Source: a virus (Duplodnaviria; Caudoviricetes). From it: a stretch of DNA of 24,318 nucleotides. Positions within the stretch are counted from its first letter, which is position 1; each line of letters opens with the position of its first letter. Below are positions 1-24,318 of the stretch, piece by piece. Made by a program: the position numbers and the translations under genes. The notes under the pieces are model-generated. The model was not told the origin of the DNA and ran no database searches. It worked only from the letters and a program-made list of their open reading frames with translations. The DNA lies in the IMG/VR virus record IMGVR_UViG_3300021978_000002, positions 1 through 24,318 of that record. The stretch is one strand, 5' to 3'.

Positions 1-9
1 GAAAATGAC

Positions 10-46
10 AAAAAAAAACCCCATCTGCCAAAACGACAGATAGGGT
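10..46 (-). terminator. Intrinsic terminator
   Basis: - strand ACCCUAUCUGUC-GUUUU-GGCAGAUGGGGU then a U tract (9 A at 10-18 on +); G:U pairs form only on the - strand. Confidence 0.85.
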
Positions 47-167
47 GGAAGTTCCAACGGCTTAGTGTCTGCAAACACAAACCATTGAGGCTTATTGGTT
101 CGGATATGGAGGGGTTGGGTTGAGTTCCTCCACTCTTTGCTTCATAAAGCAAATAATGGAAAAACCT
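10..167 (-). ncRNA. Putative ~160-nt small RNA, antisense to the early direction
   Basis: TATAAT at 179-174, consecutive hairpins, terminator at 46-10; no credible ORF with an RBS. Confidence 0.55.
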
Positions 168-173
168 TATGTA

Positions 174-200
174 ATTATACGATAAATCTCTTAATTTATA
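174..200 (-). promoter_or_regulatory. Sigma70-type promoter (-10 TATAAT with upstream TTAAG/AT-rich tract)
   Basis: - strand ...aattaagagatttatcgTATAATtacata...; predicted start about 167. Confidence 0.6.
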
Positions 201-219
201 TTAAAAATAAGCAATTATC

Positions 220-390
220 AAAGCTTTTGATGAGAGTGCTAACAAAGACCGACTTTTGATAGAGGTAATGTCAAGCGGTTCGAGCGACCGTTCCTATAGC
301 GTTATCGAAGAATAAAGCGTAAGATCACACATCAGCCATAGGTTCTGGAGGCAGTTGTCGGAACAAAAAGGCACTCTCACAAAGAGCTTT
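220..390 (+). ncRNA. Structured RNA 1: long closing stem (RNase III-site-like) around a multibranched domain
   Basis: 220-240 AAAGCUUUU-GA-UGAGAGUGCU pairs with 370-390 GGCACUCUCA-CA-AAGAGCUUU (19 bp, 2x2 internal loop, G:U pairs on + strand); inner stem CCGAC 249-253 / GUCGG 357-361. Confidence 0.6.
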
Positions 391-577
391 CACCCAGACG
401 CACCGAAAAAAGATACATTCGCACATTGTGACTCCTTATGATTTGTCCTGCTTGGATGCCATAGGTTCCTTTCAAAACATAATAATCGGTCGAGACATAG
501 ATTCATTATTTCTCCTTAATACATTTCGCGTTGACCTTACTACGGGAAACCGCCGGTGCGTCTGATTGAGAGCTTTT
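382..577 (+). ncRNA. Structured RNA 2: RNase III-site-like stem enclosing three anti-RBS/start-codon modules
   Basis: 382-405 AAGAGCUUUCA-CC-CAGACGCACCG pairs with 554-577 CGGUGCGUCUG-AU-UGAGAGCUUUU (22 bp, 2x2 loop); GNRA hairpin CGG-GAAA-CCG at 543-552; CAU...UCCUU modules at 424-438, 460-472, 504-518. Confidence 0.6.
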
Positions 578-599
578 AAATCTAATGAAAGGACTAGAG

Positions 600-827
600 A
601 TGCCTGAAAGAATGATTGTGTTTTCTGACCTGTGCCCTAAGTGTGGTGCAGAAATTATAGATACTGACGGTGTTAATCTTATGGAAGACAAGGGAGAGGT
701 TAAGTGTTGGGAGTGTGGTACTACATATGAATACAGGAAAATATTTAAAGATAGTCCTGATAACCCATATTGCGATGAAGAATGGGTAAAAACTGAATAT
801 ATAGTAAAGGACGTTAGAGATGTTTGA
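600..827 (+). CDS. Small zinc-ribbon protein
   Basis: CPKCG...CWECG motif; SD AAAGGA at 588-593 favours ATG 600 over 585. Confidence 0.75.
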   Translation: MPERMIVFSDLCPKCGAEIIDTDGVNLMEDKGEVKCWECGTTYEYRKIFKDSPDNPYCDEEWVKTEYIVKDVRDV

Positions 828-1266
828 AAAAATCTTGAAACATTTTGGGTATGCAAGAAACACTGAATCAAATTACTACAAAACAGAGACTGCACGACTT
901 GAAAGAGAGTTAGCAGGATTCATTAAGGCAAATTCTAAATTATATGATGAGAAGATTGACCTGCTAAGGTTAAATGAACAGCTGACTAAAGAGAACCAGG
1001 AACTAAGAGAAGAGAAAGATGCATATTGCCACAACGCAACAAGCCAAAAAGCTCAGATTGAAGAACTAAATAGAGAGATAAAAGAGCTAAAACAGCGATG
1101 CAATGACAAAAGAGAGCAGATAGCCATACTTGATGAAGCAAATGTAAAGCTACAAAAAGAACTATCCGAATGCAAAACCCAGCTTGAAAAAGCTCTCTCT
1201 AAACCATTTAAACACGCTCATGAAGCAAGACATAAAAATATCAAGCATAGGAGAAAAAAGAGATGA
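820..1266 (+). CDS. Coiled-coil hypothetical protein with basic C-terminus
   Basis: SD AAAGGA; heptad-rich E/K/L sequence; overlaps both neighbours. Confidence 0.8.
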   Translation: MFEKILKHFGYARNTESNYYKTETARLERELAGFIKANSKLYDEKIDLLRLNEQLTKENQELREEKDAYCHNATSQKAQIEELNREIKELKQRCNDKREQIAILDEANVKLQKELSECKTQLEKALSKPFKHAHEARHKNIKHRRKKR

Positions 1267-1487
1267 CTGAAATTAGAACTAATTTAAAAGCAGAATTTAG
1301 CATTTTTGAAACGTTAGATGAAGTTGAAGATGTAGCTAAAAATCTTCTGATAAAGATTGATGAAGCTAGAAAGTCTACAAGAACAAATAAATATCACAAA
1401 GTACCTGCCGAAAAAATTAAAAATATAGAAAAAGAATTTTCAAAACTGCTAGATTGTTTTGAAATTGAAGGTTTTAATGATTACTGA
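1263..1487 (+). CDS. Hypothetical early protein
   Basis: ATGA overlap with upstream gene; GGAG SD. Confidence 0.7.
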   Translation: MTEIRTNLKAEFSIFETLDEVEDVAKNLLIKIDEARKSTRTNKYHKVPAEKIKNIEKEFSKLLDCFEIEGFNDY

Positions 1488-1505
1488 TGAAAGGAGAAAA
1501 AAGCG

Positions 1506-1688
1506 ATGATAACCATAGACAAGATCCAACACATAGAACTTAACTCTTTTTTACTATACCGTAGCAAGTGGAGGATACCAACAATTAAGGAGTGTTTGGA
1601 ACAGATAGAAAGACGGGTAAAAATTTACTTTAGTCCCATAAACATACAACGCATACAGGAGAGACGAAATGAGCACAAATCCGCCTAA
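1506..1688 (+). CDS. Hypothetical early protein
   Basis: Strong SD AAGGAG; fits the operon. Confidence 0.6.
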   Translation: MITIDKIQHIELNSFLLYRSKWRIPTIKECLEQIERRVKIYFSPINIQRIQERRNEHKSA

Positions 1689-1920
1689 AATAAAAGACCA
1701 CGAAACAACAGATATAAATATTGTAACAGATAAAACAATAGAAAAGCTAATAAATCTGAATGAACACCCTGATGGTGGACTAGAGTATCTGCAAAGCGTA
1801 AGAGATGTGTACCATGACATATATAAACGAACAGGACGCTCTTATACTTTTAGCCAAATACTTGACCAAGCCTGTGAAGATTTGGGCATTGAAGAGCCTT
1901 ACAATCCATTTGAGGATTAA
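1669..1920 (+). CDS. Hypothetical early protein
   Basis: SD AGGAG; fits the operon. Confidence 0.7.
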   Translation: MSTNPPKIKDHETTDINIVTDKTIEKLINLNEHPDGGLEYLQSVRDVYHDIYKRTGRSYTFSQILDQACEDLGIEEPYNPFED

Positions 1921-1923
1921 CAA

Positions 1924-2073
1924 ATGATTGAATTACTAACACTTTTAACCGTTCCACTAGCACTGGTAGCATACTTGATCGGCAGAATACAAGGCGAAAA
2001 AATAGCTAAAGAGAAATACTGGGACTGGACAGTCAGTTTTTATAACGGAAAACCAATAAGGATGGACAAATGA
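1924..2073 (+). CDS. 49-aa single-pass membrane protein (not in ORF track)
   Basis: MIELLTLLTVPLALVAYLIGRIQGEK...; SD GAGGA; ATGA overlap with next gene. Confidence 0.7.
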   Translation: MIELLTLLTVPLALVAYLIGRIQGEKIAKEKYWDWTVSFYNGKPIRMDK

Positions 2074-2825
2074 CAAATGCAGAATATAGAGCTGTTGACG
2101 CTATAAGTAATAGCGATTTGAGCTACATTGAAACAAATCCATACCTTTACGCACTGGGATTTAGACCACAGATAGAGTCTAAGGCTTTAGAGTTTGGTAC
2201 GTTGGTCCACGCCTTAACCCTAGAGCCTGAAAAGTTTACTGAAGAGTACGCAGTGGAGGACTTTGAGGGTTGCGAGCTAAACAAGAACTCCAAAGCGTAC
2301 AAAGAAGCCAGAGCTAACTGGCTTCAAACAGTAAACGGTAAAGAGATTATATCAAAAAGCGATTATGAAAAGGCGAAAACGCTATCAGATAGAGCAAGAA
2401 AGCTAATAGAGCCTTTAAGCGGCAAAGCTGAACAGAGCTATATATCTGATTGGAACGACCAAATAAAAGTCAAATGTAGACCTGATTTTTTAACAGATGA
2501 CGGAGTGCTGATTGATCTCAAAACTACAAGCACAGATGTAACAAGTGATTACCTACTTTCAAAAACTATTTACGATAGGAAGTACCACCGACAACTTGCT
2601 TTTTACAAAATGGTACTTGAATTGTCAGGTGTAGAAGTTAAAGAATGTGTCCTAATCTTTGCAAATACATCAAACTTATGGGTAAGAGGAGTAAAGATAC
2701 TCCCAGAAGATTTACAACGTGGACACAATGAGGCGATCCAGATACTTGATAGATATAACTCTATCCTAAAGAACGGATTAACACTTAACGGACTTTTTGA
2801 GCCTATTTTATTACCGACTTACTAA
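2070..2825 (+). CDS. RecE/exonuclease VIII-like PD-(D/E)XK exonuclease
   Basis: ISNSDL, GTLVHALTLEPEKF, KCRPDFL, IDLKTT, YHRQLAFY motifs; adjacent to recT. Confidence 0.9.
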   Translation: MTNAEYRAVDAISNSDLSYIETNPYLYALGFRPQIESKALEFGTLVHALTLEPEKFTEEYAVEDFEGCELNKNSKAYKEARANWLQTVNGKEIISKSDYEKAKTLSDRARKLIEPLSGKAEQSYISDWNDQIKVKCRPDFLTDDGVLIDLKTTSTDVTSDYLLSKTIYDRKYHRQLAFYKMVLELSGVEVKECVLIFANTSNLWVRGVKILPEDLQRGHNEAIQILDRYNSILKNGLTLNGLFEPILLPTY

Positions 2826-2834
2826 GGAGAAATA

Positions 2835-3809
2835 ATGAGCAATATAACACCATACCAACAACGAGAAACAGAAGTAAGAAATCTCATAAAAGAGAGAATG
2901 CCACAATTAGCACTATTTGTCCAGGACAAAGCCACACGCAACAAATATGCAAGTGCTATCACCTCTATAGCTATGAACAAAAACTTACGAGATGTAAGCC
3001 CTGAAAGCATAGTAAAAACAGCCTTTGAGATAGTGCAATTAGGACTAAATCCAAACCCACTATTTGGTCAGGCTTACGTAGTGCCATTTAACCTGAAAAA
3101 TGGTGGTCTAACTGCTCAACTTCAGATCGGTTACAAAGGCTACATAACACTGTTAAACCGTGCAGGATGGGCGATCCGTGCAGTAGCGGTCTATGATGTA
3201 GATAGATTTTCTATCAAATTTGCAGGACTAAAAGATGAAATAGAATTTGAACCAAACTATGATGAAAGACAAAACGACAACGGAGCCTGGGTATACAACA
3301 ATCTAAAAGGTGCAATCGTCTATGCACAGCACAAAGACGGACAAGAGTATAGCGAGTTCATCCCTTTTAGAGTGCTTGAAAAACTAAGAGTAAAGAGCCA
3401 AAATCAAAAAGCAGGACAACTTAGCAACATCTGGCTTGAGTGGACTGAAGAGATGTACCTTGCAAAAGCCATTAAGAAAGTAGCTAAAAAATTACCGCTT
3501 GATGATGAGAGAGTAATCGAAGCTACTATCTTAGAAGATGAGCCAGTGAGATTGGAAGAGAAGCCACAAGTTCAACAACCACAACCACAAACGCTTAACA
3601 CGCAAGTACTACCACCTAAAAAAGAGATTGGCAACCTTGAAAAACACTACCCTGATTTGATCCAGGCAGGTGTTAAGAGAAATGACTTAAAAGGTTTTAT
3701 AGAACGCTACCAATTGACAGATGAGAACATAGAAAGCACTCTAAACGATGTTAATGGCTTAAAAGTTATGGTTGAAGAGTTTTACAACACTGAAGAAGTG
3801 CCGGTCTAA
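2835..3809 (+). CDS. recT: RecT-family single-strand annealing protein
   Basis: LGLNPNPLFGQAYVVPF, AQLQIGYKG, EEMYLAKAIKKVAKKLP motifs; SD TAAGGAG. Confidence 0.92.
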   Translation: MSNITPYQQRETEVRNLIKERMPQLALFVQDKATRNKYASAITSIAMNKNLRDVSPESIVKTAFEIVQLGLNPNPLFGQAYVVPFNLKNGGLTAQLQIGYKGYITLLNRAGWAIRAVAVYDVDRFSIKFAGLKDEIEFEPNYDERQNDNGAWVYNNLKGAIVYAQHKDGQEYSEFIPFRVLEKLRVKSQNQKAGQLSNIWLEWTEEMYLAKAIKKVAKKLPLDDERVIEATILEDEPVRLEEKPQVQQPQPQTLNTQVLPPKKEIGNLEKHYPDLIQAGVKRNDLKGFIERYQLTDENIESTLNDVNGLKVMVEEFYNTEEVPV

Positions 3810-3818
3810 CTGGCACTT
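3796..3818 (+). other. Hairpin over the recT stop codon (weak terminator or mRNA stabiliser)
   Basis: AAGUGCCGG-UCUAA-CUGGCACUU; only a short U run follows. Confidence 0.45.
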
Positions 3819-3832
3819 TAAGGAGATAGGTT

Positions 3833-3904
3833 ATGACAAGTGAAGAGCAACACATAATAATCAAATACCTGGAAGAGAAAGCACTTGACTCAAGGTTGGT
3901 ATAA
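3833..3904 (+). CDS. 23-aa peptide (not in ORF track)
   Basis: MTSEEQHIIIKYLEEKALDSRLV*; strong SD TAAGGAG; its stop merges with the next gene's SD. Confidence 0.5.
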   Translation: MTSEEQHIIIKYLEEKALDSRLV

Positions 3905-3914
3905 AGGATGAAAT

Positions 3915-4262
3915 ATGAGACTTGTAACAAAGGCTGAAGCAGTTAAAGAGACAGGTCTACACTGGGTATATTTTGCACCATCAAGCACAACGAAAAGGTA
4001 TAAAAAAGCAATAGTTGGTAATAAAGTTGATATGGATAAACTGCAAGAGATACAAAACAAATATAAAGAGCTTGAAATCATTAGAAACTTTGTAATGTAC
4101 CTAAAGCATGAAAAAGGCATCTTGTTTAAACATATAGCACTTGTAGCTGGAAGAGCAATCCCCACAATAGCCAATCTAAAATTTGGTTTAGAACCAGCTG
4201 AACGAATCAAAAACTTTTACTATAAGCAGTACGAAGAATTTAAAAAAGAGTACGGGTATTGA
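3915..4262 (+). CDS. Basic hypothetical protein, possible HTH DNA-binding
   Basis: SD AAGGA; FKHIALVAGRAIPTIANL resembles an HTH. Confidence 0.6.
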   Translation: MRLVTKAEAVKETGLHWVYFAPSSTTKRYKKAIVGNKVDMDKLQEIQNKYKELEIIRNFVMYLKHEKGILFKHIALVAGRAIPTIANLKFGLEPAERIKNFYYKQYEEFKKEYGY

Positions 4263-4360
4263 ACCGATTTTACAGAGGATTAAATCAAATCATCTGGCTT
4301 AAACACTTACTGAGGAAAACTTTGTCCTACCAACTTGAAACAATTGTAAAAAGGATAAGC

Positions 4361-4651
4361 ATGAGTCTTGATGAAGCAATTCAAACTATACCAACATTGA
4401 AAGAAATGTTAGAGCGTATAGAACGTAAAGAGTATCTATCTGAATTTATGACACCAGAAGAAGTAGAGACAGAATTTGGTATTAGCAAAAGTACTCAAAA
4501 CCAAATGCGATCAAATCGTGAGATAGATTACTATAAACCAAAAGGTAAAGTGCTATATAAAAGAAGTGATATAATAGAGTTTGTTGAAGCTAACAAAATA
4601 CCAAAAATTTCTATTGACCGTACCAAACACCGTACCAGTAAGTTTTCTTAA
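4361..4651 (+). CDS. xis: Excisionase-like winged-HTH protein
   Basis: FMTPEEVETEFGISKSTQNQMRSNREIDYYKPKGKVLYKRSDIIEFVE is a typical Xis/HTH_17 pattern; SD AAAGGA favours ATG 4361 over TTG 4259; next to int. Confidence 0.8.
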   Translation: MSLDEAIQTIPTLKEMLERIERKEYLSEFMTPEEVETEFGISKSTQNQMRSNREIDYYKPKGKVLYKRSDIIEFVEANKIPKISIDRTKHRTSKFS

Positions 4652-4842
4652 GCCCTATAAAAACCGATATATAGGGCTTTTGTAAATTTATAAGGTACGG
4701 CTGTAAGCCGTGAACTATCACTAACCTTAAAAAAATCACTTGCAAAATAATACCATAAACACGCTACTTTTAAACTTTATTTTCTACACATTATTGTATA
4801 TTATTTAAATCATACCGTACCAATTCACCGTACCAGTACGGT
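4617..4842. other. Putative attP with integrase arm-type sites
   Basis: ACCGTACCA at 4617-4625, 4629-4637, 4814-4822, 4827-4835; inverted partial copies at 4694-4700 and 4836-4842; central dyad ACGGCT-GTA-AGCCGT 4697-4711. Confidence 0.75.
4650..4683 (+). terminator. Intrinsic terminator after xis
   Basis: AAGCCCTATA 4650-4659 / TATAGGGCTT 4670-4679 followed by TTGT. Confidence 0.65.
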
Positions 4843-4856
4843 TAGGGAGAAATAAT

Positions 4857-5915
4857 ATGCAAAAAACAAAGTATGAAGGTGTTTATTTTGTAATTGGTGC
4901 TGATGGTAAAAAAAACTACAAAGTCCGCTTTTGGGTACATGGAAAAGAATATAAACGCACAATAGGTAAAGAGCCGTTATGGACTGCAAAGTCTGCATCA
5001 CTAGAACGGGAGCGTTTGATTGATGAATACATAAATGGAGAAATCACCCAAATTAAAAAAATGGATGATATGTTTATTGAATATTTAAATGACCGTGGTA
5101 CTAAGCTCTCTAAGTGGTGGAAGAAAAACAATACATATTTATATAAGAATCATATAAGCCCTGCTATTGGTCACTTAAAGGCAGATACAATCAAACGACA
5201 TATGATTCAAAAGATTGTTGATGATATGTTAAACAAAGGATACAAGCCAAAAACTGCTAAAGATGTTAAAGACACGCTAAGTGCATTTTTCAAATATTAC
5301 GACCTACCAAACCCTGCTGCTAGAGTTGATATTCCAAAATTTGATAATTCAGTACAATTTGATCTAACAATTGAGGAATGCAAAAAAGTTTATGATGCGA
5401 TAGTAAACTATGATAACACTAAATACAGATGTTTTTTTACCCTACTTTTGCATGGCAGACGTAGAGGCGAAGCTATGAGCATAAGAGTTGAAAATATAGA
5501 CTTTAATGAAAAAGTTTATATTATTAAATATGAAGACAACAAGAGGCGAAAAACGGTGACGCATCCATTAACTCCAATGCTTGAAAAAATGATGCTAACT
5601 CTAATAAAGCAAGAAAAAATCATATCAGGGTATTTGTTTAGAGGTAGAAAAGAAGGCACTCATATATCACCTTATGCAGTTGAATATCATTGGCAAAAGA
5701 TAAAAGAAAAATCAGGCGTAAAATTGAGACTGCATGATTTACGACACATGATCGGATATTTAGGTGTAAATATGGGTGCGTCATTAGAACAAATAGGAAA
5801 AGTATTAGATCATACAAATATTTCAACTACAAAAAGATATTCTAATGTAAGAATCCAGCAAGCAGGAACATTACTTGATAATATTTTTGAGACATTAAAA
5901 AGGGAGTCTAACTAA
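4857..5915 (+). CDS. int: Tyrosine integrase
   Basis: Catalytic motifs HGRRRGE (R), LHDLRH (H-x-x-R), LDH...TTKRY (H, Y); N-terminal arm-binding-like domain. Confidence 0.96.
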   Translation: MQKTKYEGVYFVIGADGKKNYKVRFWVHGKEYKRTIGKEPLWTAKSASLERERLIDEYINGEITQIKKMDDMFIEYLNDRGTKLSKWWKKNNTYLYKNHISPAIGHLKADTIKRHMIQKIVDDMLNKGYKPKTAKDVKDTLSAFFKYYDLPNPAARVDIPKFDNSVQFDLTIEECKKVYDAIVNYDNTKYRCFFTLLLHGRRRGEAMSIRVENIDFNEKVYIIKYEDNKRRKTVTHPLTPMLEKMMLTLIKQEKIISGYLFRGRKEGTHISPYAVEYHWQKIKEKSGVKLRLHDLRHMIGYLGVNMGASLEQIGKVLDHTNISTTKRYSNVRIQQAGTLLDNIFETLKRESN

Positions 5916-5922
5916 GCTCCCC
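5897..5922 (-). terminator. Probable late-operon terminator inside the 3' end of int
   Basis: - strand GGGGAG-CUUAGUUAGA-CUCCCU-UUUU spanning the endolysin stop. Confidence 0.55.
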
Positions 5923-6322
5923 TAACAATTCCAACAAGTTCTTCAGCCCTACTTTTAACTTGTCTATACCATACACTACTTTCCATCTCATCTGCCATTT
6001 TTTTAAAATCTCTATGTTTAACTGCTGCAATCATCTTTTTAAATTTTAAAAATCTAGATTTCCCTAAGTTGAAAATCATATCCACTAAAACATTTTGGAT
6101 CTCTTTTGGCAAATCGTCAAAATCTTCAAAAATTTCCCTAAGCTCATTTTTACAACGTCTAATATCCATCCTAAGTAAATATAGAGCTTCACTCTCAGTA
6201 ATACCATTATCTTCAATATTACGTCCTACCCCAATAGTTAGTTTACCAGCTGGACAATAATAAGGCTTCAGCTCCATTCCTTCATGTCTAATTAACATCT
6301 TTTCTAGCTCTGTCATCTTCAT
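5912..6322 (-). CDS. Endolysin, T4-lysozyme-like (GH24) muramidase
   Basis: HEGMELKPYYCPAGKLTIGVG gives E-x8-C-x5-T; DMIFNLG; SVWYRQVKSRA; no hydrophobic SAR N-terminus. Confidence 0.9.
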   Translation of the reverse strand: MKMTELEKMLIRHEGMELKPYYCPAGKLTIGVGRNIEDNGITESEALYLLRMDIRRCKNELREIFEDFDDLPKEIQNVLVDMIFNLGKSRFLKFKKMIAAVKHRDFKKMADEMESSVWYRQVKSRAEELVGIVRGA

Positions 6323-6324
6323 TC

Positions 6325-7218
6325 CTATTTTTCAAATTCAACTTTTACACTGTAACCGCTACCATTAATAGTATGCGTAACTCTTTTGATTAGATACTCA
6401 CTGTCATCAAAACTTAGCTTACCACCAGCTATGATATTTCTACCTGTACAAGTCAAACTACCCTTCACTGTACCGCTATTTAACAATCCTAAAACTCCCT
6501 CAGCTCTTTTTAGTGCCTCTTCTTTACTTTTAAAGCTACCTCTAAGATGGTAAACTGGTTCTCCACTACCATATATCACTTCTATATCTTTATTCTCTTT
6601 TGTATCTCTAAAAGTTGCTTTAACGCTTTTGTAGAGTGTTTTATTTGCATATGTCAAAGAGTAGTTTTCTGCTTCATCTTTATCAATAGAGAAAATAGGC
6701 AAATCACTTTTTGTTTTTTCAATGAAAATGAGTGTATTATTTTTGATATTGAATGTTGCGTTGTAATCTTTTGCAAGACGATCTAAAAGATGTAAATCAC
6801 TTTCGTTTGTTTGACTTATATGCTTTAAAAAAACATCTCTAAAATCAGCTTTGACTCTTAAACCATGTTTGGAGGCAATCTTGCTGACTAAATCTTTCAG
6901 TGTTAAGTTCTCATAGCTTATATTTACTTTCTCTTTCAAATTGGCAGTAAAATTTGTACTTGTTGCTTTTACTGTTAGACTGAGCTTAGTTTGCGTGGTA
7001 GTCTGTACCAGGAAGGTACCACAAAAATAAAGTCCACTCTCTTTATATCCAAGCCATACTTTTATCTCATCTTTATAGCTTGGTCTGCTAAAAGAGCCAT
7101 CAAACTTTAACTGCAGTTCATCTGTTGCAGTACCATTCTCATCTATCAACTGAATTGAATCAGGCTCAGTTTTCAACTCACTTCCATTTATAGTGATTTT
7201 AAAATCAGGTGTTACCAT
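6325..7218 (-). CDS. Baseplate hub / late control D family (P2 gpD-like)
   Basis: VWLGY...GTFLV, QTNESDLHLLDRLAKDY motifs; U-X-D gene order. Confidence 0.9.
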   Translation of the reverse strand: MVTPDFKITINGSELKTEPDSIQLIDENGTATDELQLKFDGSFSRPSYKDEIKVWLGYKESGLYFCGTFLVQTTTQTKLSLTVKATSTNFTANLKEKVNISYENLTLKDLVSKIASKHGLRVKADFRDVFLKHISQTNESDLHLLDRLAKDYNATFNIKNNTLIFIEKTKSDLPIFSIDKDEAENYSLTYANKTLYKSVKATFRDTKENKDIEVIYGSGEPVYHLRGSFKSKEEALKRAEGVLGLLNSGTVKGSLTCTGRNIIAGGKLSFDDSEYLIKRVTHTINGSGYSVKVEFEK

Positions 7219-7409
7219 AGGCTCACCTCTTTTACCTCTTTGACTATCTTAATATTAGGCAATATAACAACATCACCAATATCTAAAATCAATTTATTTT
7301 TTAAATGTTTATTTGCTTTTAGTACATCTTTAAAAACATCCAATGTTCCATATGTTTCATAAACTATTGTGTCTAACCTCTTTTGGGTATCTAACACTAT
7401 TTTACGCAT
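7212..7409 (-). CDS. P2 gpX-like tail protein (LysM-like)
   Basis: RLDTIVYETYG...VLKANKHL...GDVVILP. Confidence 0.88.
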   Translation of the reverse strand: MRKIVLDTQKRLDTIVYETYGTLDVFKDVLKANKHLKNKLILDIGDVVILPNIKIVKEVKEVSLW

Positions 7410-7767
7410 TATATGCCCTCAATGAGATTTTAAAATCATTTTTTACATAATGCCCATTATCCATAAAATAAGATCTTCCCTCGCTAATCTTTTCTATGAT
7501 AACTTCCAAGCTCTCTCCACTTCCTAAAGTCAAACGTACCGGCTCTTTTTTCTTTGCCAAGCTTTCTATAGGTTTTAGATCACCATTGCTTTTTGAGATA
7601 AGCTTACCTTCTATCTCAAAACTCTCTTCATATCCATTTACAGATTGAAAAGTCGGGTTTTTGCCTAATCTGCTTTTTTTTGCAAAAGTAAAGCTAAGTG
7701 TTCTATTTATTTTTTCAAATTCTCGTTTTTCTACCTCAAAAAGAACACCACCCAGATCACATAACAT
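7402..7767 (-). CDS. P2 gpU-like tail tube initiator
   Basis: [31 protein letters not shown]; follows tape measure. Confidence 0.88.
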
Positions 7768-10700
7768 CGCTCAAGCTCCTTTGATTCTTCTCAAATTCTA
7801 TGGTCTCTATAGCCTCTTTGATTTGTGCTTTGAGTGCTTCAGCATCTACTTTGCCATCCTTTGCATTTACAACTATATCCCCAAATGTAAAATGAAAAGT
7901 ATTTGATACTGGTGCGTTGGTCTGTTGGCTATTTGTTGTAGTACCTAAATCATTTGTTTGAACTCTTCTATTTAAAACTTCATCTATAGTTGTCTTTTTT
8001 GTTTGGTTTGTAAGCTCTTTGAAGTTCTTTATACTCTCGTTGTTCTGGATGGTTTTGAAATTTTTTATGATTTCATTATTGGTTATATTTTTTAGAACTG
8101 TTTGATTCTCTTTTGTAACTGATAAATCTATGGCAGGTATTTTTATATCAGGTGAGATAAGAGGTATTTTAACATCTGGTGCTATGGTAGGGATATTTAC
8201 CTTTGGAGTTGCAAAACTTGTTTGACCAAGTAGAGCATTTCTCATTTTTAATATATTAGTTAATTCTTCTTTTGGGATTACTCTTTTTTGATTCTCTTTT
8301 GTAACAGGCAAACCTATAGTAGGTATGTCTAACTTAGGGGTTATTTTTTTGGATTCTTCTATTAAAACCTTTTTTCTCTCTTGGTTTTGTTTCCATTTTA
8401 AATACCGTGCAGGACTTTTTTGAGCCCAAGCAGGTACATTTTTTGCTACTGGCTGAGCCGTTGCAAGTGTTGCACCTACTGTAGCAACTGTAGCTACCTT
8501 TTTAGCAGTTTTGGCTAAACTTGGTTTTTTCTCTTCATCATCACCAAACCAACCACTAAACCAGCTTTTAGACTCTTTTTTCTCTTTCTTATCATCTTTT
8601 TTCTCATCATCTCCAAAACCAAAAAAGTTTTTAATGGATGAACCAATAGATTTAAGTTTATCTACTGCACCACCAAGCCATTCAAACTTTGATGAAAGCC
8701 AATCAAAAACTGGTTTCCAAGCCTTTATAACAAGTCCAATAGGAGAGAAGCTAAAGACCTTTTTTATGAACTCCCATACACTATTTACTCCATTTCTAAA
8801 CCAATCAAATTTATTATAAGCCCAAACAACACCAGCTACTAATGCAGCAAATCCTGTAATCAAAAGCCCTATAGGATTTGCATTCATAGCGATATTTAAA
8901 AGCCACTGTTTAGCTGCTGCAAATGCATTTGCTATACCAAATCCTCTTATGAATGAACTAATAGTTCCAAAAACTGCCAACGCTCTTGCACGTATATTTA
9001 ACCCACTAAGAGCTGTACTAAAAAAGGCAGTTGTTGCGGCGGCTGCTTTTTGAGCTCCTGAAGTTAGCATTGTGGTTATGTAGTGTCTATTTTCCCATAA
9101 GCTTACAAGTTTTAAAAGTCCTGTTTTAATACCAAGCATTCTATTTGTCATACTAAGCCCAGCCATCACAGCACTCAAAGCTATGCCAACACTCCCAGCC
9201 ACAAAAGCAAAAGATCCAAGTCCAGCTACTGCATAAAAAAGATACTTCACAAAAGAGCTACTGTTTGCCACTCCATCAAGCCACTTTGCTAACTGCCCAA
9301 TTTTTTCACTTGCAAAATTTACCGCAGGAGCTAAAAACTTTCCAAATGTAACAGCAAGATTAGAGATTCTTTGTTGCAGTATCTCAAACTCTTTTCCTCT
9401 ATTTCTAGCCTTAGCCATAGCCTCTACATCTGCTAAACTTGCATTTTCTAAATCTTTTTTAGCTTTTTTTAAATCATCTGTTTTATTGATGAGTGCAGTT
9501 ATGATTTTTACCGCCTCTTCACTTCCAAATGCCTTTTTAAGTTCAGCCATCTCATTGGCATCAAAATCACCATACTTATCTTTTAATGTTTCTAAAATAT
9601 CAACCATAGGCAGAAGTTTTCCCTCTGCATCTGTAAAAACCAACCCCAGTTTTTCCTGTGCTCCTACAGCTCCGGCTAAAAATGCTCTATAACCGGTCCC
9701 AGCTTCTGCCGCAGAACTAAAAGCATCTTTTGCTTTACCTATGATTGCAAGCTCTTCAGCCAAGCTTACTCCCATAGATTTAGCAGTTGCACCGATATTT
9801 GAGATACCTTGAACCAAATCAGATCCATCAGTCCTAAAGGCTTGAACTGCCTTACCTATACTCGCAGAAAATCTCTCTCCAAACTTTATATCACTTTCAT
9901 TTGACTTTTTAAATATCCCATACCCAAGTGCAAAAAGTTTTGTCATCTCTTCTGTACTACTCTTTGTGGCACTTGCAGTCATTGCAGCAAACTTAGTAAA
10001 CTGTGCCACACCCTCATCACTTAAAGAGGCTATTCCAGATTTTATGTCATAACTTGCTTTAATGAACTCAGGTGCAGTAACTCCAGCATACTGGTTGCTC
10101 ATCTCTTTAGCTGCTTTTGTAATCTTTGCAATACCACTTTCATCAATACCAAGTGATGCTATATCACCTTGAGCCTTTTCGATCTCTTTGTAAGCATTTA
10201 TCATTGGAGAAAAAGCAGAAGTAACAACTCTTCCTAAAGCATAAAATTTTGTAGAAACTATAGCCACTTTTGAAGCAGTCTCTCTTAACTTATTATTAAG
10301 AGCCTTTGAAGCTACCTCTGCTTTCTTAAGCCCATCTTCAAGTGAAAGCTTTTTATCTGAGAGTTTTTCAACTAAGTTATCTGTTCTTTTAAGTTCATCT
10401 GAGAGTCTTTTACTCTCATCTTCAGCTCTTTGAAGCTCTTTATCTAAACTAATCTTTTTATTATTTAGTCCGTCTATCTCTTTATCGATATTCTCTATCT
10501 CTTTTTCAAACTCTTTTGCACCAATTTTGCCACTATCGAAAGCTTTTTTTAGATCTATTTTCTTTCTGTTTAAAAGATTTAACTCGTTTTCAACATCTCT
10601 TAAAGCCTTTTTAGTGCTTACTATAGCTTTGTCATTCAATTCAATCTTTGATTTAATTTTAAAATGCAAAGAGTTTAAAGAGGCGATCTTTTTTTCAAGC

Positions 10701-10846
10701 TTGTTTATCTCATTAAATGAAGTTGTTGCATCAATACCTTTTATGCTTTTAGAGAGATTTCCAAAACCCTCACTCATCTGTGCCAAGGGCTTTGAGACTC
10801 TATCTATCGCACTTAAAACAATCCCAAGAGTCATAAGTTTTTCCAT
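7757..10846 (-). CDS. Tail tape measure protein (TP901-type core)
   Basis: 1029 aa, Ala/Gly-rich helical core, [11 protein letters not shown] hydrophobic segment, W/F-spaced repeats, position after chaperone. Confidence 0.95.
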
Positions 10847-10858
10847 CTTAAGCCTTTA

Positions 10859-10867
10859 TGATATAAT
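10859..10867 (+). promoter_or_regulatory. Extended -10 promoter TGATATAAT for a leaderless transcript
   Basis: TGnTATAAT ends 6 nt before ATG 10874; TTAAG upstream; no SD. Confidence 0.7.
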
Positions 10868-10873
10868 CAAACT

Positions 10874-11092
10874 ATGAAATTCATACTTTTATCTTTTTTT
10901 GCAATGCTGCTTACAACCATTGTTGGCATCAATACAAATATAGAGCAAACACTTCTTAATTTTGTGCTGCTCTCAATTTTCTTTCTTGTTCTTCTTCTAA
11001 AGTTAAAAGCTTTTGCAAGTAAACTTTTATCTTTGATACTCTCATTTGCAAAATCTCTCCATAAGAAAAACCATTTTTCATTAAAAATATAA
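10874..11092 (+). CDS. 72-aa two-TM membrane protein, moron-like, antisense to the late operon
   Basis: Two hydrophobic segments, basic C-terminus, own promoter; its first ~80 nt fill an otherwise empty gap. Confidence 0.6.
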   Translation: MKFILLSFFAMLLTTIVGINTNIEQTLLNFVLLSIFFLVLLLKLKAFASKLLSLILSFAKSLHKKNHFSLKI

Positions 11093-11395
11093 CCGCATCC
11101 TCAAACGGAGCCAAAAAAGCCCCGTCTAGTACAAAAAAGTCATCATCTCATTCATTACTGCCATATAATTTTTAGCTTTAAACTTTCTAAAATCATCAGC
11201 ACTTAATGGATGAGAAGTTACAAGATTACTTGCTAACTGGGTTAAGGCTTTACCAATTGCCTTTTTATTTCCAGTGCTAAACTCACCCATAATCTCTTCC
11301 AGGTCAGCTCCCAAAGGCTCTCTGAACTCAAGCTCTTTTATCTCTTCATCCCCTATTTTTTCAGGTTCAACCAGTTTGATTTTTATATTTTCCAT
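10956..11395 (-). CDS. Tail assembly chaperone, -1 frameshifted long form (P2 E+E'-like, about 146 aa)
   Basis: T TTT TTG at 11138-11132; -1 frame open as FVLDGAFLAPFEDAVIFLMKNGFSYGEILQMRVSKIKVYLQKL...QN* ending at 10956. Confidence 0.8.
11126..11395 (-). CDS. Tail assembly chaperone (P2 gpE-like)
   Basis: IKELEFREPLGADLE motif; lies between tube and tape measure genes. Confidence 0.88.
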   Translation of the reverse strand: MENIKIKLVEPEKIGDEEIKELEFREPLGADLEEIMGEFSTGNKKAIGKALTQLASNLVTSHPLSADDFRKFKAKNYMAVMNEMMTFLY

Positions 11396-11413
11396 ATTTT
11401 CTCCTATTTAATA

Positions 11414-11905
11414 TTACATAATATGACTTCTAAGAGCTTCATACTCATCAACACCGTTGATTTTGCAGATGTAGTTTGGTATGTCAATGTTGTACATCTC
11501 TTTTCCATCTACCTCAAGTCTGTATGTTTGAACATTTAGGTTTAGCACGATACTATCTGCCTCACCTATTTTTCCTGCAAACTCTTGATCAGATACCCAG
11601 GCTCCAATCTCTACATATATACCCATCTTTTTAGCTCTATCTCGCACACTCTTTTTAATGACGAATGTAGCTATCTCATGTGTTCTTTTACTTACCGCTT
11701 CCCAAAGCACTGCATTGTACTCACCAACTTCTATCTTAGCTTCAAGCGGTTCAAGCATTCCAGTATCAACTTTTCTACCATTTACATCTGTTTGTTTAAA
11801 CTTGACCTTTGGTAGGCTTATATCCTTAGTAGTTCCAATGAAACCAACGCCTTGAACAAAGACTTCCTGCCCTACCAGCGTATTTATAAGATTCTGTACC
11901 ATCAT
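11414..11905 (-). CDS. Tail tube protein (P2 FII-like)
   Basis: ISLPKV, GMLEPLEA, YRLEVDGKEMYNIDIPNYICKINGVD. Confidence 0.92.
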   Translation of the reverse strand: MMVQNLINTLVGQEVFVQGVGFIGTTKDISLPKVKFKQTDVNGRKVDTGMLEPLEAKIEVGEYNAVLWEAVSKRTHEIATFVIKKSVRDRAKKMGIYVEIGAWVSDQEFAGKIGEADSIVLNLNVQTYRLEVDGKEMYNIDIPNYICKINGVDEYEALRSHIM

Positions 11906-11912
11906 TTACCCC

Positions 11913-13034
11913 TTAAATTGAATTAACCCATTCTATAAATGCTTCATTCCAATCATCACTGAATACAAGATCGAAATTAAGCTCTCTAATTGCCGGCATA
12001 TTTGCAGTTTTAAGCACAAATGTAAACTTACCAGCTGTTACATCGCTTCGATATGGATCCAGGTAAATCTCATATCCCAATGCTATCTTTGCACCAGTTA
12101 GCTTTCTGAAAAACTCGCTACAGGTCTTTTTAACCCAAATAAGCTGATCTGCACTTCTATCTCTAGCCCATTTATTTGCTGCAATAACTGCTTCAAGCCA
12201 TCTGTAAAACGCCCGTACCCGCTCTAAACTCTGCCAAATAGGGTCGATATCAGTTGTTTCAAATCCGTAAGCTCTCCAGCCAACATCTTGCACTATGCCA
12301 CCTACTCCATTTTGTCTAAGTCTTCTTGCCTCACAATCAACACCATCAAAGTATTCAATAGTTCTCTCACTACCACTTACACCTTTGACTACACGGTTTG
12401 AATGGCTTCTTGCATACCCAAACTCATCAAAACCATTATCTCCGCCTGCATCCCAGTAAGCAATATGCCCAGCCATTAATGCAGATGTAGGATAAGTTAA
12501 TCCTTCTGCTTTGCTTCTACCACTATATAAAAGTAGATATCTACTTCCAAAGTTTGCAGCAAAATTCAACGCCTCAGCTTCATTTGCAGCATTTACATCT
12601 ACAATTGCAGTAGCTCTAAATTTAGCGGCTAAACTATCCATCTTTGCAGCTACATCTACATCGTATGAGTATTCTGGACAAATAACAAGATTAGGACGTG
12701 TTAAGATGTTTTCATCAAATGGAGCAGTTTTAAGTACATCAAGACCGTTTAAGACGTTATCTTTAACTCCATCATCATCTTTTACAAACTTAACAACTAT
12801 TTTTGTGCTTACATTTTGTAGTGCAATTGCATTCGCAGTTTTGTAAGCTAGGTCATCATCTGTGCTTCCATTTTCTTGCAAGAACTCTTTAAACTTATCA
12901 CCATTATTAAAGACAATAAAATCCTCTTTATCTTTAAATGGAACAACTACTCCAATAGGAGTGGTACTATCTACTATGACCGGACGTGCAGCTTGAACCG
13001 AAATACCACCATTGATACCAAAGTTAAGATTCAT
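11913..13034 (-). CDS. Tail sheath protein (P2 FI-like)
   Basis: STTPIGVV, PNLVICPEY, SHSNRVVKGV, GWRAYG motifs. Confidence 0.93.
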   Translation of the reverse strand: MNLNFGINGGISVQAARPVIVDSTTPIGVVVPFKDKEDFIVFNNGDKFKEFLQENGSTDDDLAYKTANAIALQNVSTKIVVKFVKDDDGVKDNVLNGLDVLKTAPFDENILTRPNLVICPEYSYDVDVAAKMDSLAAKFRATAIVDVNAANEAEALNFAANFGSRYLLLYSGRSKAEGLTYPTSALMAGHIAYWDAGGDNGFDEFGYARSHSNRVVKGVSGSERTIEYFDGVDCEARRLRQNGVGGIVQDVGWRAYGFETTDIDPIWQSLERVRAFYRWLEAVIAANKWARDRSADQLIWVKKTCSEFFRKLTGAKIALGYEIYLDPYRSDVTAGKFTFVLKTANMPAIRELNFDLVFSDDWNEAFIEWVNSI

Positions 13035-13194
13035 TTCTCACCTCTTTTTTAGTTGTTTTGGCATGTCTAAATTGATCTGTTACAACACCTCTTTTTTTAA
13101 GCTCACCTACCACAACTTCACTAAACTCTGCTACTTCATCTTTTTTAAAAAGCTGACCGTTAAAGCTAAAGTTTCTTAAAAATTTAACCTTCAT
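13024..13194 (-). CDS. 56-aa protein (not in ORF track)
   Basis: MKVKFLRNFSFNGQLFKKDEVAEF...; SD AAGGAG; ATGA overlap with upstream gene; resembles the N-terminus of the 21465-21758 product. Confidence 0.75.
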   Translation of the reverse strand: MKVKFLRNFSFNGQLFKKDEVAEFSEVVVGELKKRGVVTDQFRHAKTTKKEVRNES

Positions 13195-13562
13195 ACTGTT
13201 ATCTCCTTCCCTACCATTCCATCATAAACTTTCTCTCTCCAAAAGGCTTCATAACCAAACTTTTTAACTGCTAAGTAAAAGCTCTTAGCTAACACTTTCT
13301 TAAACGGTTTAGTAGTTGGATGTGAAGCTTCAACTATGCGATTAAGATTATTTATGAAGACTCTATCCGCTACCTTTTTATCTTCATCTGTTTTTCCTAC
13401 ACGGTACATATAGTCGTGTATGTTGCAAGCCTCTTTAAAGCTTCCTTGCGGGATAAGGAAGTTCAGCTTACTTCCTTTAGCTCCACACCCATTACATATT
13501 TTTCTTTTTAGGCTAACTTCTAGCTCCCAGTACTCTTTGGGGGCATAAAGCGTTACTTTCAT
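13191..13562 (-). CDS. Small protein with phospholipase A2-like C-x-x-H-D-x-x-Y motif (DUF1353-like)
   Basis: ICNGCG...EACNIHDYMY...KKVADRVF. Confidence 0.65.
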   Translation of the reverse strand: MKVTLYAPKEYWELEVSLKRKICNGCGAKGSKLNFLIPQGSFKEACNIHDYMYRVGKTDEDKKVADRVFINNLNRIVEASHPTTKPFKKVLAKSFYLAVKKFGYEAFWREKVYDGMVGKEITV

Positions 13563-13570
13563 TCATACCC

Positions 13571-14131
13571 TCACAAAGGATACTCTGGATACTCGGGTTT
13601 TCTACCTTCATTTATGGCACTTATACCCTCTCTTATACAATCTTCAGCCCATTGAGTACGAATAGCAACTTTTACAAGTTTTTCAAAGTATATTTTTTGC
13701 GATTCATCAACATCTGCTAATACTTCATCAAGTGTTGCACCATCTAAAAAAGATTTTGTCATTGCTACAATTTTTGACTCCAAATCAATAACTCCTGCTG
13801 CTTTTAGCTTTGTAGAGTAACTATCAACCCATTTTGCATCTTGAGCTTGTTTCTTTTCGCTATAAAAAGAGTAGATATGCTCTTCAATAGGTAAATATTT
13901 TAGCTGCTCTCTTGCAAACTTTATTTTTGCTTTAAACTCATCAGAGCTAAAGTCTGTATCATCTGACAAAAGCTCGTTACTTCCAAGCAATAATGAAGCT
14001 TCAATTCTTATAGGAAGCGATGGTTGTTGTCCTTGCTTATAAAGCTCTATTGCATTTTTTAAAAGTTCCTTTGTAGCATCATCACTTTCGCTTTTTAAAT
14101 AGTTATTTAATAGTGTGATCTCTCTTCTCAT
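13571..14131 (-). CDS. Putative tail fibre assembly/chaperone protein
   Basis: Directly after the fibre-like gene; C-terminal PEYPEYPL resembles Tfa-type termini; largely a positional call. Confidence 0.5.
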   Translation of the reverse strand: MRREITLLNNYLKSESDDATKELLKNAIELYKQGQQPSLPIRIEASLLLGSNELLSDDTDFSSDEFKAKIKFAREQLKYLPIEEHIYSFYSEKKQAQDAKWVDSYSTKLKAAGVIDLESKIVAMTKSFLDGATLDEVLADVDESQKIYFEKLVKVAIRTQWAEDCIREGISAINEGRKPEYPEYPL

Positions 14132-14132
14132 T

Positions 14133-15656
14133 TTATTCTCCTAATGTCATTTTAAGTGGATTTTTTACAACTTTAACAAACTGGTAGTTACTACTCATTG
14201 CTGGGACAATCACTAAAAACTCGTGGTTTGCACCAGCTGTTTTTACAAATGTCTGAGAGCTACTTCCAATACTAATACCTACTAAAGCACTATCGATAAC
14301 GGTTATCTTATAGGTATCTGGATCAATATGGAAGCTAAAAAGTATTCTTGAACTGTAGTTATAAACTAACCATGTATCTTTACCTACATTGGTGATTTGC
14401 CCGGCTGACCAGTATGGATAGAAGTAATTTGGATCTAATTCAAACTCATTTAACACTGTTCTTTGATTATATGCATTATAAACAACGGCTCTATAACCAC
14501 TATTACCACTACCAATATTAAGTACTTTCCCATTGGAAAGAACAAATGCGATCATATTACTATCCCAACTATTAATAGAGTAGTTGGTATAACTTCCTGA
14601 ATTATTGTATGCTCGTTCATAATAAGATGTTGAACTTGTTCTATAGTGGATAATCCCCACAATATTTGGATTGCTTACTCCTTTTTGGGAGATAATCCTT
14701 GCACTATATCCTGTAGATGTATCACTACTTGGATTTATAACACTCAAATTGGGTGTTACCCCTGAGTAGTCTATACGGATATGTCTATTTTTTGAATCAC
14801 CTTGATCATAGGAACTCCCCTGTGCATAAAACCCATCACCTTCACTATCTAACATCCCACCATACTGTCCATTTGATTGGTGGTAACTTGTATTTGTTGC
14901 ACTTCCTACATTAGTAACATTATTATTTTCATCTACTCTTCCATAAAAGTAACCAAACTTATGACTACTTTGTCCAGGATAAGCATTATTTCCATATGCA
15001 AATAATTTTCCTGTTCCATCTACACTAAAAAACTGTGTTGTAGATATACCACCATAACTAGAGTTATAAAAAAGCTGTGTTGGAGTTTTTATATTTACAA
15101 TATTTCCATTAACATCTATCTCAAATGGTGTTAATGTTGCTTCTGTTGTTCTTTGTGTAGAATTATAAAGAAGTTTTGCTATTGCAAATCTATTATCATC
15201 TACTTTTATAAAAGAACTATAGGTACTAGATCCACTTGTACAATAGCTATTGAAATTACATTTAATCGTTTTTGAGCTAATAGTTATAAAATCTAGTAAA
15301 CCGTTGTTTGTCTGTGATTTGATCTCATCGATAATTTGTGTTGCTTGGTTATTAAAATCGGCTATAATTTTATCTATATCAAGGTTTTTTAGCTTTTCCT
15401 CTATAGCTACTACAATCTCACTACTTCTCTCTTCTAATGCTTGAAGGTTTTTATTAGTCTCCTCTTTGAGTAAATTGATTGTTCCATCTACATTAAGCAC
15501 CTCTATCTCTTTTCTTAAAAGCTCAATACTATCACTAGTCTCCAACTCTAATCTTTTAGAAAGTTCTTGCGATTCTTGCTCCAATAAAACTCTAGCATTA
15601 TCATACTTTTCTAAAAGCTCAGTAGATTTTTGTATCAAAAGTTCTAAACTAGACAT
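14133..15656 (-). CDS. Putative receptor-binding tail fibre/spike
   Basis: About 115-aa coiled coil then an S/N/Y/G-rich beta-strand domain; located after baseplate genes. Confidence 0.65.
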   Translation of the reverse strand: MSSLELLIQKSTELLEKYDNARVLLEQESQELSKRLELETSDSIELLRKEIEVLNVDGTINLLKEETNKNLQALEERSSEIVVAIEEKLKNLDIDKIIADFNNQATQIIDEIKSQTNNGLLDFITISSKTIKCNFNSYCTSGSSTYSSFIKVDDNRFAIAKLLYNSTQRTTEATLTPFEIDVNGNIVNIKTPTQLFYNSSYGGISTTQFFSVDGTGKLFAYGNNAYPGQSSHKFGYFYGRVDENNNVTNVGSATNTSYHQSNGQYGGMLDSEGDGFYAQGSSYDQGDSKNRHIRIDYSGVTPNLSVINPSSDTSTGYSARIISQKGVSNPNIVGIIHYRTSSTSYYERAYNNSGSYTNYSINSWDSNMIAFVLSNGKVLNIGSGNSGYRAVVYNAYNQRTVLNEFELDPNYFYPYWSAGQITNVGKDTWLVYNYSSRILFSFHIDPDTYKITVIDSALVGISIGSSSQTFVKTAGANHEFLVIVPAMSSNYQFVKVVKNPLKMTLGE

Positions 15657-16119
15657 TAATTACTCCTTCTTCAATTAATTTTTTTTCAAGCTGCATCACT
15701 TTTGCAGTTAATGCCTCAATTGCTCCTAAATAAAGCTCTTCTAGCTCAACACTAGTCACATAGTCACTATTTTTAAATACTATTTCACCAGCCTCCCCAC
15801 TTACTGCAAACTTCAAAGTTTGTACACCGCCAACACCTACAACAAAAGTTATTTCAGGAGTTTCACCCTCACTTATGACTACTCCATCTGTATTTTCTAC
15901 CCGTAAAAACTTCATCGGGGTAGTTAGATTTTCATTAATAGGCACTTCAAAAAGTGCTGTTAAAACAGTGTTTTCATCATAATAAATACTGCTAAATTCA
16001 TATCTTTTTATCTCTTGCTTGTCTTCATCTAAAAGTACTGCATACTTTAGATTCTCTTTCAAGTCTTCTTTTAAAAGCTCCAAGCCCTCTTCGCTGGGCA
16101 ACAACATTAAACCTGCCAT
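15649..16119 (-). CDS. Putative fibre-attachment (proximal) protein
   Basis: Occupies the P2 gpH N-terminal position after gpI; ends in a short coiled coil. Confidence 0.5.
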   Translation of the reverse strand: MAGLMLLPSEEGLELLKEDLKENLKYAVLLDEDKQEIKRYEFSSIYYDENTVLTALFEVPINENLTTPMKFLRVENTDGVVISEGETPEITFVVGVGGVQTLKFAVSGEAGEIVFKNSDYVTSVELEELYLGAIEALTAKVMQLEKKLIEEGVINV

Positions 16120-17099
16120 ACTACTGCTCCTTGCATGTTGGATTCATTTTTTACCTCCATTGTGAGATTTAGGGGGGATGAGATTCGTAAATTTTGAATA
16201 TTGGATATTGAATGTTGGATATTTGAATTGAACTCATTCTTTGCCTCTAAATTTTTTGAGATTTTGTAGTTAAAAGTTTGGAATTGGAAGTTAAAAAATT
16301 CAGAATTGAACTTATTTTCTATATTTATGTTTCTTGCTAACTGGCTATTAAATACCATTGACCGCCAGCTATTAACTAAACTATCTAGCTTAAACTCTAA
16401 ACTGGCATCTCTATCTAGCTTTGGTTTAATAACACCAGTTTGAATACTGCTAAATGAACACTTAAAACTGTTATCTACCTCTGCATCTCTATCTATTTGT
16501 GTGCTAAATACTGCACTATCGATACTGTTAACTAAACATTGCCCACTAAGCTCTAAACTTACATCTTTATCAATCTTTGGTTTAACGCCAAATCCACTAT
16601 AAACCTTTATCTCTTCATCAAAAAATAGTTCAAACTCAAATCCATCCAAAACACTTCTTACATTCTTGACACTATCAATTAAACCAACAATCTTTTTGAA
16701 CTCATTCTCATCAAATGTTTGTTCTTTGTTCACTGGGGATAAAACTACTTTAAAATGGTATGGCTCACCTTCATAGTCAAACCACTCAGCCAAACGACTC
16801 TCAATGTCTAAAACTTTTAAAACCTCTTTGATAGCCCAAACAGTGCCAAGTTTTCTGTAGTAAGCTTTACTTGCATTTATGAGCTTTCTCTTTTCAAGCT
16901 CTACTATTGGAGACCAAAATTGAACCTCAAATTCATCTGCTAGTAGCTCTAAAAACTCTTCATCTATAGTTAGTGGATCGTTAAACTTTTCTACCTTTTC
17001 TATTGCATTTTTTAACTCTTCTACTCTTTCACAACCAACTAAATCAAGTACATTTAGCTTTTCATCTATATTTGTAGGTAGTAAGGTTTCGCAACTCAT
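16107..17099 (-). CDS. P2 gpI-like baseplate protein with repeat-containing C-terminal extension
   Basis: LELLADEFEVQFW, YYRKLGTVWAIKEVL, EWFDYEGEPYHF, KNVRSVL. Confidence 0.92.
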   Translation of the reverse strand: MSCETLLPTNIDEKLNVLDLVGCERVEELKNAIEKVEKFNDPLTIDEEFLELLADEFEVQFWSPIVELEKRKLINASKAYYRKLGTVWAIKEVLKVLDIESRLAEWFDYEGEPYHFKVVLSPVNKEQTFDENEFKKIVGLIDSVKNVRSVLDGFEFELFFDEEIKVYSGFGVKPKIDKDVSLELSGQCLVNSIDSAVFSTQIDRDAEVDNSFKCSFSSIQTGVIKPKLDRDASLEFKLDSLVNSWRSMVFNSQLARNINIENKFNSEFFNFQFQTFNYKISKNLEAKNEFNSNIQHSISNIQNLRISSPLNLTMEVKNESNMQGAVVWQV

Positions 17100-18166
17100 T
17101 GCATCACCTCAAGCTCAAGAGTTACATTGTCAAGTACAGCTACAGAGTAATCATCTGGCTCTATAGGAACACTTTCTAAAACAACATCCAAAACACCATC
17201 AACCATTAAGGCATCTATCATCTGTGCTACAGTTACACTCTCTTTTATTTTTAAGCTGCTAAATCTTGCAGTAGCACTATTTATAGCTTCACGATAGACC
17301 AAACTACTATCTAAACCATTTTTAATTTTTAGATGTGCTTTTAAATCAAAGTGGATCTCATTGGCTTTTTTGACTTGTACTTTATCTGTTAGAGGTCTTA
17401 CATCTTCAGCACTTAGTGCAGTTTCTATTCTCTCTTGCATAAGTTCATCTGCATATTTTGAGTAGTAAACAACATCAACCACCCCAGCAGATGGGCATAA
17501 AACATTTACATCCTCACACCTCTCATCAGCTTTTAGAGCATAGCTTTTATATGTCATTGCACTTCCAGCTGTGCTTTTATCTGCAAGCGATACTCTTATT
17601 CTTGCTTTAAACTCATCATCACTTTCAGGATTGCTTCCATTTATAAAATCATTCAGCTGTTTAACTTGAACATAAGGTAAAGGTGAAACTTGAATCTCAG
17701 TCTTTATATCACTGCTTGATACTTCACTTTGCAGCTCTACCACTCCTAGAGCCTTAAGCTCACCAGCTTTGATTACTACATCTTCTAAAAGCTTTGATCT
17801 AAAAGTAGAAGTTTCATCTGTTAGCTCAAAACCGGTAGGAATTAATACATCTACATCTAAAGTAGTAGTTAAGCTAAATTCCATATCAGCATAAGGTTTG
17901 CTTCCTGGTAATCTGTAAAGCCCATACAAAGTTTCAGCCAGATTATCTAAATCATTGGCAGTTGAAGTTAGTAGAAAAAAACCGCCTGCAAGGTCGTTAA
18001 AAAACTCTCTTAAGTAAAGCTCACGATATGCAAATGCTCTTAAAACAAGCATTACATCATCGCTTTCACTTGGCACATAATCAGGTAGTAGCTTTTTAAC
18101 AACTTCTAAGCATTCACTCAGAATCTCGTCATAGCTTTTTTCTACTAACAAATCAGGCAGGTTCAA
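17096..18166 (-). CDS. Baseplate J family wedge protein
   Basis: AFAYREL, DLDNLA, ESDDEFKARI, STAGS..Y, VRPLTDKVQV. Confidence 0.94.
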   Translation of the reverse strand: MNLPDLLVEKSYDEILSECLEVVKKLLPDYVPSESDDVMLVLRAFAYRELYLREFFNDLAGGFFLLTSTANDLDNLAETLYGLYRLPGSKPYADMEFSLTTTLDVDVLIPTGFELTDETSTFRSKLLEDVVIKAGELKALGVVELQSEVSSSDIKTEIQVSPLPYVQVKQLNDFINGSNPESDDEFKARIRVSLADKSTAGSAMTYKSYALKADERCEDVNVLCPSAGVVDVVYYSKYADELMQERIETALSAEDVRPLTDKVQVKKANEIHFDLKAHLKIKNGLDSSLVYREAINSATARFSSLKIKESVTVAQMIDALMVDGVLDVVLESVPIEPDDYSVAVLDNVTLELEVMQ

Positions 18167-18539
18167 CTTCTATCCTTAGCTTAAACTCGTCATAGCTTAA
18201 AGCAATCACATCTACCTTTTTGCATCTGACTCTGTTTACCCATCTATCAATAGCCTCAAAGGTATATGAGATCGCTTTTAGTCTTGTCTCATCATTTGAG
18301 CCTCTATCTCTAAGTTTGTAAAGCTCACTTCCATATTCTGGATTCATAGGAATACTTCCCTTTTTGGTTATCAAGACTCTTCTAATCTCTTCAGCTACAT
18401 CAATAATGTATGTATCTCCCGCAGTATTAGTAACTACGGGAGATACACCAGGAGTAGAGAATTCAACGTTTACTACAAGGTTTCTCAGGCTATCTACTTC
18501 TGCCCTTAATCTTTGAAACTCTTCATATATTGTTGACAT
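18153..18539 (-). CDS. gpW/gp25-family baseplate protein with N-terminal extension
   Basis: IRRVLITKKGSIPMNPEYGSEL...AIDRWVNRV. Confidence 0.88.
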   Translation of the reverse strand: MSTIYEEFQRLRAEVDSLRNLVVNVEFSTPGVSPVVTNTAGDTYIIDVAEEIRRVLITKKGSIPMNPEYGSELYKLRDRGSNDETRLKAISYTFEAIDRWVNRVRCKKVDVIALSYDEFKLRIEVEPA

Positions 18540-18583
18540 TCACACACTCCACACTACATAAGCTACGGCACTAACGCTACCTG

Positions 18584-19303
18584 TTAGTTTCCCACTGTCA
18601 CCGAACTGTTTTCAGTATTAACCACTTTACTAATTAGCGTTTTTGGATTGAATGCAATCATAATGTTAACGCTAACCGCATCACCATCACCGCTGCAATC
18701 TTTATATATTTCATAATCAGCAAAGTGTCGTCGGTCGACTAGTGCAACTTTGAAACTATCCTTTGTTTTATCTTTAATAATTGGCTGTACCATCCAGTCA
18801 TTTTCAATATTAGCCATAACCGCATAGTTTGTATCTTCAAAGCCAAAAGAGGTGACATCTATCTGCTTAGTTCCATCTGCACTATCTACTGTGATATTAA
18901 AAAAAGCAGTGCGTTTCATTGCATTTACTTCATCAGCTACTAAGTCGATAGTTTCCAAGATGGTTACATCAAGGCTCTCAGTTACACTCTTTAGCGTATT
19001 AACACTCTCTTGAAGTTGTGCTATCTCTTCATCACTTAGGCTATGAAGGTCACTTAGTGCAGTAGAAACCTCGGTAACTTTTACATCAAGCTCGTTAGCA
19101 ACCTCTTGTACTCTCGTAACAAGAGCATTGAAATCATCTCTATTGCTCTCTAATGTTGTGTTGTAAGTGCTTGCAAATGCGCTTAAAATGTCAGATAGAT
19201 TGTTAACTCTATCTTGAATCTCAGTCAAAGACACATCAGGAATTTGTAAAAACTTCTCAGTATCTTCAACTACCCGTTTGAGATCTTCCAAGTCATAAGC
19301 CAT
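18584..19303 (-). CDS. Acidic coiled-coil protein with C-terminal beta domain (possible H-type-lectin-like fibre tip)
   Basis: About 130 aa of heptads, then FGFEDTNYAVMANI...IKDKTKDSFKVALVD; SD AAGGAG. Confidence 0.55.
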   Translation of the reverse strand: MAYDLEDLKRVVEDTEKFLQIPDVSLTEIQDRVNNLSDILSAFASTYNTTLESNRDDFNALVTRVQEVANELDVKVTEVSTALSDLHSLSDEEIAQLQESVNTLKSVTESLDVTILETIDLVADEVNAMKRTAFFNITVDSADGTKQIDVTSFGFEDTNYAVMANIENDWMVQPIIKDKTKDSFKVALVDRRHFADYEIYKDCSGDGDAVSVNIMIAFNPKTLISKVVNTENSSVTVGN

Positions 19304-19327
19304 TAGGCTCTCCTTTTAATTTTTTTT

Positions 19328-19367
19328 GCGGGACTTGAGAGTGCGCACCGCCCGCTTAGTGCGCACC
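19328..19367 (-). other. Predicted H-type RNA pseudoknot in intergenic spacer
   Basis: GGUGCGCACU-AAGCGGGC-GGUGCGCACU 10-bp stem; loop GCGGG pairs with CCCGC 7 nt downstream. Confidence 0.55.
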
Positions 19368-19373
19368 ATCAAA

Positions 19374-19856
19374 TCACGGTCTAGGCTGTGCTACACATGT
19401 TTTACAATCAACATCATGTTCATGGTAGGTTAGATCACCCTCACAATCTGTTATCTTTCCTGTTATTGTCAGGTTGCCGTCAAAATCAAGTTTGAAATTT
19501 TTTGCATCAACTTTTACAGACTCTCTATCACATTCAAAAGTTACATTGCCAATTTGCACAATGGTGTTTTTACTTGTACTGCCCTCTGGCTCTTTGTTCC
19601 CTCTATGATAGATGCTTGGGATAATAAAACCGCTGTTTGCCTCTCCAAAAGGAGAGACTACAAGCACCTGCTCGTTTACCTGTATTGGCATCCATACTTT
19701 CATAAAAGAGTTGCTAATCATTACAACGGGCAAAAAGTCTGTTACACGACCTAAGATGTTAACTCTTGCAAGTGCTAAACCATCATCACTTTTAGTTTCT
19801 GTAACTGTGCCAACCTGCACAATGTTTGCTATACGACGAAGCAACTCTTGACTCAT
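19374..19856 (-). CDS. Baseplate central spike (P2 gpV-like)
   Basis: ELLRRIANIVQVGTV, NEQVLVVSPFGE, C-terminal HEH. Confidence 0.92.
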   Translation of the reverse strand: MSQELLRRIANIVQVGTVTETKSDDGLALARVNILGRVTDFLPVVMISNSFMKVWMPIQVNEQVLVVSPFGEANSGFIIPSIYHRGNKEPEGSTSKNTIVQIGNVTFECDRESVKVDAKNFKLDFDGNLTITGKITDCEGDLTYHEHDVDCKTCVAQPRP

Positions 19857-20236
19857 TTTTTTAGATACTCCACAATATCTTTAATGCTTGTATTTATTTC
19901 ATCAAGCTTTCTCTCAACTATTGCAAAACGTTCATTAATATGTTTTTCATGCATTTCAAAAATCTGAATCTGTAAATATTTTCTCTCTATATCTTTATCT
20001 GTAATACTCTTTTCACTGAGCGTATCTACTCTATGCTCTAATGCATGCAGTCTCTCTTGCACTGAAATACTCTCATTCTTATTTTCATCTATTCGTAGGA
20101 ATGCAGCTTCAATTCGAGTCTCAACTTTTTCAAAATCTTTTAAAAGCTTATCTAGCCTTGCACGCATTGCATAGATCGCACCTGCAGCAGTTATTGCAAT
20201 TACAACAATCTCCATAAAAGTAGACAAATCAGGCAT
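19853..20236 (-). CDS. Single-TM plus coiled-coil protein, probably lysis-associated
   Basis: SD GGAGG favours ATG 20236; hydrophobic IVVIAITAAGAIYAM followed by heptads; next to holin-like gene. Confidence 0.55.
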   Translation of the reverse strand: MPDLSTFMEIVVIAITAAGAIYAMRARLDKLLKDFEKVETRIEAAFLRIDENKNESISVQERLHALEHRVDTLSEKSITDKDIERKYLQIQIFEMHEKHINERFAIVERKLDEINTSIKDIVEYLKK

Positions 20237-20699
20237 TATTGCCTCCAGTTTCAGAGCTACCATAGAAGAATCCTAAGATTACGCTTATAACAGTTCCAAG
20301 CATGAAGCCAAGTGTTGTGTCTGCAAACCTTACATTTTTTACAGGTATATCAAGAAAAGTAATTCCAAATACATAACCTGAAGCTACCAAACTCCAAAAT
20401 ATGGCAAAGTAATAGATAAAACGCTTGGAAAATTTATCACTTTGTCGAAGTGCCTCAACTTGCATATTCCTAGCATTTGCTCGATCTTGTAGATACATCT
20501 CTCTTTTTTTGAGCAAAAGCTCCTGATTTTTAGCCTCAAACTCTTTTAGCTTTTCCAACTCTTCAGAAGTCATTTTGGACTTGAGTTTAACTCCTGTTTT
20601 CTCTTCTATAAACTCTTTTGCTTTTTCTTCACCTACATCAATAAGACTGCCTAAAAGGCTCATTCCTGCTTCTACAAGAATTCCAGCAATGGGTATCAT
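20229..20699 (-). CDS. Holin-like membrane protein
   Basis: DRANARNMQ, two C-terminal TM helices ending GFFYGSS; start 20699 or 20702 after GGAG. Confidence 0.65.
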   Translation of the reverse strand: MIPIAGILVEAGMSLLGSLIDVGEEKAKEFIEEKTGVKLKSKMTSEELEKLKEFEAKNQELLLKKREMYLQDRANARNMQVEALRQSDKFSKRFIYYFAIFWSLVASGYVFGITFLDIPVKNVRFADTTLGFMLGTVISVILGFFYGSSETGGNNA

Positions 20700-21115
20700 C
20701 ATATGCTCCATTTTTCAGTGTAATATTTAATTGTTACCTCAATTTGTGCCATTCCAACCATTTGGTCCTGATGCTCAAAATCTATCTCTACAGAATCAAA
20801 AGAGATATAATCGCCAAGGTCTTCACCTTCTGCTGATTCTTTACCAATAACAACAAGAACATCTAGGATCTTTTCTCGTAAAGATTTAGGAGTTAATGCT
20901 TCATCTGAAACAAATAAAAGAATTTCAATTTTTAAAGAGTGGCTACTTGAACCACTAGCCTGCTCTGAATCTACTTGATCATCAGTATCTTTTAAAATAA
21001 TTGCAGGTAGATCACTTGGTGAAAGTGGTGAAACAAGCCACTCAAAAAGATTAGGCTTCCACTCAATAGTTTTTAGTCTGTTTTTTAGGTTATCAATGAT
21101 TATTTGTCTTCGCAT
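20699..21115 (-). CDS. Tail terminator-like protein (lambda gpU-like)
   Basis: RRQIIIDNLKNRL, DLPAII, acidic, C-terminal VTIKY; position after head-tail joining gene. Confidence 0.7.
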   Translation of the reverse strand: MRRQIIIDNLKNRLKTIEWKPNLFEWLVSPLSPSDLPAIILKDTDDQVDSEQASGSSSHSLKIEILLFVSDEALTPKSLREKILDVLVVIGKESAEGEDLGDYISFDSVEIDFEHQDQMVGMAQIEVTIKYYTEKWSI

Positions 21116-21155
21116 AAGTGAAGTTTAGAAGATTTGAGAGAAAAAAAATAGTGTA

Positions 21156-21464
21156 CTAAAAACGAGGTCTAGTATCTTTTGAGATATAAGCTTTTATGAC
21201 AAAAGGGTCTTTATGAAAAATATGAATCACAACATACGGCTCATCGTCAATAGTGATGATTGAACCGTTTTTTAATATCTGCACATCAGCTCTCTTTAGA
21301 GTAATAGTCTTAACAGTAGCATTATAATCACCATCTAGCACGGCATCATCTTTAAGATCGATAATACCATTGACTTCTAAACCATCTACTATTACTTTTG
21401 TTGCAAATTCATCGGGATTTAGAAATATATCCAAATCCCTTAAAACCTGATCTTTAAAAGCCAC
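21156..21464 (-). CDS. Head-tail joining protein (lambda gpFII-like), GTG start
   Basis: FKDQVLRDLDIFLNPDEFA, GSIITIDDEPYVV. Confidence 0.75.
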   Translation of the reverse strand: MAFKDQVLRDLDIFLNPDEFATKVIVDGLEVNGIIDLKDDAVLDGDYNATVKTITLKRADVQILKNGSIITIDDEPYVVIHIFHKDPFVIKAYISKDTRPRF

Positions 21465-21758
21465 TTATTGCCCTTGCTCTACTTGTTTTATAAGGTCAAT
21501 CAATTCAGCTTTTTTCTTGTTTTTATAGTCTTCTAATCCAAGTGCTTCACACTTCTCTTTTAGCTCTTCGACGGTCATTTTTTCAAAATCTTCCACAGTG
21601 TCTTGCTTTTGCCACTCTTCAAACTCTCTTTGCGTTGAAGAGACCGCCTTACCAGCAAGAATCATCTTGCTTGCAAGGTCTTGACCAACTTCGATAATAT
21701 CGCCCTCTTTATAGACTTTGCCTTTGTAAATTGTTGCTTTAATTAGCTTAACAAACAT
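21465..21758 (-). CDS. Capsid-region protein with C-terminal HeH/Rho-N-like domain
   Basis: MFVKLIKATIYKGKVYKEGDIIEV N-domain; FEKMTVEELKEKCEALGL...KKKAELIDLI. Confidence 0.75.
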   Translation of the reverse strand: MFVKLIKATIYKGKVYKEGDIIEVGQDLASKMILAGKAVSSTQREFEEWQKQDTVEDFEKMTVEELKEKCEALGLEDYKNKKKAELIDLIKQVEQGQ

Positions 21759-21767
21759 CTACTATCC

Positions 21768-22124
21768 TTATCTATTTAAAAGGATCTGAACTGTCCCTGA
21801 TATATCTGCATCTTTTGCAGTTATTGCATGTCCAGCTGGATTGTATTTAATGTCTGCACCATTATCTGCCTTAATAGTCAAAACACGATTAATGTGATCA
21901 AAATAGAGCTTATCTCCAACTTTAATCTCATCTTCAGTTGCAGCTTCAATCTCTACAGCTGCATCTGCTACATAAACTGTAATTGTTTCACCAGTTAAGC
22001 CACTTGTACCAGCAATACCAATCATATCAGTACCAATTTGGATCACATCCCCGACCTCTACATCTGATGTTAACGTCATAGGGATACGATCATCTTTCAT
22101 TACAATAAATGCTTCTTTAGCCAT
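21768..22124 (-). CDS. Capsid cement/decoration protein (DUF2190-like)
   Basis: DVEVGDVIQIG...GIA, IKVGDKLYFD; directly follows capsid gene. Confidence 0.8.
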   Translation of the reverse strand: MAKEAFIVMKDDRIPMTLTSDVEVGDVIQIGTDMIGIAGTSGLTGETITVYVADAAVEIEAATEDEIKVGDKLYFDHINRVLTIKADNGADIKYNPAGHAITAKDADISGTVQILLNR

Positions 22125-22135
22125 TCTTTTACTCC

Positions 22136-24034
22136 TTAACCGTTATTTTTGTAAAGACCACGATAATCTTCTACTACCAAGCCAAAATCAAAAACAAGCT
22201 CATACTCGATACCATTGATATTGCTTCTATTTACCTCTTCTACAATAGGTCGTCGTCCAGTTCCTTGTAAGTAGCCGACTTTGATAGTCTTTTTAGGTGC
22301 AGCTAGATACCAAGCTTTAGTATCAGTCAGTTCCATATCTGTGATAATGTTATAAAGACCCTTGACCGGGTTTACAACTCCAGCATTTTGAGCTGAAATA
22401 TCTGCTGTTGAATTGAGAAGTTGTCGAGCTGTAACCTCCAATTCAGGTGGTACAATGAGATGCTTTGGAATAATGCGCAGTTGCTTACCATCAAAGTCTT
22501 TTTGTCGCATCATCTTAGTGCGTGCTGCTGAAAGTGTATCTATTGAAAGTGAAGCACCAGTTTCATCATAGTTTTTATGAGATGCATCAAATACAGGTTT
22601 ACCATCTTCCATTACATAATCTTTGTACTCATTAATACGCTCCAATAGATTGTAAACGTGGCGATTTTGGAAAATTGCAACCTGCTCAACCATATCACGC
22701 AAATCATCTACAAACATGCCAAGATCGTCATTGATTAGCAACTGTCGGCTAAATGCAAATCGTGCGCCATAACTCTTAATAGACCAGGTAAGACCAGTTT
22801 CGCCTTTTTCTTTATATGTAGTCTGTCCAAGCTCGTGGACTTCTTTAAAGTCAGATGAAAAAGACCCCTTACGTACTTCAGTACGAGGTTTAAAGTCTTT
22901 AAAATCAACTGCTTGTGTCCAGCTTCTAAAAGTAACAGGCGCACTTGCAAATGAATCTTGGATAACTTTGTTTTGCACGTTTGCAAGTAGTTTAGGGAAA
23001 TCACTTGTCGTCATCGCACGAACTAGATCACTCTCACTTGCTTCAAGCGGTAATCCTGCAATCTTTCTTACCATATTTTGAACGCTCATACCACGGAACA
23101 TATCAGCATCTTGATGAATATTGTCGCTACTAAATCCAAGACGTAAAAGAAGTCCATCGCCCATAGCACGAATCATCTCACCGTGTGTCTCATCAGCATG
23201 TCGTCCAGCAAATACACGTGGTTGTTGTTTTGTTTTTTCATCAAGCAAGTGTCTCAAAAAATCTTCCTTTGTTTTTGTCTTATCTTCAATAAAGCTTCGT
23301 ACCGTCTCAGCATCAGCACCATAAGCAACTGCAAGCTCATTAATTTCTGCTTTTCGCTTTAACTCTGCATTTTCCTCTTCAAGCTTTCGAGCTTTATCCT
23401 CTTCTTGCTTTGCCATTGCCTTAAGGTCTGCAAGTTCACGCTCTTGCTCTTCACTTCGCTCTTTAAGTGTCTCCAGTTTTTTAATTCTTTCCATAATCTC
23501 TTTTGGTGGCATATTTACTCCTTCTTCTAAATTTCTTCCAATAGTTGCACCTTTGTCAAAACCGATACCTACTGCACTTAGTTCTCTAATCTCAAAATCA
23601 GTAACGGTCACCATATCAGGCTCATCTTTTCTTTCTTCAATTGTCACTGTATTTACTCTATAGCCAATGGAAACATCCGTAAGAATCCCGTCTCTATATT
23701 TTTCAAACACTGCTACAGCATCTGGAGTTGAACCAAAGACTACATCAGCCTTCAGCTCTCCATTTTCAATGCGTACATTTTCTACCCGACCTATTGCACT
23801 ATCTACGCTTCGATTATGATCCTTGAAAAAAGTAGTTAACCTATCCCAACTGGCACCAGATACATCAAGTCTTTCTATATATGTATCACCAGTCCACCAA
23901 TCAACCCTCTCCCCTTCATTCTCTTTCGAGATGAGGATAAAAGGGATTTTTCTTGCCTCTTCATCTATCAAAGACAAATTTGGAGATGCTCTACGCTGGA
24001 TCTCCTGCCCTTCAATTTTGTACTTCTTTGGCAT
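22136..24034 (-). CDS. Fused HK97-family prohead protease / scaffold / major capsid protein
   Basis: FKDHN (His), DVSIGY (Ser), RELSAV (Glu); coiled-coil linker; capsid motifs TTSDFPKLL, FSRQLLINDDLG, PKHLIVPPELE, DFGLVVEDYRGLYK. Confidence 0.93.
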   Translation of the reverse strand: MPKKYKIEGQEIQRRASPNLSLIDEEARKIPFILISKENEGERVDWWTGDTYIERLDVSGASWDRLTTFFKDHNRSVDSAIGRVENVRIENGELKADVVFGSTPDAVAVFEKYRDGILTDVSIGYRVNTVTIEERKDEPDMVTVTDFEIRELSAVGIGFDKGATIGRNLEEGVNMPPKEIMERIKKLETLKERSEEQERELADLKAMAKQEEDKARKLEEENAELKRKAEINELAVAYGADAETVRSFIEDKTKTKEDFLRHLLDEKTKQQPRVFAGRHADETHGEMIRAMGDGLLLRLGFSSDNIHQDADMFRGMSVQNMVRKIAGLPLEASESDLVRAMTTSDFPKLLANVQNKVIQDSFASAPVTFRSWTQAVDFKDFKPRTEVRKGSFSSDFKEVHELGQTTYKEKGETGLTWSIKSYGARFAFSRQLLINDDLGMFVDDLRDMVEQVAIFQNRHVYNLLERINEYKDYVMEDGKPVFDASHKNYDETGASLSIDTLSAARTKMMRQKDFDGKQLRIIPKHLIVPPELEVTARQLLNSTADISAQNAGVVNPVKGLYNIITDMELTDTKAWYLAAPKKTIKVGYLQGTGRRPIVEEVNRSNINGIEYELVFDFGLVVEDYRGLYKNNG

Positions 24035-24318
24035 TTTCCTCTCCTAAAATTTTTTGCTCAAGCTCTTTCTCTCTCTTCTGTTGCATCAATACCTCTTCAT
24101 AATCCTTCCCTCTGCTTGCCATTACTTCACTTTTCGTAATAAGTCCAAGCTTCAACTCCATCTCTATTGCTTTCATATCTTTAAAAGGATCTACCCACTC
24201 TCTTGCAGGTGTTACCCATTTAGGTTTGATGAATTTCTGTCTATTCTTAAAATATGTAACTGGATTAATACTTTTTAATCTACCTGCCATAACCATTGCA
24301 TCAAGCCAAGCTTCAAAA
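24012..24318 (-). CDS. Lambda-family portal protein, C-terminal part (5' end outside the window)
   Basis: Frame open to the window edge (FEAWLDAMVMAGRL); WVTPAREWVDPFKD...GLITKSEVMASRGKDYEEV. Confidence 0.9.
   Translation of the reverse strand, partial: FEAWLDAMVMAGRLKSINPVTYFKNRQKFIKPKWVTPAREWVDPFKDMKAIEMELKLGLITKSEVMASRGKDYEEVLMQQKREKELEQKILGEENAKEVQN

Follow-up and report, generated by a model that had tools for sequence, protein, structure and literature searches.

The c4 RNA of bacteriophages P1 and P7 sits in the leader of the operon it controls. The CI RNA of satellite phage P4 is processed from an early-operon leader and acts on the transcript of that operon, by way of nearby leader sequences and premature termination, and lambda controls int by retroregulation. 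The c4 RNA (RF01695) is described as a temperate-phage RNA cut out of a longer transcript; of its several loops, held in conserved stems, one lies over a ribosome-binding site, and specificity depends on a variable loop (PMC5320573). For CJnc190 of C. jejuni, a 186-nt precursor is described in which RNase III cuts an intramolecular duplex to give the mature form; the RNA binds its target by a C/U-rich loop that covers the ribosome-binding site and start codon (PMC8687705).

Here we analysed a 24,318-base stretch of DNA, referred to as the window, which is the whole of virus record IMGVR_UViG_3300021978_000002 (Caudoviricetes). The window contains a conserved, uncatalogued, putative leader RNA, structured according to its predicted fold, with three modules that mirror translation start regions, one of which has a credible target pair among the recombination genes. 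Like c4, it belongs to a temperate phage and carries several loops in stems, with its third module (module 3) predicted to lie on the ribosome-binding site of the phage's own gene, recT, over 16 nt. In contrast to c4, which is ~77 nt long with three stem-loops bearing the a' and b' loops, the domain predicted in the window is ~197 nt with four inner hairpins; where c4 has an RNase P-type stem, this domain is closed by one of 22 pairs, three of its loops mirror a Shine-Dalgarno (SD) sequence plus AUG, and its predicted targets are recT and int instead of an antirepressor operon. As with CJnc190 and RepG of Helicobacter pylori, the likely host belongs to the same phylum and a C/U-rich loop predicted to be open, module 3, is complementary to an SD and start codon; the 22-pair stem predicted in the window is a candidate for RNase III cleavage of the CJnc190 kind. 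Unlike CJnc190 and RepG, the element is phage-borne and has three start-mirroring segments, whereas CJnc190 is chromosomal with one shown target type. It also differs from P4 CI RNA in that its predicted targets lie 2.3 and 4.3 kb downstream in the window.

The original prediction held that no named family has this layout. By sequence this stood, as Rfam gave no match at gathering score in the window and none over 221-581 at E up to 10, the c4 model included; the mechanism, in contrast, has precedents in c4 of P1/P7 and CJnc190. In the literature found, mostly abstracts with few subscription papers, this element is not described, and among the same sources, again with few subscription papers, we found no regulatory RNA of a deep-sea Campylobacterota phage. 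A search of 401 Campylobacterales genomes for sequence relatives returned short chance matches alone.

On the + strand between 600 and 5915, small ORFs are followed in order by RecE-like, RecT, excisionase-like and integrase genes. The recE-like gene (2070-2825, +) encodes a DUF3799/PDDEXK exonuclease by Pfam, the recT ORF (Pfam RecT) occupies 2835-3809 (+), an HTH_17 excisionase-like gene (xis, +) lies between recT and the integrase gene, and the int ORF spans 4857-5915 (+). On our reading of the translations, the genes that run towards this block from the right side of the window encode tail, baseplate and head proteins. A 42,315-base contig on record encodes the same integrase and RecT proteins. 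The phage is temperate. Its closest cultured relatives are the Nitratiruptor phages NrS-4 and NrS-5 (68% for RecE, 60% for RecT), the best named relative of its integrase comes from a Sulfurovaceae bin, and all eight runs that hold window DNA are hydrothermal vent samples; together these point to a vent member of the Campylobacterota as the likely host. To our knowledge, this phylum lacks Hfq. Since NrS-4 has the same gene order as the window (repressor, accessory genes, leader, RecE, RecT, integrase), we regard 221-581 as the leader of the early recombination operon.

Several features around this operon were noted in passing. The first gene after the leader, 600-827, encodes a 75-aa zinc-ribbon protein (600 being its recorded start), and relatives place other genes there. 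At 4620-4850, CACCGTACCA-type repeats flank a terminator-like hairpin between xis and int; these repeats suggest that attP with arm sites likely lies there, in which case int would have its own transcript in the prophage. The neighbouring 4401-4600 is also deeply shared among relatives. On the - strand, 10-170 is strongly folded (z -5.95), with three hairpins, the end being a U-tract terminator, and a TATAAT box at 178-173. This stretch, which is absent from the relatives compared, is a candidate divergent small RNA of ~155 nt on the strength of its predicted fold.

The predicted fold of the leader comprises two domains, stem 1 and stem 2. Stem 2 (381-577, 197 nt, four inner hairpins) is closed by the 22-pair stem, whose 5' and 3' arms lie at 382-405 and 554-577 (both +) and form 11 + 11 pairs around a 2x2 internal loop, two of them G:U, with a pair probability of at least 0.88 in 21 of the 22 pairs. 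This modelled helix is a candidate RNase III substrate. The + strand had been put forward as the RNA, and for stem 2 the folding agrees: 381-577 has a z of -5.1 on the + strand versus -2.57 on the - strand, and 330-600 of -2.46 versus -0.14. Stem 1 (231-379, +) offers no such strand difference (z -2.14 on + versus -2.41 on -). By folding and contig comparison, it has a closing helix and an interior that varies between relatives. A tRNA-like reading of stem 1 was rejected, its UUCGAGC loop being without G-C closure, and the window contains no tRNA or tmRNA. At the 5' edge, a short palindrome (217-231) forms a hairpin in the minimum-energy fold and is possibly the operator of an early promoter.

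Within stem 2, a five-pair hairpin at 419-431 (+) is predicted to present the CAU of module 1 as a triloop, and a GAAA tetraloop hairpin is present at 543-552 (+), as had been read from the letters. Also in keeping with that reading, module 3 falls in the loop of a GGUCGA/UUGACC helix (488-493/531-536, pair probability ~0.7); this six-pair helix closes a hairpin at 488-536 (+) whose interior is the variable region described below. Because 435-440, the end of module 1, pairs with 460-465, the start of module 2, the CAU of module 2 is predicted to be paired while its anti-SD half is open, and the two modules are not independent of one another. Module 3 has an unpaired probability of 0.7-1.0 at 509-516 and a small opening cost of 2.6 kcal/mol, versus 5.1 for module 1 and 3.8 for module 2; opening the recT and int sites would also cost little, at 3.3 and 2.4 kcal/mol, respectively.

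A re-check confirmed the modules exactly, in sequence, position and spacing (36 and 44 nt). Module 1 (424-438, +) is the complement of a start region consisting of an SD, 6 nt and AUG; module 2 (460-472, +) is likewise the complement of a start region; and module 3 (503-518, +), with its anti-SD part predicted open, complements the recT start exactly over 16 nt. Likeness among the modules reaches 12 of 15 letters, and the first 11 nt of the module 2 stretch (458-468), but not its anti-SD end, occur again at 335-345 (+). Unlike CRISPR- or TIGR-like arrays, the locus is without regular flanking direct repeats, its repeats being the likeness of the modules and the 11-nt pair at 335 and 458, and a Pfam scan of 12 left-arm proteins found no dedicated guide-effector protein among them. 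Three CAT-N3-7-TCCT(T) motifs were reached in 0.010-0.015% of 20,000 dinucleotide shuffles of 381-577. The presence of three modules in 197 nt is thus far above chance, at about 1 in 10,000 shuffles, a figure that is generous since the pattern was chosen after the modules had been seen.

Scanning the start regions of the window gave module 3 an exact 16-nt target at recT and a 16-pair target at int. The predicted recT site (2823-2838, +) comprises SD, spacer and start codon, overlaps the recE stop codon and forms a duplex of -22.4 kcal/mol; the match extends to 18 of 19 letters with one mismatch. The predicted second site (4841-4856, +) covers the SD and spacer of int (-19.5 kcal/mol) and pairs with positions 505-520 through 16 pairs, two of them G:U, with the start codon outside the pairing. 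Among 40 window starts, recT was the best partner of module 3 (-22.4, 16 Watson-Crick pairs) and int the second (-19.5, 11 Watson-Crick pairs, 16 including G:U), followed by one at -17.6. For comparison, 24 outside loci yielded 179 roughly called starts, and even the best of these, at -21.0, fell short of -22.4; their longest run was 12 and their 1st percentile -18.8. The exact match suggests that the RNA likely lowers recT, and possibly the integrase.

The recT start is itself of a consensus type. A 15-mer of the target has 41 matches in 28 of 121 Campylobacterales genomes. At the mean rate ~0.004 matches are expected per 24 kb, and ~0.06 if the rate of the richest genome is used; neither figure corrects for the presence of three modules. 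Each of the 30 genome matches that were fetched opens a reading frame of 28 aa or more, and the genes concerned are unrelated; two other, unrelated starts in the window share at least 13 letters with the target. As the target is a consensus-type start with two such sharers in the window, a chance match to recT is possible, although these rates make it unlikely.

Modules 1 and 2 had been reported to be without an exact target in the window, and this was confirmed. No exact target was found in NrS-1 to -4, L001, L002 or L240 either (longest run 12), and an exact complement of each occurs in 0 of 151 genomes. This search covered the 24-kb record, with ~18 kb of the phage, as judged from the 42,315-base contig, lying outside it. 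Two candidate pairings were rejected: module 1 with the start at 7767 (-19.9 kcal/mol), which falls within the range of outside starts, and module 2 with a tail gene start at 7218 (-22.4), which also falls within that range (best -24.1), so that such energies arise by chance. Phage, host and defence genes had all been suggested as targets; module 3 does point to a start inside the phage, whereas the 0 of 151 genomes with complements of modules 1 and 2 lend nothing to host or defence genes.

We compared window positions 1-6000 with contigs of four of the eight vent runs (X3, X4, X7 and X8), using difference tables rather than an alignment; X1, set aside as a possible source of the window, and X2, X5 and X6 lie outside this comparison. 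The early-operon leader, 221-581 (+), is a block that is kept while both flanks change. Contigs of X4 and X7, from one study, match from 221 and are loose after 581, and a contig of X8, from another study, matches over 382-613; summed contig depth is 33-36 over 401-600, 0 over 1-200 and at most 2 over 601-800. Upstream within the block, X7 has 9 letters inserted at 255-262 and X8 has different sequence before 370. The loose end of X8 there reads as a T-loop-like (tRNA T-arm-like) hairpin, which immediately precedes the 3' strand of stem 1 and has no counterpart in the window, whose sequence differs at this place. Downstream, the X4 contig joins the leader to 1501, and in X8 the leader is followed, on our reading of the loose end, by a homolog of the gene at 820.

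The X8 contig over 382-613 is the most divergent copy, with 16 substitutions and 13 gap letters. Among the changes listed for it, 10 substitutions and 6 indels fall within 382-581, with one more at 582. Thirteen of these 16 lie in 494-540, around module 3, and 15 lie outside helices, leaving one within the 94 helix positions; when the changes are merged into 6 clusters, this avoidance of helices is not significant (p 0.13). That one helix change, 420 C>U, turns a C-G pair of the module 1 hairpin into U-G, a pair that works on the + strand alone. One nucleotide is deleted at 452, within a hairpin loop, and six are deleted at 411, within a linker. Module 3 of X8 has a changed spacer and a changed anti-SD; it keeps CAU and has a CCCUU end, and thus still mirrors a start. 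Among the changes listed, there were none in modules 1 and 2 in the relatives, none in module 3 in X4 and X7, none in the closing-stem arm at 382-405 in X8, X4 or X7, and no two-sided compensatory changes. The proposal of several variable guides between constant stems, for which related phages were to be compared, is therefore upheld for the module 3 region in one divergent copy, X8, and not for modules 1 and 2, which are unchanged in all relatives among the changes listed.

An X8 contig also matches the window through 2829, including the recT SD, even though module 3 of X8 differs, so guide-target co-variation was not seen. If both X8 contigs represent one phage, the pairing of module 3 with recT would not be kept in X8; their depths are unequal (8.7 and 31), however, and they may stem from more than one phage. 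Contigs from RNA libraries were neutral on expression: those of X3 span 835-3492 piecewise, with the greatest depth at recE-recT, and leave 1-834 uncovered, and that of X8 over 382-613 is 2,199 bases long, so it shows no discrete small RNA, and may be DNA. One X3 contig, 2473-3492 (the end of recE plus recT), has a depth of 452, far above its neighbours, in a data type that cannot rank expression.

Beyond the vent runs, searches for homologs of the leader returned nothing related. IMG/VR pattern searches gave 29 matches, none related, and two further patterns gave 0; patterns for modules 2 and 1 gave 6 and 18 matches, none a homolog. Of 20 matches to a closing-stem query in JGI metagenomes, none was related, and blastn gave a best E of 3 against phages and no match against plasmids. 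DNA searches found matches of 19-32 nt alone in 28 of 401 genomes of the order of G001, one short match in 250 genomes of the family of G217, and matches in 6 of 353 genomes of the family of G001, none of them in window 1-700; four further genome entries gave 0 matches. A one-sequence covariance model run on 37 sources had the window itself as its sole significant match, and a single match in 150 genomes was rejected as it lies inside a 661-aa gene. The neighbourhoods examined among 160 RecT loci and of integrases contained no leader homolog (from one 80-locus set, L081 and L096 were those examined), and a RecE query found no viral locus.

The cultured Nitratiruptor phages carry a simpler look-alike of the leader RNA. 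In the early leaders of NrS-1, -2 and -3, a long hairpin with interruptions in its stem presents an open loop of 20 nt, which is complementary to the start region of an unannotated membrane-protein ORF of 77-78 aa, ~480 bases away (14 nt exact in NrS-2/3), and the hairpin shows one compensatory stem change, from U-A in NrS-3 to C-G in NrS-1. In NrS-3 (L355) the hairpin lies at 13525-13605 (-) and its target start at 13099 (+); in NrS-1 (L357) these lie at 11555-11635 (-), overlapping the start of an annotated CDS, and 11134 (+); and in L356 at 13554 (-) and 13075 (+). This hairpin shares with the window its early-leader position, a similar stem base (AGCUUU ... UGAGRGCUUU) and a loop that mirrors a start of its own phage; unlike the window, it has one 20-nt loop rather than several. 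The motif used for the stem base was defined once the likeness had been seen, and four of 359 sequences contain it (the window, NrS-2, NrS-3 and one unrelated locus). Aligned locally with the leaders of NrS-1, -3, -4 and L001, the window leader did no better than shuffled sequence, so the likeness is one of design, with homology unsupported. The main text of PMC9723563 makes no mention of the hairpin under the words antisense, toxin or RecT. In L001, the leader at 3420-3625 is folded, and its pyrimidine-rich 3' part pairs with start 9183 of the same operon at -27.9 kcal/mol, in low-complexity sequence.

From the observed sequence, operon position, block conservation and recT/int complementarity, taken together with the predicted fold and openness of module 3, we infer the following course of transcription, processing and repression. 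The leader would be transcribed from an early promoter near 195-230, and a double-strand nuclease such as RNase III would cut the 22-pair stem and free the stem 2 domain. The freed RNA would pair in trans without Hfq, its open third loop blocking ribosome loading at the recT and int ribosome-binding sites, and RecT and Int would thereby be lowered during lytic growth. Modules 1 and 2 may be aimed at starts in the part of the phage outside the 24-kb record, or may be partly structural. That the locus encodes an antisense leader RNA of c4/CJnc190-like type, so far uncatalogued, with genes of the phage itself as its targets is, in our judgement, evenly poised between true and false. If true, an early-leader RNA that damps both recombinase and integrase would achieve through RNA what lambda achieves by int retroregulation.

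A bolder form of this reading, which we consider doubtful, makes the leader a modular, protein-free guide cassette: an RNase III-released scaffold with exchangeable loops of reversed start regions, silencing the phage's own genes or those of competing phages or the host. Retargeting would then occur by changing the spacer between anti-AUG and anti-SD, and the single-loop NrS leader hairpin would be a one-guide form of the same family. Should the loops prove to be exchangeable guides on one scaffold, the element would silence translation of several genes at once, a multiplex silencer of natural origin, and would offer a ready knock-down scaffold for Campylobacterota.

Among the competing explanations, the one that survives best is that the leader acts in cis, as a structure for RNase III processing or stabilisation or as an antitermination element, with the motifs and the recT match incidental or with the first downstream gene as its only object. 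In lambda, the PL leader contains a stem cut by RNase III; the corresponding position in HK022 is occupied by put RNAs. A cis role would suit the location of the leader directly before a variable first gene, its invariant closing stem and the predicted pairing of modules 1 and 2 with each other. It leaves unexplained, however, the three anti-start motifs (~1e-4 in shuffles), the survival of CAU and an anti-SD in the most variable region, and the fact that recT and int are the two best partners of module 3; pairing with the first downstream genes is also weak (-13.3 at best for the start at 600, -14.2 for that at 820). We regard this explanation as unlikely.

The functional product could instead be on the - strand, the modules being the true starts of micro-ORFs and the + strand leader at most their cis-antisense partner. 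Such a product might be a leader-peptide relay ending in a 33-aa ORF, or a type I toxin-like unit. The original prediction had itself listed these micro-ORFs as an alternative, and their lengths of 38, 8 and 33 aa were confirmed for micro-ORF 1 (390-506, -), micro-ORF 2 (436-462, -) and micro-ORF 3 (325-426, -). The complements of the modules do read like natural starts, as 5 of 6 viral matches to the complement of module 2 begin ORFs of at least 48 aa, and the stop of the 8-aa ORF falls inside the SD of the 33-aa ORF. The explanation deserves weight because, in NrS-1, -3 and -4, an operon-strand anti-start motif turns out to mark where a genuine 26-aa peptide, conserved and hydrophobic, begins antisense to the same operon, and because the window has a strong - strand terminator at 46-10. 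That terminator region is nonetheless absent from the relatives compared.

The X8 copy weakens the micro-ORFs in part. Its 1-nt deletion frameshifts micro-ORFs 1 and 2 while their starts stay; micro-ORF 3 retains its start and frame despite the 6-nt deletion, but carries E3K and has a C-terminal part that is apparently replaced. In its long-range folding, and in having a small ORF whose strong SD lies opposite an antisense RNA, the locus resembles the aapA1/IsoA1 type I toxin-antitoxin system of H. pylori (PMC5416894); unlike that system, there is no hydrophobic peptide, and the frame is broken for two of the three ORFs and kept for the third. No transmembrane stretch was found, the best 15-residue hydropathy being 0.38 (38 aa) and 1.42 (33 aa) versus 2.35-2.86 for the NrS peptides. 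Micro-ORFs 1 and 3 have no exact sequence match in a collection of 15 billion proteins and no phage match better than E 3, and micro-ORF 3 has one match among 1.84 billion proteins, which is repetitive and unrelated. With folding and G:U pairs favouring the + strand as well, we consider a - strand product quite improbable.

A broad translation damper, in which the loops mimic the 16S anti-SD and the initiator anticodon and pair imperfectly with many host and phage starts, would fit a module 3 complement that is a common start in the likely host group (before groEL, fusA and acpP on our reading of the translations), the lack of exact targets for modules 1 and 2 and the CAU loop of module 1, but it is very unlikely given the exact 16-nt fit of module 3 to a gene of its own operon.

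Some further observations were made in the NrS phages. The 26-aa ORF, with a strong SD in a folded region antisense to the early operon, lies on the + strand at 10734 in NrS-1 (L357), 12699 in NrS-3 (L355) and 10669 in NrS-4 (L354); it is annotated with a longer start in NrS-1 and -3 and is unannotated in NrS-4. From its sequence, the locus looks like a type I toxin-antitoxin. In NrS-3, 12375-12820 (-) contains an anti-SD stretch with an 11-nt exact complement at the integrase start, 1159 (-), which may be due to chance. Two tandem stem-loops right after the early promoter are conserved in NrS-4 (L354, 10989-11328), NrS-3 (L355, 13496-13773) and NrS-1 (L357, 11624-11770), all on the - strand, and their position and shape are reminiscent of put-type antitermination RNAs.

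Follow-up and report, generated by a model that had tools for sequence, protein, structure and literature searches.

The CI RNA of satellite phage P4 and the C4 RNA of phages P1 and P7 are known for their size, a cloverleaf fold and processing by RNase P. In P4, the CI RNA pairs with seqA and seqC, which flank it in its own leader, and this pairing causes termination, according to an excerpt of the published account (PMC4825925). In Campylobacter jejuni, the active part of the small RNA CJnc190 is flanked by a precursor duplex, and its C/U-rich loop pairs with the ribosome site and the start codon of ptmG at a predicted -16.9 kcal/mol, as stated in the available part of its description (PMC8687705). 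PreS of phage lambda and VpdS of phage VP882 are trans-acting small RNAs by which temperate phages alter the output of host or phage mRNAs (excerpts of PMC12197685). For Nitratiruptor-type phages, a literature search across titles and abstract openings yielded no regulatory RNA and no leader such as that reported below, and the accessible main text on four of these phages (PMC9723563) does not contain the terms "small RNA", "antisense" or "leader". A search for literature on an analogy with the N leader of phage lambda found nothing.

The phage and its early leader

The stretch of DNA analysed here ("the window") is a whole virus record of 24,318 nt with a GC content of 35.5%. Its sequence is present in eight runs, all from hydrothermal-vent samples, and the phage is a Nitratiruptor-like, temperate, deep-sea phage. 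The repressor and replication region is absent from the record, so that some possible target starts are missing from the comparisons. The genes and signals of the window are as follows:

18-46, - strand: intrinsic-terminator-like hairpin of a leftward transcript
600-5915, + strand: early operon with recE, recT, an excisionase-like gene (xis) and a tyrosine integrase gene
600-827, + strand: opening ORF of this operon (75 aa when read from the ATG at 600), with weak zinc-ribbon matches
2070-2825, + strand: recE-like exonuclease (DUF3799/PDDEXK), 68% identity to NrS-4
2835-3809, + strand: recT (PF03837, E 1.5e-26), 60% identity to NrS-4/5
4857-5915, + strand: tyrosine integrase, int (PF00589, E 5.7e-23)
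On the - strand: lysis, tail and head genes

Searches for viral relatives found none for xis and only two for int, both distant. Early ORFs 1 to 3 open with near-identical starts of 14-19 nt (595-613, 815-833 and 1259-1272), and in run X8 a gene resembling the second ORF stands directly 3' of the leader; this layout and the repeated starts suggest that the first ORF was inserted by start duplication. At the left end of the window, positions 10-190 of the - strand harbor three strong hairpins, the last being the terminator at 46-18, and an unpaired, C-rich, anti-SD-like stretch at about 95-120. From the modelled fold, a divergent small RNA is possible there.

The leader (220-581) precedes the + strand operon carrying recT, as in the P4 CI layout, and would be co-transcribed with it. 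It is composed of two hairpins, the "cassettes", each closed by a terminal stem, the "clamp". Short "modules" complementary to the SD and AUG of a translation start lie in the loop of cassette 2:

220-390, + strand: cassette 1, with clamp 220-240/371-390 and a geometry similar to that of cassette 2 (z -3.78)
335-345, + strand: copy of the first 11 nt of module B within cassette 1, without anti-SD (repeat D3)
382-577, + strand: cassette 2, with clamp 382-405/554-577 (11 bp, 2x2 internal loop, 11 bp) around a 148-nt multi-loop carrying three anti-start modules
424-439, + strand: module A, anti-SD plus anti-AUG, without a good partner in the window
458-473, + strand: module B, anti-SD plus anti-AUG, its first 11 nt recurring at 335-345
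502-518, + strand: module C, anti-SD plus anti-AUG, exact complement of the recT start
2823-2839, + strand: predicted target of module C (recT SD, spacer and AUG), opening cost 2.8 kcal/mol
390-506, - strand: 38-codon ORF that module C would open as a ribosome site

Cassette 2 (196 nt, MFE -59.9) has a fold z-score of -4.90 on the + strand and -1.68 on the - strand, and its stem contains two G:U pairs that work on the + strand only and none that works on the - strand only. Most predicted pair probabilities in its clamp exceed 0.9, with the outermost three at 0.44-0.79 at 55 C. Bases 382-390 form both the outer 3' arm of cassette 1 and the 5' arm of cassette 2, and the two outer stems therefore compete. 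Three modules of the form CAU-N4-9-CCUU fall within 410-545, where 0.13 would be expected and none of 3000 shuffles gave three; measured against the loop's own composition, its anti-SD count has a p of 0.005. By hybridisation, the best partner of module B in the window is a tail gene start at 7218 (-22.2), a pairing that exceeds all 606 starts of 17 other phage loci; this gene was set aside as a target, its net energy being only -7.0.

No Rfam model matched the window at its gathering score; within 150-650, three matches were at chance level (E 2-10), and a promoter scan found nothing above chance. As judged from its predicted fold, the leader is a real, uncatalogued structured RNA with anti-start loops. 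Several other identities were considered and discarded. Compared with the TIGR family, the locus has only one 36-nt step between repeat copies and the window holds no partner gene. AGGA is a CsrA motif, and a CsrA sponge acting through the AGGA motifs of the - strand was dropped for its weak fold and for motifs not shown in hairpin loops. A type I toxin-antitoxin module similar to AapA/IsoA, as far as the excerpted source describes it, was rejected in the absence of a conserved short hydrophobic ORF, the - strand frames from 506 and 462 being shifted in X8.

Predicted pairing of module C with the starts of recT and int

The initial annotation described module C as complementary to the starts of both recT and int. 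For recT the complement is exact: 503-518 is the reverse complement of 2823-2838 over 16 pairs, to which U502:G2839 adds a G:U. It is the longest perfect complement of 180-600 on either strand of the window, the next one measuring 12 nt. The claim that no other start matches as well is borne out by hybridisation alone over 38 window starts (recT -21.0 kcal/mol, int -16.3, tail tube -15.4, median -9.0). With duplexfold energies plus unfolding costs it survives in part: recT remains first while int drops (over 37 starts, net energy -16.9 kcal/mol for recT, -10.2 for the next and -3.7 for the median). Furthermore, the recT pairing narrowly exceeds all 606 starts of the 17 other phage loci (-22.3 vs -22.1), although the automatic start finder used in this and the other multi-locus comparisons misses or misplaces some starts. 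Module C lies in a mostly unpaired loop of the + RNA (predicted mean unpaired probability 0.62-0.70), which is C/U-rich and predicted to be accessible, with an opening cost of 2.7 for the net -16.9 with recT.

Ten of the 16 matched bases are dictated by the recE stop codon, whose three bases open the recT target site, and by the SD and the AUG. The module C 15-mer is found at 27 sites in 17 of 61 Campylobacterota genomes, and at three sites in three of the 22 genomes of the family of G041 (62 sites at one mismatch or fewer). The chance of an exact match among 38 starts is 0.3-1%, or 1-3% when three modules are allowed, an estimate that assumes one gene per kb and is uncorrected for the many features first looked at. 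At about 0.3-3%, the recT match is thus unusual yet not decisive. In RNA run X3, the mean depth is 452 for a contig at 2473-3492, which takes in the end of recE and the larger part of recT, and 2-96 for the other four contigs, values that do not rank genes. The X3 contigs cover parts of 835-3492 and none of 1-834, and show neither level nor ends.

The surroundings of int comprise three features:

4617-4836: four 10-nt direct repeats in two tandem pairs (4617, 4629, 4814 and 4827), in the xis-int gap
4791-4865, + strand: local hairpin predicted over the int SD and AUG in cis, opening cost 3.5-11.3 kcal/mol
4842-4856, + strand: weaker second match of module C, covering the int SD and spacer but excluding the AUG

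The int pairing stands as first described (505-519 with 4842-4856, 15 nt with one G:U) and can be carried to 16 nt with two G:U. The int ATG is at 4857, and the CAU of module C is matched to AAU at 4854-4856 instead of the start codon. The net energy is -5.0, -11.1 or -12.8, as set by the amount of upstream RNA included. The repeats at 4617-4836 are presumably integrase arm sites around attP, following known layouts of tyrosine integrases, and are likely to mark attP; with such repeats in the xis-int gap, int and the leader would no longer be contiguous in the prophage. Besides the repeats, this gap contains a terminator-like hairpin at 4639-4690. In these models, module C could bind int in trans, with a small computed gain that depends on the 5' end of the int mRNA, making int at most a weak side target; that it is a true target of the leader RNA is very doubtful. 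A shared style of ribosome site is the simpler explanation for the resemblance between the recT and int starts.

Related leaders and host gene starts

Cassette 2 is kept in contigs of runs X4, X7 and X8, from two other studies, where it has other flanks; the sequence 3' of the leader differs from that of the window in all three. X4 retains 221-411 with four differences and has loose ends before 221 and after 581, and X7 has a loose end after 581. X8 keeps 382-613, preceded by a different sequence before 370-382. Among the 11 listed of its 16 substitutions, nine are at positions unpaired in the MFE structure, one keeps its pair as U:G and one falls in a weak pair. The clamp is free of changes and indels among those listed, and the listed changes cluster in the module C loop. 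Module C itself is rewritten in X8, with three bases changed and two inserted within 16 nt, and when read by hand is still anti-SD plus anti-AUG. An exact target of this form is present in one of 151 genomes, at no convincing gene, and the window offers it no good match. The recT contig of X8 matches the window up to 2829; with depths of 31 for the leader and 8.7 for recT, the two contigs may belong to different phages. As for co-variation of guide and target, no relative carries the leader and recT on one contig, and X8 hints against it. The X8 leader piece lies within a 2,199-nt contig and hence shows no small RNA. In X4 and X7, module C is unchanged at the listed positions, and the leader is deeper than the recT and int starts, depth being no copy number.

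Homologs of the window leader were found neither in INPHARED phages nor in 22 genomes of the family of G041. In 401 genomes of the order of G073, the leader is absent as well, with only 18-43 nt matches (best E 0.0015), and exact-pattern scans of viral contigs returned 2 and 60 matches, all short and attributable to chance. Scans for RecT and for RecE did recover phage loci, all of them without the window's leader.

Phages NrS-1 to NrS-4, L264, L334 and the prophages of G466 and G357 possess their own, different leader at the same place (L270 11567-11720, L271, L272, L081, L264, L334, L356 in G466 and L359 in G357). This "NrS-type leader" consists of two invariant upstream hairpins and a terminal clamp around a hypervariable loop of 20-53 nt; in seven sequences, 16 of its 42 predicted pairs are changed on both sides. 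L356 has two clamps in tandem, and G478 the clamp alone. A host CRISPR spacer targets its non-coding region in NrS-4, according to part of the published text (PMC9723563). Anti-SD motifs are present in seven of the eight NrS-type loops and in the window loop, and a sense SD in none. Tested on own composition, three of the eight loops reach p 0.009-0.034, four p 0.26-0.44, and NrS-4 is without anti-SD, the loops being partly related and representing about five lineages at most.

The window leader shares with the NrS-type leader its place before the first early gene, similar clamp ends (the pattern is present at 385-574, with three anti-SD in the loop), internal loops and a variable anti-SD loop. 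In contrast, the motifs of the two conserved upstream hairpins were not found in the window, and against model R1, which placed its clamp on 221-391, the window leader scores 5.2 bits (E 0.74) where members score 152-190 bits. On this sequence comparison, the likeness is a resemblance of design, not an established homology.

For the NrS-type loops, partners in the own phage are few. Over 14 nt, the NrS-1/NrS-2 loop pairs with the SD of a neighbouring ORF on the opposite strand, a better match than any unrelated start and one that a local duplication could also explain. The best own start of L264 is equalled by at least three foreign starts, and a search for own-phage targets of the G357, G466, G478 and L334 loops found none, the G466, G478 and L334 loci being partial. 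On the + strand of L270 (NrS-1) at about 10735-10815, and similarly in L271 and L081, a 26-codon hydrophobic ORF runs opposite to the early operon; its SD is strong, and a segment upstream is able to pair over the start codon. By sequence, ORF and segment look like a type I toxin-antitoxin module. The ORF is unannotated in NrS-4, and a longer one is annotated there in NrS-1 and NrS-2. Long-range leader stems bracketing an opposite-strand ORF are seen in several Campylobacterota phages (L001 3061-3460, L264 8910-9285).

The initial annotation had named equally good matches at unrelated genes as telling against its proposal, and such matches exist, host starts pairing with the modules about as well as recT does. 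Module C has seven fully paired sites in four of five genomes (-20.3 to -23.0), of which three exceed recT; the genes concerned encode a 2-oxoglutarate synthase subunit, a rhodanese and a YeeE-like protein. Locus L200 carries the identical module C 15-mer. Module A fully pairs with the acpP start in four of 19 genomes, with 0-2 G:U, a share for which acpP was rejected as a family-wide target; the host partners of module B are scattered and unconserved and were likewise discarded. Fully paired host sites number about one per genome per module, the chance expectation, and such sites are leads only. The loops of the prophages of G357 (L359) and G478 (L478, C40:15635-15742) have one common anti-start core within different stems. 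The G478 loop pairs with the starts of a gene that we take to be napA (periplasmic nitrate reductase) in 10 genomes, at -18.3 to -31.2. With the napA of its own genome it reaches -23.7, the best of 285 background starts being -24.1 in a set enriched for such matches.

Candidate mechanism, competing accounts and known systems

It is fairly probable that the leader RNA, as modelled, works as an antisense regulator at all; recT as its true target is a tentative assignment. The reading preferred here, likewise held tentatively, is that the clamped leader hairpin gives rise, probably through RNase III cleavage, to a CJnc190-like antisense RNA with several loops, one of whose targets is recT. The early transcript would begin near 215-221, as indicated by the 5' end of the conserved cassette and the A/T-rich stretch before it. 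RNase III would then cut the clamp and release the multi-loop RNA, a step suggested by the form of the clamp and by the CJnc190 precedent, as far as the available text covers it (PMC8687705). The largely unpaired module C would bind the open recT start in trans and block initiation, so that in the early lytic phase RecT output would drop compared with that of RecE. The remaining loops may act on other starts, of the missing phage genes or of the host.

Were the selected targets of the same clamped antisense RNA host mRNAs or missing phage genes, the recT match would be incidental, because module and recT share the common TAAGGAG-N5-ATG start. This account, which is rather unlikely, is consistent with the unchanged module C and deeper leader in X4 and X7, with host starts reaching -20.3 to -23.0, with acpP fully paired in four genomes, and with the common core of G357 and G478 and the napA pairing of the latter in 10 genomes. 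But 15 of 19 genomes lack full pairing at acpP, full sites occur about once per genome per module, as by chance, the G478 loop does only about as well with its own napA as the best background value, and the exact recT match is rare in the family of G041; moreover, the genomes tested need not include the phage's host. Inside the loop of the leader hairpin, the modules might instead serve, or once have served, as ribosome sites for mini-genes on the opposite strand, and would resemble anti-starts only through being read in reverse. Each opens a - strand ORF (38, 8 and 33 codons, from 506, 462 and 426), the leftward terminator at 46-18 would suit them, in L264 another long leader stem encloses an ORF of about 80 codons on the opposite strand, and NrS-1 and NrS-2 have annotated opposite-strand genes in the early operon. 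What makes mini-genes unlikely is that in X8 the loss of one nucleotide at 452 puts the ORFs from 506 and 462 into another frame, that the X8 sequence before 370-382 alters the end of the 33-codon ORF, that the G357 loop opens only five codons, and that the SD complement of the NrS-1/2 loop has no start codon behind it; the fold also favours the + strand, and the recT match would be left to a 0.3-3% chance.

In the early leader of lambdoid phages, processing and antitermination take place. By analogy, the clamp alone may be functional, for either purpose, and the loop a free, G-poor spacer that matches starts by chance. Loop length is indeed free (20-53 nt, and 148 in the window), NrS-4 is without anti-SD, and an own-phage target is missing for most related loops; yet three full anti-start modules in one loop (anti-SD p 0.005), the three other loops at p 0.009-0.034 and the exact recT match render a neutral loop distinctly improbable. 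The initial annotation had further proposed that one RNA co-regulates recT and int, suppressing integration in lytic growth, which overlaps with the preferred reading and for which int, second of 38 starts by hybridisation, speaks. This joint control was not supported and is highly improbable: the int AUG is left uncovered, the net energy is -5.0 to -12.8 against -16.9 for recT, the int start has a hairpin of its own with attP-like repeats upstream in the xis-int gap, and the same RNA would also lower recT, a lytic-phase gene.

Beyond the CJnc190-like antisense RNA preferred here, a wider and unlikely proposal is that of a modular guide cassette in temperate phages of vent Campylobacterota, with a constant, stackable, RNase III-type clamp and exchangeable anti-start loops, in which one excised RNA would silence several starts (recT, possibly acpP, and napA in related prophages). 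If true, it would represent a natural, protein-free, re-targetable antisense array. Phage recombination would have a new point of control if RecT output were set by a leader-derived RNA. To our knowledge, Campylobacterota lack Hfq, and the clamp with its variable loops would offer a natural series for Hfq-free gain of targets by antisense RNAs. Cultured phage-host pairs for NrS-1 to NrS-5 make the idea directly testable in the related leaders. Were the loops neutral, the conserved, co-varying leader would still be an uncatalogued structured RNA.

Among described systems, PreS and VpdS depend on or bind Hfq and, in the excerpts of their source, are not described as clamped, exchangeable anti-start loops (PMC12197685). 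With P4 CI and P1/P7 C4, as far as the partial accounts go, the leader shares the proposed layout of an antisense RNA that is processed from the untranslated 5' part of an early transcript and acts on expression of its own phage. It differs from P4 CI in that its only long complement lies 2.3 kb downstream, at a translation start, and in a structure of about 200 nt. No complement of 11 nt or more was found at the first gene start, flanking targets similar to seqA and seqC were not found, and the Rfam C4 models have no match in the window. CJnc190, in the available part of its description, is from the same phylum and has a long flanking duplex and a loop directed against a ribosome site and start codon. 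It is encoded by a gene of its own on the chromosome, has an antisense partner and a single loop, and its processing by RNase III is proven, whereas the window presents a phage operon leader with three anti-start modules and two overlapping clamps, all predicted. By the features compared, and by analogy, the leader works most like CJnc190 and is placed like P4 CI, while being a member of neither.
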